This document shows, piece by piece, positions 1 to 64,000 of a stretch of DNA of 64,000 bases. This DNA comes from a virus. Under the pieces are notes generated by a model. The model saw nothing but the letters and a program-made list of their open reading frames with translations. It was not told the DNA's origin and did no database searches. Every line of letters begins with the position of its first letter. Within the stretch, counting starts at the first letter, position 1. The translations under genes were made by a program, and so were the position numbers. The stretch covers positions 72,103 to 136,102 of IMG/VR virus record IMGVR_UViG_3300047476_000521. One strand, written 5' to 3'.

Positions 1-1
1 T

Positions 2-1264
2 GATTTTGTTCGTAAGAACGATGCTGCTGGTATGCGTGGTTCGCTTAATGTTCCTACTAGAACTGGTGGCGATGCCTCTGGTACTTGGGGAATCAACGTA
101 ACTGGAAACGCAGGAACAGCAACTACTGCTACATATTCTATAAACACAACACAATCATTCGCTTCAAATTGGAATACAGATTTCGCAAATACTCCAGCTG
201 GAAGCATGAACCTAAGAGGCGACACTTCTACAGGTACTTCTACTGGTGGTCCTGGTGGTTCTTGGTGGTTTCAAGAAAACTTTAGGCACAATAATAATTC
301 AAGCACTTGGGGCGTCCAGGTTGCATGGGGTTGGGAAGATAATGCCAATACCCTTAGAACACGTAACGTTCAAAATGGCGCATTTGGCGCATGGGTAACT
401 TATCTTAATTCGGGCAATTATAATTCTTATTCGCCAACATTAACAGGAACTGGCGCTTCCGGAACTTGGGGCATCAGCATTACAGGTAATGCATCAGGCA
501 ATGCTGGAACTGCTACAACTCTACAAACTGCTAGAAATATTAACGGTACTTCGTTTAATGGTTCCGCTAATATTACAACAGCTACATGGGGAACTGCAAG
601 ATCAATCACAATTGGTGGTACTGCCAAATCAGTTGACGGTTCAGCAGCAGTTTCTTGGTCGCTAACAGAAATCGGTGTTCCTTCATTAACAGGAACTGGT
701 GCTTCTGGAACTTGGGGTATTAGTATTTCCGGTAATGCTGCTACTGCCACAACTGCCTCTACTGCTACATCTGCTACTACTGCTGGATCAGCAACTACTG
801 CTGGTTCTGCTACAACGTTTACTAGCACCACCCAGAATTCTCAGTTTAATTCAATCGGAGTTGGTACTGCTGCTTCTGCGATTGCTGGTGAAATTCGTGC
901 CACAAACAATATCACCGCTTACTATTCTGATAAGAGACTCAAGGAAAATATCAAGAAAATAGATAATCCTCTTGAAAAGGTTTCAATGATCAGCGGCGTG
1001 ACTTATAACAGCAATGACATTGCAGCGTCTTATGGTTACACAGACAAGTCAACTCAGGTTGGTGTTATTGCTCAGGAAATCGAACAAGTTCTTCCAATGG
1101 CTGTCAAGCAGGCACCATTTGATATCGATGTCAAGCATGGTGTTGAATACTCTAAGTCTGGAGAGAACTATCTCACTGTTCAATATGAAAAGATTATTCC
1201 TTTGTTGATTGAGGCAATCAAAGAATTGAAGTCTGAGATTGACCAACTAAAGAGCAATAGATAA
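2..1264 (+). CDS. Tail fibre protein, C-terminal part with intramolecular chaperone (peptidase S74-like) domain; 5'-truncated by the window
   Basis: Frame open from position 2; G/T/S/A-rich repeats (TGTGASGTWGISITGNA); C-terminal YYSDKRLKENI...GVIAQEIE...V.YEKIIPLLIEAIKEL chaperone signature. Confidence 0.85.
   Translation, partial: DFVRKNDAAGMRGSLNVPTRTGGDASGTWGINVTGNAGTATTATYSINTTQSFASNWNTDFANTPAGSMNLRGDTSTGTSTGGPGGSWWFQENFRHNNNSSTWGVQVAWGWEDNANTLRTRNVQNGAFGAWVTYLNSGNYNSYSPTLTGTGASGTWGISITGNASGNAGTATTLQTARNINGTSFNGSANITTATWGTARSITIGGTAKSVDGSAAVSWSLTEIGVPSLTGTGASGTWGISISGNAATATTASTATSATTAGSATTAGSATTFTSTTQNSQFNSIGVGTAASAIAGEIRATNNITAYYSDKRLKENIKKIDNPLEKVSMISGVTYNSNDIAASYGYTDKSTQVGVIAQEIEQVLPMAVKQAPFDIDVKHGVEYSKSGENYLTVQYEKIIPLLIEAIKELKSEIDQLKSNR
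439..738 (+). repeat. Imperfect ~54-bp direct repeat in the tail fibre gene (439-492 and 685-738; weaker third copy ~73-111)
   Basis: attaacaggaactggYgcttcYggaacttggggYatYagYattWcMggtaatgc, encoding LTGTGASGTWGISI(T/S)GNA. Confidence 0.8.
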
Positions 1265-1947
1265 TGCCAACACCAGCATCTGGTACGATATCATTAAATG
1301 ACATTGGAACCATTACAAAAGGCGCTTCTGGCACTGTTGTAAGTTTAAACGATTCTAAAGTTAGAACTTTATTGGGAATACCAAGCGGGCAGATATCTTT
1401 ATCACAAGCATACAACAAACCAGCTTCTGGAACTGCAAGTCAAACAGTGCCTGGCACATACTCATACGCTCCACCTCCTTATCAGTATTTGACTGCTGAT
1501 TGTAGAGGCGGCGGAGGTGGCGGCGGCGGACAGTGCTGGCTATTTTATGGAGGAGGTACAGCAGGTGGTGCTGGCGGAGCTACTACTTTTTTCAGTACAA
1601 CTAACGTTGTTGCTAACGGAGGCGGTGGTGGTGGAGGCCAAGATGGATTCGGTAACTTTGGTGCTGTAGGAACTGCTGGTGGTGGTTCTGGAGGAACTGT
1701 AACAACTGGCGGTGGCGCTGCAGGCGGAGCCAGCGGTTATTCTGCGTATGGTCAAGGTGGTACAGGTGGTAATGGTGGTAAAACTACTCAGACTTGGACG
1801 TATGCTGCTACAGCTGGTTATCCTGAATGGGGAACATCTTATACCTATACAGTAGGAGCAGCTGGTGCAAGAGGTATTGGTTATGCTGGCGTTGGAGCAA
1901 ACGGTCAGCTAGGTGCTCCTGGAGCTATATACTTTACTTATTCATAA
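1264..1947 (+). CDS. Glycine-rich tail fibre tip/adhesin-like protein
   Basis: N-terminal MPTPASGTISLNDI motif, poly-Gly stretches, directly after the fibre gene. Confidence 0.6.
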   Translation: MPTPASGTISLNDIGTITKGASGTVVSLNDSKVRTLLGIPSGQISLSQAYNKPASGTASQTVPGTYSYAPPPYQYLTADCRGGGGGGGGQCWLFYGGGTAGGAGGATTFFSTTNVVANGGGGGGGQDGFGNFGAVGTAGGGSGGTVTTGGGAAGGASGYSAYGQGGTGGNGGKTTQTWTYAATAGYPEWGTSYTYTVGAAGARGIGYAGVGANGQLGAPGAIYFTYS

Positions 1948-1955
1948 AGGAGATT

Positions 1956-2372
1956 ATGATGCGTTGTTTTATAAGAGTAGTGGAGGGAAACCCTTTTGAA
2001 CATCCATACACAGCAGAAAATTTATCTCAGTTAATTAAAGATTTTGACCCTGACAATCCACCAGATGGTTTAGAAGAGTTTATACGTATCGCTCCTCCTG
2101 TTGTTAACTTTTTAGAAACATTTGTAGGTACAACTTATGAAAAAGTTAATGGGTTTTGGCAAGATGTTCATAATGTTAGACCGTTAACTGAAATTGAAAA
2201 AGAAGAAAAGATAAAGTTTACCAAAAGTATTTTTATATTTTCTGATACTTGGACTTTAAACGAAACTACAGGACAGTGGATTCCACCAGTTCCTTATCCA
2301 ACCGATGGCAAACTTTACGGTTGGGATAACGATAAATTAGAATGGTTCGAATCTAATAATCTAAATACTTAA
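1956..2372 (+). CDS. Hypothetical, possible tail fibre assembly protein
   Basis: AAGGAG RBS before ATG 1956; W..PVPYP.DG..Y.W C-terminal motif common in tail-associated phage proteins. Confidence 0.5.
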   Translation: MMRCFIRVVEGNPFEHPYTAENLSQLIKDFDPDNPPDGLEEFIRIAPPVVNFLETFVGTTYEKVNGFWQDVHNVRPLTEIEKEEKIKFTKSIFIFSDTWTLNETTGQWIPPVPYPTDGKLYGWDNDKLEWFESNNLNT

Positions 2373-2388
2373 AACAAAAGAGAGCAAA

Positions 2389-3129
2389 ATGGCAGTCCCA
2401 ACAACAAGAACAGAATTCGCTGAACATTGCTTGAGAAGATTGGGTAAACCAGTCATTGAGATTAATGTTGACGACGATCAAGTTTCTGATCGTATCGACG
2501 AAGCTCTTCGTTGGTATTGGGATTATCATTTCGATGGTTCCGAAAAGACATATTATAAAAAACAAATTGATGCAACTGATATAGCTAACAAGTATATTAC
2601 TCTTCCTGAGAATATTATTGGCGCAGTAAATATATTTCCGCTAGGTTCTGCTCTTGGTCTAAACAATCTTTTTAATATTCGATACCAGATTGCACTAAAC
2701 GACCTTTATACTTTGACATCAGTGTCAATGGTTCCATATTACATGGCCATGAATCATGTTCAATTCCTCGAACAGATGCTGGTTGGTCAACAGCCGCTAA
2801 GATATAATCGACACATAAACCGTTTATACATCGATATGTCATGGGATCAAGTTGCAGTAGGAAACTATTTGATTGTTGAAGCGTACCAGGTTGTAGATCC
2901 TGATGTATATGTTGATGCATGGAATGATCGTTGGTTACAGCGTTATGCTGCTTGTTTGATAAAGCAGCAGTGGGGTCAGAATTTGAAAAAGTTTCAGGGT
3001 ATGAAACTTCCTGGTGGTCTAGAATTCAACGGTCAAAGAATTTATGATGAAGCTACAAACGAAAGAGAACAGTTAGAAAAAGAAATGATTTACAGCTACT
3101 CATTACCAGCTACGGATATGATTGGTTAG
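2389..3129 (+). CDS. gp13: Neck protein gp13
   Basis: LRRLGKPVIEINV...QQWGQNL.KF.G..LPGG...NG motifs; T4 synteny. Confidence 0.92.
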   Translation: MAVPTTRTEFAEHCLRRLGKPVIEINVDDDQVSDRIDEALRWYWDYHFDGSEKTYYKKQIDATDIANKYITLPENIIGAVNIFPLGSALGLNNLFNIRYQIALNDLYTLTSVSMVPYYMAMNHVQFLEQMLVGQQPLRYNRHINRLYIDMSWDQVAVGNYLIVEAYQVVDPDVYVDAWNDRWLQRYAACLIKQQWGQNLKKFQGMKLPGGLEFNGQRIYDEATNEREQLEKEMIYSYSLPATDMIG

Positions 3130-3135
3130 AAATAT

Positions 3136-3720
3136 ATGAAAGCTTTCGTTTACTGTTGGACAGATAAGAAAACTAATATGTTATACGTTGGATCCCACAA
3201 GGGTTCGATCGATGATGGATATATTTGTTCTAGTAAATATATGATAGAAGAGTATAATAAAAGACCAGAAGATTTTAGTAGACAGATTGTTGCTGAAGGG
3301 TCTTTTGATGATGTAAGAAATTTGGAAGCAAAAATTTTACAGTCTGTAAATGCAGCACTTGATGAACAGTTTTATAATAGGCGCAATTGCGATAATAAAT
3401 TTTATTTAAAAGAACATACAGAAGAGACCAAAAGAAAAATAGCGTCCAAACATGTTGGTAGAATTAGATTAGATTTATCAGAAAGAAATAAAAAAGGTCT
3501 ATCCGAAGAAAGCGTTAAAAAAATGGTTTCTACCAGAAAAGCTAACGGTTCCTACGATAGAGAACGTAACCCTATGTTGGGCAGAAAACATTCTGAAGAT
3601 TCAAAGAATAAAATGTCGTTAAACAGGATAGGAAAAAACAGATCTCCTAAATCAGAAGAAACTAAACAAAAAATGTCAGAAGCCAGAAAAAAATATTGGG
3701 AGATTAAACGTGGCCACTAA
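3136..3720 (+). CDS. Free-standing GIY-YIG (Seg-like) homing endonuclease with NUMOD3 repeats
   Basis: FVY-x10-YVG motif; HTEETKRKI/HSEDSKNKMS/KSEETKQKMS repeats; inserted between gp13 and gp14. Confidence 0.85.
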   Translation: MKAFVYCWTDKKTNMLYVGSHKGSIDDGYICSSKYMIEEYNKRPEDFSRQIVAEGSFDDVRNLEAKILQSVNAALDEQFYNRRNCDNKFYLKEHTEETKRKIASKHVGRIRLDLSERNKKGLSEESVKKMVSTRKANGSYDRERNPMLGRKHSEDSKNKMSLNRIGKNRSPKSEETKQKMSEARKKYWEIKRGH

Positions 3721-4432
3721 TTTTTTTGTTAATAATTTTCAGGCTTCACAAGAACAGCTGTTGATTGAAGATCTTATCGTTGAATCAATTCGCCTATATG
3801 GACATGATGTTTATTATTTGCCACGTAAACTAAACAATTACGACGACGTTTATGGTGCTGACGATCAATCTTCTTATGAGATTGCATATCCAATAGAAAT
3901 GTATATCAAATCTATTGATGGTTTTGGCGGAGATCAAGAATTTCTGTCTAAGTTTGGTGTTGAAATACGCAATCAAGTTGTGTTCTCTGTATCTAGAAGA
4001 AGATTCAACGAAGAAGTTGGAGAATTTACAACCCAAATAAGACCTAATGAAGGAGATATAATTTATTTTCCTTTAAACAAAAGAGGGTTTCAGATTAAGT
4101 TTGTAAACAAGTATGAGATGTTTTATCAGCTTGGCGCTTTACAAACATGGGAAATGACCTGCGAAGTATTTGAATACTCTGGCGAAACCTTCTCAACAGG
4201 TATACCAGAAATTGATTCTATTCAGAAAAAGTTTGACACTAACGTTCTTTACTGGACTATCAAAAACCAACTAGATGAAAAGATTGTCACCGAAGATGGT
4301 GATTATATTGTTCTAGAAAATTCTTCAATGGATGATTTGGTACCAGCTGCAGATAACGAAGAGATACAACAAGAATCTGATTTGTTCGTAGACTTTAGTT
4401 CTATTGATCCATTCAGCGAAGGAAAAATATAA
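3710..4432 (+). CDS. gp14: Neck protein gp14
   Basis: EQ.L...L..ESI..YG.DVYYLPR and RPNEGD.IYFP motifs. Confidence 0.92.
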   Translation: MATNFFVNNFQASQEQLLIEDLIVESIRLYGHDVYYLPRKLNNYDDVYGADDQSSYEIAYPIEMYIKSIDGFGGDQEFLSKFGVEIRNQVVFSVSRRRFNEEVGEFTTQIRPNEGDIIYFPLNKRGFQIKFVNKYEMFYQLGALQTWEMTCEVFEYSGETFSTGIPEIDSIQKKFDTNVLYWTIKNQLDEKIVTEDGDYIVLENSSMDDLVPAADNEEIQQESDLFVDFSSIDPFSEGKI

Positions 4433-5290
4433 ATGTTTGGATCACCTTTTTACTTCGGCCTTATTCGTAAATACGTTATTTTAATGGGAACTTTGCTCAA
4501 TCAAATTCGCATTACAAGAACAAATAAAGCTGGCGAAGTAACATCTCTTATGCAAGTTCCAATTACTTATGCCCCAAAAGATAAAATGTTGGCACGTATT
4601 AAACAAGATCCAGCGTTGGACTCTCAGAGCGCCGTAGCTCCTTTACCTATGATTTCTTTTGAGATGGGTAAAATGGTTTATGACGGTTCTAGAAAATTAA
4701 ACACAATCGGAAAAGCTTCTGTGCGTGATGCTACTACAGCTAATAAGTTCAAGTATCAGTATAATCCTGTTCCTTATAACATAGAATTTAAAGTTTATGT
4801 GTATGCTAAAAATGCTGAAGATGGAACTAAGATTATTGAACAGATTTTACCTTATTTTACTCCTGATTGGACTACGACTTGTAACCTTATTCCTGAAGTA
4901 AACGTTACTATGGATATTCCTATCATCCTAAATAACATAGGTTACACTGATAATTATGATGGTCAGTATACCGAAAGAAGAGCTATCATTTGGCAGCTTG
5001 ATTTTGTATTAAAGGGTTATCTCTACGGGCCAGTAAAATCTTCTAACATTATTAAGTTTGTTAAAGGTAATTTTTATATACCATCAACAAACACTGCTGC
5101 TCAAGGCAGAGGTATTTCGCCTATCGAAGAAAGAATTACAGTTCAACCTGGCTTAGATGCAAACAATAATCCTATAAATTATTATGGTGGGCCTAATGCT
5201 AATACAGGAACTCTTCCTTACGCTCAAATTGAAGTTGATGACGATTTCGGATTTATAACTCAAATTTATGACGCAGATGAGATAGAATGA
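4433..5290 (+). CDS. gp15: Tail sheath stabilizer/terminator gp15
   Basis: VPITYAPK, PVPYN, IIEQILPYF motifs; synteny. Confidence 0.92.
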   Translation: MFGSPFYFGLIRKYVILMGTLLNQIRITRTNKAGEVTSLMQVPITYAPKDKMLARIKQDPALDSQSAVAPLPMISFEMGKMVYDGSRKLNTIGKASVRDATTANKFKYQYNPVPYNIEFKVYVYAKNAEDGTKIIEQILPYFTPDWTTTCNLIPEVNVTMDIPIILNNIGYTDNYDGQYTERRAIIWQLDFVLKGYLYGPVKSSNIIKFVKGNFYIPSTNTAAQGRGISPIEERITVQPGLDANNNPINYYGGPNANTGTLPYAQIEVDDDFGFITQIYDADEIE

Positions 5291-5703
5291 CAGAAAAAGA
5301 TGATGATCCTATTGGCAAGGCTCTTGGCATTGCTCCTTTACAACATGAATTACAAATAGAAAAAATGTTAGCTCAAGCTCATGATGATTCAGCAAAGAAT
5401 GATTTCGAGGCGGCTAGAGCAAATCTTTACGAAGTTATTCAAACTGGTAAAGAAGCAATGGATACGCTAACAGAAATAGCTACTCAGTCTCAACACCCAC
5501 GTGCGTTTGAAGTGTTGGCTAAACTCATGGACACCATAGTAAATACCAACAAAGATCTCTTAGAACTCCAAACTAAGATCCGTGAGATTGACGCTAAAGA
5601 TTCCCCAATCAACGATAAAGCCCAAACTATCAATAACAATTTGTTCGTTGGTTCTACTGCAGAACTTCAAAAAGTTCTTAAGGATATGAAGAATAATGAA
5701 TGA
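5287..5703 (+). CDS. gp16: Terminase small subunit gp16
   Basis: SQHPRAFEV and NNLFVGSTAELQK motifs. Confidence 0.92.
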   Translation: MTEKDDDPIGKALGIAPLQHELQIEKMLAQAHDDSAKNDFEAARANLYEVIQTGKEAMDTLTEIATQSQHPRAFEVLAKLMDTIVNTNKDLLELQTKIREIDAKDSPINDKAQTINNNLFVGSTAELQKVLKDMKNNE

Positions 5704-7336
5704 TTTGGTTGGTGGTTATAAGGGTAATGTTCTTCTAAAAAAGACTAATCAAAACATCGAATGGACTCCTGAACTCGTTCAGGAGTACGTCAAGTGTCAA
5801 GAAGATCCCGTTTATTTTACTGAAAACTATATGAAGATCATCTCTATTAATGAGGGTCTTACTAGCTTTAACATGTATGAGTATCAGAAGGATATGGTTA
5901 AATCCTTCAAGGATAATCGTTATACAATCGTTACAACGGCAAGACAGGCAGGTAAGTCAACTACAACCTGCGCTTTCATTCTTTGGTATATCATTTTCCA
6001 TCCTGATAAAACCGTTGCTCTTCTAGCCAATAAGGGCGATACGGCTCGAGAAATTCTTGGTCGAGTTCAGTTGGCTTACCAACACTTACCAAAATGGCTA
6101 CAACAGGGCGTGGTCGAGTGGAACAAAGGTTCATTCGTTCTAGAAAACAACAGTCGTGTTTTGGCTGCTGCTACTTCTGGTTCTGCCATCCGTGGTTATA
6201 CTATCAACCTTCTATTCATCGACGAAGCGGCCTTCATTGATAACTGGGACGAGTTCTTCACCTCAGTTTATCCTACTATTTCTTCTGGCCTTGAATCTAA
6301 GATTATCCTAGTTTCTACGCCTAATGGTTTGAACCACTTTCACGCTACTTGGGCGAACGCTCAAAAAGGTCAAAATGGTTACCATCCTATCCTAGTGCAC
6401 TGGACTAGCGTCCCAGGAAGAGACGAAAAGTGGAAAGCCGAAACCTTAGCAGGTATGAACTTTGATCACGAAAAGTTTGATCAGGAATATAACTGCGAAT
6501 TCTTAGGTTCTTCCGGAACTCTGATTGCTGGTTGGAAGCTTAAAGAGCTAGTTTCTAGTAACCCAATCTTACAAAAAGACGGTTTAACTCAGTTCGCTCA
6601 TCCAGAAAAAGATCATGTTTATATGATGGTATGCGACGTTTCTAGGGGTAAGGGATTAGATTATTCTGCCTTTCAGCTTATGGATGTCACTCGTATGCCA
6701 TACCAACAAGCTGCAGTTTACAGAAACAATGCCATTACTCCACTGGATTATGCTGACATTATTTACAGAACAGCCAAAGCCTATAATAACGCTTCAGTTC
6801 TCGTCGAAGTAAACGATATTGGCGAACAAGTATCAACTTCTTTGAACTATGATTTTGGTTACGAGAACGTTCTGTTCACTGAAAATGCAGGAAGATCTGG
6901 TAAAAGAATTACGACTGGGTTTGGTGGCGGATCAATAGATAAGGGTATCAGAACTACTAAAATTGTTAAATCCATAGGTTGTTCTATTCTAAAACTTTTA
7001 GTAGAACAGAACCAAATGGTGGTCAGAGATATTAATACCATCAGCGAACTGGGAACTTTTTCTAAGAAAGGCAAATCTTTCGAGGCAGAACCTGGTAAAC
7101 ACGACGACTTGGTTATGTGTTTGGTTCTATTTGCTTGGCTTTCGGACCAACAGTATTTTAAAGATTATACTAATATTAACACCCTCATGTCTCTGAGAGA
7201 TAAAACTGAAGAAGATATAGAACAAGATCTGGCTCCATTTGGATTTGTGGATTCAGGTCGAGATGACTTTATTGAAGAAGAATACGAACGATATGTCCCT
7301 GACAGCTGGATGTGGGATACACCAAGAGACTTCTAA
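5696..7336 (+). CDS. gp17: Terminase large subunit gp17
   Basis: Walker A RQAGKST, Walker B LFIDEAAF, STPNG, RNase H-like CDVSRG.G.DYS, HDDLVM. Confidence 0.97.
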   Translation: MNDLVGGYKGNVLLKKTNQNIEWTPELVQEYVKCQEDPVYFTENYMKIISINEGLTSFNMYEYQKDMVKSFKDNRYTIVTTARQAGKSTTTCAFILWYIIFHPDKTVALLANKGDTAREILGRVQLAYQHLPKWLQQGVVEWNKGSFVLENNSRVLAAATSGSAIRGYTINLLFIDEAAFIDNWDEFFTSVYPTISSGLESKIILVSTPNGLNHFHATWANAQKGQNGYHPILVHWTSVPGRDEKWKAETLAGMNFDHEKFDQEYNCEFLGSSGTLIAGWKLKELVSSNPILQKDGLTQFAHPEKDHVYMMVCDVSRGKGLDYSAFQLMDVTRMPYQQAAVYRNNAITPLDYADIIYRTAKAYNNASVLVEVNDIGEQVSTSLNYDFGYENVLFTENAGRSGKRITTGFGGGSIDKGIRTTKIVKSIGCSILKLLVEQNQMVVRDINTISELGTFSKKGKSFEAEPGKHDDLVMCLVLFAWLSDQQYFKDYTNINTLMSLRDKTEEDIEQDLAPFGFVDSGRDDFIEEEYERYVPDSWMWDTPRDF

Positions 7337-7441
7337 ATAACTATAAACGCTCTCTTTGTAAGGATGAAACTAGCGGTCTAAAAGTAAAAAATAATAAATA
7401 CAAAAAACATTTAATTGACATCCTAAAAAAGGGAGAAAAAA

Positions 7442-10009
7442 ATGGCTTTCCAATTAAGTCCAGGTGTAAATGTCTCTGAAATCGACCTAACTACAGTGGT
7501 TCCATCAGTCGCTACTAGCGACGGTGCTATCGCTGGCGTATTCCGTTGGGGTCCAGTAGGAGAGAGAATTCTAGTAGACACTGAGAATAGTCTCGTTTCT
7601 AGATTTGGTAAACCAACAAACTTCAACGCCGAGACATGGTTCTCAGCAGCCAACTTCCTATCTTACGCTAATCGCCTATATGTAGCACGTGCTGCTGACA
7701 CTTCAGGCGCAACTCCATTTGTTTCAGCAAACGCTGCAGGTGGTGCAAATAGCATTCTAAACGTTGGCGATACATCAGCCATTACAGTTGGTATGTATGT
7801 AACTCAAGTAGGAAACAATAGCGTTCTTACTGGTAACGTAGCTTCGTTCATAGTTGTTTCAAAGAATTCTTCACATATTGTGATGAACAAGAACACAGCT
7901 TCTTCATTCACTAACGTAAATTTCTATTTCGGGCGTCCTGAAACAGTATATACTGCTGTTGGATTTGATCCTTCAAACACTGTAGCCAAGGCAGCTAACC
8001 TTGTTAATCAGATTGTTAAGAACGAAACTCATTATGCTCAGAAAGATGGAACTTTCGATACAGACGTTGTTTATGTTGCTAAGTTCCCAGGTGCAATTGG
8101 TAACTCTCTAAGAGTTGCAGTTTGCGATAACGCTGATAGCTTCAATTCTGCAATTCCTCTATTCGGCGCTAACACTGCTGGTTCTGGTATTACTGCTAAC
8201 GCTGTTATGGAATTCAGAGTTGGTTCTAACGTAGCTACCATGAAGGTATTAGGTTCAACTAACGCTGTTACAAACTCAGTAATCTCAAAGATTGCTGTTG
8301 GCGATCAGATTCTTGCTGGTAATAGCACTCTTGGTGTTCAGTATCTACAGGTTAGATCTTCGACTATCGCTGCTAATACTACTGCAGTCACCACTTTCGT
8401 AGGAAACACTGCAGTAAATAGCAACATTAACTTTATTTCTGTTCCAAGTAATCCATTTACTAATGGCGATATTGTTGTGTATGCTAACAGTGCTGGTGAA
8501 TCAGAAGTTAACGGTCTGCTTAACGGTACAAGTTATCATGTTATTCAAGCTAACTCTAGCGGCCTAAAGCTTTCTAATAATCCTTTTGGAACTGAAATTG
8601 ATCTTGTTGCAACTCCAGGTTCCAACTCAGTTCTAACAGCTAACTATCGTGTTCTATCAGTTCAATTCGAAGACCCATATAGACTTCGTGAAAACTATAC
8701 AACTCAGACAGTTGACCGTTATTGGGAATTCTTTAATGTTGTAGAAACTGCACCAGGTCAGTCTAACTATGTCCTATTCAACGGTAATACTGCTGCAAGC
8801 GACGAGCTTCATGTTGTAGTAGTTGACGATGGTGGCGCATTTACTGGAACCCCAGGAACTGTCCTAGAAGTTTACAAGGGCGTTTCAAGAGCAACAGACG
8901 CAAAGAATGCTGATAATTCCCTTAACTATTATAAGGACGTTATTAATCAGAGTTCTGAATATATTTGGTGGGCTAATGATCGTGGCACTGCTCCTTCTGC
9001 CAACTCACTAAATCTTATTTCTGCAACTTCTACTGCTCCTGCAAGCATTCAGTTGCAGCTAGGCGCTGATGGTAGAAACGAAAACGACGCTTCGCTAGGT
9101 ATTCTTGGCGCTGCATACGACTTGTTCGCATCACCAGAAGATATTGACATTTCTCTAGTTCTACAGGGCAAGCCAGTTGGTGGTTCTACTGCAATCAACG
9201 GAAGAACTGTTCAGAACTTCCAGCTAGCTAATTATATCATCGAAAACATCTGCGAAAGAAGAAGAGATTGCGTTGCTCTTATTTCACCAGATAAGTCTCT
9301 AGTTCTAAACAACGTTGGAAACGAGACAACTGACCTAAGAGCATGGAGAGGAGCTATCACTAGCACTTCTTACGCTGTTCTTGATTCAGGTTGGAAGTAT
9401 CAGTACGATCGTTATAACGATCTTTATCGTTGGGTACCACTAAACGGCGACATCGCTGGTATCTGCGTAAGAACAGATAACACTAATGACGCTTGGTGGT
9501 CACCAGCTGGTTTCAACCGTGGTCAGATCAAGAACCTAGTTAAGCTAGCATGGAATCCACGCAAGGCTGAAAGAGATGTTCTATACAGCAACGGTATTAA
9601 CCCAGTTGTTACTTTCCCAGGTCAGGGAACTATCCTCTTCGGAGATAAGACCCTACAGGCTAAACCATCTGCCTTTGATCGTATTAACGTTCGTAGATTG
9701 TTTATCGTTCTTGAGAAAGCAATTTCAGTTGCTGCTAAGTATCAGTTGTTCGAATTCAACGATGCGTTTACAAGAGCACAGTTCCGTAATCTTGTAATCC
9801 CATATCTACGCACCATTCAGGGCCGTCGTGGTATTACTGATTTCCATGTTGTTTGTGACGATACTAACAATACTCAGCAGATTATTGATAGTAACCAGTT
9901 TGTCGGAGATATCTATATCAAACCTGCGAGAAGCATCAACTTTATCCAGCTTAACTTCGTAGCTGTTCCTTCTGGAGTACAGTTCTCTGAAGTTATCGGA
10001 AAGTTTTAA
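7442..10009 (+). CDS. gp18: Tail sheath protein gp18 (855 aa, with insertion domains)
   Basis: SPGV...EIDLT N-terminus; W.SPAGFNRG, SAFDRINVRRLF, KPARSINFI. Confidence 0.97.
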   Translation: MAFQLSPGVNVSEIDLTTVVPSVATSDGAIAGVFRWGPVGERILVDTENSLVSRFGKPTNFNAETWFSAANFLSYANRLYVARAADTSGATPFVSANAAGGANSILNVGDTSAITVGMYVTQVGNNSVLTGNVASFIVVSKNSSHIVMNKNTASSFTNVNFYFGRPETVYTAVGFDPSNTVAKAANLVNQIVKNETHYAQKDGTFDTDVVYVAKFPGAIGNSLRVAVCDNADSFNSAIPLFGANTAGSGITANAVMEFRVGSNVATMKVLGSTNAVTNSVISKIAVGDQILAGNSTLGVQYLQVRSSTIAANTTAVTTFVGNTAVNSNINFISVPSNPFTNGDIVVYANSAGESEVNGLLNGTSYHVIQANSSGLKLSNNPFGTEIDLVATPGSNSVLTANYRVLSVQFEDPYRLRENYTTQTVDRYWEFFNVVETAPGQSNYVLFNGNTAASDELHVVVVDDGGAFTGTPGTVLEVYKGVSRATDAKNADNSLNYYKDVINQSSEYIWWANDRGTAPSANSLNLISATSTAPASIQLQLGADGRNENDASLGILGAAYDLFASPEDIDISLVLQGKPVGGSTAINGRTVQNFQLANYIIENICERRRDCVALISPDKSLVLNNVGNETTDLRAWRGAITSTSYAVLDSGWKYQYDRYNDLYRWVPLNGDIAGICVRTDNTNDAWWSPAGFNRGQIKNLVKLAWNPRKAERDVLYSNGINPVVTFPGQGTILFGDKTLQAKPSAFDRINVRRLFIVLEKAISVAAKYQLFEFNDAFTRAQFRNLVIPYLRTIQGRRGITDFHVVCDDTNNTQQIIDSNQFVGDIYIKPARSINFIQLNFVAVPSGVQFSEVIGKF

Positions 10010-10041
10010 TAAATAATAAAAATCTCAAAGGAGTAACATAG

Positions 10042-10653
10042 ATGCCTTTTAATATTAACTCTTTCAAAGCAAACGGAATGCAGTGGGGCGGAGCTCGCCC
10101 TGCTCTATTCCAGGTACAAGTAACTCCACCTCCAACACTTCCGCTAAATCCGGAAGCATTCAGAAAGTTGGTATTTACTTGTAGAGCAGCGGAATTACCA
10201 GAGTCAACAATTACTAATATTGAAATTCCATATTTCGGTCGTAGAATTAAGGTTGCTGGCGAAAGAACTTTTGCTGATTGGTCAATCACAATAATGAACG
10301 ACGAAGACTTCTCAGTTCGTTCTATGTTTGAAGCTTGGCACAACGCTATCAATACTATGCAGACTAACGTTCGTCTACCAGAAGCTGCTTTTGAACAATA
10401 TAAAGCATTTGCTGTTGACGTAACTCAGTTCAGTAAGGACGGCGAAATTCTTCGTGTTTATCAGCTAGTCGGCGCTTTCCCAACACAGGTAAGCGGTATC
10501 GGTCTTGGCTGGGATACTCAGAATGCTATTGAAGAGTTCACAGTTAACTTTTCATATGATTATTGGTTACCAGTTGACGAAGGTACTACAGTCAAGACTT
10601 CTGGAAAGATTACTCCATATCTTGGCTTGACCAATACTGGTCCGCAGGAATAA
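10042..10653 (+). CDS. gp19: Tail tube protein gp19
   Basis: GGARP.LF.V, AGERTF.DW..T..NDEDF, IEEFTV.F.YDYW. Confidence 0.95.
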   Translation: MPFNINSFKANGMQWGGARPALFQVQVTPPPTLPLNPEAFRKLVFTCRAAELPESTITNIEIPYFGRRIKVAGERTFADWSITIMNDEDFSVRSMFEAWHNAINTMQTNVRLPEAAFEQYKAFAVDVTQFSKDGEILRVYQLVGAFPTQVSGIGLGWDTQNAIEEFTVNFSYDYWLPVDEGTTVKTSGKITPYLGLTNTGPQE

Positions 10654-10674
10654 TCTAAATACACTATATTATTT

Positions 10675-10694
10675 GGAGGGAGGAAACTCCCTCC
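10675..10694 (+). terminator. GC hairpin between gp19 and gp20 (terminator or stabiliser)
   Basis: GGAGGGAG-GAAA-CTCCCTCC; no strong U-tract. Confidence 0.5.
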
Positions 10695-10711
10695 TACACT
10701 TGGAGAAATAA

Positions 10712-12544
10712 ATGGCAGAATTATTCGGCTTCGAATTCAGAAAAAAACGCCCAGAACCAGAATTACCTTCGTTTGCTCCAGAGAGAGATTCAGACGACGG
10801 AGCAGTTGTCGTTTCAGCAGGAGGTGCGTTTGGCACGTATGTTGATCTTGATGGTACAGTAAGATCAGAAGCTGAGCTAGTTACAAAATATCGTGAGATG
10901 TCACTACAACCAGAATGCGATGCTGCTGTTGATGAAATTGTAAACGAATCTATTGCTATAGACGAAGAACACGTTGTAAAGATCAATCTTGAAGATCTAA
11001 AAGTAAACGATAATATTAAGAAGGCTATTCGTGAAGAATTTCAGAATTGTTTAAATATTCTTGAATTTAACAAATATGCTTACGAAATTTATCGTCGTTG
11101 GTATATTGATGGTCGTTTATATTATCATGTAATCATTGATGACAAGAACCCATCAGCAGGTATTAAAGAAGTAAGATACGTCGACCCACGTAAGATTCGT
11201 AAAGTCCGTGAGGTCCAAAAGAAAAAGATTCAAGCAAACAATCCAGGCGATGCAGTTGTTACTAAAACTGTTAATGAATATTTTATCTTCAACGATAAAG
11301 GTTTTAACTTTGGTAATAAAGCAGTGGGACCATCAACTACAGGTCTAAAGATCGCTAGGGATTCTATTCTACACGTTGTGTCAGGTCTAACAGACAATCA
11401 AGGCACAATGGTTCTTTCCTATCTTCATAAAGCTATTAAGCCTCTCAATCAATTAAGAACATTAGAAGACGCTCTAGTTATCTATCGTCTTGCTCGTGCA
11501 CCAGAACGTCGTATTTGGTATATTGACGTTGGTAATCTTCCTAAGATGAAGGCCGAGCAGTATGTTCGTGACATTATGGTAAAGCATAAGAACCGTTTAA
11601 TTTATGACGCCCAAACAGGCGACATCAGAGATGACCGCAAGTTCATGACTATGTTAGAAGACTATTGGCTTCCTCGTCGCGAAGGTGGTAGAGGTACGGA
11701 GGTTACTACCCTACCAGGCGGTCAGACACTAGGACAGATGGATGACGTTTTGTATTTCCAGAAGAAATTCTTAAACTCTCTAAACGTCCCAGTGTCAAGA
11801 TTAAATTCCGATGCTCTATTCTCAGTTGGTAGAGCTACTGAAATTACTAGAGACGAATTAAAGTTTACTAAGTTCACAACAAGACTAAGAAACAGATTCG
11901 CTCATCTCTTCAGTAAAATGTTAGAAAAACAATTAGTGCTGAAGGGTATTTGCACTTTAGAAGATTGGAAATTATTTTCCGATAATATTCGTTTTGATTT
12001 CTCTAAGGATAATTACTTCACTGAACTTAAAGATTCTGAAATTCTTGAAGGTAGAATTAATCAAGCTAGAAACGTTCAAGATATGATTGGTAAATATTAT
12101 TCTCACGATTGGGTTCGTAAAAACGTTCTCCGACAGTCAGATGAAGATATTATCAATAACGATAAGAATATTAAGATCGAGAATAAACTTTCGGAGCAAG
12201 GCGATTATAGATGGGTCAACCCAACTGTAATAAACAATGAAATGTTACTACAACAAGCCGAAGCTCAAATGCAACAACAGCAAGAAGCATTGCAACAGCA
12301 GCAACAACAACTTCAACCTGGTACAGAAGGTTCTACTGAATCTGATCCTGAAATGGCTCAGAAAATGGAACAAGTACGTAATGCTCAAATCATCGTAGAC
12401 CAGATGAAGAAAATGCCAAAAGCTAATAGAACTATGGCCGACGAAGCCAAGTATAAAGCAGCAGTGCAAATAATTGCTAAAAATCCAGATTTAGTAAGCA
12501 GAGCGCAAGCAGGTGGCGCTCCGCAACCAACTCAACAACAATAA
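10712..12544 (+). CDS. gp20: Portal vertex protein gp20 with Q-rich C-terminal extension
   Basis: RAPERR..YIDVGNLPK.KAEQY, EDYWLPRREGGRGTE.TTLPGG. Confidence 0.97.
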   Translation: MAELFGFEFRKKRPEPELPSFAPERDSDDGAVVVSAGGAFGTYVDLDGTVRSEAELVTKYREMSLQPECDAAVDEIVNESIAIDEEHVVKINLEDLKVNDNIKKAIREEFQNCLNILEFNKYAYEIYRRWYIDGRLYYHVIIDDKNPSAGIKEVRYVDPRKIRKVREVQKKKIQANNPGDAVVTKTVNEYFIFNDKGFNFGNKAVGPSTTGLKIARDSILHVVSGLTDNQGTMVLSYLHKAIKPLNQLRTLEDALVIYRLARAPERRIWYIDVGNLPKMKAEQYVRDIMVKHKNRLIYDAQTGDIRDDRKFMTMLEDYWLPRREGGRGTEVTTLPGGQTLGQMDDVLYFQKKFLNSLNVPVSRLNSDALFSVGRATEITRDELKFTKFTTRLRNRFAHLFSKMLEKQLVLKGICTLEDWKLFSDNIRFDFSKDNYFTELKDSEILEGRINQARNVQDMIGKYYSHDWVRKNVLRQSDEDIINNDKNIKIENKLSEQGDYRWVNPTVINNEMLLQQAEAQMQQQQEALQQQQQQLQPGTEGSTESDPEMAQKMEQVRNAQIIVDQMKKMPKANRTMADEAKYKAAVQIIAKNPDLVSRAQAGGAPQPTQQQ

Positions 12545-12553
12545 GGTGTTATT

Positions 12554-12769
12554 ATGACAGATCATAAATATGAAATGACAGATTTAGTTGTAGCTGCTCT
12601 AGAGCAAAAGCCAACAGATTTCGAGGCTGCGTTCAATGATTTGATTATTGATCGCATCTCAGCAGCTATAGAAGATAAAAAAATTGCTGTTGCTCAGCAA
12701 ATGTATGGTTACAATTCTGAAGAAGAAATAGATAACTCAGAGGAAGAGGATTATGGCGAAGAGTCTTAA
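12554..12769 (+). CDS. Prohead core protein (gp67-like)
   Basis: Small acidic ORF after the portal; T4 synteny. Confidence 0.55.
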   Translation: MTDHKYEMTDLVVAALEQKPTDFEAAFNDLIIDRISAAIEDKKIAVAQQMYGYNSEEEIDNSEEEDYGEES

Positions 12770-13349
12770 AGATATTTTAGCTGGTCAGAAGAAAAGCAAA
12801 GTTTCTCCGCCAGACATCGACGATAAAAACCTTTATCAGTGGAATGGTCCTGATGGTGTAAAGTTCATCAAGAAGCATGAAATTGAAACTCATGATTATC
12901 CTCATGATGCTGAAGCTGCGTTCAAGGGTAAGAAGGGCGGGTCAGAAAAAACTACGAAGTATAAGTTCCAGAAAGATGGAGTTTATGAAGCCTCTTGTAA
13001 TCAAACAAACGAAGGCGTAATGTGCGAAGTTCATGGTGAAGCTGCCTGTCCTACTGGTACAGAACCAAAGGATATGAAAAAGGGTAAGAAGGTTCTTCTT
13101 GATAAGAAAATTAAAGAAGAAGCTATTAACGAAGTAGCTCCAAAAAACCCAAAGATTGAAAAGTGGATTAAGTCCAACAAAGAACGTTTCGTAAAAGAAT
13201 ACGGTAAAGAAAAAGGCATGCAGGTTCTTTATGCTAAGGCATGGAAGATGCATGGTCAGTCAGAGTCAGGAACAGCAACTAATACAGATTATACTGGACC
13301 AGGCGCTGCAGGATATACTACTGGTAGATTAGATGTGGGGACTCTATAA
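12753..13349 (+). CDS. Head-associated protein (gp68 position)
   Basis: Position between gp67 and gp21; K/E-rich; F...YG..KG..V.YA.AWK motif. Confidence 0.4.
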   Translation: MAKSLKDILAGQKKSKVSPPDIDDKNLYQWNGPDGVKFIKKHEIETHDYPHDAEAAFKGKKGGSEKTTKYKFQKDGVYEASCNQTNEGVMCEVHGEAACPTGTEPKDMKKGKKVLLDKKIKEEAINEVAPKNPKIEKWIKSNKERFVKEYGKEKGMQVLYAKAWKMHGQSESGTATNTDYTGPGAAGYTTGRLDVGTL

Positions 13350-13594
13350 TGTTTATTAAATTACTTGGCGCCGAAAGAGCAATCTCAACAGCAAACAATT
13401 TTGGTAACACTGCAAATCTTTGTAGAGTTGTGAATCCAACTACTGCAGCTGTTTTAAACATCGCTTATGCTAACGGAGTTGTATACGCTAACACAACAGT
13501 TACAAATACAGCACCAATCTTTGTCGTTAAAGATTTAACAGACACACTTCAAGGAACTGGTATGTTAGCAACACCAGTCGCTTACAGAGGGTAA
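13349..13594 (+). CDS. Hypothetical small virion-module protein
   Basis: ORF translationally coupled in the head operon. Confidence 0.5.
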   Translation: MFIKLLGAERAISTANNFGNTANLCRVVNPTTAAVLNIAYANGVVYANTTVTNTAPIFVVKDLTDTLQGTGMLATPVAYRG

Positions 13595-13595
13595 A

Positions 13596-14258
13596 ATGAA
13601 ACTCATCGCCGAATTAACAGAAGATACACAATATATCACAGAGAGATCCGAAGACGGTAAGAAACATCATTACATTACTGGCCGCTTCATGACTGCTGAA
13701 GAAAAGAACAAGAATGGTAGACTATATAAGAAAGACATTCTTGAAAAAGAAGTAGAAAGATATCTCAGAGAAGTTGTAAAAGCAAAAAGAGCTTTCGGCG
13801 AACTAAATCATCCTGCTGGTCCGACAATTAATTTAGATCGCGTTTCTCACATCATCACAGAACTTAATTGGGATGGTAATTTTGTTAATGGTAAAGCCAA
13901 AATAACATCAACGCCTATGGGCGAAATTGCTCGTGGTCTCCTAGAATCAGGCGGACAGCTTGGCGTTTCTACTCGTGGTATGGGATCTTTGAAAGAAAGC
14001 AATGGAGTTATGGTTGTTCAACCAGACTTTAAACTTTCTACAGTTGATATCGTTTCCGACCCAAGCGGACCAGGTTGTTTTGTAAATGGTATTATGGAAA
14101 ATGTTGATTGGATCTATGATCCAGTTCATAACACATGGCACGAAGAAAAACTTCATGAAACAAAGAAGTATATTCATACTCTATCAAAATCGCAGTTAGA
14201 AGAAAAGAAACTTGCTATTTTTGAAGAGTATTTATCATCCCTAACTCTAAAAGACTAA
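13596..14258 (+). CDS. gp21: Prohead protease gp21
   Basis: N.NGR.Y, A.GEL.HP, LGVS.RG.GSL, DIVSDPS. Confidence 0.95.
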   Translation: MKLIAELTEDTQYITERSEDGKKHHYITGRFMTAEEKNKNGRLYKKDILEKEVERYLREVVKAKRAFGELNHPAGPTINLDRVSHIITELNWDGNFVNGKAKITSTPMGEIARGLLESGGQLGVSTRGMGSLKESNGVMVVQPDFKLSTVDIVSDPSGPGCFVNGIMENVDWIYDPVHNTWHEEKLHETKKYIHTLSKSQLEEKKLAIFEEYLSSLTLKD

Positions 14259-14262
14259 TTAA

Positions 14263-14270
14263 TATAAATA
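14263..14270 (+). promoter_or_regulatory. T4-type late promoter upstream of gp22
   Basis: TATAAATA. Confidence 0.8.
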
Positions 14271-14301
14271 TAATAAATTTCTAAAATAGGAGACTATTTA
14301 A

Positions 14302-15462
14302 ATGGCTAATAACGAACACGACCTCGAGGACTTTGTTGAACTAGAAGATATTGCTGTATCTGAAGCAAAGCACGAAGAGGAAGAAGAAGAGGAAGAAGAC
14401 GAAGAGTCTTCTAAGAAGATGAAGAAGAAAAAGCACGAAAAGAAAGATGATGTTTCAGAAGAAACTCTTGCTGCTTCATCACTACATCCAAAGGCACGTT
14501 CATCAGACCCAATGTCAAAGCTTGGCGCTATGCATGGTGTTATGAATGTAATGGCCGGAATGGGTAAGTCAGATCTTATCAATTTCTTCAATCAGGTTCA
14601 GTCTCAGTTTGGTCCAGGTAAGGATTATGGCGTTGGCGATAAGTCAGCCGCTAATCAGTCAACTCTTGACATGAAGCCTTCCGATGCTACTGGTAAGTCT
14701 GCACCAAAGACTCGTGACGCTATGCCTAAGCTAAACGTCAAGGAAGACATTGAAGAAATGTTCAATGGTCAGGATCTTTCAGAAGAATTTAAGGATAATG
14801 TTGCTACTCTATTCGAAGCAGCTGTTTCCGCAAGAATGGTTGCTGAAACTGCTCGTCTTGAAGAAGCATATGAAGAAGCACTACAGGAAGAAATTGCAAA
14901 CTTCGGCGAAGAACTAACATCAAAGCTCGACACATATCTCGATTATGTTGTTGAAAACTGGATGAAGGAAAACGAAGTAGCTATTGAATCAACCCTACGC
15001 AATGAACTCGCAGAAGAGTTCATGGAAGGATTGAAGAACCTATTCGCTGAGCACTATATTAGTGTACCAGAAGAAAAGGTCGATGTTCTAGAAGCAATGG
15101 CTGAAAAGGTTGCTGCCCTAGAAGAAAAACTTGATGAAACTATTACTGAGAACTTTGAGCTAAAGAGCCTTGCTGCTGAGAACGAAAGACAGGACATTGT
15201 TGAAAGTCTTGCTTCCGATCTAGCATTGACACAGCAGGAAAAGTTCGCTGCTCTTGTTGAAGGTATCGAGTTTGATGGTGATCTTGACACTTATGCTAAG
15301 AAGCTAATGATTGTCAAAGAAAACTATTTTAAGGTTGAATCAACTTCGCATTCTTCAAACATTGAAGAAGAAACTTTTGAAGGAGAAGTAAGCGAAACTA
15401 AGAACGTCGACCCAACAGTAGGACGTTATCTAGCCGCTATCTCCAGAACAGTTAAAAAGTAA
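14302..15462 (+). CDS. gp22: Prohead scaffolding/core protein gp22
   Basis: LSEEFK....T.FEAAV, YLDYVVE.W..EN..A; acidic coiled coil. Confidence 0.92.
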   Translation: MANNEHDLEDFVELEDIAVSEAKHEEEEEEEEDEESSKKMKKKKHEKKDDVSEETLAASSLHPKARSSDPMSKLGAMHGVMNVMAGMGKSDLINFFNQVQSQFGPGKDYGVGDKSAANQSTLDMKPSDATGKSAPKTRDAMPKLNVKEDIEEMFNGQDLSEEFKDNVATLFEAAVSARMVAETARLEEAYEEALQEEIANFGEELTSKLDTYLDYVVENWMKENEVAIESTLRNELAEEFMEGLKNLFAEHYISVPEEKVDVLEAMAEKVAALEEKLDETITENFELKSLAAENERQDIVESLASDLALTQQEKFAALVEGIEFDGDLDTYAKKLMIVKENYFKVESTSHSSNIEEETFEGEVSETKNVDPTVGRYLAAISRTVKK

Positions 15463-15467
15463 TTTAT

Positions 15468-15475
15468 TATAAATA
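15468..15475 (+). promoter_or_regulatory. T4-type late promoter upstream of gp23
   Basis: TATAAATA. Confidence 0.8.
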
Positions 15476-15509
15476 GATAAAGTATATTTTCTAGTAGAAA
15501 GGAAAACAA

Positions 15510-16886
15510 ATGTATCTAGCTGAGGAAATTCAAAACAAGTGGGCACCAGTCCTTGACCATGACGCTCTTGGCGCCATTAAGGATCAGCACCGCCGTTCAG
15601 TCACTGCAGTTATGCTCGAGAACACAGAGAAGGCTCTCCGTGAATCAGCAGCACACGGTGACTATCAGACACTAACAGAAACAAGTTCACTAGTTCCATC
15701 TAACCTAATGGGCGCTTCAAGCTCCACTCAGGGTACTGGTGGTATCGATACTTTCGATCCAGTTCTTATTTCTCTAGTTCGTCGTGCAATGCCAAACCTA
15801 ATGGCATACGACATCTGCGGCGTTCAGCCAATGACTGGACCAACTGGTCTTATCTTCGCAATGCGTTCACGTTATGCTAATACAACTAGCTATAACAACG
15901 CTGGCGCAGAAACATTCTATAACGAAGTTAACACTCAGTTCTCTTCTGTTACATCTGGTGCTAACACCTTCGGTCAGAAGCATGTTGGTACTATCCCAGG
16001 TGCAACTAACACTTCACCACTAACAGCAGTCAACACCTATAACACTGGTGCTGCAATGGGTACTTTCCAGGCTGAAGCTCTTGGAACTGACTCAAACACT
16101 GCTTTCCCACAGATGGCATTCTCAATTGAGAAGGTTACTGTTACAGCTAACACTCGTGCTCTAAAGGCAGAGTATACTATGGAACTAGCCCAGGATCTTA
16201 AGGCTATCCATGGTCTCGACGCTGAAACAGAACTAGCTAACATTCTTTCAGCAGAAATTCTAGCTGAAATCAACCGTGAAGTTGTTCGTACTATCAACAT
16301 CACTGCTGAGGCTGGCGCTCAGGAAAACACAACTACTCCAGGCGTGTTCGATCTTGACACTGACTCAAACGGTCGTTGGTCAGTTGAAAAGTTCAAGGGT
16401 CTAATGTTCCAGCTAGAGCGTGAAGCTAACCAGATCGCCAAGCAGACTCGTCGTGGTAAGGGTAACATCGTTATCTGTTCTTCAGACGTTGCTTCTGCTC
16501 TACAGATGGCTGGTGTTCTTGACTACGCTCCTGCTCTTAATTCAAACAACCTACAGGTTGACGATACTGGAAATACTTTCGCTGGTATTCTAAATGGTCG
16601 TCTACGTGTTTATATCGATCCATACGCTCTTGGCGGAAACTATCTAACTGTTGGTTATAAGGGTTCATCAGCTTTCGACGCTGGTCTATTCTATTGCCCA
16701 TACGTTCCACTACAGATGGTTCGTGCAGTTGATCAGTCAAGCTTCCAGCCAAAGATCGGCTTTAAGACTCGTTACGGCATGGTCGCAAACCCATTCGCTG
16801 AAGGTCTTACACAGGGCTTTGGTCGTTCTAACGTTATTAGCACTAACAAGTACTATCGTAGAGTTATTGTTACTAACCTTATGTAA
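15510..16886 (+). CDS. gp23: Major capsid protein gp23
   Basis: GVQPMTGPTGLIFAMR, ELAQDLKAIHGLDAE, FQPKIGFKTRYG. Confidence 0.98.
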   Translation: MYLAEEIQNKWAPVLDHDALGAIKDQHRRSVTAVMLENTEKALRESAAHGDYQTLTETSSLVPSNLMGASSSTQGTGGIDTFDPVLISLVRRAMPNLMAYDICGVQPMTGPTGLIFAMRSRYANTTSYNNAGAETFYNEVNTQFSSVTSGANTFGQKHVGTIPGATNTSPLTAVNTYNTGAAMGTFQAEALGTDSNTAFPQMAFSIEKVTVTANTRALKAEYTMELAQDLKAIHGLDAETELANILSAEILAEINREVVRTINITAEAGAQENTTTPGVFDLDTDSNGRWSVEKFKGLMFQLEREANQIAKQTRRGKGNIVICSSDVASALQMAGVLDYAPALNSNNLQVDDTGNTFAGILNGRLRVYIDPYALGGNYLTVGYKGSSAFDAGLFYCPYVPLQMVRAVDQSSFQPKIGFKTRYGMVANPFAEGLTQGFGRSNVISTNKYYRRVIVTNLM

Positions 16887-16921
16887 TTTGTTTTCGGACG
16901 AAGAGCCGAAAACTAGAAACT

Positions 16922-16949
16922 GGGGCGGTCTTCGGATCGCCCCTTTTTT
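16922..16949 (+). terminator. Rho-independent terminator after gp23
   Basis: GGGGCGGTC-TTCG-GATCGCCCC-TTTTTT. Confidence 0.92.
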
Positions 16950-16951
16950 CA

Positions 16952-16959
16952 TATAAATA
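16952..16959 (+). promoter_or_regulatory. Late promoter upstream of gp3
   Basis: TATAAATA. Confidence 0.8.
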
Positions 16960-16976
16960 GTTGAAAAGGAGTTAAC

Positions 16977-17498
16977 ATGTCAGCGATAGATAATACGCCT
17001 TCTAATAGAAATTTTCTTTCACCTTTAAACTTCAAATTTCAATTGAAGCGTTCGCCCCATGTTAACTTTTTTATTCAAAAAGTAAATATTCCTCCCATGG
17101 AATTACCACCAATAGCTTCACCAAACCCTTTCGTGAACATCCCATATTCTGGTGAACATATCAGTTATGGAAACCTTTCCATAACTTTTAAAGTAGATGA
17201 AGATCTTCAGAATTACCTCGAGATTCATAACTGGGTAAAAGCTTTAGGTAAGCCAAAGGATTTCGAAGAGTATAGAAATATTTCTTCTAAGCAAGAATAT
17301 ACAGGCGAAGGGCTGAAATCTGATATATCTTTAATGGTTTTATCCAGCACTAAATCTGCAAACTATGATATAACTTTTGCAGATGCTTTTCCTATTTCTC
17401 TTTCGGGTATTGTTTTTAATACTACAGATGAAAATGTCATATATACAGAAGCTTCGGCCGAGTTTAAATATACTTACTATGACATAATAAAAGTTTGA
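16977..17498 (+). CDS. gp3: Tail completion/tube terminator gp3
   Basis: NFLSP..F.F, F.VDEDL.NY.EIHNW, FP.SLS. Confidence 0.88.
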   Translation: MSAIDNTPSNRNFLSPLNFKFQLKRSPHVNFFIQKVNIPPMELPPIASPNPFVNIPYSGEHISYGNLSITFKVDEDLQNYLEIHNWVKALGKPKDFEEYRNISSKQEYTGEGLKSDISLMVLSSTKSANYDITFADAFPISLSGIVFNTTDENVIYTEASAEFKYTYYDIIKV

Positions 17499-17523
17499 CA
17501 ATTTTCTAGAAATATAGTAATAT
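17495..17523 (+). promoter_or_regulatory. Sigma70-like early/middle promoter upstream of uvsY
   Basis: TTGACA-17 nt-TAATAT. Confidence 0.55.
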
Positions 17524-17553
17524 AAAATATTAGATGAAAACTGTGAGAGAGTT

Positions 17554-17988
17554 ATGACTATTGATGAAATCTTAGAAAATTGGCAAGTTGATGCAAAGAT
17601 CGATAATACTGAACTGGGTCAAGAAGCCCTCAATATACCGAAGCTACATCATAAATATTATAAAATTTTTGTCAAGGAAAAACTGATTCTCAGAAAACAA
17701 GAGACAGAATTAAAGCGTCTAAAGCTTGACAAATTTGAATTTTTCACACAAGGCCCAAACGAAGAGACAAAAGATAAAGGTTGGAAGCTTCCTCCAAAAG
17801 GTATGATCCTAAAGGGAGATATACCAATGTATATGGATGCTGATGAAGACATTATTAATTTGTCTCTTAAAATTGGTTATCAACAAGAAAAGATAGAACT
17901 TCTAGAATCAATCATTAAGACTATTGTTAATAGAAGTTTTCATATTGGTAATGCTATTGATTGGCAAAAGTTCACCATGGGAGCATAA
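17554..17988 (+). CDS. uvsY: Recombination mediator UvsY
   Basis: W..D..ID...L..E...IP.LH.KY; I.NAIDW.KF..G; upstream of uvsW. Confidence 0.9.
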   Translation: MTIDEILENWQVDAKIDNTELGQEALNIPKLHHKYYKIFVKEKLILRKQETELKRLKLDKFEFFTQGPNEETKDKGWKLPPKGMILKGDIPMYMDADEDIINLSLKIGYQQEKIELLESIIKTIVNRSFHIGNAIDWQKFTMGA

Positions 17989-19442
17989 TGGATACTGTTC
18001 AAGTAGAAAAATACGACGAGGTTTACATAAAGATAAAAGCTGAACCCTCGATCATGATGGAATTGAGTGAATATTTTACATTCGAAGTTCCTGGTGCTAA
18101 GTTCATGCCTGCTTATCGTTCTAAGTTTTGGGACGGTAAGATTAGGCTTTTGAATGTAATGACTGGTTTGCTATATGCTGGTCTTACAAAATACATTGAA
18201 GAGTTCTGTAAGTCTAGAGAATACGAACTAGAATATACATCAGACTTCTCTTCTGAAAATTTTTCTGTGAAAGAAGCAAAAGATTTCATAGAAAAACTAA
18301 AGCCAACCATGCAGCCAAGAGATTATCAGATTGATGCTTTCGTTCACGCTGTAAGAGAACGTAGAGCTCTACTTCTTTCTCCAACTGCTTCTGGTAAGTC
18401 GTTTATTATTTATTTACTTGTGAGGTATTATGCAAAAAGAACTCTCATCATTGTACCAACTACTTCTCTTGTTAGCCAGCTTTCCAGTGATTTTGCTGAC
18501 TATGGTTTCGACTCCGATACTTTTGTTCATCGTGTGTTCGCTGGACAGGACAAGGGAACAACAAAACCTATCACCATCACAACTTGGCAAAGCGTATACA
18601 AGTTACCTAAAGAATTCTTTGATTCATTTGATGTTGTCATCGGAGACGAAGCTCATCTCTTCAAAGCAAAATCTCTTACTTCTATACTTACTAAATTATC
18701 CGGAACACGCTACCGTTTTGGATTTACCGGAACATTGGATGGTTCTGAAACCCACCGCCTCGTTCTTGAAGGGCTCTTTGGAGCAGTCAGAAGAGTAACT
18801 ACTACTGCTGAGTTGATAGAGCAGAAGCATCTAGCTGACTTTAAGATCAAAGCTATTGTTCTTTCTTATCCAGATGAAGTAAGAAAGATGATAGCCAAGG
18901 CCAATGATTATCAGGCAGAGATGGATTACCTGGTTAGATTAGAAGCAAGAAATAAATTCATTCGTAATCTAACTCTTTCATTAGAAGGTAACACTCTATT
19001 ACTTTTTCAATACGTAGAAAAACATGGTAAAGCATTATTCAACGATCTTACTAAAGAAGCTGGAAAGAATCGTAACGTATTTTTCGTCTCAGGCGAAGTT
19101 AGTGGCGACGATCGCGAAGGAATTCGTAAAATTGTCGAAGAAGAGAGCAATGCTATTATCGTTGCAAGTTTTGGTACTTTTTCCACTGGTGTTAATATAC
19201 GAAACCTTCACAATATTATATTTGCCTCGCCTTCGAAGTCTCGTATCCGCAATCTTCAATCGATCGGAAGAGGACTAAGAAAATCTGAGTCTAAGACAAG
19301 TTCAACTCTATATGATATAGCTGATGATATGTCTTGGAAGAATAAGAAGAACTATACGTTACTACACTTTATGGAAAGAATTAAAACATATAACGAAGAG
19401 AAGTTTGAATACAAGATCTATAAAGTAGGAATAGATATTTAA
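17988..19442 (+). CDS. uvsW: SF2 helicase UvsW
   Basis: SPTASGKS, DEAH, TGT, QSIGRGLR. Confidence 0.95.
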   Translation: MDTVQVEKYDEVYIKIKAEPSIMMELSEYFTFEVPGAKFMPAYRSKFWDGKIRLLNVMTGLLYAGLTKYIEEFCKSREYELEYTSDFSSENFSVKEAKDFIEKLKPTMQPRDYQIDAFVHAVRERRALLLSPTASGKSFIIYLLVRYYAKRTLIIVPTTSLVSQLSSDFADYGFDSDTFVHRVFAGQDKGTTKPITITTWQSVYKLPKEFFDSFDVVIGDEAHLFKAKSLTSILTKLSGTRYRFGFTGTLDGSETHRLVLEGLFGAVRRVTTTAELIEQKHLADFKIKAIVLSYPDEVRKMIAKANDYQAEMDYLVRLEARNKFIRNLTLSLEGNTLLLFQYVEKHGKALFNDLTKEAGKNRNVFFVSGEVSGDDREGIRKIVEEESNAIIVASFGTFSTGVNIRNLHNIIFASPSKSRIRNLQSIGRGLRKSESKTSSTLYDIADDMSWKNKKNYTLLHFMERIKTYNEEKFEYKIYKVGIDI

Positions 19443-19462
19443 CTTCAACTGGTGCACTAGTG

Positions 19463-19490
19463 ATTATACTCGTGCTTGTCAAAAAGTCAA
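19463..19490 (-). promoter_or_regulatory. Sigma70-like promoter on the minus strand pointing into the uvsW 3' end
   Basis: Reverse complement TTGACT-ttttgacaagcacgag-TATAAT, near-identical in layout to the + strand promoter at 35412-35439. Confidence 0.55.
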
Positions 19491-19500
19491 GGAATATATT

Positions 19501-20055
19501 ATGGAAGTAAAAAAGTCTAAGAGAAAAACAAATTACATCAACAACAAGACTCTCTACGGAGCGATGATTCATTATAAAAATGATTTACAACATGCGTTAG
19601 AACACGATGCTGATAAACCACAAGTCCCGAGGTATATCGGCGAATCTATTCTTTTAATTTGTAACAACCTAGCCAAGAAACCAAATTTCTCAGGTTACAC
19701 TTATAAACAGGATATGATTAGTGATGGTATTATGGACTGTATATCCGCAGTAGATAATTTCGATCCAGATAAAACAAATAATCCTTTTGCTTATTTTACA
19801 CAGATTGCTTGGAATGCTTTTCTTAGAAGAATCCAGAAAGAAAAGAAACAGACATACATTAAACACAAAAATTACATCAACTCTAATTTGATGGAAGATA
19901 TCGCTAGAGAAATGTATATTACTGGTAATAAAATCAACAACGAGTATTCAGATGAAATGGTTCGCAACTTTGAAGATAAGTTGACAAAAACCAAAAAACC
20001 GAGTAAACTTACTGGAGTAGAAAAATTCTCAGAGGTAGAAAACGATGAAGAATGA
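19501..20055 (+). CDS. gp55: Late-transcription sigma factor gp55
   Basis: NYINNK, PNFSGYTY..DMISDG, NPFAYFTQI..NAF.RRI.KEK. Confidence 0.95.
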   Translation: MEVKKSKRKTNYINNKTLYGAMIHYKNDLQHALEHDADKPQVPRYIGESILLICNNLAKKPNFSGYTYKQDMISDGIMDCISAVDNFDPDKTNNPFAYFTQIAWNAFLRRIQKEKKQTYIKHKNYINSNLMEDIAREMYITGNKINNEYSDEMVRNFEDKLTKTKKPSKLTGVEKFSEVENDEE

Positions 20056-20233
20056 ACATCTCGTTCCTGTCAATGTGCAGGATATAGCAAACAGATTGTA
20101 TGATAAAAATCTTAGCGCCAATGAACGACTAGTGCTACTACAGCGTCTAGATGCTATTCGAGAGTATACTGAGGCGCAGTATAAGAAGCATAATTTCGTA
20201 GACTTTGGTCAGACGTATTCAGGTAGAAAATGA
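20045..20233 (+). CDS. Hypothetical protein
   Basis: Coupled ORF with GAGG RBS. Confidence 0.55.
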   Translation: MKNEHLVPVNVQDIANRLYDKNLSANERLVLLQRLDAIREYTEAQYKKHNFVDFGQTYSGRK

Positions 20234-21300
20234 AAATTGCTCTAATTACTGATTCGCATGCAGGAGTCAGAAATGACTCTATGGCTTTTCACGATTATAT
20301 GAAGAAATTTTATGATGATGTTTTCTACAAATATCTAGACGTTCATAATATTAAAACAATTGTACATTTGGGCGACATTGTAGATCGCCGTAAATATATT
20401 AACACTTATACAGCTTTTCGTCTTAGGAAAGATCTGATTGAGCCTGCGCTCGAGCGTGGTATTAATTGGCACCAGATTATTGGTAACCATGACACGTATC
20501 ATAAGAACACTAACGAGGTTTCTTCTTTCACTGAACTTTTCGGTAGTTATATTAATTACACTACTCTAAATATCTATGATAAAGCAACCGAAGTAGTGTT
20601 CGATAATACCAAGATTTTATTCATTCCTTGGATTTGCGATGATAATAAAGAACACTCCTTCAAATTAATTAAGGAAACAGATGCACAAATTGCTTTCGGA
20701 CATTTGGAAATTCAGGGATTCGAAATGTTCAAAGGTTCTATCGTTTCTCATGGAGATGATCCAAATGTGTTCGGACGTTTTGATCTTGTCTGCTCTGGGC
20801 ATTTTCATCATCGCTCAAACCGTGGCAACATTCATTATCTTGGTTCTCCTGCAGAGTTTACTTGGTCTGATTACGATGATCCACGTGGCTTTCATATATT
20901 TGACACGGAAACGAGAGATCTAAAGTTTATTGAAAATCCATATAAGATGTTTCATAAGTTTTGGTATAATGATGGCGATCCTAAGTTCGTAGATTCTGAG
21001 GTTGATTATAGTCAGTTTAAAAATAAAACAATCAAGATCATTATTACCGAAAAGAACAATCCTTATTGGTTTGAAAAATTCGTAGAGAATATAGAAAAAC
21101 AGAATCCTGTTGATATTCAAATTGTAGAAGATCATCTAAACCTAAACATGGAAGAAGATCAGGAAATTGTTGACGAAGCCGAATCTACAATTGAAATTTT
21201 TAAGAAGTATATTACGGGCGCTGAAGTAAAGGGCGTTGATAAAACTAGATTAGAAAGTAAGATTATAGAACTTTATAATGAGGCTCTTACAGTTGAGTGA
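20230..21300 (+). CDS. gp47: Recombination endonuclease subunit gp47 (Mre11-like)
   Basis: D.H, GD..D, GNHD, GH, SGHFH metallophosphoesterase motifs. Confidence 0.95.
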   Translation: MKIALITDSHAGVRNDSMAFHDYMKKFYDDVFYKYLDVHNIKTIVHLGDIVDRRKYINTYTAFRLRKDLIEPALERGINWHQIIGNHDTYHKNTNEVSSFTELFGSYINYTTLNIYDKATEVVFDNTKILFIPWICDDNKEHSFKLIKETDAQIAFGHLEIQGFEMFKGSIVSHGDDPNVFGRFDLVCSGHFHHRSNRGNIHYLGSPAEFTWSDYDDPRGFHIFDTETRDLKFIENPYKMFHKFWYNDGDPKFVDSEVDYSQFKNKTIKIIITEKNNPYWFEKFVENIEKQNPVDIQIVEDHLNLNMEEDQEIVDEAESTIEIFKKYITGAEVKGVDKTRLESKIIELYNEALTVE

Positions 21301-21308
21301 TTTGACAT

Positions 21309-23015
21309 ATGATAATCTTTAAGAAATTAAGATGGAAAAATCTATTATCTACTGGTAATGTGTTTACCGAGATTGATTTATTTAATAAAGAAACTACGCT
21401 AATAGTCGGAACTAATGGCGCTGGTAAATCAACCATTTTAGACGCTTTATCTTTTGTTCTGTTTGGTAAACCTTTCCGTAAAATTACAAAACCACAATTA
21501 ATTAATTCTATTACTCAAAAAAACTGCGTAGTAGAAGTTGAATTTACTATTGGTATGAATAATTATAAGATTATTCGTGGTATGAAGCCGACTATATTTG
21601 AAGTTTATATGAATGATAAGCTTCTTAATCAGTCTGCAGAAATGAAAGATTACCAAGAAATTCTAGAAAAGCAGATTATCAAAGTAAATCAAAAGTCTTT
21701 TAATCAAGTAGTTGTTCTAGGCTCGGCTACATTCCAACCATTTATGCAGTTACCTGCTGGCCAGCGTAGAGAGATTATTGAAGACCTTTTAGATTTACAT
21801 ATATTCACTATAATGAACTCTCTATTAAAAGATAAAGTGTTAATTAATAGTGGGTCTATTACCGATTCGTTAAACAATAAAAAGTTAGTAGAATCAAAAT
21901 TAGAATTAACCAAACAGCATATGCAAGAGGTTAACGAAAACATTGCTAAAACCATTAAAGAAAAACAAAAATTAATAAACGAAACTGAGAATAAAGTAAA
22001 AGATCTTAACAAGAAATATTCTGATTTAGAAACTCAAATTGAAACTCTATGTTCTAAGACGGAAGATGAAGAAACTGTTTCTAAAAAGATCAACAAAATC
22101 TCTAAACTAAGGCATCAGATTGAAGCTAAAGTTTCGTTGTTGAATAGCGATCTAGACTTTTTCAAAAACCATGAAAATTGCCCTACTTGTAAACAGCATA
22201 TCGCTGAAGACTTTAGGTTAAAAACTATAGAAGAAAAGAATATCCAAAAGAAAGAGATCGAAGATGGTCTTAATCTGTTGCTAGTGGAATATGAGACAAC
22301 TAATAATAGATTAAATCAAATTATGGAATTAATTAACGAAATTCGGTCATTAGAAATGAAGAAAATTGAATGTAAAACTACTATCAATTCTCTAACAAAA
22401 TATTCTCGATCTTTAGAGGAAGAAATTGATAGCTTACAAAAACCAATTAAAACTGTATCCGAGGATAAGGTTGCAGATTTTCAATTAGAAATTAAACAGA
22501 TTGAAGGCGAATATAATAAACTAATCGAGGAAAGAAACCTATTGACTGCTGCTGGGATATTGTTAAAGGACGGCGGTATTAAGTCTAAAATCGTCAAACA
22601 ATATATACCTGTTATTAACAAACTTATTAATAAGTATCTTTCTGCTATGGATTTCTTTGTTTCTTTTGAACTTGACGAGCAGTTTAACGAGACTATAAAG
22701 TCCAGATACAGAGACGACTTTACATATGCTTCTTTCTCGGAAGGCGAAAAACAAAAGATCGATCTAGCGTTATTGTTTACTTGGAGAGCAGTAGCTAAAT
22801 TGCGTAATTCGATTAATACAAATCTTCTTATAATGGATGAAGTATTTGACTCTTCTTTGGATATGAATGCTGTAGACTATCTAATGAATATTATCCGAGA
22901 TATATCAAAAGATAGTAACATTATAATCATATCACATAAAGAACATCTCAACGAGAAGTTCAATAACGTCTTGAAATTCGTTAAGAATAAAAATTTCTCT
23001 CAGATCCAAGAATAA
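21309..23015 (+). CDS. gp46: Recombination ATPase subunit gp46 (Rad50-like)
   Basis: NGAGKST, CPTC hook, FSEGEK, LIMDE.FD..LD. Confidence 0.96.
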   Translation: MIIFKKLRWKNLLSTGNVFTEIDLFNKETTLIVGTNGAGKSTILDALSFVLFGKPFRKITKPQLINSITQKNCVVEVEFTIGMNNYKIIRGMKPTIFEVYMNDKLLNQSAEMKDYQEILEKQIIKVNQKSFNQVVVLGSATFQPFMQLPAGQRREIIEDLLDLHIFTIMNSLLKDKVLINSGSITDSLNNKKLVESKLELTKQHMQEVNENIAKTIKEKQKLINETENKVKDLNKKYSDLETQIETLCSKTEDEETVSKKINKISKLRHQIEAKVSLLNSDLDFFKNHENCPTCKQHIAEDFRLKTIEEKNIQKKEIEDGLNLLLVEYETTNNRLNQIMELINEIRSLEMKKIECKTTINSLTKYSRSLEEEIDSLQKPIKTVSEDKVADFQLEIKQIEGEYNKLIEERNLLTAAGILLKDGGIKSKIVKQYIPVINKLINKYLSAMDFFVSFELDEQFNETIKSRYRDDFTYASFSEGEKQKIDLALLFTWRAVAKLRNSINTNLLIMDEVFDSSLDMNAVDYLMNIIRDISKDSNIIIISHKEHLNEKFNNVLKFVKNKNFSQIQE

Positions 23016-23045
23016 TATTGCTTTATTTACAATTGAGGTTATAAT

Positions 23046-23519
23046 ATGAATCTAGATGATAGATATTTACTCGAGAAATGCGAAGACTTTGATTTCAAAG
23101 ATCCTCCGTTTGATCCCGTGCAGTTTGCTCAGACATTAGTAAAATATATGCACGAGAAAAACGGATTAGGATTGGCTGCTAATCAGGTCGGAGTTCCATA
23201 TCGCATATTCGCTATGCGTGGTTCTCCTGAAAATTTCGTTTGCTATAATCCTAAGATAGTTCAGATAAGCGATCAAACAGTAACTCTAGAGGAAGGTTGT
23301 CTTTCTTATCCTAATCTTTATGTTAAAATTAAAAGACCATCGATGATAAGAGTTAGATTCACCACTCCTAATGGAGATACAATCACGAAACAATTTATTG
23401 GAATGACTGCTAGATGTTTTCAGCACGAGTATGATCATTTAGAAGGTAAAAGGTTTTATGACCAAGCTAATAAATTTCACAGAGATCAAGCCATAAGGAA
23501 GTGGAAGAAAAATGGGTAA
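23046..23519 (+). CDS. def: Peptide deformylase
   Basis: GLGLAANQVG, EGCLS, QHEYDHL motifs. Confidence 0.95.
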   Translation: MNLDDRYLLEKCEDFDFKDPPFDPVQFAQTLVKYMHEKNGLGLAANQVGVPYRIFAMRGSPENFVCYNPKIVQISDQTVTLEEGCLSYPNLYVKIKRPSMIRVRFTTPNGDTITKQFIGMTARCFQHEYDHLEGKRFYDQANKFHRDQAIRKWKKNG

Positions 23520-23670
23520 ATGGTTCGATATAGCAGGATTGAACGAAAGATATTTTCATTTCGACAATCTAGTAGAGTTAATGCACAAGATTGAAGATTT
23601 AGCATTATTTGCTATTTTGTGCTTTTTAGTTTATATTTGGGTTAAGTTGTTTCTCTATTGGGATAATTAA
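23512..23670 (+). CDS. Small membrane protein (52 aa)
   Basis: MGKWFDIAG...LALFAILCFLVYIWVKLFLYWDN*; fills the gap with overlapping start/stop. Confidence 0.45.
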   Translation: MGKWFDIAGLNERYFHFDNLVELMHKIEDLALFAILCFLVYIWVKLFLYWDN

Positions 23671-24233
23671 TGAACATCTTTTATATTTCTGATAATCCTG
23701 TTCAAGCTGCCGAGTGGATGGTAGATCGTCATGTCGTTAAGATGATCCTAGAATCTGCTCAGCTTCTTTCTACTGCACATCGTATTCTTGATGGTAGAGA
23801 GATTCAGTTAGAAGTTCAGGTTGAACAGGAAGACGGGAACGTTAAGACTCGTAAGAAGAAGTGGTGGTTACTAAATGATGCTCGCGAGCACATTATCTAT
23901 TCAGCTACGCACATCAATCATCCTTCTGCTATCTGGGCTCGCACGAGCGTAGAGAATTACAATTGGCTCGTAGATCATTTCTTTGCATTGATGGAAGAAT
24001 ACACTTATCGTTACGATAAGACTCATAAGTGCTATGGTGAAATCTCTGCGACTCTGTGCTCTCCTCCCAAAAACTTAACTGAATATGATATGACAACCAT
24101 GCCATCTTGTATGGATCCTAAGTATATTGTATCTTCGGATCCGATAGAGAATTATCGTAATTATTACAAGGTGGGTAAAACTCATCTTCATACTTGGAAA
24201 AACCGTAACCCGCCGGAGTGGATGAATGACTAA
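23670..24233 (+). CDS. Pyrimidine-dimer DNA glycosylase-like protein (DenV-related phage family)
   Basis: MNIFY..., DRHVVKMILESAQLLSTAH, H.NHPS..W, YRNYY...K. Confidence 0.7.
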   Translation: MNIFYISDNPVQAAEWMVDRHVVKMILESAQLLSTAHRILDGREIQLEVQVEQEDGNVKTRKKKWWLLNDAREHIIYSATHINHPSAIWARTSVENYNWLVDHFFALMEEYTYRYDKTHKCYGEISATLCSPPKNLTEYDMTTMPSCMDPKYIVSSDPIENYRNYYKVGKTHLHTWKNRNPPEWMND

Positions 24234-24612
24234 TTTTTATAAAGATGTAAAAGAGTTTCAAACAGCAGTAGGTCAGAACGTAGGACAGGCTCCAGCTTTT
24301 CCTGATAACTCTGAACGTGCTTTACGAATGAGACTTCTAGAAGAAGAGTTTGACGAATACAACGAAGGCGAGTATAATAACGACTTGGAAAACATCGCTA
24401 AAGAGCTTGCTGATATTATTTACATTGTATGTGGCACTGCTGTTTCGTATGGTATTCCTCTTGATAAAGTATTCGATGAGGTTCATCGATCAAACATGGC
24501 AAAGTTAGTTGATGGTAAACCAATTCGTCGTGATGATGGTAAGATTTTAAAGCCAGAGGGTTGGACGGCTCCTGACATTAAAAAGATTCTTTATGGAGTA
24601 AGTGATGGTTAA
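24226..24612 (+). CDS. MazG-like nucleoside-triphosphate pyrophosphohydrolase
   Basis: EE..E, KELAD..Y, EVHRSNM.K, R.DGK.LKP. Confidence 0.85.
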   Translation: MTNFYKDVKEFQTAVGQNVGQAPAFPDNSERALRMRLLEEEFDEYNEGEYNNDLENIAKELADIIYIVCGTAVSYGIPLDKVFDEVHRSNMAKLVDGKPIRRDDGKILKPEGWTAPDIKKILYGVSDG

Positions 24613-25987
24613 ACGTATTGTTGCAAGAGAAAAACATGATTCTGAACATCTTCTAGGAACATTTCTAGACGAAAGTCATTATGATGTTTTAATCACAAAA
24701 GATACAGATTGTTTCATGCCGCCGAACTGCGATGTCATTACCAAGGCAGATTGCGGTATGAATGATTGTGATACTTGCGAAAAGGGTAATGACGAACTAC
24801 GTATTGCTTTTAAGTTTCGTAAGAATTATTTCTCCAAGCAAGAATGTCATGAAGCATATCTTGGTCTAAGGGGTGCAGCTACTGAATCGCAGAACCGTGG
24901 TCTAGCTGCTGGGCCTCGTGGAGAAATGCTTGCATGCGAAGGTCGTGGCGGTCGTGATTGGGTTACTCCTTATCAGGCTGAGATGCTAGACTTTCTTCAG
25001 TTAGATGCTGCTAACTTAGAATCTTATTTTGACGAAGAAACTTCAGTAGAAAGCATTCGTGCTAAGTATAACGATCCTAAATATAAGCCAGTAGACGAAA
25101 CTCGTGGCACTGTTTGGCTTCGTTCTGAGGTCGAAAAGGTTTATCCTGAGTATCATGGTTGGTTCGATAAGTGGGTCGATGGCCTTAGTAATAAACCAAA
25201 GGAGATGGTTCGTGAAGAAGCAAGAATGGTTGCAGAAAAGTGGGCTTCGACCACAAATTATGCCAAGTCCGTGTTCTCAGGTGTGGCTGGCTGGTACGAT
25301 CGTTACCCTCGCATTCCTTATGGGCGTCCAACTTCATATACTGAGAAATACCCAGAGCTATTTGAGCAAGCATATCCATTCCTCCAAACCCTAAACAAGG
25401 GTTTTCGCGAACTCCTTCCTTGGCGTTGGAAGAATCAGCGTGCTGCTGCAGATAAGCTTGATCCACGCTTCCTAGTTCCAGGAACAGTGTTTACTACAAT
25501 CACTGTTAATAAAACATTCAGAACTGCAGCGCACAGAGATGCTGGTGATCTTGAATCAGGATTATCAAACCTTCTTGTTCTAGGCTCAGGAGATTATACT
25601 GGTGGTTATCTTATTTTCCCTGAGTATAGGATTGCTGTTGATGTTCGTCCTGGCGATCTCCTTCTTGTTAATAATCATGAAATTATTCATGGAAATACAC
25701 CTATTGTACTTAACAATCCTGATGATCCTGCTTGCGAGAGAATCTCCGTAGTTTGTTATTTCCGAGAGAAGATGCTTGAGCTAAAGGGTTATGACTACGA
25801 AGCATTGCGTAAGCAATATGTTGAAGAACGTCGCATGAATAAGGATCATCGTTTACATCGTCCGTTGTGGAATGGAGTTTCACCAGGAATGTGGGAAGAA
25901 AAAGAATGGTATGATTATCTCCATGAACATGGTATGATTGATCCTTATGGTAAGGATGAAGTTGCAAGCCTAGAAGGATTTTTCTAA
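24605..25987 (+). CDS. TET/JBP-family 2OG-Fe(II) dioxygenase (pyrimidine methyl hydroxylase)
   Basis: FTTITVN..FRTAAHRDAGD (HxD), HGNT, R.S.V.YFRE in a double-stranded beta-helix; adjacent to a glycosyltransferase. Confidence 0.8.
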   Translation: MVKRIVAREKHDSEHLLGTFLDESHYDVLITKDTDCFMPPNCDVITKADCGMNDCDTCEKGNDELRIAFKFRKNYFSKQECHEAYLGLRGAATESQNRGLAAGPRGEMLACEGRGGRDWVTPYQAEMLDFLQLDAANLESYFDEETSVESIRAKYNDPKYKPVDETRGTVWLRSEVEKVYPEYHGWFDKWVDGLSNKPKEMVREEARMVAEKWASTTNYAKSVFSGVAGWYDRYPRIPYGRPTSYTEKYPELFEQAYPFLQTLNKGFRELLPWRWKNQRAAADKLDPRFLVPGTVFTTITVNKTFRTAAHRDAGDLESGLSNLLVLGSGDYTGGYLIFPEYRIAVDVRPGDLLLVNNHEIIHGNTPIVLNNPDDPACERISVVCYFREKMLELKGYDYEALRKQYVEERRMNKDHRLHRPLWNGVSPGMWEEKEWYDYLHEHGMIDPYGKDEVASLEGFF

Positions 25988-26769
25988 TGGATTATCAAAT
26001 TGCTATTCCTTCGTATAAGCGCCCAGAAACTATTAAGAAAAAGACTCTAAAAGTTTTAGAGAGTTATAATATCGATCCGTCACGAATTACAATCTTTGTA
26101 GCGGATGAAGAAGAACTTGCCGCTTATAAGAAGTCTTTAGGAGGAACTCCTTATCAGAAGTTAGTGGTCGGTGTTCATACCATTGGAGCGCAACGTAACT
26201 TTATTGAAAAGTATTATCCTGAAGGCACTAAGTTGGTGATGTTTGATGATGATGTTGAAGAAGTTCAGAAGAAAATCTCCGAGCAGAAACTTGGTAGGCT
26301 CGAAGACCTTGAGAAAGACTTCATCATCAAGGGGTTTGAAGAATGCGAAAAGGTTGGTGCGAAAACGTTTGGCATCTATGCTGCCTCAAATGCATACTTT
26401 ATGAAGGATAGAGTTTACACTAAGCTCTGTTATGTTATTGCTTCAATGTTTGGTGTGATTGTAGATCATGATCCATTTCTTGAACGTGTGACAAATCATG
26501 GTGAAGATTACGAATATTCTATTCGCCAGTATGTAAAGAATGATGCAGTTGTTCGATTTGATTATCTCACAGTTAAATCTAATTATTACAAAGAAGATGG
26601 CGGATTACAGACAATTCGTACCAAAGAATATGTTTATGAATCTATTAAAAAGATTGCAGACATGTTTCCTGATTTATGCACGATGTATATTCGTGAGACA
26701 ACTGGTAACGCTGAACTTCGATTGAAGGATATGCGTGTTAAAGGCAATACACTGGAGAGTTTTTTCTGA
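25987..26769 (+). CDS. TET-associated (TAGT/GREB1-like) GT-A glycosyltransferase
   Basis: IAIPSYKR, RN.I, MFDDD, EDY, GGLQ..R motifs; coupled to the TET/JBP gene. Confidence 0.75.
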   Translation: MDYQIAIPSYKRPETIKKKTLKVLESYNIDPSRITIFVADEEELAAYKKSLGGTPYQKLVVGVHTIGAQRNFIEKYYPEGTKLVMFDDDVEEVQKKISEQKLGRLEDLEKDFIIKGFEECEKVGAKTFGIYAASNAYFMKDRVYTKLCYVIASMFGVIVDHDPFLERVTNHGEDYEYSIRQYVKNDAVVRFDYLTVKSNYYKEDGGLQTIRTKEYVYESIKKIADMFPDLCTMYIRETTGNAELRLKDMRVKGNTLESFF

Positions 26770-27137
26770 TGACAAAATTATGCGACGATAATTGGATTTC
26801 ATTAAAGGATGCTATTAAACAACAGCAATATGGTTTGGCGCCAACTAAATACAAATATAAGGAAGACCAGATTATTGCTGACTTCCATGCCTATATCGAT
26901 AAAACATATGGGCAGCATTATATGACTGAAGAGCAGAATATAGAATGTTTTGATGTGTGGCTCGCCCTTGGTGAATCTATGCCTACCTTCCGAAACACAG
27001 CTATTAAGTATCTTTGGCGCTATGGAAAAAAGCATGGCAGCAATAAAGATGACTTGCTAAAAGTTCTGCATTACGTTATAATGATGTTATATGTGGACCA
27101 CTATAAGGAAGTAAATGAAGACTATCGAAGAACATAA
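26769..27137 (+). CDS. DUF3310-like protein (nucleotide kinase-related)
   Basis: HY...IECFD...F...AIKYLWRYGKK....DLLK..HY. Confidence 0.7.
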   Translation: MTKLCDDNWISLKDAIKQQQYGLAPTKYKYKEDQIIADFHAYIDKTYGQHYMTEEQNIECFDVWLALGESMPTFRNTAIKYLWRYGKKHGSNKDDLLKVLHYVIMMLYVDHYKEVNEDYRRT

Positions 27138-27309
27138 TCGCGAGAAGTATGAACACTACGCTTTAAAAGAAGTAGGAACTGGTGTTCAATGTCCGCATTG
27201 TGGCGATGAAATGTTTGAATCAGAACCAGAAGTTGTTTTGTTAACCTTTCCTCCACGAAAAAAAGTTCATTGCAAAAGTTGTAAATATAAAACAACATTG
27301 ATTAAGTAA
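27115..27309 (+). CDS. Small zinc-ribbon protein
   Basis: CPHC...HCKSC. Confidence 0.6.
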   Translation: MKTIEEHNREKYEHYALKEVGTGVQCPHCGDEMFESEPEVVLLTFPPRKKVHCKSCKYKTTLIK

Positions 27310-27323
27310 GAAAGGTGATTTGA

Positions 27324-28196
27324 ATGGAAATTAAGATTCCTATTGAAAAGTTGAGAGAGCGTGGTTTGTTTGTTGCCACGCCAATGTATGGCGGCCAGTG
27401 TGCTGGTATGTTTGCTAAGTCTTGTGCAGACTTATCTGCTCTTTGTACTCAGTATGGTATTCCTCTACAATATTATTATCTTTTTAACGAGTCGCTAATT
27501 ACTCGTGCTCGTAATTATTGTTGTGATGAATTTATGCGTTCTCAGTCGCAACATCTAATGTTTATTGATGCTGACATTGGATTTAATCCACAAGATGTTA
27601 TCGCTCTTATGGCTCTACAAGCTCAAGAAGAGGAAAAGTTTGACATTATTGGCGGACCATATCCTAAGAAGTGTATCTCATGGGAAAAGATTAAGCACGC
27701 TGTAGATAAGGGTGTTGCTGATGATGACCCAGGCGTTCTAGAAAAGTTTGTTGGCGATTATGTATTCAACCCAAAGGGTAATCAAACTTCAATCCCACTA
27801 AGCGAACCAGTTGAAGTCCTAGAAATCGGAACTGGATTTATGATGGTTTCTAAGAAAGCCATGCAGAAATTTTACGACCATTACAAGGATCAGTATTCTT
27901 ATAAGCCAGACCATGTTCGTACGGAACATTTTGATGGTACTCGAGAAATTCTACAGTTTTTCCAGGCTGAAATTGATCCAAAGTCAAAGCGTTATCTATC
28001 AGAAGATTATTGGTTCTGTCAGAAGGCTCAGGATATTGGACTACGTACATGGTTCTGCCCATGGATGAAGATGCAGCATGTTGGAACTTATATCTTTGGT
28101 GGTTCTCTTGCTGATCTAGCTAGTATCGGCGCTTCAGCTACAGCTGATCCAGGCGCTCTTAAATCTAAGAAAATGATGAAGTCTAACATTAAGTGA
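27324..28196 (+). CDS. GT-A fold glycosyltransferase-like protein
   Basis: FVATPMYGG, ESLITRARN, FIDADI (DxD), GTGFM, LSEDY.FC. Confidence 0.75.
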   Translation: MEIKIPIEKLRERGLFVATPMYGGQCAGMFAKSCADLSALCTQYGIPLQYYYLFNESLITRARNYCCDEFMRSQSQHLMFIDADIGFNPQDVIALMALQAQEEEKFDIIGGPYPKKCISWEKIKHAVDKGVADDDPGVLEKFVGDYVFNPKGNQTSIPLSEPVEVLEIGTGFMMVSKKAMQKFYDHYKDQYSYKPDHVRTEHFDGTREILQFFQAEIDPKSKRYLSEDYWFCQKAQDIGLRTWFCPWMKMQHVGTYIFGGSLADLASIGASATADPGALKSKKMMKSNIK

Positions 28197-28212
28197 TAGG
28201 AGAAGGTATATT

Positions 28213-28866
28213 ATGAAAATTGATACAGATACAGTTAACGTTCTAAAGAATTTTGCTAAGATTAATCCATCCATTGTCATTCAGGAAGGCAACGTTCTAA
28301 AGACGATTTCACCGACTAAGACAATCATGGCCAAGGCAAAGGTTAAGACTGACTTTGATAAGCGATTTGCAATTTATAATCTCGATCGTTTCATTTCGAT
28401 CGTTAGCACTTTCACTGATCCAGATTTTAAGTTTGGAGATAGGTCTGTTGATATTTGCGACAATAATCGTAAGACTCATTATGTTTATGCTGACGAGAAT
28501 TCGGTAACCAAGGCACCAGATAGGGAGATTAATCTTCCATCTATCGACGTTACCTTTAGACTCACTAACGAGAACCTAAAGGATGTCGAGAAGGCTGCTG
28601 GCATTCTTGCTCTTCCTGAGATTGTTGTCATGGGTGATGGTAGTAACCTATTCCTACAGGCAGCTGATTCAAAGAACCCAAGCGGTGACGTTTATTCGAT
28701 CCAGATTGGAGAAACTGATAAGGCTTTTAAGGCAATCTTTAAGGCAGAGAATATCAAGATTATTCCTGGCGATTACGATGTCAGTATTTCAGCAAAGGGT
28801 ATTTCTCACTTTGTCCGAGATGAAGTTGAATACTACATTGCTGTTGAACAGACGTCAACTTTCTAA
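28213..28866 (+). CDS. gp45: Sliding clamp gp45
   Basis: LKNFA.IN.SI, F.IY.L..F, GDYDV.IS..G.S.F, YYIA.E. Confidence 0.93.
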   Translation: MKIDTDTVNVLKNFAKINPSIVIQEGNVLKTISPTKTIMAKAKVKTDFDKRFAIYNLDRFISIVSTFTDPDFKFGDRSVDICDNNRKTHYVYADENSVTKAPDREINLPSIDVTFRLTNENLKDVEKAAGILALPEIVVMGDGSNLFLQAADSKNPSGDVYSIQIGETDKAFKAIFKAENIKIIPGDYDVSISAKGISHFVRDEVEYYIAVEQTSTF

Positions 28867-28871
28867 TAGTT

Positions 28872-28895
28872 GGGGACTACGGTCCCCTTCTTTTT
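28872..28895 (+). terminator. Rho-independent terminator after gp45
   Basis: GGGGAC-TACG-GTCCCC-TTCTTTTT. Confidence 0.85.
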
Positions 28896-28912
28896 GATGT
28901 GAGGTTTATATT

Positions 28913-29146
28913 ATGAGAAAGATACCAGATCCGATAGTTATTCAAACAGTGTTTGGTCCAGAAGTTGCAACTAAGAAATGCAATGCATGTAAAGATGTAA
29001 AATACATTCATGAATTTTATTGCGAAACTCCTTCTAAGTTGAATAAACTTAAAAGATATGGAGAGCAGGTAAGAAATCAATGTATTGACTGTTGGGCAAA
29101 ATACCAAGGTCGTGTTTGGTCGCTACAATATGATGAGGTGAAATAA
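28913..29146 (+). CDS. Hypothetical protein (CxxC...CxxC)
   Basis: ORF with GAGG RBS. Confidence 0.55.
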   Translation: MRKIPDPIVIQTVFGPEVATKKCNACKDVKYIHEFYCETPSKLNKLKRYGEQVRNQCIDCWAKYQGRVWSLQYDEVK

Positions 29147-30084
29147 TGAATGAAGAATTTCTCTGGGTTGAAAAGTATCGTCCAAAGGCAATTGAAGATA
29201 CTATCCTTCCTTGTGATCTGAAGGCAACCTTTCAACAGTTTGTTGATCAAAAGAATATTCCTAATCTAATTCTAGCAGGCTCGGCAGGCGTTGGTAAGAC
29301 AACTGTTGCACGTGCTATGCTTGAGCAGTTAGGTTGTGATTATATCGTAATTAATGGATCTATGAATGGCAATATCGACACACTTCGTAACGAAATACTC
29401 AACTTTGCGTCATCCGTTTCATTATCAGGTGGCAGGAAATATGTCATCCTTGACGAAGCGGATTATCTTAATGCCAATTCTACTCAACCCGCACTTCGTA
29501 ATTTTATGGAAGAATTTTCCAGGAATTGCGGTTTCATCCTCACTTGCAACTTCAAGAATCGAATCATCGATCCTCTGCACTCCAGATGTTCTGTAATTGA
29601 TTTCAAGATTCCTAAGAAGTCCATGGCCAAGTTGGCTGGTCAGTTCTTCAAGCGTGTTCAGACCATCCTCGAGTCAGAAGGTGTGGAATACGACAAGGCA
29701 GTAGTTGCTGAGGTAATTAACAAGCACTTCCCAGATTGGCGTCGTGTTCTAAATGAACTACAGCGTTATTCAGCAACAGGTAAGATTGATTCTGGTATTC
29801 TAGCAAATATGACAGAATCATCAATCAAGGAATTGGTTGGGTTTCTTAAGAGTCAGAATTACACAGAGATCCGTAAGTGGGTTAAGAATAACCTAGACAC
29901 TGATGTTAATTATCTGTATAATCAGTTCTATGATATTTCTTCTGATATTTGTACCAAGCAATCAGCACCAGCACTAGTTCTGAGCCTTTCAAAGTATCAG
30001 TATCAGAATGCATTTGCTGCTAATCCAGAGATCAACTTTATGGCTTTTCTGATTGAGATTATGATTGAATGTGAGTTCGTTTGA
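29146..30084 (+). CDS. gp44: Clamp loader large subunit gp44
   Basis: WVEKYRP, G.AG.GKTT, DEAD, SRC. Confidence 0.96.
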   Translation: MNEEFLWVEKYRPKAIEDTILPCDLKATFQQFVDQKNIPNLILAGSAGVGKTTVARAMLEQLGCDYIVINGSMNGNIDTLRNEILNFASSVSLSGGRKYVILDEADYLNANSTQPALRNFMEEFSRNCGFILTCNFKNRIIDPLHSRCSVIDFKIPKKSMAKLAGQFFKRVQTILESEGVEYDKAVVAEVINKHFPDWRRVLNELQRYSATGKIDSGILANMTESSIKELVGFLKSQNYTEIRKWVKNNLDTDVNYLYNQFYDISSDICTKQSAPALVLSLSKYQYQNAFAANPEINFMAFLIEIMIECEFV

Positions 30085-30539
30085 TGACTAAGTTTCTAGA
30101 CGTTACGTTACAGGAGAGAAAAGAACCTAAACAAGAAATTAAATTGGAGAAACCCAGATATGACTGGCGGTATGAAAATTCTATTACCTCTGGGAAAGAA
30201 ATCGAGATTGACACTGATTATAGTCAATGGAGAACTAATAGTGTCCTATCAAATTATAGAGAAACCATCCTTTATGCCAACGAAATGAATTGTCATTATG
30301 GCGTAACAGATCAAATGCATTATGATTATCTTTATAATTCCATTCGTAAGAAAAGAATGAAGGGTGTTAAAGAAACAGATAAAGAAAAGAAAGATCGTAA
30401 GCAAAAGGAAGAGCTCCAATCTCTAGTTTCCGACTATTATAAATATAATATTGTGCGCACTAAAGAAGCTTTAAAAATACTTACTGCGGAACAATTGAAT
30501 TTTATAAAGAATAAAAATAATAAAGGTGGAGTCAAATGA
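30084..30539 (+). CDS. gp62: Clamp loader small subunit gp62
   Basis: ANEMN, YDYL.NSIRK; synteny gp44-gp62-regA. Confidence 0.85.
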   Translation: MTKFLDVTLQERKEPKQEIKLEKPRYDWRYENSITSGKEIEIDTDYSQWRTNSVLSNYRETILYANEMNCHYGVTDQMHYDYLYNSIRKKRMKGVKETDKEKKDRKQKEELQSLVSDYYKYNIVRTKEALKILTAEQLNFIKNKNNKGGVK

Positions 30540-30937
30540 ATGAACTTTTAGATTCTCTAATTGAGGTGAAGATCGCCGAAGAAGAAGATTTTCTCAAAAT
30601 CAAAGAAACCCTAACACGTATCGGTGTGGCTTCTCGTAAAGAGAAGAAGCTCTATCAGTCCTGTCATATATTCCATAAGCAGGGTAAATATTACATTGTT
30701 CATTTTAAAGAGATGTTTAGTATAGATGGTAAGCCATCTAATTTCTCTGATGAAGATAAGGGACGACGTAATAAAATCATTCAGTTACTCCAAGAATGGG
30801 GTCTGTTAAAGGTAGTAGAACCAGAACGTATTACTGAGCCACTAGCTTCCATGAGTCAGATTAAGATTATTAATCACAAAGAAAAGCATGAATGGAATCT
30901 AGAAGCTAAATATAACATGGGTCGTAAGAAGAAGTAA
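30536..30937 (+). CDS. regA: Translational repressor RegA
   Basis: DFLKIKETLTRIG.AS....LYQSCHI.HKQG.YYIVHFKE. Confidence 0.96.
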   Translation: MNELLDSLIEVKIAEEEDFLKIKETLTRIGVASRKEKKLYQSCHIFHKQGKYYIVHFKEMFSIDGKPSNFSDEDKGRRNKIIQLLQEWGLLKVVEPERITEPLASMSQIKIINHKEKHEWNLEAKYNMGRKKK

Positions 30938-30952
30938 CTGAAGGAATATATT

Positions 30953-31300
30953 ATGTGGCCATTTAAAATTGTAAAAAAGAATAATACTCCTGCCGAAGAA
31001 AGACTTGAACAGATTAAGGATATACTTTTTCCGCCAAGTAAGCTAAATGAAGAATTAGATAAAGACGGTAGTATTTTCAAATGGCAAGTAGATTATTCTG
31101 CCGATATGAATCTAGATGCTGCGTTGACGGACCTAGAAGAAGGTATTAACGATCCTGCAGTTCATAATACTATAAGAGATATTTCAAAAAGACTTTCTAG
31201 TATTAGAGAATTATTAGATGCTTACATGGAGTTACATCCAGAAGCCAAGTATATAATGGTCGAAAGCAGTAAGGATGATGTAGATGTCGGAAACCTCTGA
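30953..31300 (+). CDS. Hypothetical protein
   Basis: ORF with AAGGA RBS. Confidence 0.6.
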   Translation: MWPFKIVKKNNTPAEERLEQIKDILFPPSKLNEELDKDGSIFKWQVDYSADMNLDAALTDLEEGINDPAVHNTIRDISKRLSSIRELLDAYMELHPEAKYIMVESSKDDVDVGNL

Positions 31301-31466
31301 GAAATTAGAAGAAATTCCTGCTATTCTAGAGAGAATTATAGACTCTAGATTTAAATATTTACATGAATTGCGATTCGAAAATCATAGACTCGCGAGACAT
31401 ATACTCGAAAACGAATATAATCCTGAAGTAGAAAAAATAAAAAAGATCCTAGAAAATATCGCTTGA
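31284..31466 (+). CDS. Hypothetical protein
   Basis: Coupled ORF. Confidence 0.5.
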   Translation: MSETSEKLEEIPAILERIIDSRFKYLHELRFENHRLARHILENEYNPEVEKIKKILENIA

Positions 31467-31492
31467 CATTTTTCCGGATCTAGGGTAATATA
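31464..31492 (+). promoter_or_regulatory. Sigma70-like early promoter
   Basis: TTGACA-17 nt-TAATAT; shares TCTAGGGTAATATA with the promoter at ~37355. Confidence 0.6.
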
Positions 31493-31514
31493 AGCATACG
31501 ATAGGGAGAACTCT

Positions 31515-31940
31515 ATGTCTATGCATATTTTACCCGCCTTCTATACGACTACGAACACTCGTAAACGTAAGAAGAAGCCAGCAGCCAAGACTAAGCTCGT
31601 GTCAGATCACGATCGTTGGCTGATGAAGAACGGAGTCCATCCGGATCAAATCCGTTCGAAAAAAGATAAAAAAGTACTTGACAAAATGTGGCGTTCGGGT
31701 TATAATGATTCTATGATGGTTGATCGATCTACTCGCCACTACGACGACAAAGAGTTGGTCGCTGGTGATTGTTCTAAGCGAGATATTATGACCAATCTTC
31801 ATAAAGAACCAGAGCATGTGCAGGAGGAAATCCTCCGTAAAGCTTCTCTGGTTATGCCCCTCTATAACAAGGGCGGTTTACAGTATGCCGGTCCCAACGT
31901 TGATTTGACGACTGTAGGGACTAAATCTCGAAGAGGATAA
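31515..31940 (+). CDS. Hypothetical basic protein
   Basis: C-terminal PLYNKGGLQY motif; GGGAG RBS. Confidence 0.6.
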   Translation: MSMHILPAFYTTTNTRKRKKKPAAKTKLVSDHDRWLMKNGVHPDQIRSKKDKKVLDKMWRSGYNDSMMVDRSTRHYDDKELVAGDCSKRDIMTNLHKEPEHVQEEILRKASLVMPLYNKGGLQYAGPNVDLTTVGTKSRRG

Positions 31941-31941
31941 T

Positions 31942-32139
31942 ATGGCTCAGATTAAGCTAAGTGATGCGTTTATGAATGTTTCTGACAGTGTTACTGTCAA
32001 TCGATACGAGAATGGTTGGATGGTCGAGGTCTCTGGCAACGATCATAGCGACAGTTGGCAGAATAAAAAGTTTATCTTCTCTGACCTAAAAAATGTCTTG
32101 ACTTTTCTCGAAGAATATAGTAAGATTACTCTAAGCTAA
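31942..32139 (+). CDS. Hypothetical protein
   Basis: GAGG RBS; V.RYENGWMVEV.G motif. Confidence 0.6.
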   Translation: MAQIKLSDAFMNVSDSVTVNRYENGWMVEVSGNDHSDSWQNKKFIFSDLKNVLTFLEEYSKITLS

Positions 32140-32156
32140 GAAAAGGGGTTACGGAT

Positions 32157-32330
32157 ATGGACATGATCGAAATTCAGCTTCAGGATCAGACGGGCAACTG
32201 GCGTACGTATTCGTATACTCAAAATATTCCTCTCTTGTATCGGGATGGAATGCGCCAGCTGCAGTGGCAGTTTCCGGATGCTCGGATCCGTGCAGTTGAC
32301 TCTAATGGTCGTGTTGTAGATATCTTTTAA
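32157..32330 (+). CDS. Hypothetical protein (57 aa)
   Basis: MDMIEIQLQDQTGNWRTY...RIRAVDSNGRVVDIF*; AAGGGG RBS; below the ORF-track cutoff. Confidence 0.6.
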   Translation: MDMIEIQLQDQTGNWRTYSYTQNIPLLYRDGMRQLQWQFPDARIRAVDSNGRVVDIF

Positions 32331-32343
32331 TGGAGAATATATA

Positions 32344-32607
32344 ATGGTTCAGAATGCTACTAAGGTTGATAAGGTGTTCGAGGCTCTTGTTGCTCGTGGC
32401 GAGCAGCTAACAGCTCAGCAGATTAAGGCTCGTTATGGTGTCGCTAATCCGCATGATGCTGTTTACCAGATTCGTCAGATGGGTTATGCTATCTATCTAA
32501 ACGAGAGCAAGAATGCCAAGGGTGAGACTGTTGCTAAGTATCGTGCTGGTACTCCAAACCGCAAGCTAATTGCTGCTGGTTATCGAGCTCTGGCCGCTGG
32601 CCTTTAA
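32344..32607 (+). CDS. Small winged-helix/HTH DNA-binding protein
   Basis: LTA.QI...YGV.NP...VY.IR..GY.IY pattern; GGAG RBS. Confidence 0.6.
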   Translation: MVQNATKVDKVFEALVARGEQLTAQQIKARYGVANPHDAVYQIRQMGYAIYLNESKNAKGETVAKYRAGTPNRKLIAAGYRALAAGL

Positions 32608-32613
32608 TACAAC

Positions 32614-32689
32614 GCTGCTGTAGCTCAGTTGGTAGAGCAACTGATTAGTAATCAGTGGGTCGGGAGTTCGATTCTCTCTAGCAGCACCA
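32614..32689 (+). tRNA. tRNA-Thr(AGT), with rare A34 anticodon
   Basis: Full cloverleaf; anticodon stem ACTGA/TCAGT, loop TT-AGT-AA; encoded CCA. Confidence 0.9.
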
Positions 32690-32694
32690 GAATT

Positions 32695-32945
32695 CCACGG
32701 CAGACTTTGAATCTGTTTGTGGATTTGCAGAGAGCAAATAGCCGATGTGCATTCGATATGTTTCCGTAGAATGCATCCCGTCAAGGGTTGATAGGAGAGG
32801 GAAACACTGACTGCGAATAAGTGTATATCGGCCATTCCGGGTGTACATTTAGTTTAACAGGAATGGTGTAGTCTCATGTTGTCCGTCGGCATGGGATAAG
32901 ATTAAATTGGGTTGGAGATAATCCCCTGATAGGGCGGACCAATTT
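32695..32945 (+). ncRNA. Putative multi-hairpin ncRNA A, containing a tRNA-Gln anticodon-arm copy
   Basis: Consecutive hairpins (CCACGGCAGA/TCTGTTTGTGG; ATTTGC/GCAAAT; GCCGATGTGC..TTCG/CGAA..GTATATCGGC; CCATTCC/GGAATGG) between two tRNAs. Confidence 0.55.
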
Positions 32946-32946
32946 C

Positions 32947-33021
32947 GCTGGTAGGTCGGCAGGATGTCGAAACGCTCTCATAAGGCGTCTAAGGTTGGTT
33001 TGATCCCAACTACCAGCACCA
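32947..33021 (+). tRNA. tRNA-Met(CAT), atypical D arm
   Basis: GCTGGTA/TACCAGC acceptor, loop CT-CAT-AA, CCA. Confidence 0.8.
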
Positions 33022-33184
33022 ATGTTACTGCGTCAACGGATTAGACTACGGTTCGAAACGTTGACAGTAATGTGTTGTAAAGTTAGCAAAGGTGACCGGA
33101 GAGACCGTAAAAAGGTCTCGTATGGGATCCAGGTTCCGGTTGCAAAGTCCGGTCATTATGCTAATCCGTTGACGCAGTAACATT
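33021..33184 (+). ncRNA. Putative ncRNA B closed by a perfect 24-bp inverted repeat
   Basis: AATGTTACTGCGTCAACGGATTAG (33021-33044) / CTAATCCGTTGACGCAGTAACATT (33161-33184); internal TGACCGGA/TCCGGTCA and GAGACC/GGTCTC stems. Confidence 0.65.
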
Positions 33185-33186
33185 AT

Positions 33187-33262
33187 GGACCGATAGCTCA
33201 GTTGGTAGAGCAGCCGACTCTTAATCGGCTTGTCGTGGGTTCGATCCCCTCTCGGTCTACCA
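33187..33262 (+). tRNA. tRNA-Lys(CTT)
   Basis: Cloverleaf, loop CT-CTT-AA, CCA. Confidence 0.93.
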
Positions 33263-33264
33263 TA

Positions 33265-33348
33265 TTGATACACAACAACGGGACGCCGACCTCAAGGAAG
33301 CGGGTATGGAGATAGCTACCAGATACGTGGAGAGGCGTTGTGTATCAA
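33265..33348 (+). ncRNA. Putative ncRNA C closed by a 12-bp inverted repeat
   Basis: TTGATACACAAC/GTTGTGTATCAA spanning the Lys-Lys spacer. Confidence 0.55.
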
Positions 33349-33357
33349 GTTTTATAT

Positions 33358-33433
33358 GGACCCATAGCTCAATAGGTAGAGTACTGGACTTTTAATCCAT
33401 GTGATCTCAGTTCAAATCTGAGTGGGTCTACCA
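33358..33433 (+). tRNA. tRNA-Lys(TTT)
   Basis: Cloverleaf, loop CT-TTT-AA, CCA. Confidence 0.9.
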
Positions 33434-33484
33434 AAATTTATAAATTTATAAATAAGCAAAAGGCGTCAGTTTATGAGGTATTAG

Positions 33485-33877
33485 ATGCATTGCTTAAATT
33501 GTGGTAAAGAAATAAAAGTTGGAAAATATTGCAATAATAAATGTCAAGGCGAACTCAGAACCAAAAAACTATTACAAGAATGGTTTGATGGAAACGATGA
33601 AGGTTATAAAGCAGGATTGAGGATTAAATCGCATATAAGAAACTATATGTTAGAGAAATCTAATTATAGTTGTTCAGAATGTGGTTGGGATAAAATCAAT
33701 CCAATTACAGGTAAAACGCCATTAGAAATCGATCATATAGATGGTGATTGTAAAAATTGTAAAGAAGATAACCTTAAAGTTCTTTGTCCAAACTGTCATT
33801 CATTGACGCCTACTTGGAAAGCTTTGAATAAAGGCAAAGGAAACAAAGAAAGACATAAGTACTCTAAACTAATATAG
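33485..33877 (+). CDS. HNH endonuclease within the tRNA array
   Basis: CxxC, LEIDHIDG...N....NL..LCPNCH; TATAAATA at 33447-33454. Confidence 0.88.
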   Translation: MHCLNCGKEIKVGKYCNNKCQGELRTKKLLQEWFDGNDEGYKAGLRIKSHIRNYMLEKSNYSCSECGWDKINPITGKTPLEIDHIDGDCKNCKEDNLKVLCPNCHSLTPTWKALNKGKGNKERHKYSKLI

Positions 33878-33886
33878 GTGAGTGTC

Positions 33887-34087
33887 ATGAAGCGCAAGTA
33901 TACATTTATGGAAATGGTTGATCTTTCGTATTCTGAACATTATCGTGAGTATCTTCGCCATCTTTGGTGGCCTCATGGATATCGTCATAATAAAGAAGTT
34001 CAAGAAAAGATTCTAAACAACTTGGTTAGGGATCTTTTTGGATTTGATGAATACCTTGATCAGTATTTCTTGAGTCTTGCAGTATAA
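33887..34087 (+). CDS. Hypothetical protein
   Basis: ORF after the HNH gene. Confidence 0.45.
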   Translation: MKRKYTFMEMVDLSYSEHYREYLRHLWWPHGYRHNKEVQEKILNNLVRDLFGFDEYLDQYFLSLAV

Positions 34088-34098
34088 ATAAAGTTTTT

Positions 34099-34174
34099 GG
34101 GGGATTAGCTCAGTTGGGAGAGCGTCTGATTTGCATTCAGAAGGCCATCGGTTCGATCCCGGTATCCTCCACCA
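34099..34174 (+). tRNA. tRNA-Ala(TGC)
   Basis: Cloverleaf, G3:U70, CCA; TATAAATA at 34083-34090. Confidence 0.95.
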
Positions 34175-34176
34175 AG

Positions 34177-34312
34177 TTTCGGGTGCATACGTAGCCACAT
34201 ACCTGTCAGCACGTAGCGACAGGAGCGCATTTGTGGTGCAAGTATATACGGCTAGCCACGGCGCTGCACAAATGTGGAGAAGAGACGAATGTGTGTCCTC
34301 GTCTGCCCGAAA
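34177..34312 (+). ncRNA. Putative ncRNA D (multi-branch, possible pseudoknot)
   Basis: Closing TTTCGGGT/GCCCGAAA; internal CCTGTC/GACAGG, CATTTGTG/CACAAATG, AGACGA/TCGTCT. Confidence 0.55.
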
Positions 34313-34321
34313 ATTAACATT

Positions 34322-34397
34322 GGGGATGTAGCTCAATTGGGAGAGCGCAGCACTGTCACTGCTGAGGTAGCGAGATCGAAACTCGTCATTCCCGCCA
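34322..34397 (+). tRNA. tRNA-Asp(GTC)
   Basis: Cloverleaf, loop CT-GTC-AC, G73, CCA. Confidence 0.92.
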
Positions 34398-34406
34398 TTT
34401 TTGAAT

Positions 34407-34490
34407 ATGGGCGTCTATGGGGGTTCGACTCCCCAGCGGGCTTGCGACATAGATGAAAAAACAATGTTAGTTGCAACTGGCATTGCCCAT
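34407..34490 (+). ncRNA. Putative ncRNA E with an isolated T-arm
   Basis: ATGGGC/GCCCAT closing stem; GTCTATG/CATAGAT enclosing GGGG-TTCGACT-CCCC; AATGTTAGT/ACTGGCATT hairpin. Confidence 0.55.
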
Positions 34491-34503
34491 TTATTTTATG
34501 GTC

Positions 34504-34594
34504 TATAGAAAGATACATTCAGACATTTCCAATGCCGCTACTAAGAGAGTTGGAAACTGTTAGTAGGTCAGCATTCTGAGTGTATCTTTCTATG
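34504..34594 (+). ncRNA. Putative ncRNA F: 20-bp stem enclosing an H-type pseudoknot
   Basis: TATAGAAAGATACATTCAGA/TCTGAGTGTATCTTTCTATG (2 G-U pairs); TTTCCAA/TTGGAAA hairpin whose loop CTACTAA complements downstream TTAGTAG. Confidence 0.6.
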
Positions 34595-34602
34595 GTCCCA
34601 TA

Positions 34603-35172
34603 TCAGACTCGTTCCCAACCGTATTTTTTATACGCAGGAACTTGATTTCTTTTTATTGTTTTAAATTTACCATTTTTAGTTATTTGAACTTGACTATAAG
34701 TAGGATTTGGGTTTTTGGTTCTTGTTTTAGCTGCAGCTAAACCGCCTTTTCTTCCTCTTTCTACTCTTTCTTCTTTGGAAATTTTGTTAAATGTTTGTCT
34801 GTCTCTATATTTTTTACATTGCCATAACAGTTTCATCGAATCAGATATAGATTTTCTTCTTCTATCCTCTGATACAGAGTCTTTTAAACATACTCTTGGT
34901 GATGATATTGCCTGGTTATAGAATTTAGGGTTAGAAACTGCTTTAACTCTTTGAAGAAACTTTGTTTCGTGGTTACGAGCTTCTTCGTATGTATTAAATT
35001 TTCTTCTAATTTTAAATAAAAAGTTTTCAACACCTTCAGACTCAATAAGTCTTTGGATTATTTTTGATGAAGAAAAGTATTGAACGCCAATATCATTTAT
35101 AGAAGATTTTCTGACACCGTAATAAATAATACCAGTAGTGATATGGACTATAGTGTAAGTGTACGCTTTCAT
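34603..35172 (-). CDS. GIY-YIG (SegB-like) homing endonuclease, antisense within the tRNA array
   Basis: YTY-x10-YYGVR, YFSSS, E..FL....A..NPKFYN; TATAAATA upstream on the minus strand. Confidence 0.85.
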   Translation of the reverse strand: MKAYTYTIVHITTGIIYYGVRKSSINDIGVQYFSSSKIIQRLIESEGVENFLFKIRRKFNTYEEARNHETKFLQRVKAVSNPKFYNQAISSPRVCLKDSVSEDRRRKSISDSMKLLWQCKKYRDRQTFNKISKEERVERGRKGGLAAAKTRTKNPNPTYSQVQITKNGKFKTIKRNQVPAYKKYGWERV

Positions 35173-35222
35173 ATTTTGCCTCGTTTGTATCTGCTGCTAT
35201 TATTTATAAGTTTTATGATCTT

Positions 35223-35314
35223 GGGCGTGACGCTGGGTAGCGGGGAGGCTCTTATAAAGCCTTTAGCATCAGATGGGTGTTCTTCAGTGGGTTCGAGTCC
35301 CACCATGCCTACCA
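35223..35314 (+). tRNA. Non-canonical tRNA with TAT anticodon (Ile-like) and long variable arm
   Basis: GGGCGTG/CATGCCT acceptor, AGGCT-CTTATAA-AGCCT anticodon arm, AGCATC/GGTGTT V-arm, GTGGG-TTCGAGT-CCCAC, CCA; reduced D arm. Confidence 0.75.
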
Positions 35315-35319
35315 ATTAT

Positions 35320-35410
35320 GGAGAGTTGGCCGAGTGGTCGAAGGCGGCTCACTGCTAACGAGTTGAACCCTAACACGGTTCCGAGAGTTCGAATCTCTCA
35401 CTCTCCGCCA
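35320..35410 (+). tRNA. tRNA-Ser(GCT)
   Basis: Type II cloverleaf, G73, CCA. Confidence 0.93.
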
Positions 35411-35411
35411 C

Positions 35412-35439
35412 TTGACTTTTTGACAGAAAACGGTATAAT
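35412..35439 (+). promoter_or_regulatory. Sigma70-like promoter inside the tRNA array
   Basis: TTGACT-16 nt-TATAAT; similar elements at ~35791, ~37355, ~37783 and ~39346. Confidence 0.6.
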
Positions 35440-35455
35440 GGTAATATGAGTTTAT

Positions 35456-35530
35456 GGCTCCTTCGTCTATCGGTTAGGACACAAGACTTTCAATCTTGGA
35501 AGAGGGGTTCGATTCCCCTAGGAGCTACCA
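35456..35530 (+). tRNA. tRNA-Glu(TTC)
   Basis: Cloverleaf, loop CT-TTC-AA, CCA. Confidence 0.93.
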
Positions 35531-35531
35531 A

Positions 35532-35756
35532 ATGAAATATCTACACGAAAAATATCCCTTTACTTTTGGTGTGATATTTTTTATAATATATTTCGCATTG
35601 GACTTTATTGATGCTAGATTTTTCATACCAAGAAAGATCGCTGAAGCAAGACAATGTGAGTTAGATGATAAGTGTAGAACTTGGATAAATATACACACGG
35701 AGGATGGCGTGCATGGTGCACACACAGTCTTGAAAACTGCGCCACCGAAAGGTTGA
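35532..35756 (+). CDS. Possible small membrane protein overlapping tRNA-Ser(TGA)
   Basis: MKYLHEKYPFTFGVIFFIIYFALDFI hydrophobic segment; 3' end runs into the tRNA. Confidence 0.35.
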   Translation: MKYLHEKYPFTFGVIFFIIYFALDFIDARFFIPRKIAEARQCELDDKCRTWINIHTEDGVHGAHTVLKTAPPKG

Positions 35757-35782
35757 TGGTTCGATTCCTTCATCCTCCGCCA
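35699..35782 (+). tRNA. tRNA-Ser(TGA)
   Basis: GGAGGAT/ATCCTCC acceptor, loop CT-TGA-AA, V-arm, G73, CCA. Confidence 0.85.
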
Positions 35783-35827
35783 CTTTTTTATTGACATCTT
35801 GACTAAATAAAGTATACTAGAGTTTAT

Positions 35828-35903
35828 TGCGGGTGGGAGGTATTAGTATCTTGTCGGTTTCATACGCCGATAGAAGTGGGGGCAGTTCCCACACCCGCTT
35901 CCA
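35828..35903 (+). tRNA. Initiator-like tRNA-Met(CAT) with atypical T-loop
   Basis: U1:U72 mismatch then GCGGGT/ACCCGC; loop TT-CAT-AC; T-loop GGCAGTT; U73-CCA. Confidence 0.7.
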
Positions 35904-35981
35904 GTATAGATACATATTCCTCAAACTGGATCCGCTATGCCGAAAGGTGCGAGGACAATGTGTGTCTTATGTGCCGTGCTT

Positions 35982-36076
35982 GGCCCGTCACGGGATATAA
36001 ATCTACGGGGTGCATGTCGATAGATGCGAGCAGTCCATTGCTTGTATTGTGCTATCTGACCGCTAACGGGCCTCCA
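35982..36076 (+). ncRNA. CCA-terminated tRNA-like RNA G with a Cys-type acceptor stem but no cloverleaf
   Basis: GGCCCGT/ACGGGCC-T-CCA followed by the GTTTAT trailer seen after real tRNAs; no T-loop or canonical anticodon arm. Confidence 0.55.
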
Positions 36077-36082
36077 GTTTAT

Positions 36083-36156
36083 ATCGGTGAAGTGTTACGG
36101 TAGCACATCTGTCTCCAAAACAGAGGGCGAGGGTTCGACTCCTTCCGCCGGTGCCA
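36083..36156 (+). tRNA. tRNA-Trp(CCA)
   Basis: Cloverleaf, loop CT-CCA-AA, G73, CCA. Confidence 0.92.
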
Positions 36157-36163
36157 GTTTTAT

Positions 36164-36240
36164 CGGGGTGTAGCTCAGTCTGGTAGAGTGCTTGCTTTGG
36201 GAGCAAGATGTCGTAGGTTCGAATCCTGCTACCCCGACCA
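36164..36240 (+). tRNA. tRNA-Pro(TGG)
   Basis: Cloverleaf, C1-G72, loop TT-TGG-GA, CCA. Confidence 0.95.
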
Positions 36241-36242
36241 TT

Positions 36243-36420
36243 TGATGTTGAATTGTTTCAATGGAAAGGTCTGTTGAAACACAGTTGGAGTCGAGATTTC
36301 AACCGCCAGGGCAGGCGTTCCAACAGCCCGACTGTTATGTGCCTTCCAGAGACCGTCTGCGTAGCGGGCGGAACCTTGCACACTAGGTTTTCTGTTTCCT
36401 GGGGAAGAAAAACAGACAGA
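36243..36420 (+). ncRNA. Putative multi-hairpin ncRNA H
   Basis: TGTTTCAA/TTGAAACA, GTTGGA/TTCAAC, CCGTCTGC/GCGGGCGG, TCTGTTT/AAACAGA hairpins in the Pro-Val spacer. Confidence 0.45.
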
Positions 36421-36425
36421 ATTAT

Positions 36426-36501
36426 GGACGATTAGCTCAGTTGGGAGAGCAACGCTTTTACACAGCGAAGGTCGGCAGTTCGAACCTGTCATCGTCTACC
36501 A
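36426..36501 (+). tRNA. tRNA-Val(TAC)
   Basis: Cloverleaf, loop TT-TAC-AC, CCA. Confidence 0.92.
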
Positions 36502-36502
36502 A

Positions 36503-36602
36503 TTCCAGTGAATCGCTGTGGACGCACAGAGGGGTTGCTGGCAGGGATACGCAGTAGTAGTATAAATGACCAGGGGGTAAACCTGCTACTAAACGATCCC
36601 GT
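36503..36602 (+). ncRNA. Putative ncRNA I
   Basis: CCAGTGA/TTGCTGG with CTGTG/CACAG; GGGAT/ATCCC enclosing AGTAGTAG/CTGCTACT. Confidence 0.45.
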
Positions 36603-36610
36603 AAGTTTAT

Positions 36611-36687
36611 GCCTCTGTAGTCCAACTGGAAGAGATGCCTGACTTAGAATCAGGAGGTTGTAAGTTCGAATCTTACCAGGGGCACCA
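36611..36687 (+). tRNA. tRNA-Leu(TAG), short variable loop
   Basis: Cloverleaf, loop CT-TAG-AA, 5-nt V-loop, A73, CCA. Confidence 0.88.
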
Positions 36688-36697
36688 TTATAAATAT

Positions 36698-36773
36698 GCT
36701 TGTTTGGTGTAGCTGCTGCGCACGTCCGTCTGAAGAACGGAAGGATCTAGTTGAATTCTAGGAACAAGCACCA
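36698..36773 (+). tRNA. tRNA-Phe(GAA), divergent D/T loops
   Basis: GCTTGTT/AACAAGC acceptor, loop CT-GAA-GA, CCA; TATAAATA at 36689-36696. Confidence 0.8.
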
Positions 36774-36795
36774 TCCTACGAAAAGGAAATATATC

Positions 36796-37008
36796 ATGAA
36801 CAACGAAAAAACGTTGTTTAGATTGAGAGCGGGTATTGTAGGAAAAGATAAGACTGTATCGGTATACTGCGATATGCCTGTGAAACCGAGAGACAACTGG
36901 ATCAATCTTGATCCCGGCGTTTATACATATGAGAGTTTGTTGTGTGAACGCATGTTGATTATTGTAAAGAATAAGAGTTTCCACGCTTCTTCTATGCCTA
37001 ATGGGTAG
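36796..37008 (+). CDS. Hypothetical protein
   Basis: AAGGA RBS before ATG 36796. Confidence 0.5.
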   Translation: MNNEKTLFRLRAGIVGKDKTVSVYCDMPVKPRDNWINLDPGVYTYESLLCERMLIIVKNKSFHASSMPNG

Positions 37009-37031
37009 ATAGCGCACCAGGAAACTTACTT

Positions 37032-37108
37032 GCCCTCGTAGCCCAACCGGCAGAGGCAGTTGACTCAAAATCAACCAAGTGTCAGTTCGAATCTGACCGA
37101 GGGCACCA
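37032..37108 (+). tRNA. tRNA-Leu(CAA), short variable loop
   Basis: Cloverleaf, loop CT-CAA-AA, CCA. Confidence 0.88.
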
Positions 37109-37109
37109 T

Positions 37110-37186
37110 GTCTCTGTAGCTCAACTGAATAGAGCATCGGTCTTCGAAACCGAGGGTTGTGGGTTTGAATCCTACCAGGGACTCCA
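37110..37186 (+). tRNA. tRNA-Arg(TCG)
   Basis: Cloverleaf, loop CT-TCG-AA, CCA. Confidence 0.88.
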
Positions 37187-37192
37187 GTTTAT

Positions 37193-37270
37193 GTTGCGGT
37201 GTGTCCGGAACGGTTACGGCAAGGTCTGCAAAACCTCTTCATGTGGGTTCGAATCCCATCCGCAACTCCA
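37193..37270 (+). tRNA. tRNA-Cys(GCA)
   Basis: GTTGCGG/CCGCAAC acceptor, loop CT-GCA-AA, U73, CCA. Confidence 0.87.
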
Positions 37271-37274
37271 ATTT

Positions 37275-37348
37275 GCTGGGGTAGTGTAGTGGTAGCACCT
37301 GAGGTTGTGGACCTCAGAGTCCAGGATCGATACCTGGTCCCAGTACCA
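37275..37348 (+). tRNA. tRNA-His(GTG) lacking G-1, with A73
   Basis: Loop TT-GTG-GA; base preceding the acceptor stem is T; discriminator A. Confidence 0.88.
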
Positions 37349-37403
37349 AATTGGTTGACTTTTATGTCAATCTAGGGTAATATATGTGAACAGTAAGAAT
37401 TAA

Positions 37404-37479
37404 TGTCCCTTAGCTCAGTTGGTAGAGCGCAGTCCTGATAAGACTGAGGTCGCTGGGTCGGAGCCAGCAGGGACAACCA
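37404..37479 (+). tRNA. tRNA-Ile(GAT), atypical T-loop
   Basis: Loop CT-GAT-AA; T-loop GTCGGAG; CCA. Confidence 0.88.
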
Positions 37480-37481
37480 GT

Positions 37482-37598
37482 TATCCCGTTTTCTAGATAC
37501 ACGGGAGAGACCTAACGAGAATAACAGCAGGGAAAGCTCGTGAATATCGGATTGTTGACTGCTTTAGCTAAAGGGCTAAACCGATAAGGTGTATGGAA
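37482..37598 (+). ncRNA. Putative ncRNA J
   Basis: TCCCGT/ACGGGA, ACGAG/CTCGT, TATCGG/CCGATA, TTTAGC/GCTAAA stems; possible ATACAC/GTGTAT long-range pairing. Confidence 0.45.
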
Positions 37599-37601
37599 TA
37601 T

Positions 37602-37693
37602 GCGTGGACGGCAACGACGGTGGTGTTGCGACGGACTGTAAATCCGTTCCCTTTGTGGTAACATTGGTGGTTCGAATCCATCTCCACGCACCA
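37602..37693 (+). tRNA. tRNA-Tyr(GTA)
   Basis: Type II cloverleaf, loop CT-GTA-AA, CCA. Confidence 0.9.
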
Positions 37694-37699
37694 GTTTAT

Positions 37700-37773
37700 T
37701 CGGGGATAGTTTAATGGTAGAACGTCAGACTTTGAATCTGATTGTCGGGGTTCGAGTCCCTGTCCCCGATCCA
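37700..37773 (+). tRNA. tRNA-Gln(TTG)
   Basis: U1-A72, loop CT-TTG-AA, CCA. Confidence 0.92.
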
Positions 37774-37819
37774 AAAAAGAACTTGACTTTGTGACTAAAT
37801 AAGTTACAATATGTTATAT

Positions 37820-37895
37820 TCCCGTGTAACTCAGTTGGTAGAGTAGGTGACTGTTAATCACTTTGTCGGAGGTTCGAGTCCTTCCTCGGGAGCCA
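37820..37895 (+). tRNA. tRNA-Asn(GTT)
   Basis: U1-A72, loop CT-GTT-AA, G73, CCA. Confidence 0.92.
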
Positions 37896-37963
37896 GTTTA
37901 GGTTGGTCGCTATAAATAGACTCGTGAGGGCCCACGGTTAGTCCTCTCTTTTGGAGAGAGAAA

Positions 37964-38251
37964 ATGAAAAAGATTATCTTATCGTTATCATTGTTTCTTG
38001 GTTTGAGTATGCAACCAGCAAACGCCCAGTATTGGGGAGGTTATGGCTACGGTTATGGTTATAATGCTGCTGCTGGTTTAGCTATTGGTGCTCTGGCTGG
38101 AGCAGCTATCGCTAGTGCTGCCAATCCATATTGGAATTATGGTAGACCAGGATATGGGTATTATCCTCCGTATGGTGGTTATTATGCTGTCCCTGTTGCT
38201 CCTCCTGCGTATTATTATCGCCCAGGACGTGCATACTACTACGGTTACTGA
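37964..38251 (+). CDS. Secreted Tyr/Gly/Pro-rich protein
   Basis: Signal peptide MKKIILSLSLFLGLSMQPANA; AAAGLAIGALAGAAIA glycine zipper; TATAAATA at 37911-37918. Confidence 0.7.
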   Translation: MKKIILSLSLFLGLSMQPANAQYWGGYGYGYGYNAAAGLAIGALAGAAIASAANPYWNYGRPGYGYYPPYGGYYAVPVAPPAYYYRPGRAYYYGY

Positions 38252-38252
38252 T

Positions 38253-38663
38253 ATGAAAAACATTGTTATTGCTCTCATGTTGGTATCAACTCCAGCTGCA
38301 GCCAGTAATTATAACATTGATGTTTGTAATAACTGTAATATCAATGTTCAAAAGAAAGTTATTAAAAAGGTTGTAAAGACTGTTCCTGTTGCAATTGAGT
38401 ATGTTCCTGCTGGTCCTGGACCAATCAGTTCTACCATTGCAGTTCCAGTAGCAGTTCCTGTTCAACCTGTACCGTTGGTTCCTGTATATAACTCTGTACC
38501 AACACCAGAAGCATCGAATATCTATTCGCCTCCAGGATATCCTACTAACGTTCCTGTGGCAACTTCTGGTAACTGTGCCATGTATATTGATCCTTATGAT
38601 TTATTTGGTCAACTTTTTGGTGGAGCAGATTTAGTTCAGAGTTGTTTAGTTCCAGCGTATTAA
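38253..38663 (+). CDS. Secreted Pro/Val-rich protein
   Basis: Signal peptide MKNIVIALMLVSTPAAA. Confidence 0.65.
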   Translation: MKNIVIALMLVSTPAAASNYNIDVCNNCNINVQKKVIKKVVKTVPVAIEYVPAGPGPISSTIAVPVAVPVQPVPLVPVYNSVPTPEASNIYSPPGYPTNVPVATSGNCAMYIDPYDLFGQLFGGADLVQSCLVPAY

Positions 38664-38664
38664 T

Positions 38665-38740
38665 GCCGGTATAGCTCAGACGGTAGAGCAACTCACTTGT
38701 AATGAGAAGGTCGTGGGTTCGACTCCTGCTGCCGGCACCA
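38665..38740 (+). tRNA. tRNA-Thr(TGT)
   Basis: Cloverleaf, loop CT-TGT-AA, CCA. Confidence 0.95.
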
Positions 38741-38741
38741 T

Positions 38742-38816
38742 TGGGGATTAGTTTAACTGGCAGAACGTCTGACTCTGACTCAGGTAGTTGAGGTTCGAAT
38801 CCTTGATCCCCATCCA
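38742..38816 (+). tRNA. tRNA-Gln(CTG)
   Basis: U1-A72, loop CT-CTG-AC, CCA. Confidence 0.92.
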
Positions 38817-38824
38817 AAAGTTAA

Positions 38825-38898
38825 GCGGTAGAAGTGTTACGGTAGCACGATAGGCTTCCACCCTGTAAGCGTGGGTTCGACTCCCACTTACCGCTCCA
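38825..38898 (+). tRNA. tRNA-Gly(TCC)
   Basis: GCGGTAG/TTACCGC acceptor, loop CT-TCC-AC, U73, CCA. Confidence 0.92.
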
Positions 38899-38937
38899 GT
38901 TTTGATTTAATTCATCATGATAAAACGGAGATAGATA

Positions 38938-39342
38938 ATGGGCAAGTGTTATACGAATGTAGTGGCAGAACCTTTCACTAACGAAATCGGTCAGACTATT
39001 AATCCTGGAGATGAGGTAGTAGTTGTTACTACTGGTTATTCTCATAGAGTTAATGTTTATACTGCTAAGTTTCTAGGAGTTCGTCGTAATAAAGAAACCT
39101 ATGAATTCGTTGGTACTTCCGTAGGAGATGTTCCTTCTACTAGGACTCGCATTGTTTATTCGTCTGATGGCGAATACGAAGAAATCAAGTATGGAGACTA
39201 TGATTGGACGACACAAAAAGGCTCACAAATTAAAACTGGCCGAAGATATTCTTTTGTTCGAGAAGATGTTATGACTAGGCGAGCTCTATATTGTAATCGA
39301 ATTTTTAAGATCGGTACTCAGCTTGCTGATGTTAGAATTTAA
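38938..39342 (+). CDS. Hypothetical protein
   Basis: GGAG RBS; 134-aa ORF. Confidence 0.6.
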   Translation: MGKCYTNVVAEPFTNEIGQTINPGDEVVVVTTGYSHRVNVYTAKFLGVRRNKETYEFVGTSVGDVPSTRTRIVYSSDGEYEEIKYGDYDWTTQKGSQIKTGRRYSFVREDVMTRRALYCNRIFKIGTQLADVRI

Positions 39343-39385
39343 TTCTTGACTTTATCGCAATTAAGCGATATAATTACTGATAATT

Positions 39386-39407
39386 GGAGGGATCTTCCCT
39401 CCTTTTT
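39386..39407 (+). terminator. Rho-independent terminator-like hairpin
   Basis: GGAGGGA-TCT-TCCCTCC-TTTTT. Confidence 0.6.
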
Positions 39408-39421
39408 CATTGGGTAGATCG

Positions 39422-39835
39422 ATGACTCGCGACGATAAGTATATGGCCTTTACTCGTCGAATGGCTATTTCCAATAAAATGAAAATGAAACTCGCTGCTT
39501 GCCTCGTTATCCAAAACGAGGTAATCAGCATAGGATATAACTCTGATAAGTCTCATCCCCTGCAAAAAAGATTCTCCAAGAATTCAGAATCAATCTTTAA
39601 GCACGCAGAGATTGATTGTATCGTCAATGCGCTCAAACACATTGACGCTGAAGATATGAAGCGTGCGACTCTCTATGTTTATAGAGTAAAAAAGAAACAG
39701 AAAGGAGATAGTGGGTGGGTTGATGGAAGAGCAGAACCTTGTTCAGGATGTAAGAAAGCTATCGAACATTTTGGAATTAAGATGGTTGTGTATTCCACAG
39801 ACGATCCTGGGATGTATGGGATTGACTACGCCTAA
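39422..39835 (+). CDS. Zinc-dependent nucleotide/nucleic-acid deaminase (CMP/dCMP deaminase fold)
   Basis: HAE...PC..C motif; IG.N; LYV.R. Confidence 0.85.
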   Translation: MTRDDKYMAFTRRMAISNKMKMKLAACLVIQNEVISIGYNSDKSHPLQKRFSKNSESIFKHAEIDCIVNALKHIDAEDMKRATLYVYRVKKKQKGDSGWVDGRAEPCSGCKKAIEHFGIKMVVYSTDDPGMYGIDYA

Positions 39836-39843
39836 ATAATCAT

Positions 39844-40173
39844 ATGGGAACAGTAAGAACTAGAATTTCAAAGAAATCAGGACCAATTAGAACTACTACT
39901 TCTTGGGGAGGTGGCAGAGGCACAACTTCTTCCATGTCTTACAGTAATGGTAAGGGGATAGGTAGAACAAGAGTAACCTATTCTACAAATCAAAAGACAG
40001 GTAGATCTAGGTTCACTCAGTCGCAAAAGGTAGGCCAGAACTCTTGGTATACTACCAGTAAAACTACTGGCGGTTTCTCTAAGAGAAGAGGAAGAAAACC
40101 TAAGATAAAGTCTTGGTCAGAATTATTCTGGACTCTTGTTATCTTAGGCGTTATTATCCTGTTTGTGCTGTAA
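39844..40173 (+). CDS. Basic, Thr/Ser-rich protein with C-terminal transmembrane anchor
   Basis: R/K/T-rich body; LFWTLVILGVIILFVL tail. Confidence 0.55.
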   Translation: MGTVRTRISKKSGPIRTTTSWGGGRGTTSSMSYSNGKGIGRTRVTYSTNQKTGRSRFTQSQKVGQNSWYTTSKTTGGFSKRRGRKPKIKSWSELFWTLVILGVIILFVL

Positions 40174-40816
40174 AGATATCGATAACTCTATCTACATATT
40201 GACCACGATCTTTCACAAATAGCTGTGGAGGTTCGTGGTCAACTGCTATTAGGATTGCTATTTGTGGGATCTTTATCTTATAGATCCATTCAAACATCAT
40301 AGAATATACTGTTGTCTGGAGGAAGTAGCTTTCAATCCACTCCTCCTTTTTTAATTTACGGCTTGTTTTAAAATCAATTACAGAAGGAACACCATCGAAC
40401 TCAGCAATGAGATCGCAACGTCCAGCTGTCTTAAGAGCAACAGAATATAATGGTAGCTCGATGCCTAGAATATTATCAACATGCTTATCTAAGAGCGTTT
40501 GAACACCTTTGAAAGCATCAATTCCAGAAGGCATAGCGCCCCGAAGATAGTTCTCTTCGTTGAGGACATAACGCTCTGCGATAGAGTGTACGGCGGTTCC
40601 ACGACGAGCAGCTTGTGTAGAAATTTTTTGAGCTTCCTCATGTCCTACTCTTTTCCTCCATTCGTGTAGTGCTGTTTTATCCATAGCTCCATCTAATACG
40701 GTTGTTACCGAACGGAATTTCTCACCGTTCGGTAACACATAATATCTCTTACCATCTATGGTAGTTGTATTAATGTCAATCTCTGGTACGAGATTGTGTT
40801 TAAATGTTTTTCTCAT
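40154..40816 (-). CDS. PD-(D/E)XK exonuclease
   Basis: SVTTVL, RGT.VH, E..LYS, AGR.D, IDFKTS, Y..Q...Y. Confidence 0.88.
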   Translation of the reverse strand: MRKTFKHNLVPEIDINTTTIDGKRYYVLPNGEKFRSVTTVLDGAMDKTALHEWRKRVGHEEAQKISTQAARRGTAVHSIAERYVLNEENYLRGAMPSGIDAFKGVQTLLDKHVDNILGIELPLYSVALKTAGRCDLIAEFDGVPSVIDFKTSRKLKKEEWIESYFLQTTVYSMMFEWIYKIKIPQIAILIAVDHEPPQLFVKDRGQYVDRVIDIFTAQTG

Positions 40817-41181
40817 AAGATATCCATTGTAAATAAAGCCCTAACAGGATAAAGTGGCGGTATTCTCTGTCTAGCGAATACCACGTAACCAAAATCATCT
40901 TCACCAATAACTTCTAGCATGGATGTTCCTGTCGTCCATACATCATCCACAACAAGACGATAAGTCTGATGTGTTTTCTCTGTTTCACAATATTTTTGTA
41001 GCGCAGAGGCAAGTTTATTTCCGCCTCTTGGTATTCCTACTACTTCGTGAAACATAATACGATCAGAAATCATCTTGGCAAGACAATCCCAATCATCATC
41101 CGTTAGAGCGTCACATTCTAATTTCCAATTTAGCTCATTACCAGAATGACTGGTGAACTTTCCTAGCTGAAATAAACTCAT
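40813..41181 (-). CDS. Type I phosphoribosyltransferase-like protein
   Basis: GIPRGG and PRPP-binding LVVDDVWTTGTSM. Confidence 0.8.
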   Translation of the reverse strand: MSLFQLGKFTSHSGNELNWKLECDALTDDDWDCLAKMISDRIMFHEVVGIPRGGNKLASALQKYCETEKTHQTYRLVVDDVWTTGTSMLEVIGEDDFGYVVFARQRIPPLYPVRALFTMDIL

Positions 41182-41942
41182 ACCACAATCCTCATCTTAT
41201 CTTTTAGAATTATATATTCTTTAACCAGAGCAGATCTAACAATATCTTCTGCATTAAACTCAATCAAATTAAAAGAACGCATACTCTTGATAACTCTCAT
41301 GAAGTCAGTCAATCCATTCTTCTCGTGTTCTCTTGTAAAGTCAGACTGGCGGAAATCGCCGCAGAATATGATCTTACAATTATGTCCTACACGTGTGATT
41401 ACTGAATCTAGTTCGTGAAGAGTAGCATTCTGCATTTCATCCACAATTACAATACAATCGTTGAGGGTAATACCACGAATAAAGGAAGTAGAAATAAACT
41501 CAACCAAGTTTCTCTGCTTTAGATACTCATAGGCATCACCTCTACCAAATAGCTCGGAGCATATTGCGTAGTAAGGAGCCTCATAAACCTTAGTCTTTTC
41601 TTTAGAGTTACCTGGCAGGAAGCCCATGTCTCTGGTGGGCACGACTGTACGCACGATAACGATCTTTTTAAAAGAACTGTCCGGATTATTAAGTATCTGT
41701 TTCAGAGAAAGATACATCGCCATGAACGATTTACCAGTTCCGGCTATACCATGTAACATTAGATTCTTTTCGTCAGCAAAAGATCTAAAAGCAATCCTCT
41801 GGTTATCTGTAAGAGGATCGAAATGTCTTAGGTTAAAATTTAGCTTTTGCTGTTGAGAACTTTCTTTTGTTTTTCCTTGTCGAAGAAGTCTTTTTTCTTT
41901 ACGAGTTAATCTTTTTGTTGGTTCTAGGATTTCTTCTTCCAT
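41178..41942 (-). CDS. phoH: PhoH-family ATPase
   Basis: G.AGTGKS, GFLPG, RG.T, DE.QN, GD..QSD, DIVRS. Confidence 0.93.
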   Translation of the reverse strand: MEEEILEPTKRLTRKEKRLLRQGKTKESSQQQKLNFNLRHFDPLTDNQRIAFRSFADEKNLMLHGIAGTGKSFMAMYLSLKQILNNPDSSFKKIVIVRTVVPTRDMGFLPGNSKEKTKVYEAPYYAICSELFGRGDAYEYLKQRNLVEFISTSFIRGITLNDCIVIVDEMQNATLHELDSVITRVGHNCKIIFCGDFRQSDFTREHEKNGLTDFMRVIKSMRSFNLIEFNAEDIVRSALVKEYIILKDKMRIVV

Positions 41943-41949
41943 TTTGCCT

Positions 41950-42195
41950 CTAAAATGTATGGATGGTGCTCCTGCTAATGCCTTTTTGATTACCCTTTTT
42001 AATGTGTTTAAGTAGGTCACGGAAACCATCATCAGGTTTACCCATGCCTCTACCAGAGTGTATCATTGGAGCGCCATTGACTAATTGAGTGATGTGTTTA
42101 TTCTCTTCAAGATAGACTTCAAGAGCAGAGATGCTCATGAATTCCTCATACTCTTCACCAGTTTCATCATTACGAAATAAATAAGTAGGGCACAT
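41950..42195 (-). CDS. FmdB-like small protein (copy 1)
   Basis: PTYLF.N.ETGEE.EEFMSIS...NGAPM. Confidence 0.6.
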   Translation of the reverse strand: MCPTYLFRNDETGEEYEEFMSISALEVYLEENKHITQLVNGAPMIHSGRGMGKPDDGFRDLLKHIKKGNQKGISRSTIHTF

Positions 42196-42196
42196 A

Positions 42197-42793
42197 TTAA
42201 GAATCCTTTTTCTTTCTTGCGGCTAACATTTTCTCTCTCCAAACAGGGTCTTTCCACAATTCTTTAATTTTTTCAGAATTTTTTCTCTTATGATCTTCTG
42301 TTTGTATTGCACCCTTTTTTGATTCTGATATTTTGTTTTTAGTTTCTTCGTCTCTGGATTTACCTAACCAATATTTACTAGGATTTTTCTTAGCAGCAAT
42401 TCTCATATTTTCTCTTGCTTTTTCAGAGGTAGTTGTTCCTTTTCTTGGGGGATTGGATTTACATCTTTCTGACACCCAAGGTTTAGGTTTTTTAGCAGAA
42501 TCGCTCATTCTTTTTCTTGTAATAGAAGAAATATTGGAAATTCCTTCGCCGCCATCAGTCATATTTAACAGTGTGCCATTACCTATGTCTCTTCTTCCAT
42601 ACCAATTAATATAAAATCTTTCTAAAGCAAAAGCTCCTATTTCTGTCAAATTTTTTTCCATTATAATAATTCTATTATGTTCTTTCGGTACAGGTATTTT
42701 ACCATGTTTTTTATATGCTCTATTACCTGTTCCTTTACCTATATAATAGGGATTTCCATTTTTATTAGAAATATATGCGTATATGTAATACAT
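42197..42793 (-). CDS. GIY-YIG homing endonuclease with NUMOD3 repeats
   Basis: YIYAY....G.PYYIGKG...R, E...I..YGR...G.L.N.TDGGEG. Confidence 0.88.
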
Positions 42794-42856
42794 AGCTGTG
42801 TCCTCCTAGACATAGAGTCCGCGGAGCGCCAACTCGTGACGGACACAACTATTTAT
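42794..42856 (-). promoter_or_regulatory. Late promoter plus structured 5' leader (motif copy 1)
   Basis: ATAAATA-GTTGT-GTCCGT-CAC-GAG-ttggcg-CTC-C-GCGGAC-TCTA-tgtctaggaggaca-CAGCT-ATG. Confidence 0.65.
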
Positions 42857-42890
42857 GATTCTCAAGTTTTTAAAAACTTATATGTTGGCA

Positions 42891-43112
42891 TTACTTACCT
42901 GTTGAATCTAAGAAAGGTTTGTTTATCGAAGTAGAATCTTTGATCTTCTTCATTGGTGTGTTCTTACCCATGGTACCAGTGACCATGGGCGCACCATTGA
43001 GGAGAAGTTTGACATGAGGATGCTCTAATAGCTTAGATTCCATTTCTGAAATGGACATAAGCTCTTCCCATTCTTCTTCGGTTTGTGTGTTGAGAAACTT
43101 ATAGATAGGCAT
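42891..43112 (-). CDS. FmdB-like small protein (copy 2)
   Basis: MPIYKFLNTQTEEEWEELMSIS...NGAPM, paralogous to 41950-42195. Confidence 0.6.
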   Translation of the reverse strand: MPIYKFLNTQTEEEWEELMSISEMESKLLEHPHVKLLLNGAPMVTGTMGKNTPMKKIKDSTSINKPFLDSTGK

Positions 43113-43324
43113 TAGCAAACTGCCCTAGATGGGATGACAGGTTTCCAATCAGTAGAATCTGCGACTGGCGCTGCAGTTGTATTTCTGGGGATATACTTGG
43201 GAGTCTTCTTTTCGAAAACTGTCTGTAGATGTTCACGAATTGCTTGCCACTGAGCCTCCGTTGGAGGCTCACCGTTAATCTCAGCAAATCCCTGTAGCCA
43301 ATAACAAAACTGTAAAGGTTCCAT
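43112..43324 (-). CDS. Hypothetical protein
   Basis: F.YWLQGF.E....PT..QW..I..HL..VF motif. Confidence 0.6.
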   Translation of the reverse strand: MEPLQFCYWLQGFAEINGEPPTEAQWQAIREHLQTVFEKKTPKYIPRNTTAAPVADSTDWKPVIPSRAVC

Positions 43325-43551
43325 CAGTCGTCCTCTTCAATAATATGCCCACGAGTAGTCCCTGCGCAAATCTCAGAGATGTCAAAGTCATCATCGTCTT
43401 CTTCTAGAAGACTAGAGATATCCTTGGTACGTAGAGCACGTTCCACACGCTTTTCCTTATACTTATTAACACGATTACGAGGGTCTTCATGATACTCTTC
43501 ATGATCCGAATAATCGTTCTTCTTAAACTTCTTTAGTGCTGACTTGCTCAT
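43324..43551 (-). CDS. Hypothetical protein
   Basis: Coupled ORF. Confidence 0.55.
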   Translation of the reverse strand: MSKSALKKFKKNDYSDHEEYHEDPRNRVNKYKEKRVERALRTKDISSLLEEDDDDFDISEICAGTTRGHIIEEDD

Positions 43552-43967
43552 TCTGCGATTAGTCCTGGTAGTGCTTCTTTAACGTGTTGAACTGTGATGC
43601 CTGGAAATGGCATCTTCTTATCCTTCATTCCTAGGACAAGCTTTGCATCGTCTGGATCTAATCTTTCTAGGAACTCAACAAACATAGTCTCTCGCTTTGT
43701 CTGGTTGAGCGTAGGATGAAATCCTTCGACGAAATACCTAATCTTATCAGCTTCCTTGTGGAACACATGCTGCTGATCAACAAGATCGTTGGGCTTATAT
43801 GGGGGTTCGCCTTCTGGCAATAGAAACTTTACGTTTGGATCGAAGATTGCTTGTAGAACAATTCGTAGAGCAAATGTATCATTAGCCTTTAGATTGTCTA
43901 CCTTTTCTTGCGTCTTCTTTAGTTTTGAAACCTTGTGTAGAAATTCATACATTCCAAGGACAGCCAT
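43548..43967 (-). CDS. Conserved T4-like hypothetical protein downstream of rnh
   Basis: F.LPEG.PPY, KRE..F...LE.L.P.DA. Confidence 0.7.
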   Translation of the reverse strand: MAVLGMYEFLHKVSKLKKTQEKVDNLKANDTFALRIVLQAIFDPNVKFLLPEGEPPYKPNDLVDQQHVFHKEADKIRYFVEGFHPTLNQTKRETMFVEFLERLDPDDAKLVLGMKDKKMPFPGITVQHVKEALPGLIAE

Positions 43968-43976
43968 TTATATCTC

Positions 43977-44834
43977 CTAAAAATCACTCAAACAGTCAGT
44001 AAGGTTTTTGAGTTTGTTTGCTATAAAATAATTTAGTAGTTTGCTACGATCGCGATTTGACTGTGCGTCAAACTGCTCCATAACCTTCTCACGAATGAAG
44101 TCAGGAGTAAAACTGAGATCGATTAGCTTTGCGTTACGAGAATAATTACGGGCAGTAACTGTATCCATATCTTCTAGATCAGTTCCCATAATCTTTTCCA
44201 TCTTCTTTGCTGTCAGTGGTCTCTGGCGATCGCCAACAACAAAAACATTATCAGGGGAAAGGACGTTAGGAATGCCATCACCAGCATCTCCCTTTAGGAT
44301 ATGTTCGTGAAGAAAACGTTCCGGATCCTCGTGAGAAACCCACTTCTTGCGGGTAGGATCATACTGTCTTACATTAGGATAAATGTGCAATTGAATGAAA
44401 TCTTTATCGCCTGATAGAATGAGAATTTTCTCACCAGTATTTAGCTCTGAACTAAACTCAGTGACAAGAGTTGAGATGATATCGTCTGCTTCTGCAGCTT
44501 CAACATCAATAACTCGGTAAGGAAAATACTCCTTTAGTTCTGCGCGAATCTTGTTAAGGCATTCGAACAGAGCCTTCCAATCTAGCTCAGACTTTTCAAG
44601 GTTCTTCTTTCGGTTTGCCTTGTAATAAGGAAACACCTGCTTGCGCCAATAATTGGTGTTATCACAAGCAATAATCATTTCGCCATACTCGTCACCGAAC
44701 TTAACCTTATACGAACGGAGAGAGTTTAAGATCATATGGCGAACCATATTTTCTTCTAGCTGAGCGTTGGTATGGTTACCAAGCTGCATTAGAAGATTTG
44801 ACAACATGACCTGATTCAAGTCAACAATAATCAC
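43977..44834 (-). CDS. rnh: T4-type RNase H (5'-3' exonuclease)
   Basis: YWR...P.YK.NR, EADD, S.DKDF.QL, GD.GDGIPN. Confidence 0.93.
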   Translation of the reverse strand: MIIVDLNQVMLSNLLMQLGNHTNAQLEENMVRHMILNSLRSYKVKFGDEYGEMIIACDNTNYWRKQVFPYYKANRKKNLEKSELDWKALFECLNKIRAELKEYFPYRVIDVEAAEADDIISTLVTEFSSELNTGEKILILSGDKDFIQLHIYPNVRQYDPTRKKWVSHEDPERFLHEHILKGDAGDGIPNVLSPDNVFVVGDRQRPLTAKKMEKIMGTDLEDMDTVTARNYSRNAKLIDLSFTPDFIREKVMEQFDAQSNRDRSKLLNYFIANKLKNLTDCLSDF

Positions 44835-44842
44835 AATTTCAC

Positions 44843-45229
44843 CTATTCTGTTTCTTCGTCTTCTACAGTTTTTAGTTCGAGTTCTAGTTTATTTACAATC
44901 TTATACGCACCTTCCTCTTTGGGATGAGGAATAAAGATTGCTTCTGCTACTTGCTGAAAAGGATGGTGCATATCATAGTGTTTTAGCATTAGAGAACGTA
45001 ACGCTTCAACTATAAGAGCGCCATCCTTAATATCATGATCAACATCGTCTTCAATGAGACCAAATCCTGCGATATCTAGCTGGTTAAAAATCATAGGAAC
45101 AAGGTTTTGAATCGTCTCTTGGATATGATAATGCCTCATCATGTCCATGTTATGTTGGATATCCTCTAGAGTTATTCCCTTTGTATCCTGTTTTCCCTTG
45201 GGAAAAGTTACAACATTATTCGAAGTCAT
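44843..45229 (-). CDS. Hypothetical protein
   Basis: NNVVTFP N-terminus; HPFQ motif. Confidence 0.6.
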   Translation of the reverse strand: MTSNNVVTFPKGKQDTKGITLEDIQHNMDMMRHYHIQETIQNLVPMIFNQLDIAGFGLIEDDVDHDIKDGALIVEALRSLMLKHYDMHHPFQQVAEAIFIPHPKEEGAYKIVNKLELELKTVEDEETE

Positions 45230-45269
45230 GATAATATATTACCTTATAATATTATTATTGTCAATATAT

Positions 45270-46259
45270 TTAGTTGTGATAGACCACACTAGATCCTAGT
45301 CCATAAAATTCGAAGTCGTAAATTCTACAGTCTTTGTGTAGATTAGAGATCGCCCAAGTTACTGACGATCTATGAATTTCTGGCACATAGAAAATAAAAA
45401 ATCCTCCTCCGCCTGCTCCTAGAAGTTTACCTCCTAAAGCTCCAGAATCCATTGCTGTATTGTAGATTTCATCGAAATAGTCTTGCGTTATTTCTTCGCA
45501 AACACCTTTCTTATCTATCCATGATTCGTGTAGAAGTCTACCGAAATCGTCAATCTTTCCTTTATGGATCAGTTCTAATGCTTCGAAAGCCTTATCCTTA
45601 GACCTCTTGACTTTATTAAATTTGTCAACATCTACCATGGCTTTCTGTTGTTTCTGAAGAATGTTATTAGCGTTTCTACTTCTTCCAGAGTAAACCAACA
45701 ATAGATTTTTTTCTAAAGCCATTAAATTAGGATTGGTTAGTCTAACTTCTTCTACATCAACTTGACCGTTTTTTCTAAACTGAAAAAGATTAAACCCTCC
45801 ATAAACGGCAGCGTATTGATCCTGTTTACCAACAGGATATCCGCAACGATTCATTTCTATTTCGCATGCAGTTTCTGCGAAATGACTTCGGGATCTTTCG
45901 TTGTTGTTAATTGTAGAGATAGCCTTAACAAGCCCAACTGTAAAAGCAGAAGAGCTACCAAGGCCAGAACCCTTAGTAACAATATCAGACATTGACGCAA
46001 CCGTAATCTCCTTTGAAATATTGTAATACTTTAAAGTTTCTCTTGTGATTGCGTGTTGCATTTGTTCAATATCGTATTGTTCTTCAACTTCATCATACAT
46101 GCAGCGTACGCCCATGTGAGGAACTTTGTGAGCCATTACGTAAATAAATTTATTGATAGTCACTGAAAGAGCGGCACCGTCTTCCTTTTCATAGAAAGAC
46201 GGCATATCGCTACCACCACTGAAGAAAGAAACACGTAGTGGAGTTTTTGTAATAATCAT
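45270..46259 (-). CDS. hddA: GHMP kinase, heptose-7-phosphate 1-kinase (HddA-like)
   Basis: KTPLRVSF.SGGSD, GSGLGSSS, GKQDQYAA..GG, GGKLLGAGGGGF. Confidence 0.85.
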   Translation of the reverse strand: MIITKTPLRVSFFSGGSDMPSFYEKEDGAALSVTINKFIYVMAHKVPHMGVRCMYDEVEEQYDIEQMQHAITRETLKYYNISKEITVASMSDIVTKGSGLGSSSAFTVGLVKAISTINNNERSRSHFAETACEIEMNRCGYPVGKQDQYAAVYGGFNLFQFRKNGQVDVEEVRLTNPNLMALEKNLLLVYSGRSRNANNILQKQQKAMVDVDKFNKVKRSKDKAFEALELIHKGKIDDFGRLLHESWIDKKGVCEEITQDYFDEIYNTAMDSGALGGKLLGAGGGGFFIFYVPEIHRSSVTWAISNLHKDCRIYDFEFYGLGSSVVYHN

Positions 46260-46260
46260 A

Positions 46261-47256
46261 TTACACCTTATATACGAACATTGGTTCAGGGAACTTTCTA
46301 GATTCAACAGTTGGATACTGTTGTAGGAGATCTCTTAAGACAGCATTCCATTTGTTATTAATGAACTCAATGTTAAATCTAGAATCAACGTATACCTTAT
46401 TGAAAGCTAACATACTCTTCTCGTTGTCTTCTCTAACAAGTTGAATAGCAGCGTTCAAATTACCAGCAAACAAAGAAGCATGAATAGTCTTGTCTTCCAT
46501 GTTACCATGGTACATAACATTTAATCCACCAGATGTTTCAGGTAAAGCTCCAAGATTAGGATGAACACAAACTAGTCTAGCAGACATAGCTTCAAGCATA
46601 GCACGACAAGAAGTCTCAACCCAAATAGAAGGATATGCAAAGATATGAGCAGAGTTTAGATGCTCCTTCAACTTTTCGTTTGAAACAAATCCATGATATG
46701 TCATTTGAGGATGATTACGAATCTTATCATATAATGGCTCAAACTGTTTATCTGCTTCATCCCAGCCATAAATCTTAAAAGAGGAAAATACGTCTAGATG
46801 AATATCAGGTTGAGTCTCTGCCAACCTCTCGAATACAGGAACTAAAATCTCTAGCCCACGTTGAGGAGTTGATGTGTAAACTAACCGAATCTTATCCTTG
46901 GGCTTTTCTACCTCTGGAGCAGGTTCGATGCCTGACTCTAGGATAACTGACTTGTTATCCATGGGTAATCCATGGATAAGATTGTACCTCTGGTACTGCC
47001 AGTTTGAAATAAAAACAAACTTGTGATACTTATCTCGCCATTCAGTGTTACGGAACTTAGCAGACTCTGGGTCTTCTGGTAAATCGTGACACCAAAATAA
47101 TCTAATCTTAGATTCGTCTAACTGACGTTCGCGAGAACAGATAATTTGAAAATTATCTAGTAGATCCTGATCTAAAATCTCAGCTAGCTTTCTCTTTGCG
47201 ATCTCTGTTCCGCCTTGAGCCTTTGATGAAATTTCGTTTTCTTCAAATCCCTTCAT
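46261..47256 (-). CDS. GT-B (GT4-like) glycosyltransferase
   Basis: GGTE, YTSTP.RGL, ETSC...LEAM (EX7E), GAL.ET. Confidence 0.85.
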   Translation of the reverse strand: MKGFEENEISSKAQGGTEIAKRKLAEILDQDLLDNFQIICSRERQLDESKIRLFWCHDLPEDPESAKFRNTEWRDKYHKFVFISNWQYQRYNLIHGLPMDNKSVILESGIEPAPEVEKPKDKIRLVYTSTPQRGLEILVPVFERLAETQPDIHLDVFSSFKIYGWDEADKQFEPLYDKIRNHPQMTYHGFVSNEKLKEHLNSAHIFAYPSIWVETSCRAMLEAMSARLVCVHPNLGALPETSGGLNVMYHGNMEDKTIHASLFAGNLNAAIQLVREDNEKSMLAFNKVYVDSRFNIEFINNKWNAVLRDLLQQYPTVESRKFPEPMFVYKV

Positions 47257-48002
47257 TATACTTCAATCCTGTATCCAGATGCAACAGCATCATTATAAAA
47301 CATTTGAACTGTTTCTTGTGAAAACTCTTCTAAATCCTTGTTCTCTAGACTTAACTTTTTAATCTGATCATGAAGCATAGTAATAATGTTACAGCCAGAA
47401 TGTTCAGCCATTCGTAGATGATAAAGTTCTCTACAAGAAGCCCAAAGAAACTTTACATTTTTTACATCGTTTTCTTCAAAACAATCCATTTCTTGAACAC
47501 AACGTTTTGTTCTATCAACTGGATCTCGAAGAGTATCAGCAATACGTCCAGAGAAGATAGAAATAATTACTGGAACTTCGGGGTTGTTAATGCTTTCAAG
47601 AATTTTAAAGGTCTGTTGTGGCGTAAACACAGCGGTAACATTTACCTTCACACCCTCTTCGTTAAGCAAACGAATAAGACCGTAATTAGGTTCGCCCTTT
47701 GTATTCGTAACTGGAATTTTAACGAATACGTCATACTTATAAAACTCGCCCCACGAAGCAATCTTCTTTGCTTGCTCGTACATACTATTAGTATCATCAG
47801 CAAATACTTCTAGAGAAATATTAGTCCCTGGTCTCTTTTGCGCTAAAACACTAATAATATTATGAGCGAATTCCTCATAATCAGTAACACCAGCTTGCCT
47901 CATAAGAGTTGGATTAGTAGTAAATCCAGTAACAAGAGGATTCTCTGCCGCTTTTAAAATACCATTAAAATCAGCACCATCTGCATAAATTTCAATCGTC
48001 AT
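47256..48002 (-). CDS. talC: Transaldolase (TalC/FSA type)
   Basis: GFTTNPTL, S.EV, VKIP, NVTAVF, S.F.GR..D, ASCR. Confidence 0.9.
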   Translation of the reverse strand: MTIEIYADGADFNGILKAAENPLVTGFTTNPTLMRQAGVTDYEEFAHNIISVLAQKRPGTNISLEVFADDTNSMYEQAKKIASWGEFYKYDVFVKIPVTNTKGEPNYGLIRLLNEEGVKVNVTAVFTPQQTFKILESINNPEVPVIISIFSGRIADTLRDPVDRTKRCVQEMDCFEENDVKNVKFLWASCRELYHLRMAEHSGCNIITMLHDQIKKLSLENKDLEEFSQETVQMFYNDAVASGYRIEV

Positions 48003-48541
48003 TCGCCACCTACATTTTGTTGAATAATAATTACTGCCTCAAGAAGATTCTTGGCATAAAAGTCTGGTTTGATATGCATATACTCTTCAGGAGAAGAATA
48101 GATATCTCCAAGGTATATAGTCGCGACCCCAGCCTTGTTACCAGCAACCACATCTTTCCAAGTATCACCAATCATCCAACTACGTTCTCTAGTAATCATC
48201 CATTCTTTGATTACCTTATCAAGCATACCAGAATTAGGTTTGTATTCTGGTGTACCACGAGTTCTAGCTGCTTGAATAGTATCAACTTTTAAATCATTCT
48301 TGAGGCGTTGATGAATTACATTCATTGTTTCTTCAGTAGTATAACCATCATCAACATCAGGTTGATTGGTTACTACATGCAAAGTATAACCTAAACTACG
48401 AAAACTAGCAATAGCTTGTTCTACGCCATCAATATATTCAAACTCTGAATAATACCAAGGACAAACATGTTTAGGATTATCCCTTCCATGAACCAATTCG
48501 TTGATTGTTCCATCTCGATCTAGGAAAATAGCTTTTACCAT
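47999..48541 (-). CDS. gmhB: Heptose-1,7-bisphosphate phosphatase (GmhB-like HAD)
   Basis: FLDRDGTIN, VTNQ, KP..GM, MIGD...DV.AG. Confidence 0.88.
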   Translation of the reverse strand: MVKAIFLDRDGTINELVHGRDNPKHVCPWYYSEFEYIDGVEQAIASFRSLGYTLHVVTNQPDVDDGYTTEETMNVIHQRLKNDLKVDTIQAARTRGTPEYKPNSGMLDKVIKEWMITRERSWMIGDTWKDVVAGNKAGVATIYLGDIYSSPEEYMHIKPDFYAKNLLEAVIIIQQNVGGE

Positions 48542-49119
48542 TTTGTAGAATTCTTCTGTAAAACTGGATTAGAAACCAAGCAATGCCAAACTACTGCCTG
48601 AAATGCTTCTGAATGAGGCGTAACCCGAGCAGGATTTACCTCAGGAATATGAACAACCTGATGAGCCATCTGATGGGTATATCCGTTATTCTTACCAACA
48701 ATACCAAAGATATGAGCTCCAACATAATTGGCATAATCAATTGCCTTAACTAAGGCTACTGATACATTCTTTTCTTTGTTTCCACCACCAACGGAAAGAA
48801 CAAAGATAGCATCATACTTATTAAGATTGCTAGTGCGTAGATATTCGTCGAAGATAGTATCAAAACCTTCATCATTTGTTCTAGCAGTAAGCTCTGGAAC
48901 ATTATCTGTTGGACAATACGCTTCAATACCACATAGCTTTCTAAGATCGTTTACCATGTGAGAAGCATTACCAGCAGAACCACCAACTCCCAAAACAAAA
49001 ACTCTACCTGCTCGAGCTCTAACTTCTGAAAGAGCTTCGGCTAGAATTTGAATCTTTCGAGTATCGATAGCCTGTGAAATAGTTGTTACTTCTTGAAAGA
49101 AATCGTCAGAGTGACTCAT
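48535..49119 (-). CDS. gmhA: Sedoheptulose-7-phosphate isomerase (GmhA-like SIS)
   Basis: G.GGSA.NASH...D, TA..ND.G, LS..G, E......H. Confidence 0.85.
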   Translation of the reverse strand: MSHSDDFFQEVTTISQAIDTRKIQILAEALSEVRARAGRVFVLGVGGSAGNASHMVNDLRKLCGIEAYCPTDNVPELTARTNDEGFDTIFDEYLRTSNLNKYDAIFVLSVGGGNKEKNVSVALVKAIDYANYVGAHIFGIVGKNNGYTHQMAHQVVHIPEVNPARVTPHSEAFQAVVWHCLVSNPVLQKNSTKW

Positions 49120-49543
49120 TATGTTTAATCCTTTTTCTCAAACCACTTGAAGAATAATTATGTAATCTATCAATATAGATAATCTCAACGGATCTGTTTT
49201 CGCAGATGTCTTGACCGTTTAATGTTTGACCCTTATATTCTGATCCTATAAACCTTTTGTTTATATTAAGAATAGATAGCATATTACTTAGGTCTTCCTC
49301 AGTATCGTAAGGAATGATCTCATCTACGCATCTTAAAGCGTTTAACTGACACCAACGTTCGAACGTTGTCTGAACTGGTTTGTTTTTCTCTTTGGGCCTA
49401 TTAATAGTAGGATCAGTTTGTAACCCTACTATCAACCAATTACATTGTTTCTTACATTGTTCTAGCATGGAAACATGACCTGCATGAAGCAGGTCAAATG
49501 AGCCAAAAGTAATTCCTATTGAAAAATTATCCTCTGACAACAT
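49106..49543 (-). CDS. Cytidylyltransferase-like nucleotidyltransferase (TagD/HldC family)
   Basis: G.FDLLHAGH (HxGH), LIVGLQTD, ER...L, SSS.LR. Confidence 0.85.
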   Translation of the reverse strand: MLSEDNFSIGITFGSFDLLHAGHVSMLEQCKKQCNWLIVGLQTDPTINRPKEKNKPVQTTFERWCQLNALRCVDEIIPYDTEEDLSNMLSILNINKRFIGSEYKGQTLNGQDICENRSVEIIYIDRLHNYSSSGLRKRIKHNESL

Positions 49544-50354
49544 AATACATATTTCCTCCATCCCACTTATTAAGACCATCGCTTACTAAAGGAATCTTTT
49601 CTACGTTCTTGTCCATGAAGAAATTGTTGAAATAATCATCATTGACTTCTAAACCAAACACTGCTGACTGAGCAAGGACAAGCCAATTCTTAGACTTATC
49701 GATCTTAGGCATTAAAACGTTTCTATATTCTACAGGAGTTTCTGACAAAGACCAAGTAGCAATAACTAGATCAGAATGAGTAGCAACGTCATCTTCGAAC
49801 GACCATTTAGGATTAATACCCTGCTTACTAAGATAAAATTCTTGGATTGGCTGCGTCTCTGGAATATCAACAATAGTATATTCGCCCTTAAATCCTAGAG
49901 CATGAACTACCGAACACATATCTCCATAACCAGCACCGATCTCAACAATTGACTTCATATCCTTTAACTTATCAGCAAAGCCAGTTATACAAAGATGAGC
50001 AATATCTTGGATACGCTGCATCGATGTATCAAAGTCAGAAGTGACACGAAGCATTGGTCTAATGTGATCTGGCGCTCCAATCCAATTTTCTTGGAGCGCC
50101 GTGGCAATTTGCTCATCTCGTGCAGCATGATAAAACGATTCGCCAACAAAGCGAGAAGTTCTATACTGAGTAATAAAAGGTACATTGTGACAAGAAGCCC
50201 ATAGCCTAAAACGATTAAGCGGGAGTGTAGCGCAATCATGCTTAAACACTTCCCGCATCGTTGGCCAATACTCTGGCCCGTTTACGTTTTTAGCTTCTCG
50301 AGCTTTCACTGAAACTTCTGACATTGGATCAAAGTCAGACCATATTAAATCCAT
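49527..50354 (-). CDS. Putative sugar O-methyltransferase
   Basis: IVEIGAGYG, YTIVDIPE....Q.FYL, DLVIATWSLSE. Confidence 0.75.
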   Translation of the reverse strand: MDLIWSDFDPMSEVSVKAREAKNVNGPEYWPTMREVFKHDCATLPLNRFRLWASCHNVPFITQYRTSRFVGESFYHAARDEQIATALQENWIGAPDHIRPMLRVTSDFDTSMQRIQDIAHLCITGFADKLKDMKSIVEIGAGYGDMCSVVHALGFKGEYTIVDIPETQPIQEFYLSKQGINPKWSFEDDVATHSDLVIATWSLSETPVEYRNVLMPKIDKSKNWLVLAQSAVFGLEVNDDYFNNFFMDKNVEKIPLVSDGLNKWDGGNMYYVVRG

Positions 50355-50368
50355 AATAAACTCCTATA

Positions 50369-50731
50369 TTAAGCTTGTCTAGTTAGAAGCGTAGAATCAA
50401 TATTCTTTGCTTCGAAAAATGTTCTAACTAGATGAAGAACTGTCTTCTCGTTAAAAGGCTTGCAAGAAAAGACGTCGAGGTAAATATCATCAGTTTCGTT
50501 AACGAAGTGTGCGCAAATATTGCTTGTTTCGATTAATTGAACAAGAGTGTAACCTGCTTTGTTTCCTGAACCAAAGTTCACAATCTGTGGTTCGCCATAA
50601 GCAACCATATCGATATCTCTGACTAACTGTTTAGTAAACTCATGAATTACACCATAGTTAGTAATCATTTCGTGATTACACCCGCTTGCATTAACAATAA
50701 GATGATAACCCCAATAAGTCTTTTCGCTCAT
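50369..50731 (-). CDS. speD: S-adenosylmethionine decarboxylase proenzyme
   Basis: G.HL, G.T...LIETS.I..H (autocleavage site), DVFSC. Confidence 0.85.
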   Translation of the reverse strand: MSEKTYWGYHLIVNASGCNHEMITNYGVIHEFTKQLVRDIDMVAYGEPQIVNFGSGNKAGYTLVQLIETSNICAHFVNETDDIYLDVFSCKPFNEKTVLHLVRTFFEAKNIDSTLLTRQA

Positions 50732-50742
50732 GTATTTGTCTC

Positions 50743-51021
50743 CTATGAATATTGGTAAGGATCTAAAATTTCAACATACTCAATGGAGTCAATGCGAAAA
50801 GAACGCCATCCTCCCTTCATCACATCCCATACGGCAAGAACATCTGGGTTCTTGCCGTGAAAATCTTTTTCTTCTGCCTGTTCGTTTACGTAGTTAGGAG
50901 GAAGAAGAGCAGGCATTAAAGTGCATCGCATCTCTCGCTTCTCGCCGTTTACCTTTGTGAAGTACACGGCCATAACATTTTTACGTAGATCGTTTAGAAG
51001 CGTATCACGTTCATAAGCCAT
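50743..51021 (-). CDS. WYL-like/SH3-fold conserved phage protein
   Basis: F.K..GE.R.M.CTL, VWD....WRSFR. Confidence 0.7.
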   Translation of the reverse strand: MAYERDTLLNDLRKNVMAVYFTKVNGEKREMRCTLMPALLPPNYVNEQAEEKDFHGKNPDVLAVWDVMKGGWRSFRIDSIEYVEILDPYQYS

Positions 51022-51281
51022 TAGTCGTTCTCCAATAGAATCTTACGGTTATCTGAAGTTTCTTCAGTAAGATGTCTCTTTAGCTGTTCAAATCCACCAA
51101 TGTTGAATCCATCCAGAACGATTACTGGAAAGGTCTTTGCTTCGGGGAATTTGGTAAGTAACACTTCTCTTGTAAAGTCTTCGTCTAACTTATATTCGAC
51201 GAACTCCTTACTGTGAAGTCGTAGCATTTGTTTAGCTTGATCGCAATACACACAATTATTTTTTGAATAAACCTCAATCAT
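51021..51281 (-). CDS. Glutaredoxin
   Basis: CVYC, TFP.I, IGGF. Confidence 0.9.
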   Translation of the reverse strand: MIEVYSKNNCVYCDQAKQMLRLHSKEFVEYKLDEDFTREVLLTKFPEAKTFPVIVLDGFNIGGFEQLKRHLTEETSDNRKILLEND

Positions 51282-51390
51282 TGAAATAACTCCACCAATA
51301 ATGATATACATCGTTAGGATCATAAGGATTGTAACCCTTCATGATCATGTCTGTCTCTACCATAAACTCTAGATCGCTGCTCATATCCAT
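51274..51390 (-). CDS. Small hypothetical protein (38 aa)
   Basis: GGAGG RBS; MDMSSDLEFMVETDM...YWWSYFND*. Confidence 0.45.
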   Translation of the reverse strand: MDMSSDLEFMVETDMIMKGYNPYDPNDVYHYWWSYFND

Positions 51391-51447
51391 AACAAACCTC
51401 CAATTAAGACATATTATTATACTAATTGTTTGGGAAAAAGTAAACTC

Positions 51448-52173
51448 TTATTTTAAGGAGAGCTCTTTATCTTTAAGCGAAGACTCGTACTTATTCATCT
51501 TATCTATATATCCACGATTACGTAGTTCTTTGAATAAAAGGTTTTCTCTACCGAACTCTCCATACTGCTGAAGAGAAGCTGTTCTCATATTCTTAAATTT
51601 AGTTTTCATGTTATTGAAAGATTCTTCTCCCATATGATGTTTGATCATATGATCAATAGCATGCATGTAATGAGAAACTTTTTGTTTGAGTAGATGATCG
51701 TTCTTAAAGTCATAGTTGACTTTAACAGGTTTCTTTACCCATTCATTTTTAAGAAGAGAATACACTCCTTGATTCTTAGGATATGTTATATCCTTGTCTT
51801 GAGCGTAAGGTTCTAGAGGATAACCATAAACATCAATATTATGAGTAAGAGTCCAAAGAGATTTTTTATCTTGAAGATATTCTTCAACGAATTTGGGGTC
51901 GCTGAATAGTTTACTACGATCAACAATCAAATGAACGTCTATGTCTGACTTGTTTGTGTAATTATAATTTGCATTACCGCCAGTCATTACAATATCTTCG
52001 ATCATTGACTTAGGTATTTTAGCAAACTCTGCCCATGCATGCCCAAAATTTATGAGAGCTTTTCTTACTTCTGGGTTTAATTTGTCTGAGGAGCTCCAAA
52101 TTTTTGGGTTTAATTCTTCGTGGTATTGAAGAGTTAATTTCAACTCAGACAAATAAATGTTAAAATTAAGCAT
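51448..52173 (-). CDS. Pol-beta-fold nucleotidyltransferase-like protein with possible capsid-targeting N-terminus
   Basis: TGGNANYNY...SDIDVH motif; N-terminal MLNFNIYLSE; late promoter. Confidence 0.7.
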   Translation of the reverse strand: MLNFNIYLSELKLTLQYHEELNPKIWSSSDKLNPEVRKALINFGHAWAEFAKIPKSMIEDIVMTGGNANYNYTNKSDIDVHLIVDRSKLFSDPKFVEEYLQDKKSLWTLTHNIDVYGYPLEPYAQDKDITYPKNQGVYSLLKNEWVKKPVKVNYDFKNDHLLKQKVSHYMHAIDHMIKHHMGEESFNNMKTKFKNMRTASLQQYGEFGRENLLFKELRNRGYIDKMNKYESSLKDKELSLK

Positions 52174-52212
52174 GGTTCCTCCGGAATGTTGTATATTATT
52201 TATATTCCGGAG
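52174..52212 (-). promoter_or_regulatory. RBS-sequestering hairpin with late promoter in its loop
   Basis: Reverse complement CTCCGGAAT-ATAAATAatatacaac-ATTCCGGAG-GAACC-ATG. Confidence 0.75.
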
Positions 52213-52218
52213 AAATTA

Positions 52219-52923
52219 TTACTTGGTCTTTATATATGATGCTTTGATCTTGCTCTTTTCAAGAATTTCGAAGCCATTAGGGAATAGATAAGTCTGTTCT
52301 ACGATCTCGTCATGATCATACATCCAAATATCATCAAACACATGAACTGATCCAACTGGAGCACGCTTGACAAAGAAGTCGCACTCTAGATGTAAGGCTC
52401 CATTATCATGAGGACCATCAAAAAATACGAAAGCGTATTCGTTTTCTAGCTTCTTATAATCATCATATACCGGAACGCCATCACCATAACGATTGAAAAA
52501 CTCTGAATCTTCTAGACAGAAAAAGGAGAAGTTCAAACCAGCATTATATGCATAGAAATATAGAGAAGGAATAATACGGTTACGCATTGTATTATCATAA
52601 TCAAAACGCTGGGGCGAAGTAATCTCCTTTGACATCTTATCGCCTTCGATCTGACGTTCTGGGTTATGAATTGACATGTTAAGATTAGTGCATTCAATCT
52701 CGATGTTACCATATGGATCAATACAGAACATAGAACGATTGTTGTTGCCTGTCTGAACAAGCGTATCAATAATCAACTTAGCAGAACCACCACGACGAGT
52801 GCCAATCTCAACGATGGCGCCAGGAACTTCTTGCTTGACAGCAGCTGCTGCTCTTACTAAGATTTCATACTCCTGAGAATCTGTACCAAAAACTTCTTCA
52901 TCACTAAAACGAATAATTGCCAT
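52219..52923 (-). CDS. Class I SAM-dependent methyltransferase (Methyltransf_24-like)
   Basis: IVEIGTRRGGS, IDP, FFDGPH, VFDD. Confidence 0.8.
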   Translation of the reverse strand: MAIIRFSDEEVFGTDSQEYEILVRAAAAVKQEVPGAIVEIGTRRGGSAKLIIDTLVQTGNNNRSMFCIDPYGNIEIECTNLNMSIHNPERQIEGDKMSKEITSPQRFDYDNTMRNRIIPSLYFYAYNAGLNFSFFCLEDSEFFNRYGDGVPVYDDYKKLENEYAFVFFDGPHDNGALHLECDFFVKRAPVGSVHVFDDIWMYDHDEIVEQTYLFPNGFEILEKSKIKASYIKTK

Positions 52924-52924
52924 T

Positions 52925-53164
52925 TTATACTCCTAATATAAGTTTAATCACGCCAACCAAATATAATATCAAAACAAAAGTTTGAATTATAATTAGAGAC
53001 CATTTATTCCATTTAACAGCCAAGAAAAACCACAGAAGATTTCCGATTACGTTGATATATATGTTAATCGGATATACGTTCCATGCAGTAAGGGCAACAC
53101 CAATAATCAAAGTTATCGTTGCTGCCCACTCAATAAAAATCCACAATCTCGTCTGCGATACCAT
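52925..53164 (-). CDS. Small multi-pass membrane protein
   Basis: Three hydrophobic segments. Confidence 0.6.
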   Translation of the reverse strand: MVSQTRLWIFIEWAATITLIIGVALTAWNVYPINIYINVIGNLLWFFLAVKWNKWSLIIIQTFVLILYLVGVIKLILGV

Positions 53165-53693
53165 ATTTTACTGCCTCTCTTGCAGAAAGCCAAACATCTT
53201 CTGGTGGTAATAGATACTTCTTAATAGTTGCTTCCGTTTGACCAGTGCACTTTTTATAATGATCCATAATACGTTGAGAAGTGTTTTCGAACTCTTTAAC
53301 CCTAGACATCAACTCATGTTCTTTACCATAGGATCCCCATGAGAATTGGTGTGATAGAATAGCTGTGTTTCTTGTAATATACCTATGACCCTTATGACCT
53401 GCGATAAACGTAAGCAAACCACATGAAGAAATTTCACCAAGTCCATATGTATATATTGGAATCTTGGATCCTTTCATCGTATCAATAAGAGAGAATGCAG
53501 AAGTTACCATTCCGCCGGGTGAATTAATGATCATTTTCATGAACTTAGGACGATCTCTGCCCATTAAATTACGTGCGAGAATGAATCTCATAGCATCCGA
53601 GCAGGAACCATTGTCAAAATCTTGTGAGAAAATATAGTAATGATGGTCTTCAATGTTGGGAATATTAATGTCTTTTGTTTCTTCTTTTAGCAT
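53130..53693 (-). CDS. clpP: ClpP-like protease proteolytic subunit
   Basis: INSPGG, SS.G (catalytic Ser), HQ, D.WLSA.EA.KYGIADEI. Confidence 0.85.
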   Translation of the reverse strand: MLKEETKDINIPNIEDHHYYIFSQDFDNGSCSDAMRFILARNLMGRDRPKFMKMIINSPGGMVTSAFSLIDTMKGSKIPIYTYGLGEISSCGLLTFIAGHKGHRYITRNTAILSHQFSWGSYGKEHELMSRVKEFENTSQRIMDHYKKCTGQTEATIKKYLLPPEDVWLSAREAVKYGIADEIVDFY

Positions 53694-53708
53694 CTTAACT
53701 CCATGTTA

Positions 53709-53737
53709 AAAAGGGGTGGCACGGACATTGCCACCCC
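53709..53737 (-). terminator. Rho-independent terminator
   Basis: Reverse complement GGGGTGGCA-atgtccg-TGCCACCCC-TTTTT. Confidence 0.85.
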
Positions 53738-53742
53738 AAATA

Positions 53743-54309
53743 TTAAAGCTGAACGTGAATATGGTCGTAGTGACCTGGAACTCGCCAGAGAACCTTATAT
53801 CCACTTGCCCGCATACTTGCAGCGAGCGCATCGAACTTATGTGCATAACCTGAACGAGCTTCTGTTAAACCCGTTCCAACGTTCACATCAATAGCACGAC
53901 CTGAGTAGTGCGCCGAATGATGTGAGTGCACATGATGTACGCCACCAAATAGAGGGTGTTCTGAAACACGATAACCCTGTTCCTGTAGTTGGTGACCTAG
54001 TGCCACGATTGAATGCGAAGCAAAAGTAGAAGCAGTGGATGCAAAATATCTGCTCTGCTGATTCTGATATGCTCTTGCTTGCTTTTCGTTACGCCAGCGT
54101 GGTTGTGGAGTAACGGACCAGTTAGAGCCATTGCCGAAAATATGCTCAAGAAAATTTCTTGGCGGATTCTCAACATGATAGGCAACTTGATGGTCTTTAT
54201 CAACGACTGAATAACGAGTATTCTTGCCGTGATGGAGTCTGGCCTCAGCTGCTCCGCTAAACGCAAGAACAGCTGCAGCTGCCACCGCAGCCAAAATATT
54301 CTTCTTCAT
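53743..54309 (-). CDS. Secreted zinc peptidase (M15/LAS-type; cell-wall hydrolase)
   Basis: Signal peptide; S.HY.GRAID and H.DHIHV motifs. Confidence 0.7.
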   Translation of the reverse strand: MKKNILAAVAAAAVLAFSGAAEARLHHGKNTRYSVVDKDHQVAYHVENPPRNFLEHIFGNGSNWSVTPQPRWRNEKQARAYQNQQSRYFASTASTFASHSIVALGHQLQEQGYRVSEHPLFGGVHHVHSHHSAHYSGRAIDVNVGTGLTEARSGYAHKFDALAASMRASGYKVLWRVPGHYDHIHVQL

Positions 54310-54340
54310 ACTTATACCTTTCTTCTGCGCAACTGTGACT

Positions 54341-54670
54341 TCAATGCACTATAGAATAGAATAAACGTGCAACACCATTAAAACCTAGAGATCTCGCTAC
54401 ATTTTGGTTAACGTCAAGGTTCCTACCCCTGACGAATGGACCTCTATCAGTCACAACTGCTGTTACGGATCTTCCATTTCTAGGATTGGTAATATGAATC
54501 CTTGTGCCGAATGGAAGTGTTTTATGAGCTACACCATAGGTGGCTCTCATTCCCGAAGCTGTCCGTCCGCTTCGATCATTATACCACGATGCATTCGCAT
54601 TAGTGGAATTAGTATTTATTGGATGAAAATTGAGTGCTGCTGCACACAAAAATGGAATCAAGCAAGACAT
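54341..54670 (-). CDS. RlpA-like (DPBB) lytic transglycosylase
   Basis: ASWY, TASG, AHKTLPFGT, DRGPF..GR.LD. Confidence 0.88.
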   Translation of the reverse strand: MSCLIPFLCAAALNFHPINTNSTNANASWYNDRSGRTASGMRATYGVAHKTLPFGTRIHITNPRNGRSVTAVVTDRGPFVRGRNLDVNQNVARSLGFNGVARLFYSIVH

Positions 54671-54686
54671 AATATACCCTTAAGAA

Positions 54687-54762
54687 TGGTGGGGATGGCA
54701 GGACTCGAACCTGCAACCAGGCCGTTATGAGCGGTCGGCTCTAACCATTGAGCTACATCCCC
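54687..54762 (-). tRNA. tRNA-Ile2(CAT, lysidine type)
   Basis: Reverse complement GGGGATG-TAGCTCAATGGTTAGAGCC-GACCG-CTCATAA-CGGCC...CCA; body resembles alphaproteobacterial Ile2. Confidence 0.85.
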
Positions 54763-54770
54763 GAGATAGA

Positions 54771-55229
54771 CTAAGCTAGTAGTCTATCGGCTGCAATAGA
54801 AGCAGCAAACGCACGAGGTTTAACAAAAGGAACAACATTACAGAACCCCTTGATATAACCTACTGCTTCAGAGATTACGCACGACGAACCATACTTCTCA
54901 TCTGGATTGATGTCAAGATGAATTTCTACAGTACGGTCGCCAATTGCTTCTTCGAGATCAAGAAACATTTGAGCAGTTCGCATTACTTCATTCATTAGAC
55001 GCATACGTGGCTTGTCTTTCTTTTGGTCATAATCTCTTTCAGTTTCTAGCTGACCAAAAATCTTACAACCATGCTTACCGTCATAATGAACAACAACTAC
55101 AGTACAGTATTCAGCGAACCATGTTTCGTGTTTACGATGGCGTGCTGAATCCGAACCGATATAAATCTTAGTTGCTTCTGAAGTATTACGAATAAAATCT
55201 TTGACTTCTTCTAGATTCAGCTTACGCAT
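54771..55229 (-). CDS. RNase H-like YkuK/DUF458 family protein
   Basis: IG.DS, R...E, EIHLDIN, KP.A.AAS.AAD. Confidence 0.8.
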   Translation of the reverse strand: MRKLNLEEVKDFIRNTSEATKIYIGSDSARHRKHETWFAEYCTVVVVHYDGKHGCKIFGQLETERDYDQKKDKPRMRLMNEVMRTAQMFLDLEEAIGDRTVEIHLDINPDEKYGSSCVISEAVGYIKGFCNVVPFVKPRAFAASIAADRLLA

Positions 55230-55243
55230 ATCGTTACCTCATT

Positions 55244-55516
55244 TTACTTCCAGATCTTCCAATTCCAAGGAAGAATCTTCTCGAACCCAGACTTGTTCTT
55301 ACCAGTCACAGTAATGTCTAGATCAGCACCATCAACATCAACCTGCATATCAGCACCTAGTGGTGCACGAACAACAACCTGACCGTTCTGAATAGCAGCA
55401 CCATAAGCTGGTGGCTGAACATTTAGATTAGCTGAACGCTTTGGCGGTAGCGGAACATCTGCAGCAAAAGCTGCGCCAGCAAACATCATAGCGACAAAAA
55501 ACACAACCTTATTCAT
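55244..55516 (-). CDS. Secreted hypothetical protein
   Basis: Signal peptide ...AGAAFA; VPLPPKR. Confidence 0.6.
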   Translation of the reverse strand: MNKVVFFVAMMFAGAAFAADVPLPPKRSANLNVQPPAYGAAIQNGQVVVRAPLGADMQVDVDGADLDITVTGKNKSGFEKILPWNWKIWK

Positions 55517-55608
55517 TATTTACCTTTCTTTATCAAACTGGGTCTCACGTATTGACCTGAATGTTGTCTAGCATTACGACATATATGTATCTAGATCAAA
55601 CCCCTGAA

Positions 55609-55707
55609 TTACTTACGCTTACGGCCCTTCAGACGACGAGCCTTGCGCTTCTGCGAACCAACCTTACGACGACCCTTACGAGGGCGATTCTTATTCGGCC
55701 ACGGCAT
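55609..55707 (-). CDS. Very basic 32-aa peptide
   Basis: MPWPNKNRPRKGRRKVGSQKRKARRLKGRKRK*; AAGGAG RBS; CGT/AAG codon bias. Confidence 0.6.
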   Translation of the reverse strand: MPWPNKNRPRKGRRKVGSQKRKARRLKGRKRK

Positions 55708-55810
55708 TAGCTAGCTCCTTCTTTTCTAGAAGCCAAAGAGTCTTACCTTCATTCTTACCAAGAAGGTTCTGTAACTTGATAAGCTTCTTACGCATCTTCT
55801 TTCTATTCAT
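55691..55810 (-). CDS. Small basic protein (39 aa)
   Basis: GGAGG RBS; MNRKKMRKKLIKLQNLLG...; TTGACT..TATAAT promoter upstream. Confidence 0.5.
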   Translation of the reverse strand: MNRKKMRKKLIKLQNLLGKNEGKTLWLLEKKELANAVAE

Positions 55811-55846
55811 ATTCACCTCCATCAATAATCACTATTATACCCGTTT

Positions 55847-56245
55847 TTAAAGATCAGTCAAGTGTTTTGTTTTGCGAACTTTTGCAGAGATCCAAGAATT
55901 GTAATATGATTCTGTTTCTAAGACTCGACGATCTATCTGTTCTCGTAATTCTAGATAAGACATCTGTGTTTTATTTTCACAGAGGTAAAGAACTTCTCTG
56001 CGAAACTGTTGTTCGCCGTTTAATGCTACTTGTTCTTGGAGTTCTTTATTAGAACCGTAGTATTTCTGCCAATCTGACTCTACTACAGTTTTCTTTCTTT
56101 TACCTTTTACAGTTTTTGTTCTACGAAAATGAAACTGTTTCTTACCAACATATTTCTTGTTATTAGTAAGATCAGTAATAAGATAAACCATCCCAACATA
56201 ACCGTCAGGAACTTCGCTTAGTTCTTCGCCTTTATAGTACCACAT
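55847..56245 (-). CDS. GIY-YIG nuclease, single domain (endonuclease II/Seg-like)
   Basis: GMVY.IT......YVGKK, YYGS, F.RE.L, YYN. Confidence 0.75.
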   Translation of the reverse strand: MWYYKGEELSEVPDGYVGMVYLITDLTNNKKYVGKKQFHFRRTKTVKGKRKKTVVESDWQKYYGSNKELQEQVALNGEQQFRREVLYLCENKTQMSYLELREQIDRRVLETESYYNSWISAKVRKTKHLTDL

Positions 56246-56271
56246 CCCAAAGTCTCCTTCGGGATATTTAG

Positions 56272-57054
56272 TTACGGTTTAAGTATACTGATTAAAAACC
56301 ATAAACCTCTTAAATCCAAATATAACTGAACATACCAAGGAACTTCGTTGAGATTATGTCCACCGTCATATGTAACAAGTTCATTACGAATAAAAAATTG
56401 ATCTAATTTAGTTTTTAAATTTTGGGATTGAGAATATGGAACAACTTCATCTCTAGTTCCGTGTAGAGTGCATACTGGAGAAGACATCGAATCAATGTAA
56501 TTTATTGGAGAAGCTTTTGAAAGATCTTCTGTTTCTGTCTTACCTCCAAATAAAGCGTTTGATTTTAAAAGATATTGCATATGAGGAGTTGTTAAGTCTG
56601 AAGGACCAAACATATTTACAACAGCTAAAACTTTTTTTGATGCGCCTAAAAACAAAGATAAATGAGCGCCAGCTGAATCACCGCATACTGCAATACGATT
56701 AGGATCAACATTAAACTTTACAGCGTTTTCTCGTAACCAATTAACAAAAGTTTCAACGTCTTGTAGTTGCGCATTCCATTGAGTTGTAGGATCTTCAAAC
56801 TTTGCTAATCTATAATTTATAGCAAAAGCATTAAAGCCAGCAAGAGCATACTTTTTAGCTCTGCTTTCGTAAACAGATTTATCTCCTACCATCCATCCAC
56901 CACCATGAATAAAAACTACAGTAGGTCTCACGCCATCTTTTAAAAGATATAAGTCTGCCTTTGTTTCTTCTGACGGGCCATATTTAACATCTTTGAAAAC
57001 GTTCCAATTAGGTTTTAATATATTATGAAAGATTGGTTTTATGTACGGTATCAT
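56272..57054 (-). CDS. Alpha/beta hydrolase (esterase/lipase)
   Basis: HGGGW, GDSAG, HG..D.VVP, GGH. Confidence 0.9.
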   Translation of the reverse strand: MIPYIKPIFHNILKPNWNVFKDVKYGPSEETKADLYLLKDGVRPTVVFIHGGGWMVGDKSVYESRAKKYALAGFNAFAINYRLAKFEDPTTQWNAQLQDVETFVNWLRENAVKFNVDPNRIAVCGDSAGAHLSLFLGASKKVLAVVNMFGPSDLTTPHMQYLLKSNALFGGKTETEDLSKASPINYIDSMSSPVCTLHGTRDEVVPYSQSQNLKTKLDQFFIRNELVTYDGGHNLNEVPWYVQLYLDLRGLWFLISILKP

Positions 57055-57244
57055 TTATTCTACCTGCTGTAATATTATTTTGTATTCTTATATCTTTATT
57101 ATTCCAAGTCCAACATTCGCTAGTGTCGTTTTGAAAACAAACCCAATGAAGATCGTGTTCGAACCCATAATCAATAAGGAAATGCGCCATTGCCTTTCCT
57201 TTTGGTGTAATTAAAGGCAATGGCGGATCAATTCTAATCACCAA
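57023..57244 (-). CDS. Hypothetical protein
   Basis: TPKG...A.FLIDYG.E..L.WV motif. Confidence 0.6.
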   Translation of the reverse strand: MVIRIDPPLPLITPKGKAMAHFLIDYGFEHDLHWVCFQNDTSECWTWNNKDIRIQNNITAGRINDTVHKTNLS

Positions 57245-57459
57245 CCATCACCATCGTCTTGTGGATACATTTCAGTCCAAACTTCATCAAAAGCTTCGTC
57301 AACAGATTCATAGATATCGTGAAGTTCTGCACCGTTATCTTCAAAGATTGGAATTATTTCTCTGTAAATATCGCATCTTGCTTCGTAGTCAGAAACGTTT
57401 GCTCTAATTACTACAGCAATTTCTTCAAATATTTGTGAACCTGTTGACCAACTTGCCAT
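57238..57459 (-). CDS. Hypothetical acidic protein
   Basis: AAGGA RBS. Confidence 0.55.
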   Translation of the reverse strand: MASWSTGSQIFEEIAVVIRANVSDYEARCDIYREIIPIFEDNGAELHDIYESVDEAFDEVWTEMYPQDDGDGW

Positions 57460-57485
57460 TTGTTTTTCCTTATGTTATTTTGACA

Positions 57486-59369
57486 TTAGATTTCACAATT
57501 TCCTGCGGTGCATGCCAATGTCTGAGCGCCTTCTACATTATCATCCATTTCAACAAGAGCATCCCAGTCGACCTTAGTTGGGATATTTATAATGGCGTTT
57601 TCATACTCTTCCTTAGTGATTGTCTCATAGGGAGCCTGACGATAAGAACCACCATCATGCGGTAGGAATGATACACCAGACATCTCATCAAAGTGACGAT
57701 ACACCCATGCACCAACATCCATCCATTCTTCTTCGCGAACGTTAATAGTGACAGAAGGCTTATGCTCGCACCAATGACGCTGATACTTCAACCAAAGTTC
57801 AAGATGATCGATTGCCGAAACATTTTCTCTTGTGATCGAAGACTCAGGAAGCTTCATGGGAAAAGTAAATACAACAGTGCTGTCAGGCTTAGTAACATCA
57901 GGCTCGTTAGGAACACCAGAGTCAATGAGGTGCTTCGTAAGTGGATCCTTGACATCAGAGCGGACACGTCTGAAGTAGTAACGGTCATGACCAGGATGAA
58001 TACCAGAAGGAGATAGAACCAACTGACTAACAGTCCCGGACGGCTTAACGCATGTGATAGCAACAGACTGATTGATTCCAAGTTTCTGACTCCATTCTTT
58101 ATTTGTGTCAACTGCGACCTGACGTAAACGCTCTAGGCGAGCAGGAAGTTCTGGATCATTATGATCGTTCATCAATGCATTATCATAAATTCCAGTAAAC
58201 GAAACACCTAGTAGTCTCTCTTCCTCTGTGTTCTTCTGCCATACCTTACGAAGATAAGGGAAGTGAGTTAGTGTGGATTGGATTGTTCCGAGGATTGTTG
58301 CAATACGTACCTTGCGAGCAATGTCCCCTTCGTTGTCGCCAGCACGGATAACGACTTCTGTGAGATTACAGAATTGATATGGTCGGAGGATAATCTCAGA
58401 GCAGGGGTTAGTTCCGAATTCATATGTATGATCTCTTCTTCCAGTTCTTTTCGCAACCTTTTGAGACGCATCTCGTGAGAAGATGCCACGTTCTCCGGAC
58501 TTTGACTCATAGAGCGCAAGCCATTCGGAAATGAACTGTCCGATTTCTGGCTTCTCCGTATATACTGCTGAATTGTTTGAAAGAGCTCTTTGAACATTTG
58601 CTTGCCACCATTCACCTGCCTTAGCATGACGCATACGATCATCAGACAAATTAGATAAACTAATCATTGCAGAACGACGTACACCACCAACAACTACTAC
58701 TTCACCAATCTTACACATAACGTCATGACATTCAAGCGATGTAAGCTTACGACCATGAGCGTTAGTAAAAATGCGAGTAACGAATTTAAAAAGATCATTA
58801 AGCGGTTCAGGACCAGATGCACGGCCACCAAAAGTCTTTAGTACTGCACCAGCTGGACGAAGATTGCTTAAATCCCACTTAGGAATTTCACCAGAATAAA
58901 GAAGAGCAATAAGCATACGAAGAGCCTTTGACCAACCCTCCTTGCTATCCTTAACATTAATTACTGTATCTGAAGGATAAAGCTTCTCTGGAATTTCTGG
59001 TAGCTTATTAATATACTGACGCTCTACTGAGAATCCAACGCCTGTGCCGCACATAAGAATGAACATGGCTTCATCAAATGCCTTGGGATCATCAATAGGT
59101 AGATACGAACAATTATAACCAGCAACGTTATCACGATCTAGAGCCTTACCTGCAGTCATGAGAGCACGCATGGAAGGCATAACTTCTAGATTTGAAATAG
59201 CATCAAAAATAGTTCTCTTAGTATCAGGATTAAGGTCTACCTTATCAGCCATATAATCTACATAACGAGCAACTGTTTCCTTCCAGTGTTCTCGACGGTT
59301 CTTTTCTGGTAGGTATCTAGCATAGCGACTTTTATGGATCCACTGCTGATAAACATTCATCTCAGTCAT
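57486..59369 (-). CDS. nrdJ: Class II (B12-dependent) ribonucleotide reductase
   Basis: NC, GG.RRSA, GTNPCSEI, FCNL, KPSGT, C-terminal AC..G.CE. Confidence 0.92.
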   Translation of the reverse strand: MTEMNVYQQWIHKSRYARYLPEKNRREHWKETVARYVDYMADKVDLNPDTKRTIFDAISNLEVMPSMRALMTAGKALDRDNVAGYNCSYLPIDDPKAFDEAMFILMCGTGVGFSVERQYINKLPEIPEKLYPSDTVINVKDSKEGWSKALRMLIALLYSGEIPKWDLSNLRPAGAVLKTFGGRASGPEPLNDLFKFVTRIFTNAHGRKLTSLECHDVMCKIGEVVVVGGVRRSAMISLSNLSDDRMRHAKAGEWWQANVQRALSNNSAVYTEKPEIGQFISEWLALYESKSGERGIFSRDASQKVAKRTGRRDHTYEFGTNPCSEIILRPYQFCNLTEVVIRAGDNEGDIARKVRIATILGTIQSTLTHFPYLRKVWQKNTEEERLLGVSFTGIYDNALMNDHNDPELPARLERLRQVAVDTNKEWSQKLGINQSVAITCVKPSGTVSQLVLSPSGIHPGHDRYYFRRVRSDVKDPLTKHLIDSGVPNEPDVTKPDSTVVFTFPMKLPESSITRENVSAIDHLELWLKYQRHWCEHKPSVTINVREEEWMDVGAWVYRHFDEMSGVSFLPHDGGSYRQAPYETITKEEYENAIINIPTKVDWDALVEMDDNVEGAQTLACTAGNCEI

Positions 59370-59892
59370 TTATTTTCTTTCCTTTATTCCACGGTGTAAA
59401 TAATCTTCCCTTAGTATAACCTTCGGGTATTTCTTCTATATTTTTTATACGTTTATTTTTTAAACCATTGTTTATCCAGATAGTATCTTTACATATATCT
59501 GCTGTTTCTGTTGTAAATGGTGTAATATATGAACTTACTTTTTTAGCTGTCTCTGGGTCTAATTTCCATGTTCTTCCAATAAGGCAAGAATCATCTCTAT
59601 TTTTTCTTGCCTTCATCATTTTATCTCTGTGGTTGTCCCACTGATATTTCATTTGATGACTGGAAATTTCAGATCTTTCTTCTTCAGTAAGGGTAATATG
59701 ACCTGTTCTTATCATAGCCCAACAGGCGCCATAATCTTTCTGATCGTAATGTATGCGGAAATGCTCCTGCGCAGTTACGCACATTAGATTCTCTGGTTCG
59801 TTATTTGAATGGTTTCCATCTTTATGATGGATATGATAACCTTTTGGAATAGGTCCAAAATGGTGTTCGTAAATACGACGATAAATAGTCAT
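59362..59892 (-). CDS. HNH homing endonuclease
   Basis: YRRIYE...GPIP....IHH.DGN..NN...NL......EH...H; WINNG C-terminal motif. Confidence 0.85.
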   Translation of the reverse strand: MTIYRRIYEHHFGPIPKGYHIHHKDGNHSNNEPENLMCVTAQEHFRIHYDQKDYGACWAMIRTGHITLTEEERSEISSHQMKYQWDNHRDKMMKARKNRDDSCLIGRTWKLDPETAKKVSSYITPFTTETADICKDTIWINNGLKNKRIKNIEEIPEGYTKGRLFTPWNKGKKIND

Positions 59893-59962
59893 AGGCTGGC
59901 GCTCCCAAATAGCGTTAGAGTCCGTAGATATTGGAGTATCGTGACGGACAACTCTATTTAGT
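59893..59962 (-). promoter_or_regulatory. Late promoter plus structured 5' leader (motif copy 2)
   Basis: CTAAATA-GAGTT-GTCCGT-CAC-GATA-ctccaa-TATC-T-ACGGAC-TCTA-acgctatttgggagcgc-CAGCCT-ATG. Confidence 0.65.
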
Positions 59963-60093
59963 GAACCAACATCTTCAAACATTAGGCACCATCCAATATG
60001 ATGTTACATCTTTCAACTCTCTTTGGCGCTTTACAAACTTTCGCATAAAGCATCCACGGCCATCACAGTCAATCATATACAAAATGTAGAACA

Positions 60094-60402
60094 TTACTCT
60101 TCCTCTTTGTTCGTTCTAAAATCCATTGTAAATCTTCCAAGTATCTCATCGTCATTCAATTGACTGAGATAATCGTTTTTCGCTCTAAAAATTTTTGGTA
60201 TCTGTTCATTGCTTGTTGGAATGCATTGTTCAAAAACTTCGCCAGCATCATACTGATATAGTTCTATAGGATATTCTGCGCCATGACCAGTCTCGGCAAT
60301 GATCTTGCCAGCAATTGTCTTTGGATCCATATCGTCATCCATAGTTACAGCATAACCGATGATGAATGTCTGTCGTGTTTCAATTAGATATGTTTTGCTC
60401 AT
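60094..60402 (-). CDS. Hypothetical protein
   Basis: ORF in the minus-strand operon. Confidence 0.55.
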   Translation of the reverse strand: MSKTYLIETRQTFIIGYAVTMDDDMDPKTIAGKIIAETGHGAEYPIELYQYDAGEVFEQCIPTSNEQIPKIFRAKNDYLSQLNDDEILGRFTMDFRTNKEEE

Positions 60403-60552
60403 AAGTTAAACAGCTTTCTTGTCCACGGTGCATTGTGATAGTATGTATATCATACATACCACATTCCATCAATCGACTTTATGATTGTGAAATTCTTTAG
60501 TTTGACGATTGTTCCGGCTTGTATTTTCGACCAGTTACTTGCATTCATTGTA

Positions 60553-61086
60553 TTACCCAAGACCTTTTAGATAATCTCTATCTGCATGTTCCTTCCTAGT
60601 TTTATAACCCTTGTAATACTTCTCGTAAAGATCATAAACTTCTCTAGGAACATATCCCTCATGTTCGCCATAGGATTCTATTATCTTACATAGTCCTTCG
60701 ATAACTTCATCTTTATTTTTTATAAAATTGGCGTTTTCTTCATAAACTACTTCATAATCATATATGTCAGGCTTGTCACCTATACGTTTATTTTCAATAC
60801 AGCGACGCATATGTTCTTCACGATTCTTCCTATCAAGTTCCTTGCATTCGTTGTATTGTCTCAGGCCTTCTTCCTTACCATGAATGGCTTGAATGTCTCT
60901 TAGAAGATCTGCATCAGTATAGTTACGCATACGTTCTTCCCAATAGTTACGTATTTGTTCTTCACGAATGAGTTTTTCGCAAAGTTTTCTCCAGTAATTG
61001 CGCTGCGACATTACCTTTTCATGTGAAAGTTCAAGGTAGTCGTTAGCGATGAAACGAACCAGTTCCTCGTATTTACTCATGACCAA
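60553..61086 (-). CDS. Hypothetical protein
   Basis: ORF in the minus-strand operon. Confidence 0.55.
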   Translation of the reverse strand: MVMSKYEELVRFIANDYLELSHEKVMSQRNYWRKLCEKLIREEQIRNYWEERMRNYTDADLLRDIQAIHGKEEGLRQYNECKELDRKNREEHMRRCIENKRIGDKPDIYDYEVVYEENANFIKNKDEVIEGLCKIIESYGEHEGYVPREVYDLYEKYYKGYKTRKEHADRDYLKGLG

Positions 61087-61312
61087 AACTTTCTCTTGAT
61101 TGACCTAGTCCTACAGACCCATCAACAATGATGAGCAACTTTCCTTCTGATTCTATATGTAACTGCTTATATGATTTATCTTTTATTCCAGTCAATGCTT
61201 CTACTTGTGATCGTAAAAATTTATTCTCTTTTCTAAGACGATTGACCTCATCTTCTACATCTTTAGCGTTTTCTTCCGACATGATATAGGTGTTAATCAT
61301 CATTCCTCTCAA
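61073..61312 (-). CDS. Hypothetical coiled-coil protein
   Basis: Coupled ORF. Confidence 0.45.
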
Positions 61313-61484
61313 TCCACTTATTCAGTTTAGTTATCATATCATCTGGTTTCTTAAGGTCTTCTAACATAAGATTAACACATAGCGTCGCACATTCATTACA
61401 AATGAATGACTTTGGTCCTATGCCAGCGAATAGTTTATATACTTCATGTTGTGATTTACCACAGAAAGAGCAATATACAGTCAT
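61293..61484 (-). CDS. Stand-alone ClpX-type C4 zinc finger protein
   Basis: [14 protein letters not shown]....FICNEC. Confidence 0.85.
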
Positions 61485-61485
61485 A

Positions 61486-61755
61486 TTATTCCTCCAGTTT
61501 CCCTGTATATTGCCAACGACATATAGGATCGGGTTTCTTTACACCTGAACGATGGACCTTTCTTACTTCATACTTTTGGGTTTGACCTAGTAGACCGTGT
61601 TCTAAGAAATAATTAGCATCCTCTTCCAAACAAAACAGAGCAACGATACGTTCTAGACCATCAAGGTTAACACTAGTGGTCACAATCGCCCAATCTAGAC
61701 CATCAGCATCAGTTTCAACAATTAGTTCTGTTACAACTCTTTTTATTGTTTTCAT
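61486..61755 (-). CDS. Hypothetical protein
   Basis: Coupled ORF. Confidence 0.5.
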
Positions 61756-62546
61756 GCCCAGAACTTCCACCATGGTTTATCTTTGAACGGACGAAAACAA
61801 GTCTCACAACAGGTCTTATTCTTATCAGGATATTCACCTATACGAACATCCTCGACAGGAAACCAATACTCTTCCAATGACGGGAACTGTTTGATGATTT
61901 CATTACGGGCAGCAATAGCAACCTCACGATGTTCCTTCTGTGTGCCTTCTTCGGCTCTAACATCGACGTAATGAATCCAAGAACGAAGCGTCCCTGCCAT
62001 ATATAGACGAGTCTTTGTTAGACCTTCTGGAAGAACTGCTCTGGCTTGTTCCTTGGCAATACCATTACGAATAGCCCATTCATATGTTTCTTTTGCTGTC
62101 AATCGCAAATCGTTTTGCACATCTTCCCACTGAAAAGATAATGCTTCATCATCAGTCTCAATACTATTCTGACGGTTCTTGGCGTCTTGTAGTCTTGCCT
62201 CTCTTGTCACGAAACCCATGTCCTTAGTCGGATCAGCATAACGCTGGCTAAACTCTTGAAAAGAGAATGAGCGATGGCGCACGATCTGATGGGCAATGTC
62301 ACGGGTCGTATCAATAGACATTGTAATATGAACAAGTTCAAAAGGACTCCAGTGCTTGTGCTTGATTAGATATCTCAACAGTCGTGGAGCAGTTTCGGTA
62401 TTCATCTGATTTGATGGATTAGAAACTCTTGCTGTATAACAGATAAACTCTTCGGCAGTCATAGGGCGGATTTGTCCAAACGATTCATCGATTGGCGGAA
62501 GTGTTATCGTTGGTTGTGTAATAGCAATAATCTTAGCGTTGTTCAT
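61752..62546 (-). CDS. thyX: Flavin-dependent thymidylate synthase
   Basis: H.SPFE, Q..RHRS.S.QE.SQRY, AR.VLP, R.....Q.E. Confidence 0.95.
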   Translation of the reverse strand: MNNAKIIAITQPTITLPPIDESFGQIRPMTAEEFICYTARVSNPSNQMNTETAPRLLRYLIKHKHWSPFELVHITMSIDTTRDIAHQIVRHRSFSFQEFSQRYADPTKDMGFVTREARLQDAKNRQNSIETDDEALSFQWEDVQNDLRLTAKETYEWAIRNGIAKEQARAVLPEGLTKTRLYMAGTLRSWIHYVDVRAEEGTQKEHREVAIAARNEIIKQFPSLEEYWFPVEDVRIGEYPDKNKTCCETCFRPFKDKPWWKFWA

Positions 62547-62754
62547 TTTGTTCCTTTTCATATTCTATGTGATCGCCGTTATGAAACCTAATACCCTGAA
62601 GATGATCGTGCATAGCCATCATAGCATTAGCAAACCAAACAACCATAATTTCTTCATCAATTTTATATTCTGGATTGCTTTCTACAGTTTCAATGAAGAA
62701 CTTAGCCCAAGCTCTGGCATCAGGATTTCTATGTATACTAAAATCGTAGGTCAT
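62533..62754 (-). CDS. Hypothetical protein
   Basis: DA..WA..F, WFANAM motif. Confidence 0.55.
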   Translation of the reverse strand: MTYDFSIHRNPDARAWAKFFIETVESNPEYKIDEEIMVVWFANAMMAMHDHLQGIRFHNGDHIEYEKEQNEQR

Positions 62755-62762
62755 TAATTGTC

Positions 62763-62912
62763 TCACAATTTAACTTTTATTCCCAAAAGTTCTTCTGCAT
62801 GTTCAATTGCTTCTAGTAAGTATGCAAGCTTGCGTTCATCAGATTCTTTATTTTTAATAAGAGTTAAGGCAAAAAGAATCTTCTTTAGCTTATTTGTTTC
62901 TTCGTCAGTCAT
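62763..62912 (-). CDS. Small hypothetical protein (49 aa)
   Basis: GAGG RBS; MTDEETNKLKKILFAL... Confidence 0.45.
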   Translation of the reverse strand: MTDEETNKLKKILFALTLIKNKESDERKLAYLLEAIEHAEELLGIKVKL

Positions 62913-63088
62913 TTCATACCTCTTTCATATTCTTCCAAAGCTTTACCCAATTCTTCGTAAAACAACTCGTATTGATTTATTTCTAGATCACCCGCTTTAG
63001 CCAACTCCATGGGTATAGAGATAGTTAGTATCATTTCTGGAGCGAATGTCTCTTCGTTCGCTTTAATCTCACGGGATAGGATTTTCAT
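62909..63088 (-). CDS. Small hypothetical protein (59 aa)
   Basis: ATGA-coupled at both ends; MKILSREIKANEE... Confidence 0.45.
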   Translation of the reverse strand: MKILSREIKANEETFAPEMILTISIPMELAKAGDLEINQYELFYEELGKALEEYERGMK

Positions 63089-63339
63089 TCTTCAATTATC
63101 TCATAGGTCTTTTCAAAAATTGTAGGATGACATGGATAAAACTCGCCATGGACACCTTTAATTATATAATCTCTCAAACGGGCAGTCATGACTCCCTCTA
63201 ATGTCATGATCTGAATAGAAGGCTCGGCGTTATCGTCTCGCTTGAGAAGAAGACCACCACACCAATCGGCAACTAAAGTAGCATTACTATCTAGTAGCTG
63301 CATAACCTCAACCTCTACAGGTTTCTTACGTGCTCTCAC
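63085..63339 (-). CDS. Conserved phage protein (PGDYG-like)
   Basis: RKKPVEVE, TLEG.M.A...DYII.GV.GEFYPC.P.IF.KTY. Confidence 0.75.
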   Translation of the reverse strand: MRARKKPVEVEVMQLLDSNATLVADWCGGLLLKRDDNAEPSIQIMTLEGVMTARLRDYIIKGVHGEFYPCHPTIFEKTYEIIEE

Positions 63340-63998
63340 ACTTTACTCCATCTCTGTAATGCCAACTTAGCAGACAAATCACGATAGGTGTTTGTCTTGA
63401 TTATATGAGATATAAAATCGCTACTAAGACCACTAATAACCATATCATTGATATCTTTATGCTCCATGTTCTCGGGCCATATGCATACATTATAACCCAT
63501 CATGATTGATTTGTCAATCTTCTTTACAGTCTCTGCAGAGCGAGGTTCATTGTCATAAACAATAACTAACCTAGATTTGTCAAAGTCTCTAACTGCACTA
63601 ACCAGATCACCTCCAGCAGTAGCAATAGAGTTAGGCACGAACATACTATCAATCGGACCCTCGAGGACAGGTATAGTGTAGTTAGGATTAACAGTGTCCA
63701 ACCCATAAACTTTAGGTACTGAATCATTAAGAACGATTGTAATGTATTTAACGGAGCTGTTCCCTCTAACGATGCGACCCTGGAAGGCATGAACGGACTT
63801 ATTAGCATCCAGAAAAGGAATAAGCAACCTCGTCTCATCTCGAGCCAGAGACTCAGCTGAAAACTTGTCGGGAACCAGACTATTAGTAAAATGCTTAAAA
63901 TTAGGACATGCGAAAAGCTTGGCATGGTAAACATTAGGTATCTTTCTATCAACAACGAATTTCTTTATAGCGTTATCAGGATGAAGTTGACTAACCTT
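63336..63998 (-). CDS. gp61: DNA primase gp61, 3' part (5'-truncated by the window)
   Basis: LIPF, FQGR, EGPIDS.F, DNEPR, WP....KDINDM TOPRIM motifs; frame open to the window edge. Confidence 0.93.
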   Translation of the reverse strand, partial: KVSQLHPDNAIKKFVVDRKIPNVYHAKLFACPNFKHFTNSLVPDKFSAESLARDETRLLIPFLDANKSVHAFQGRIVRGNSSVKYITIVLNDSVPKVYGLDTVNPNYTIPVLEGPIDSMFVPNSIATAGGDLVSAVRDFDKSRLVIVYDNEPRSAETVKKIDKSIMMGYNVCIWPENMEHKDINDMVISGLSSDFISHIIKTNTYRDLSAKLALQRWSKV

Positions 63999-64000
63999 CT

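Follow-up and report, generated by a model that had tools for sequence, protein, structure and literature searches.

Candidate small RNA genes between the tRNA genes of an uncultured T4-like lake phage

The long GC-rich gaps in the tRNA array of an uncultured T4-like lake phage are best explained as separate, unrelated small RNA genes that lie on the tRNA strand, would be cotranscribed with the tRNAs and would be released by tRNA processing. We give this explanation a probability of roughly 0.55. The stretch of DNA analysed (the window, 64,000 nt) is a section of a 136-kb virus record that is 82% complete, and the T4-like assignment of the phage comes from its terminase, sheath, portal and head proteins. 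An earlier note had proposed about ten distinct structured RNAs in this region, and we divided its ten stretches into 11 modules of 78–257 nt (S1, S2, S3, S4, S5a, S5b, S7a, S7b, S8, S9 and S11). The elements are indeed distinct, as the modules, the supported ones included, are mutually unrelated in sequence. The number is too generous: support as putative structured RNA genes is strong for S2, S3 and S4 and moderate for S5a, S5b, S7b and S9, but four modules fold weakly and no diverged homologue sequence was recovered for them.

Results

All 27 tRNA genes of the record are on one strand, and many tRNAs of the array are only 1–10 nt apart without such spacers. Two genes assigned as homing endonucleases lie within the array. 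The first (33485–33877, + strand) matches PHROG HNH endonuclease families (best E 2e-15) while staying under the cut-off of Pfam HNH, and is missing from locus L082. The second (34603–35172, − strand) is Seg-like, of the GIY-YIG type, matching the homing endonuclease family phrog_314 (E 5e-15) and reaching 19.3 bits with Pfam SegE_GIY-YIG, under the 25-bit cut-off. Promoter-like sites are present at 35412–35439 (+ strand, in a short AT-rich spacer) and 35791–35818, both with 11/12 consensus positions, at 37783–37810 (10/12) and at 37355–37383 (9/12). Across the region there are 18 such sites as compared to 16.3 in shuffles, which is no excess, and none is inside a GC-rich module. No terminator-like site was seen between modules except the one in S5a.

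GC content of the eight long ORF-free gaps between tRNAs is 42.6–51.0%, as compared to 0–28.9% in the 13 gaps of ≤55 nt, 38.7% in the window and 53.7% in the tRNAs. The claim that the spacers are GC-richer than their flanks holds for the eight long gaps and for S5a (48.9%) but not for S5b (37.4%). The coordinates and stem boundaries given in the earlier note are accurate. Modules start 0–4 nt past the encoded CCA of the preceding tRNA and end 3–11 AU-rich nt ahead of the next one. Folding from end to end, said to be typical of nearly every spacer, is predicted for seven of the 11 modules (S2, S3, S4, S5a, S5b, S7a and S7b), but S1, S8, S9 and S11 are strings of hairpins.

Folding energy is clearly beyond chance in S2 (z = −9.2), S5b (−7.1) and S3 (−3.8), borderline in S5a (−2.8), S7b (−2.6), S1 and S9 (both −2.4), and not separated from chance in S7a (−2.0), S4 (−1.8), S8 (−1.4) and S11 (−0.4); as a control, 30 coding segments of 150 nt taken from the window have a mean z of −0.88, with 17% of values below −2. 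Most modules are not set apart from background by folding energy alone. T4 rnaD, a proven stable RNA, folds at a z of only −0.8. Minimum-energy folds of the 11 modules contain 55 G–U pairs on the + strand versus 25 on the − strand, in agreement with the earlier observation that such pairs favour the + strand, and + strand energy is lower in all nine gaps compared. However, this single-sequence signal is largely composition, because G exceeds C in all 11 modules, shuffles shift likewise and z is slightly better on the + strand in only seven of the nine gaps. Alignment evidence for the + strand, 12 G–U cells versus one non-pair in the S2 family, is better than the single-sequence count.

S2 (33022–33186, + strand) is a candidate RNA of 165 nt with a variable interior. 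Its perfect terminal stem of 23 bp (33022–33044 with 33161–33183) begins directly after the CCA of tRNA-Met and stops 3 nt short of tRNA-Lys, and an invariant T-loop-like hairpin is located at 33048–33061. Pairing holds in 99.5% of 205 cells from eight distinct homologues, and both sides have changed in 10 of 26 pairs (22 cells). None of 500 shuffles matches the observed percentage paired, number of pairs changed, number of cells changed or covariation score; the fifth measure, further pair types, shows no excess over shuffles (151/500). Slid registers pair at only 26–51.5%. All eight sequences agree in the 13 columns that make up an 8-nt hairpin loop plus the stem closing it, while 10 stem pairs vary, and the terminal stem is maintained by compensation while the interior is mostly unalignable between subfamilies. 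The 52-aa ORF of S2 is not conserved among the homologues. S2 sits flush between tRNAs in at least three array contexts, and two related loci (L017 and L015) lack it exactly, as a clean indel. A fourth context is suggested by a loose end of 25 nt in run X2.

A perfect 23-bp terminal inverted repeat with sharp boundaries at different sites could also be a DNA-level element, i.e. the ends of a miniature mobile DNA or a single-stranded DNA hairpin serving recombination or replication; by z, minus-strand folds are nearly as stable. We find this very improbable, since S2 is single-copy within the 136-kb record, comparison of its filled and empty sites shows no target-site duplication, and no transposase, integrase or reverse transcriptase gene is nearby. 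Moreover, the 12:1 ratio of G–U pairs to non-pairs is strand-specific, on the transcribed strand, and covariation is seen in inner helices, not only at the ends. A retron msr-msd RNA was rejected as well, as PF00078 (RVT_1) is absent from the record.

S3 (33263–33357, + strand) is predicted to be a 95-nt RNA with three inner helices and a 12-bp closing stem (33266–33277 with 33336–33347); in L005 and L148 it occupies another slot of the array. S4 (34175–34321, + strand), 147 nt long and upstream of tRNA-Asp, would be closed by 8 bp (34177–34184 with 34305–34312). It has an 86%-identical homologue, one sequence present in eight IMG/VR contigs, and an additional diverged copy in run X5. S9 (36502–36610, + strand) is a 109-nt spacer of two domains between tRNA-Val and tRNA-Leu(UAG), and a 72%-identical homologue occupies the same slot in L124, L125 and L133. 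In tests of two to three sequences each, with structures predicted from those very alignments, both sides have changed in 3 of 28 predicted pairs of S3 (window, L005 and L148; one further pair went to G–U, and four marginal pairs are broken in one of the three sequences each) and in 3 of 40 predicted pairs of S4 (two further pairs went to G–U, none is broken), while the 5′ hairpin of S9 keeps 13 pairs with one double-changed and its 3′ domain differs. Covariation among homologues, suggested in the earlier note as a check, is found in S2, S3 and S4 and, in a single pair, in S9. S2, S3 and S4 are under selection for base-pairing of the + strand, and S5a and S9 less surely so.

S5a (34405–34492, + strand) is predicted to form an 88-nt three-way junction. 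Positions 34418–34433 are a copy of a tRNA T arm (16/16 nt, 32.2 bits; best shuffle 26.3), and a partial homologue in L071 retains the T-arm hairpin and the enclosing stem. The last hairpin (34462–34485, + strand), with 10 pairs, a loop of 4 and a T-rich tail, looks like an ordinary intrinsic terminator by consensus match only. S5b (34504–34594, + strand) is a 91-nt hairpin with a near-perfect stem of ~20 bp, beside the 3′ end of the second endonuclease gene (minus strand). Its + strand fold has two G–U pairs, and both stem imperfections are U–G on that strand. No S5b homologue is present among the related loci, and a relative in run X5 lacks S5 and the adjoining endonuclease gene together. 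S7b (35982–36076, + strand; 95 nt) is matched in stability by only one of 200 shuffles. It carries a 7-bp acceptor-like stem and a U together with an encoded CCA and GTTTAT, the leader of the next tRNA. It lacks a cloverleaf, and neither ARAGORN nor the tRNA model of Rfam (E ≤ 10) recognises it; diverged homologues are present in runs X4 and X5.

The other four modules, S1, S7a, S8 and S11, may be filler instead of RNA genes. All of them fold weakly and no diverged homologue sequence was recovered. S1 (32690–32946, + strand), a 257-nt multi-hairpin spacer with 45.1% GC between tRNA-Thr(AGU) and tRNA-Met, recurs only in L082 and L083, both near-identical. Its positions 32701–32716 copy the anticodon arm of tRNA-Gln(UUG) (16/16 nt, 32.2 bits; best of 30 shuffles 24.3). 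RNA evidence consists of a single contig from a single metatranscriptome run, which covers 32600–32936 with 0 differences and spans tRNA-Thr and nearly all of S1; DNA carry-over could also account for it. S7a (35904–35981, + strand) is a hairpin-closed module of 78 nt, 6 of 200 shuffles folding as well, and has no homologue among the related loci. An abundant relative in run X2 is precisely without all of S7, joining 35898 to 36081. S8 (36241–36425, + strand; 185 nt, 48.1% GC) lies between tRNA-Pro and tRNA-Val. None of 140 loci has a homologue of it, and scanning IMG/VR for exact 19-mers gave a chance match only. The weakest candidate is S11 (37480–37601, + strand; 122 nt, 42.6% GC) between tRNA-Ile and tRNA-Tyr, also without a homologue among the related loci.

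No Rfam 15 family matched inside the ten stretches even at E ≤ 10. At gathering score there were 22 matches in the window, all tRNA, as were the 143 matches in eight related loci. A lone minus-strand match with E = 2.8 (33161–33259) is mostly over tRNA-Lys. The modules were rejected as tRNAs, having neither an ARAGORN call nor an RF00005 match at E ≤ 10 inside the ten stretches. GC-rich spacers of the relatives form 42 clusters, which speaks for a class that extends across the clade, although some of these spacers are tRNAs missed by ARAGORN. They fold no better than AT-rich spacers (mean z −1.64, n = 36, vs −1.49, n = 22; p = 0.33). In one nine-sequence family of the relatives both sides have changed in 12 of 38 pairs, a count reached by 6 of 500 shuffles; for percentage paired, cells changed and covariation score, no shuffle out of 500 comes up to this family. 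In the Cys>Ile family the nucleotides at the junction do not vary.

Discussion

The modules behave as gene-like cassettes, with S2 found in several contexts and S2 and S7 precisely missing in relatives. Their presence is patchy among close relatives, where they can be missing cleanly and at no apparent cost. This would also be seen if the gaps were filled by inserted or left-over sequence that has no job and of which only self-folding variants are kept, sparing the tRNAs mispairing or blocked processing. Overall conservation is 0.70 for unpaired and 0.81 for paired columns, and this lower conservation of unpaired columns also fits selection on folding alone. Similarly, the closing stem of S2 is compensated while most of its interior cannot be aligned, and tRNAs of the array that adjoin at 1–10 nt need no spacer. 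Under this explanation the longest stems (S2, 23 bp; S5b, ~20 bp) may let RNase III enter and split the precursor. At 12 and 8 bp, the stems of S3 and S4 would be too short for RNase III. Constancy of the S2 loop with its closing stem and of the Cys>Ile junction nucleotides also speaks against jobless sequence, as does retention of the same module across at least three array contexts, while loss would be expected in a streamlined phage genome. We consider this explanation unlikely.

Parts of tRNAs are found in three modules: an anticodon arm in S1, a T arm in S5a and an acceptor-like stem with CCA in S7b. The spacers could be debris, i.e. decaying tRNA genes, recombination scars or remains of homing-endonuclease insertions, with GC content and stems derived from tRNAs. 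Two homing endonuclease genes in the array and the joint absence of S5 and one of them in a relative are consistent with this, and SegB of T4 reportedly targets the TpsiC motif of tRNAs and drives co-conversion around the tRNA genes (PMC2330249). The four modules that fold weakly without homologue sequence, and the spacers of relatives that turned out to be overlooked tRNAs, point in the same direction. However, neutral decay does not give compensatory changes, and these are seen in 10 pairs of S2, 3 of S3 and 3 of S4 with almost none broken. In addition, the tRNA model recognises none of the window spacers even at E ≤ 10, and matches to tRNA parts are no better than in shuffles for 9 of 11 scored spacer segments, S8 having no match at all. 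An origin as debris is thus quite improbable in our opinion.

Small RNA genes, the reading that we prefer, have a real precedent in T4. The annotation of NC_000866 places rnaD (119 nt) 1 nt past tRNA-Arg and rnaC (139 nt) 6 nt beyond, in the tRNA cluster next to segB, each as a "small, stable RNA"; to our knowledge the function of rnaC (species 1) and rnaD (species 2) is unknown. Like our candidates, they are RNAs other than tRNAs that a T4-type myovirus encodes on its tRNA strand, directly beside their neighbours and with a Seg homing endonuclease gene in the cluster, and rnaC has a perfect T arm inside an end-closed fold, as does S5a. In contrast, T4 has two such RNAs at one cluster end, whereas here there are about ten, scattered and variable between close relatives, and proven stability is confined to rnaC and rnaD. 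With these two as nhmmer queries, neither the window array nor any of the loci showed similarity at E ≤ 1.

S2 also resembles Y RNA (YrlA, RF02553) in its general build, in which the 5′ and 3′ ends pair in a long stem and a T-loop-like hairpin is part of an inner module. Y RNAs are described as tRNA mimics that occur in phages and are bound by Ro60/Rsr (PMC4201824). YrlA itself was rejected: its best match (26.3 bits; gathering score 69) lies over tRNA-Trp/tRNA-Pro, and there is none in the spacers. A TROVE/Ro60 gene (PF05731) is absent from the 136-kb record (82% complete), control genomes being positive. GOLLD and ROOL are described as structured RNAs that phages encode, in many cases close to tRNA islands, and whose function is unknown, GOLLD often being >800 nt (PMC12286853). 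Their folds are conserved and ornate, whereas the window modules are short (78–257 nt), unrelated to each other and without an Rfam match. ROOL is likewise several hundred nucleotides long. Structured RNA candidates from intergenic regions of IMG/VR, the collection from which the window also comes, including "tRNA-like" ones, have been reported by Fremin et al. 2023 (PMC10690425), and some window families may already be in that catalogue; arrays interleaved with tRNAs are not described in the text of that paper that we compared.

By analogy with T4 rnaC and rnaD, we infer that the modules are most likely cotranscribed with the tRNAs, released and stable. Since the modules seem to lack promoters and terminators, they would be transcribed as part of polycistronic tRNA precursors. 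Because modules start so close to the preceding CCA, 3′ maturation of the upstream tRNA would set the 5′ end, and because they end shortly before the next tRNA, RNase P cutting there would set the 3′ end. A closing helix of 7–24 bp joining both ends could then shield the released RNA, as in T4 rnaC and rnaD. If this is true, the released RNAs may act in trans as accessory RNAs of the phage, and we would guess that some of them mimic parts of tRNAs and bind host proteins that are directed at tRNAs.

The phage and its tRNA array

The window forms the final 64 kb of a 136,102-bp IMG/VR virus record with a completeness of 82% (CheckV). Its large genes match the PHROGs families of terminase large subunit, tail sheath, portal and major head protein, which identifies the phage as a T4-like myovirus. 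The sequencing runs containing it are mostly freshwater metagenomes, and in some of them it is abundant. ARAGORN predicts 27 tRNA genes, all on the + strand, at 32614–38898. An HNH homing endonuclease gene (33485–33877, + strand) and a Seg-like homing endonuclease gene (34603–35172, − strand; phrog_314, E = 5e-15; Pfam SegE_GIY-YIG below cut-off) lie within the array.

Several features of the array were noted in passing. tRNA-Thr(AGU) at 32614–32689 shares the array with tRNA-Thr(UGU) at 38665 and is present in relatives too. Five ARAGORN tRNAs (Ile-UAU, both Met-CAU, Ser-UGA and Cys; located at 35223–35314, 32947–33021, 35699–35782, 35828–35903 and 37193–37270) score below the Rfam tRNA gathering score. 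The Ile-UAU tRNA has 92 nt with a long extra arm and is weakly matched by the tmRNA model; for the Ser-UGA and Cys tRNAs the tRNA-Sec model scores higher than the tRNA model. TAT occupies positions −3 to −1 of 17 of the 27 tRNAs, GTTTAT precedes seven and GTTTTAT(AT) two more. This AU-rich leader is a common element in the 3–7 nt before tRNA starts (e.g. 35450–35455, 36077–36082, 36605–36610, 37187–37192 and 37694–37699), and all spacer modules stop just ahead of it. Between tRNA-Phe and tRNA-Leu, a good ribosome-binding site accompanies a 70-aa ORF (36796–37008, +) that has no family in PHROG or Pfam; the last ~57 nt of the same gap recur ahead of Leu tRNAs in relatives. An AT-rich ORF (35533–35756, +) that starts directly after tRNA-Glu, has a hydrophobic N-terminus and extends into tRNA-Ser(UGA) may encode a small membrane protein or be spurious. 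Among the related loci, 35 nhmmer hits show conservation of the 68-nt leader (37896–37963) of a Gly/Tyr-rich ORF (at 37964); this leader carries a ribosome-binding site and is an ordinary 5′ UTR outside the RNA set.

Composition and folding of the spacer modules

The proposal of an earlier note that about ten structured RNAs are interleaved with the tRNA genes is largely borne out, but unevenly: three modules are strongly and four moderately supported, and the other four stand as candidates. The eleven modules are S1 (32690–32946), S2 (33022–33186), S3 (33263–33357), S4 (34175–34321), S5a (34405–34492), S5b (34504–34594), S7a (35904–35981), S7b (35982–36076), S8 (36241–36425), S9 (36502–36610) and S11 (37480–37601), and they are mutually unrelated by blastn. 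Their contrast in GC with the flanking spacers is as described before: 42.6–51.0% in the eight long ORF-free gaps versus 0–28.9% in the 13 gaps of up to 55 nt (window 38.7%, tRNAs 53.7%), with S5b (37.4%) as the exception. The stem boundaries placed close to tRNA ends were also accurate; the 5′ side of the S2 stem adjoins the CCA of tRNA-Met, and 3 nt separate its 3′ side from tRNA-Lys.

End-to-end folding, claimed for nearly every long spacer, was found for S2, S3, S4, S5a, S5b, S7a and S7b but not for S1, S8, S9 and S11. Against dinucleotide shuffles, the folding energy z-score is above background in S2 (−9.2), S5b (−7.1) and S3 (−3.8), borderline in S5a (−2.8), S7b (−2.6), S1 and S9 (−2.4 each), and unremarkable in S7a (−2.0), S4 (−1.8), S8 (−1.4) and S11 (−0.4). 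As a control, 30 coding 150-mers of the window have a mean z of −0.88, with 17% below −2. Folding energy was rejected as a test for the whole class, as GC-rich and AT-rich spacers of relatives do not differ in it. Stable RNAs may fold with a weak z, as rnaD of T4 does (only −0.8); for T4 rnaC the value is −4.6, and its fold includes a perfect T arm. The modules could also be self-folding filler or processing stems, a reading that we consider unlikely. G–U pairs do favour the + strand by count (55 on + versus 25 on −), as had been observed, but this signal from single sequences is largely a matter of composition, since G exceeds C in 11 of 11 modules and shuffles shift likewise.

Conservation and covariation

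Using the 87-aa ORF directly upstream of the array as bait, we collected 78 IMG/VR loci (41–89% amino-acid identity) and 41 metagenome loci, and pattern scans added further loci. When 140 loci (1.41 Mb) were searched by nhmmer for the window spacers, S2 gave 19 hits, S4 12, S3 four, S9 three, S1 two (both in the near-identical loci L082/L083) and S5 a single partial one; S7, S8 and S11 gave none. Diverged copies of S7 and S4 are present in contigs of the sequencing runs X4 and X5. Exact 19-/20-mer scans of IMG/VR for S7 and S1 gave no match, the k-mer scan for S8 gave one chance match in an unrelated GC-rich contig (L144), and the 20-mer scan for S4 recovered the same 8 contigs as before and no others. 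Neither INPHARED phages, searched in near and distant modes, nor IMG/VR searched with the downstream 134-aa ORF as anchor yielded a relative; the INPHARED matches were to tRNAs only.

Strong evidence for selected structure comes from S2. Among eight distinct sequences, 99.5% of 205 cells of the terminal stem and first hairpin are paired, and changes on both sides affect 10 of 26 pairs and 22 cells. None of 500 column shuffles equals the real alignment in percentage paired, in the numbers of pairs and cells changed, or in covariation score (the number of further pair types is unexceptional, 151 of 500), and registers slid by 1–3 columns are only 26–51.5% paired. G–U occupies 12 cells, versus one non-pair, and the + strand is favoured as the folded one because G–U would read A–C on the other strand. 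That the modules act as DNA-level elements appears very improbable.

The other modules are covered by fewer sequences, and it is important to note that the structures of S3, S4, S5a and S9 were predicted on the same small alignments that were used for testing, which flatters them. Compared with its one diverged homologue (86% identical; one sequence in 8 contigs), S4 has 3 of 40 predicted pairs doubly changed, 2 turned into G–U and none broken. In three S3 sequences 3 of 28 predicted pairs are doubly changed and one became G–U; four marginal pairs are each broken in one sequence. The 5′ hairpin of S9 keeps 13 pairs, one doubly changed, and its 3′ domain differs. The T-arm-like hairpin of S5a and its enclosing stem are kept in the related locus L071.

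Other readings of S2 were tried and dropped. A 52-aa ORF fills S2 exactly, but the homologues have at most 39 stop-free codons and their frames vary. A bistable switch was suggested by an internal copy that pairs 7/7 with the left arm of the terminal stem in the window sequence alone; five other sequences have 6/7 pairs, and by our reading L019 has 4/7 and L100 5/7. Where the left arm changed, the compensating change lies in the right arm and not in the internal copy, therefore the terminal stem is the selected fold. The build of S2 resembles that of Y RNAs as described in PMC4201824, but there is no TROVE gene in the virus record and no covariance-model match here (the YrlA model matches tRNA genes only, at 26 bits or less versus a gathering score of 69), and a retron reading was rejected as the record has no reverse transcriptase.

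Related spacer RNAs in other phages

In the relatives, 150 unique tRNA–tRNA gaps of 40–400 nt fall into 72 clusters, 42 of them GC-rich (at least 42% GC and 60 nt), including some tRNAs missed by ARAGORN. Judged by their alignments, some of the GC-rich clusters are clear structured RNAs. In a nine-sequence family of 136–143 nt after tRNA-Cys, pairing holds in 97.6% of 338 cells, and 12 of 38 pairs are doubly changed; 6 of 500 shuffles reach that count, and none reaches the percentage paired, cells changed or covariation score. The family that occupies the S3 slot in L082 has the shape of a tRNA. It is 105–112 nt long and combines an 8-bp acceptor stem, a T arm and ACCA with an extra arm that is long and an ‘anticodon’ loop that is non-canonical and variable. 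Its members (L082:3539–3649, L019:6251–6355, L017:5856–5961, L124:6018–6129, L020:13153–13264 and L050:14190–14298) are called neither by ARAGORN nor by the Rfam tRNA model at gathering score, and 12 of 29 predicted pairs covary. All 143 Rfam hits in 92 kb of eight related loci are tRNAs. Between both Lys tRNAs of another relative (L100:2796–2872) ARAGORN reports a tRNA with an undetermined two-letter anticodon.

Modules behave as cassettes. In the window S2 is flanked by tRNA-Met and tRNA-Lys(CUU). In L019, L020 and L043 it separates a promoter-like spacer, which comes after tRNA-Ser(GCU), from tRNA-Ala, and in L123–L137 its neighbours are a tRNA-like RNA ending in CCA and a tRNA whose anticodon is GUU; a 25-nt loose end in run X2 shows an S2-like arm behind tRNA-Cys. 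The Ser–Ala spacer is the same in L017 and L015 but lacks S2, the indel stopping at the stem base. In an abundant relative in run X2 (depth 158), position 35898 is linked to 36081 through four other letters, so that exactly S7 is missing. A contig of run X5 has S4 and then passes from tRNA-Asp to tRNA-Ser(GCU) in ~87 nt, without S5 or the Seg-like gene. Over 1267 nt that finish with tRNA-Lys(CUU), L082/L083 share 99.9% identity with the window, and beyond that point they diverge: the S3 slot holds a different 111-nt element, tRNA-Lys(UUU) has diverged, the HNH gene is absent and the next ORF is 82.5% identical to that of the window. As aligned, the point of divergence is a recombination junction at a tRNA gene. 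In PMC2330249, T4 SegB is reported to recognise the TpsiC motif of tRNAs and to promote co-conversion in the region of the tRNA genes.

tRNA-derived parts and known families

Nucleotides 12–27 of S1 are identical to the anticodon arm of tRNA-Gln(UUG) (32.2 bits; best of 30 shuffles 24.3) and nucleotides 21–36 of S5 to a T arm (32.2 bits; best of 30 shuffles 26.3). In the other spacers such matches are no better than in shuffles, and S8 has none. S2 contains an invariant T-loop-like hairpin, and S7b has a 7-bp acceptor-like stem followed by U, CCA and the GTTTAT leader common to many tRNAs, with no cloverleaf. Debris of tRNA and endonuclease genes could account chiefly for the orphan modules; we find this explanation more doubtful than self-folding filler.

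At gathering score, Rfam 15 gave 22 hits in the window, tRNA only. At E ≤ 10 there was no match within the ten stretches; the sole overlap is a minus-strand hit (E = 2.8) at 33161–33259, mainly over tRNA-Lys.

Probable transcription and release

Good promoter-like sites occur only in short AT-rich spacers (35412, 35791, 37355 and 37783), although the total of promoter-like sites in the region is no higher than in shuffles. Within modules, the + strand has a single terminator-like site, formed by the final S5a hairpin in front of the endonuclease gene, which is convergent. From this placement the modules should belong to tRNA precursors. Trimming of the upstream tRNA 3′ end and RNase P cleavage at the next tRNA would release them as products shielded by their closing helices. 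One contig of the metatranscriptome run X24 spans tRNA-Thr and nearly all of S1 (32600–32936) with 0 differences; it is a weak hint of expression, as DNA can be present in such libraries. Other array pieces in run X24 are tRNA-only with 7–10 differences and so come from other organisms, giving no information on whether the other modules are expressed, and uncovered array parts are no sign of silence. Among the listed joints of RNA-run contigs there was no circular (back-joined) form, which contigs cannot exclude.

Discussion

Our results are best explained, with a probability of roughly 55%, by accessory genes for small RNAs, of the same kind as rnaC and rnaD in T4, that are embedded in and released from tRNA precursors, some of them derived from tRNA parts. 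In T4 (NC_000866), rnaD (119 nt) lies 1 nt after tRNA-Arg and rnaC (139 nt) 6 nt further, with segB in the cluster; neither RNA has sequence likeness to anything in the array or the loci. To our knowledge these two RNAs were never assigned a function. Beyond them, our literature search, which covered few subscription journals, found no paper describing T4-like tRNA arrays that are interleaved with sets of structured RNAs. GOLLD and ROOL likewise occur near phage tRNA islands (PMC12286853), but are much larger. Some of the spacer families may already be among the 8,495 candidate structured RNAs from IMG/VR catalogued in PMC10690425, and a 2026 preprint deals with bacterial tRNA mimics.

A more speculative and rather unlikely extension is that the array doubles as an RNA counter-defence island. 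The RNAs would display a tRNA-Gln anticodon arm (S1), T-arm/T-loop hairpins (S5a, S2) and an acceptor stem with UCCA (S7b) as decoys for host tRNA-cleaving defence nucleases or tRNA-handling enzymes; the decoy role itself is a guess. Freed by tRNA processing, they would constitute a fast-changing repertoire, and co-infecting phages would exchange cassettes through recombination at tRNA genes, with help from the homing endonucleases of the array.

A kind of gene known twice in T4 is found here about ten times within one array. The modules turn over fast between close relatives and their stems are kept by compensating mutations, and the spacers of freshwater T4-like relatives provide comparative material that T4 alone never offered. 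The modules are concrete, small constructs (e.g. tRNA-Met–S2–tRNA-Lys) on which processing and binding can be tested. Should they be no more than self-folding filler, they exemplify how polycistronic tRNA precursors tolerate insertions. If it is true that they mimic tRNA parts, they would represent a new class of phage accessory RNA.

Follow-up and report, generated by a model that had tools for sequence, protein, structure and literature searches.

The locus and the element

The window, that is the whole stretch of 64,000 nucleotides analysed here, belongs to an uncultured double-stranded DNA phage of the T4 type, and the element described below sits among the tRNA genes of this phage. The features of the locus, in which the helices are named P0 to P3, are as follows:

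35791..35818, + strand: sigma-70-like promoter, TTGACA-16 nt-TATACT, 11 of 12 positions (consensus match only)
35974..35978, + strand: 5' strand of P0, CCGTG, leader bases that pair with 35989-35993 (covariation)
35979..35981, + strand: loop 1, CTT, 3 nt, which crosses helix P1; its last base is position -1 of a possible RNase P cut
35982..35988, + strand: 5' strand of P1, GGCCCGT, the 'acceptor' strand (covariation)
35989..35994, + strand: 3' strand of P0, CACGG, plus G13 (covariation)
35995..36000, + strand: start of loop 3, ATATAA, an A-rich conserved stretch (ATAKAA throughout the aligned members)
36001..36011, + strand: mini-hairpin P2, the ATC TACG GGGGT region (U.G and C-G closing pairs, then conserved G and U)
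36012..36015, + strand: junction between P2 and P3, GCAT
36016..36060, + strand: arm P3, made of GTC/GAC, GATAG/CTATC and ATGCGAGCA/TGCTTGTAT, with the internal loop TGTG
36033-36038, + strand: apical loop of P3, GTCCAT, with the TCCA of the family
36061..36065, + strand: junction C and conserved GCTA, leading into the 3' strand of P1
36066..36072, + strand: 3' strand of P1, ACGGGCC (covariation)
36073..36076, + strand: discriminator T (36073) and encoded CCA (36074-36076), read from the sequence
36077..36082, + strand: trailer GTTTAT ahead of the tRNA-Trp gene, which starts at 36083 (sequence, ARAGORN)

The original prediction had noticed a perfect 7-bp stem (the two strands of P1), a T discriminator, a CCA and a GTTTAT, and all of them were read at the positions that it gave. 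It had also presented the GTTTAT as a trailer that follows the real tRNAs of this phage, which holds for some of them (GTTT behind 5 of the 27 tRNAs, the exact GTTTAT behind 2) and not for the rest; all 27 + strand tRNAs of the array called by ARAGORN end in an encoded CCA. As to the bounds proposed for the element (35982-36076), the folded unit begins upstream, at about 35973 and not at 35982.

The predicted promoter lies upstream of a tRNA-like gene at 35828, and four sites of the promoter type were found against 1.7 expected in shuffles. Judging from the sequence, the transcript that contains the element, tRNA-Trp and tRNA-Pro probably starts there.

The absence of a cloverleaf, also claimed at the outset, agrees with the fact that neither ARAGORN nor Rfam calls anything at the element. 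ARAGORN found no tRNA at 35982-36076 and no tmRNA in the window. Rfam gave no family call at the element, be it at the gathering thresholds, at E ≤ 10 on 7.5 kb or at E ≤ 10 on 133 nt, and no match to the tRNA clan or to tmRNA; the sole matches of the E ≤ 10 scans were two at chance level (E 5.5 and 8.6). The minimum-free-energy fold computed with RNAfold (-35.6 kcal/mol, z = -2.6; 1 of 200 shuffles was as stable) is a long irregular hairpin that has a GUCCAU loop of 6 nt and lacks a T arm, a result that reproduces the irregular hairpin interior devoid of a T-loop that had been described.

Altogether, we are highly confident that the window encodes, at 35973-36076 (+), a small structured RNA of about 105 bases belonging to a conserved family of pseudoknotted phage RNAs. 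This family is new to the Rfam catalogue. None of nine homologues matched Rfam, tRNA clan included, and no description of the RNA family was found in the literature; the 10,006 candidate viral RNAs of PMC10690425, a source available to us in part, might include it.

Crossing helices and the arms of loop 3

The homologue search that had been suggested as a check was performed by pattern scans of phage and metagenome contigs, using motifs that exclude the variable paired positions. It yielded 33 distinct homologues, taken from viral, metagenome and one genome collection, and lying mostly within tRNA arrays. Pairs 1-4 of P1 are fully paired in all 33 distinct members, through 12 different combinations. 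As the P1 stem is kept in these 33 homologues and covaries, it is far beyond chance.

P0 forms in 32 of the 33 distinct members at a constant 3-nt spacing. With 3 nt between the 5' strand of P0 and P1, and 0 nt between P1 and the 3' strand of P0, the two helices have the layout of a classical H-type pseudoknot. Loop 1 spans 3 nt in 32 of the 33 members, and its last base (the U at -1) is T in 29 of the 33. The leader helix, which makes the 'acceptor stem' one stem of a pseudoknot, was missing from the original prediction. One variable pair of P0 occurs as CG (17 rows) or UA (5 rows), and another as GC (10), CG (6), UA (2) or UG (1), none being unpaired among the rows with letters. Together, P0 and P1 contain 12 G.U pairs, which become mismatches if the element is read on the other strand. 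A sixth P0 pair was rejected, as it shows no covariation and places an A opposite G in the members with G13. A rival pairing of bases 10-12 with the CCG that precedes GCTA was also rejected; it is possible in one subclade (7 of the 33 members) and clashes with P0.

The pairing was evaluated as follows. First, in an alignment of 22 rows (A6), 95.4% of the cells are paired, as compared with 23.5-48.1% when the partners are slid. Second, six pairs of A6 change on both sides, and none of 500 shuffles attains its covariation score. Third, in an alignment of the short class (12 rows), pairing reaches 100% in P0 and P1 and 83% in P3, where 5 of the 7 pairs change on both sides. Fourth, the apical helix of P3 forms a mean of 6.07 consecutive pairs with its own partner strand, versus 2.33 with the partner strands of other members. 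The combination of MAFFT and RNAalifold recovered P1 only, because it misaligned P3.

The conserved pieces of loop 3 follow one another in the order A-rich stretch, P2, GGGGU, P3 and GCUA. All rows of alignments A1 and A2 have the GCTA, as do 19 of the 22 rows of A6, the other three having GCGA. The P2 loops of the members are of the UUCG, UACG and GAAA types, and L100, L165, L202 and L272 have a longer P2 through insertions that pair; the pairing of this hairpin is given here without a formal count because MAFFT misaligns P2. The conserved TATAAAT-like box, which we take to resemble a T4 late promoter, was considered as a promoter, and this reading was rejected since L089, L093, L139 and L229 have a G there.

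The P3 arm is either lacking (L141 and L301), 6-10 bp long or 13-17 bp long across the members. Its tip carries UCCA in 30 of the 33 members; this conserved loop had no place in the original prediction. In several members, among them the window copy, the P3 loop has a size of 6 to 8 nt or more, and the base that follows the CCA is often a pyrimidine. The possibility that the tip is a copy of the anticodon arm of the phage's own tRNA-Trp was rejected, the sequences not being similar, and the loop context is unlike the CUCCAAA loop displayed by 23 of the 25 distinct tRNA-Trp sequences called by ARAGORN in the fetched loci.

The 3' strand of P0 directly adjoins the 5' strand of P1, which lets the two helices stack over 12-13 bp. 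From spacing only, we infer that this stack would form a rod of 12-13 bp with a free NCCA end and the dimensions of the acceptor/T-arm minihelix of a tRNA, that the A-rich stretch (35995..36000) would run along the groove of P0, and that the two arms, P2 and P3, would leave the junction, P3 exiting at the 7-bp mark as the anticodon/D limb does in tRNA, so that the whole would take on an L-shape.

Distribution and genomic context of the family

Twenty-two family loci were scanned for tRNA genes. Fourteen of them have such genes in their listed part (the nearest being no farther than about 1 kb, and mostly no farther than 250 nt), two have tRNAs only about 1.4-2 kb off, and six have none. The first-batch members located at tRNA-holding loci are all inside the arrays (16/16), and several family members adjoin the neighbouring tRNAs within a few bases. 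The downstream neighbours vary: tRNA-Trp in the window, and tRNA-Val, tRNA-Gly, tRNA-Thr or various ORFs elsewhere. In small phages, the element is found just 5' of long, unannotated ORFs of terminase or portal size, and not always near tRNAs. At four loci (L089, L093, L107 and L114), the CCA is followed after 9-18 nt by the start of an ORF that has a ribosome-binding site. The scan of bacterial genomes gave 16 pattern matches, a single one of which is a family member, namely L229, carried by a 160-kb contig binned to a Lysinibacter metagenome-assembled genome and located inside a 9-tRNA array.

Close relatives of the window copy were also compared. The 3.4-kb contig of a relative carries the region 35970-36076 with no indels and three substitutions, including one after which a pair persists as G.U, and it carries the region 35913-35962 with 12 substitutions and 10 deletions, a contrast consistent with selection on the element; it differs at junction 36015 (T>A). 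Short contigs that cover 35963-36068 and 35963-36071 show one difference there and have flanks unlike those of the window copy. A search of sequencing runs matched 24 runs at shares no higher than 0.20. All of these consist of contigs, from which RNA ends, strand and expression are unreadable.

None of 80 loci from phages sharing the clamp-loader gene, about 30 of which hold tRNA arrays, carries the element as judged by blastn, nhmmer and the covariance model R2; it is therefore dispensable in the window's own clade. In phage DLP_6, which gave the best capsid match, the syntenic position holds no array, and R2 matched nothing. The blastn searches of cultured phages with three members returned either nothing or chance matches (E ≥ 1) inside genes.

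Possible roles and comparison with known RNAs

An NCCA tail terminates 31 of the 33 distinct members; G is its commonest start (13 members), ahead of T (9), A (6) and AG (2). The original prediction had likened the acceptor stem to that of tRNA-Cys. This character did not extend to the family, in that U73 occurs only in the window copy and its near relatives, and pairs 1:72 to 4:69 vary. As the discriminator may be U, A or G, a tRNA-Cys identity is not conserved. The window copy has U73 but no GCA loop, its loop motif being UCCA, and its stem differs from the acceptor stem of the tRNA-Cys that the phage itself encodes (at 37193).

With moderate confidence, we propose from these sequence features that the element is a tRNA mimic handled by the enzymes that act on tRNA ends. 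It would be transcribed within the tRNA polycistron and excised by the host tRNA enzymes; its 3' end would be trimmed to CCA, and RNase P would probably cut loop 1 after U-1, thereby generating a 5' end at 35982. The processed RNA would then present two functional elements, its NCCA end and a UCCA loop resembling an anticodon, to some host factor that recognises the ends of tRNAs. The most likely target would be an aminoacyl-tRNA synthetase (for charging or sequestration), the next candidate being a defence toxin that modifies CCA ends. Several observations speak against a mimic. The variation in P3 length is hard to fit to the one fixed distance between acceptor and anticodon that suits a synthetase, and the family preserves no common acceptor identity, given its variable discriminator and pairs 1-4. 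The size of the P3 loop and the frequent pyrimidine behind its CCA, the U discriminator of the window copy in place of the purine of RCCA, and the absence of the element from the 80 clamp-loader loci also count against it.

In a rival reading, which we hold with low confidence, the RNA may be a chargeable tRNA-like structure (TLS), the CCA of which is aminoacylated by the host TrpRS (CysRS for the copies with U73), as occurs with the TLSs of plant viruses, the charged RNA then binding EF-Tu, or donating or sequestering the amino acid. According to the portions of PMC9976931 devoted to identity, Trp identity in E. coli and B. subtilis depends mainly on the CCA anticodon and G73, and minihelices acquire cysteine identity from U73 alone. 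The UCCA at the P3 tip of 30 of the 33 members corresponds to U33 followed by the Trp anticodon, and 13 of the 33 members, all tipped by UCCA, have a G discriminator, including the 10 of 10 that form the compact group (length below about 75 nt). Furthermore, three sequence types devoid of UCCA or P3 (L177, L301 and paralog B) are also devoid of an encoded CCA, which suggests that these features are kept or lost jointly. Charging is harder to reconcile with the P3 length, which is not conserved (0 to 17 bp), with the U or A discriminator of the long class, to which the window copy (U) belongs, and with the 6-nt loop of the window copy. It is also disfavoured by the absence of a TrpRS/TyrRS-class gene (PF00579) from the five carrier records searched, two of which are complete, so that any charging must be performed by the host; a search of five carrier records for a gene encoding a CCA-adding enzyme was equally negative. 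In its complete form, which we regard as speculative, this proposal would mean that double-stranded DNA phages encode a free-standing counterpart of the pseudoknot TLSs, charged by the host TrpRS or CysRS, with UCCA as the anticodon identity element and P0/P1 as the acceptor/T arm, to steer host translation or stress signalling.

The element might instead serve, a possibility to which we give limited credence, as a decoy or sponge for the defence enzymes that attack tRNA 3' ends (CCA pyrophosphorylation by toxSAS, MenT-type nucleotidyltransferases), thereby sparing the real tRNAs. Among defence toxins, some recognise the acceptor stem and alter the CCA end, as reported in the available parts of PMC11245113 and PMC10435456. 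The occurrence of a free NCCA on a helix of tRNA length, beside tRNAs and in many unrelated phages, is consistent with such a role, and the acceptor pairs and the discriminator could owe their variation to differences between the toxins. However, a single-copy RNA must outcompete the entire tRNA pool, the conserved UCCA loop and the invariant core are left unexplained, and we found no precedent in the literature on phage tRNA mimics and defence.

It is unlikely that the element is a processing or stability module only, with no role in trans. In that case its tRNA-like end would attract RNase P and the enzymes that trim 3' ends, so that the polycistron or an mRNA leader is cut, and would cap the RNA upstream or downstream. 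The pseudoknot, the NCCA and the U-1 do match the features of RNase P substrates described in the accessible part of PMC12710915, and the position just 5' of long ORFs in small phages, not always among tRNAs, fits this view, but the invariant core (ATAKAA, GGGGU and GCUA), P2 and the UCCA arm would be needless for a cutting signal and are nevertheless kept across very different phages. A riboswitch-like cis-regulator, sensing a ligand or a protein to control the downstream gene, is very improbable. Its compact and highly conserved pseudoknot core, and the ORFs that begin 9-18 nt after the CCA in L089, L093, L107 and L114, would be in keeping with it; against it stand the differing downstream neighbours, the absence of an expression platform, the NCCA end shared with the tRNA neighbours and the lack of any Rfam riboswitch match. 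Finally, a decayed tRNA gene or a short coding stretch, as the location in a tRNA array and the 75-aa open frame (35876-36103) spanning the element in the window might suggest, can be dismissed with near certainty in view of the compensatory changes in three helices, the member lengths of 52 to 95 nt with non-triplet differences, the stops in all six frames in 4 of the 33 members and the lack of a common open frame in the others, and the conserved motifs, which are not tRNA motifs.

Returning to the tRNA mimic, tRNA-like structures with a pseudoknotted acceptor are a classic of plant RNA viruses, and an independently encoded version in the arrays of many unrelated DNA phages would extend the mimicry of tRNA ends to bacterial viruses. 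The family is a candidate for RNA-based counter-defence or synthetase manipulation, and its layout makes its members candidate natural pseudoknot substrates of RNase P. Being short and strongly covarying, this RNA could also be used to probe the role of the 'extra' RNAs of phage tRNA clusters, a question raised since RNAC and RNAD of T4.

Similarly to the element, the TLS of TYMV has an acceptor-like helix that ends in CCA and is built from an H-type pseudoknot, with an anticodon-like loop elsewhere; in the sections of PMC9976931 that treat it, this TLS carries a matching anticodon. The TYMV TLS is also an RNase P substrate with a U before the cut (portions of PMC12710915 and PMC9976931). In contrast, the element has a gene of its own, located among the tRNA genes of a double-stranded DNA phage, instead of terminating an RNA genome at the 3' side, its extra arms lie within loop 3 and not 5' of the pseudoknot, and it has no T arm. 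Neither the element nor the nine homologues searched matched the TLS families catalogued in Rfam.

RNAC and RNAD of T4 (species 1 and 2) are, like the element, small RNAs of a T4-type tRNA cluster, and their role is likewise unassigned in the part of PMC3014915 at our disposal; they differ from it by their sizes (119 and 139 nt) and folds. A homology with T4 was rejected: L089 shares a 10-mer and the 3' end with rnaD by eye, and neither of the covariance models R1 and R2 has a match in T4, be it in the tRNA region or across the entire record (E ≤ 10 and E ≤ 1).

In the available text of PMC12710915, bacterial RNase P cuts loop 1 of H-type pseudoknots that have a 3' RCCA, and it does so fastest with a U at -1. 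The element shares with these substrates the loop 1, the stem 2, the NCCA and the preferred U at -1 (29 of the 33 members), whereas the tail of the window copy is UCCA and not the RCCA (purine) of that study. The substrates are a synthetic biotin-aptamer and an mRNA leader (the pseudoknot of the T2/T4 gene 32 mRNA followed by ACCA), whereas the element represents a conserved family whose loop 3 is large and structured and whose P3 arm bears UCCA. Lastly, the element is devoid of the D arm, T arm and cloverleaf of the canonical tRNA (RF00005), but it resembles it in its 7-bp terminal stem, single discriminator base, encoded CCA and array position, and it resembles tRNA-Trp in its loop made of U and CCA.

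A CCA-ended element within a phage tRNA array

The window belongs to a 136-kb IMG/VR virus record of a T4-type myovirus, whose terminase, sheath, portal, major head protein, clamp loader and ribonucleotide reductase match PHROG families; the cultured phages closest to it by capsid match are Stenotrophomonas phage DLP_6 (71%) and Sinorhizobium phage phiM12-type phages (65%). ARAGORN located 27 tRNA genes on the + strand between 32.6 and 38.9 kb of the window, all 27 with an encoded CCA, and Rfam confirmed 22 tRNA matches in the window at the gathering score. The features of the element (35973-36076) and its surroundings are as follows:

35791-35818, +, promoter-like site upstream of the element and the tRNA-like gene
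35828-35903, +, tRNA-like gene, upstream neighbour (ARAGORN)
35982-35988, +, 5' strand of the 7-bp 'acceptor' helix P1, GGCCCGT (sequence read directly)
36066-36072, +, 3' strand of P1, ACGGGCC (sequence read directly)
36073-36076, +, T then CCA (sequence read directly)
between 36076 and 36083, +, GTTTAT trailer (sequence read directly)
from 36083, +, tRNA-Trp, downstream neighbour (ARAGORN)

Given the promoter-like site, the element and its tRNA neighbours would be carried on one transcript. The stem strands, T, CCA and GTTTAT of the original prediction agree exactly with the window, and the irregular interior hairpin lacking a T arm that it described is what RNAfold returns (a long irregular hairpin; −35.6 kcal/mol, z = −2.6). 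The trailer, said to follow real tRNAs here, does so in part: GTTT comes after five tRNAs of the array, but not after the other 22 of the 27. Neither ARAGORN nor Rfam called the element, even when its 133 nt were searched in isolation at E<=10, and these absent calls, with homologues included in the Rfam test, rule out that it is a tRNA.

The window also holds other features of interest. The gene at 35828-35903, a tRNA-Met (CAT) for ARAGORN, has no Rfam tRNA match even at E<=10, ends in T-TCCA and has a T-loop region that looks odd by eye; a similar gene occurs in locus L054 (~15610-15685). A 92-nt 'tRNA-Ile (TAT)' called by ARAGORN (35223-35314; anticodon at position 31) finds its best Rfam match in the tRNA-Sec model (28.5 bits; threshold 47), and similarly long Ile-TAT calls occur in L003, L054, L066, L072, L113/L216 and L141. 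The tRNA-Sec model also beats the general tRNA model on the tRNA-Ser (TGA) at 35698-35782 (41.8 bits; threshold 47). A 461-aa protein (24602-25987) hits phrog_24024 and has a weak match to a queuine tRNA-ribosyltransferase family. ORF-poor spacers adjoin the element (35904-35967 and 36241-36425).

A family of H-type pseudoknots

Viral contigs were first scanned for both stem strands at a distance of 60-90 nt together with TCCA, which yielded 30 loci, namely 18 clear homologues and 12 stretches of unrelated GC-rich DNA. Patterns built on the conserved interior alone recovered further members with other discriminators and other stem sequences; they hit 70 metagenome and 16 genome loci, just one of the latter being a member. 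The family was then defined by motifs leaving out every variable paired position, which gave 72 instances (some contigs occur in two collections); the distinct sequences number 33 and span 52-95 nt from stem to stem. The sole genome-collection member (L229:1712-1818, −) is part of an array of nine tRNAs; the 160-kb contig that carries it was binned to a Lysinibacter sp. MAG and may itself be phage or prophage DNA.

Taken together, the first batch of loci and a scan of 22 loci show that the majority of copies lie inside or beside tRNA arrays: 14 of the 22 had tRNA genes in the part listed (at least one within ~1 kb, most within 250 nt), two had tRNAs only ~1.4-2 kb off, and six had none. Several copies abut adjacent tRNAs with few bases between; a few, in smaller phages, stand directly upstream of long ORFs of terminase or portal size. 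Each of three carrier whole records searched holds one copy, in one case of the diverged 'paralog B' form only. The element was absent from 80 loci of phages sharing the clamp-loader gene, and blastn with three queries found none in INPHARED phages. A covariance search found no relation to T4 RNAC or RNAD, a conserved reading frame across the element was ruled out across family members, and a tie to a single downstream gene was ruled out by comparing neighbours across family loci. In four loci (L089, L093, L107, L114), a conserved 165-167-aa ORF (MPGPLWE start) begins 9-18 nt after the element.

In the conserved 5' flank, five bases (CCGTG in the window; CCGCG, CCGCC, CCGTC or CCGCT in other members) are complementary to the five immediately after the P1 5' strand and pair with them to form the leader helix P0. 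We tested covariation on a 22-row MAFFT alignment, using as controls partners slid by 1-3 columns and 500 shuffles. First, the two variable pairs of P0 (CG 17 / UA 5; GC 10 / CG 6 / UA 2 / UG 1) include no unpaired case among rows with letters. Second, four pairs of P1 changed on both sides. Third, 95.4% of cells pair overall, versus 23.5-48.1% in the slid controls, and none of the 500 shuffles scored as high for covariation; what few cells are unpaired belong to three paralog B rows and to L100, misaligned by MAFFT.

In the motif-defined set, P1 positions 1-4 are paired in 33/33 members, in 12 combinations, so that the homologue search bears out the predicted stem; P0 forms in 32 of the 33 at a fixed 3-nt spacing (2 nt in L141). 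Twelve G.U pairs fix the + strand. From this covariation of both helices and the order of their strands (P0 5' strand, 3 nt, P1 5' strand, 0 nt, P0 3' strand, long loop 3, P1 3' strand), the layout is a classical H-type pseudoknot. Since pairs 1-4 and N73, the discriminator base, vary among members, the proposed tRNA-Cys character is not a family trait.

Selection acts on the leader strand, which is part of the fold. As evidence of sequence conservation, contigs from two sequencing runs match 35963-36068 and 35963-36071 with one difference, while their flanks differ from those in the window. Over 35970-36076, a 3.4-kb contig from a third run shows three substitutions and no indels (at the junction of arms P2 and P3, turning an A-U pair into G.U, and in an internal loop), and 12 substitutions and 10 deletions over 35913-35962, within the poorly kept upstream spacer.

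Loop 3 and its variants

Loop 3 comprises, from 5' to 3', a conserved ATAKAA, P2, a conserved GGGGT, the variable P3 and a conserved GCTA. P2 is a mini-hairpin with U.G and C-G closing pairs and UUCG-, UACG- or GAAA-type loops, lengthened in some members by paired insertions. P3 mostly has 6-10 bp in the short class (25-29 nt from GGGGT to GCTA; 4 bp in L202), where 5/7 of its pairs show changes on both sides, and 11-17 bp by RNAfold in the class with a 43-51-nt segment (17 in the window). Its tip is TCCA in 30/33 members; the helix that closes it averages 6.07 consecutive pairs when matched to its own partner strand and 2.33 when matched to strands of other members. An NCCA tail accompanies the UCCA loop in all 30 of these members, and most members lacking the loop have no encoded CCA either (L177, L301, paralog B), L141 being the exception.

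P3 is missing in L141 (9034-9103) and L301 (2155-2233), which with L177 (196-272) make up the minimal members, of 52-61 nt and lacking the P3 arm, with CCA kept in the first and missing in the others; these three define the smallest conserved core. Paralog B, a second, diverged copy in arrays with a normal one (L093:428-529, L146:400-501, L159:12059-12160; also L095, L096, L171, L210), keeps P0 and the interior motifs; its P1 comprises 6 bp, two of them G.U, GCTA gives way to GCGA and, in the short-arm loop, UCCA to UUUCAGU(G), and no CCA is encoded.

Proposed processing, function and likeness to tRNA

Bacterial RNase P is described as cutting loop 1 of H-type pseudoknots with a 3' RCCA, fastest with U preceding the cut, the related cases named being the TYMV tRNA-like structure (TLS) and the T2/T4 gene 32 pseudoknot with ACCA (PMC12710915). 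The base preceding P1 is U in 29/33 members; a cut in loop 1 just before P1 would leave a processed 5' end at 35982, so the original prediction may be right in this respect for a processed form. Five carrier records searched hold no TrpRS-class or CCA-adding enzyme genes, therefore any processing or charging needs host enzymes.

What stays invariant in the family is the core of the junction and two sites that bear CCA; pairs 1-4 and N73, which carry identity in an ordinary acceptor stem, vary. It seems rather unlikely that the element is a phage TLS chargeable by host TrpRS (or by CysRS for U73 copies such as the window's). The UCCA loop reads as U33 plus the Trp anticodon, and 13 members, among them every one of the 10 compact ones with a UCCA-tipped P3, have a G discriminator, in keeping with G73 plus CCA as the bacterial Trp identity set (PMC9976931); however, P3 length is not conserved and the loops are irregular. 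As U73 alone can confer Cys identity on a minihelix (PMC9976931), a CysRS test is fair for the window's single copy. By analogy with toxins acting on tRNA CCA ends (PMC11245113; PMC10435456), the element could be a decoy for them, a role that seems likewise rather unlikely.

We found no description of this RNA family in the literature, where the 10,006 unnamed candidates of PMC10690425 could include it, and no family in Rfam 15 matches it. As no nucleotide separates them, P1 (7 bp) should stack on P0 (5-6 bp) into a 12-13-bp rod with a free NCCA, which would equal the acceptor/T-arm minihelix of tRNA in size. Where loop 3 begins, its A-rich stretch would follow the P0 groove back towards the junction, from which P2 and P3 would exit, 7 bp from the CCA end, as the anticodon/D limb does in tRNA. 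As a kind, tRNA-like structures with a pseudoknotted acceptor arm are known in plant RNA viruses; what is new here is the family itself, its topology and its genomic setting.
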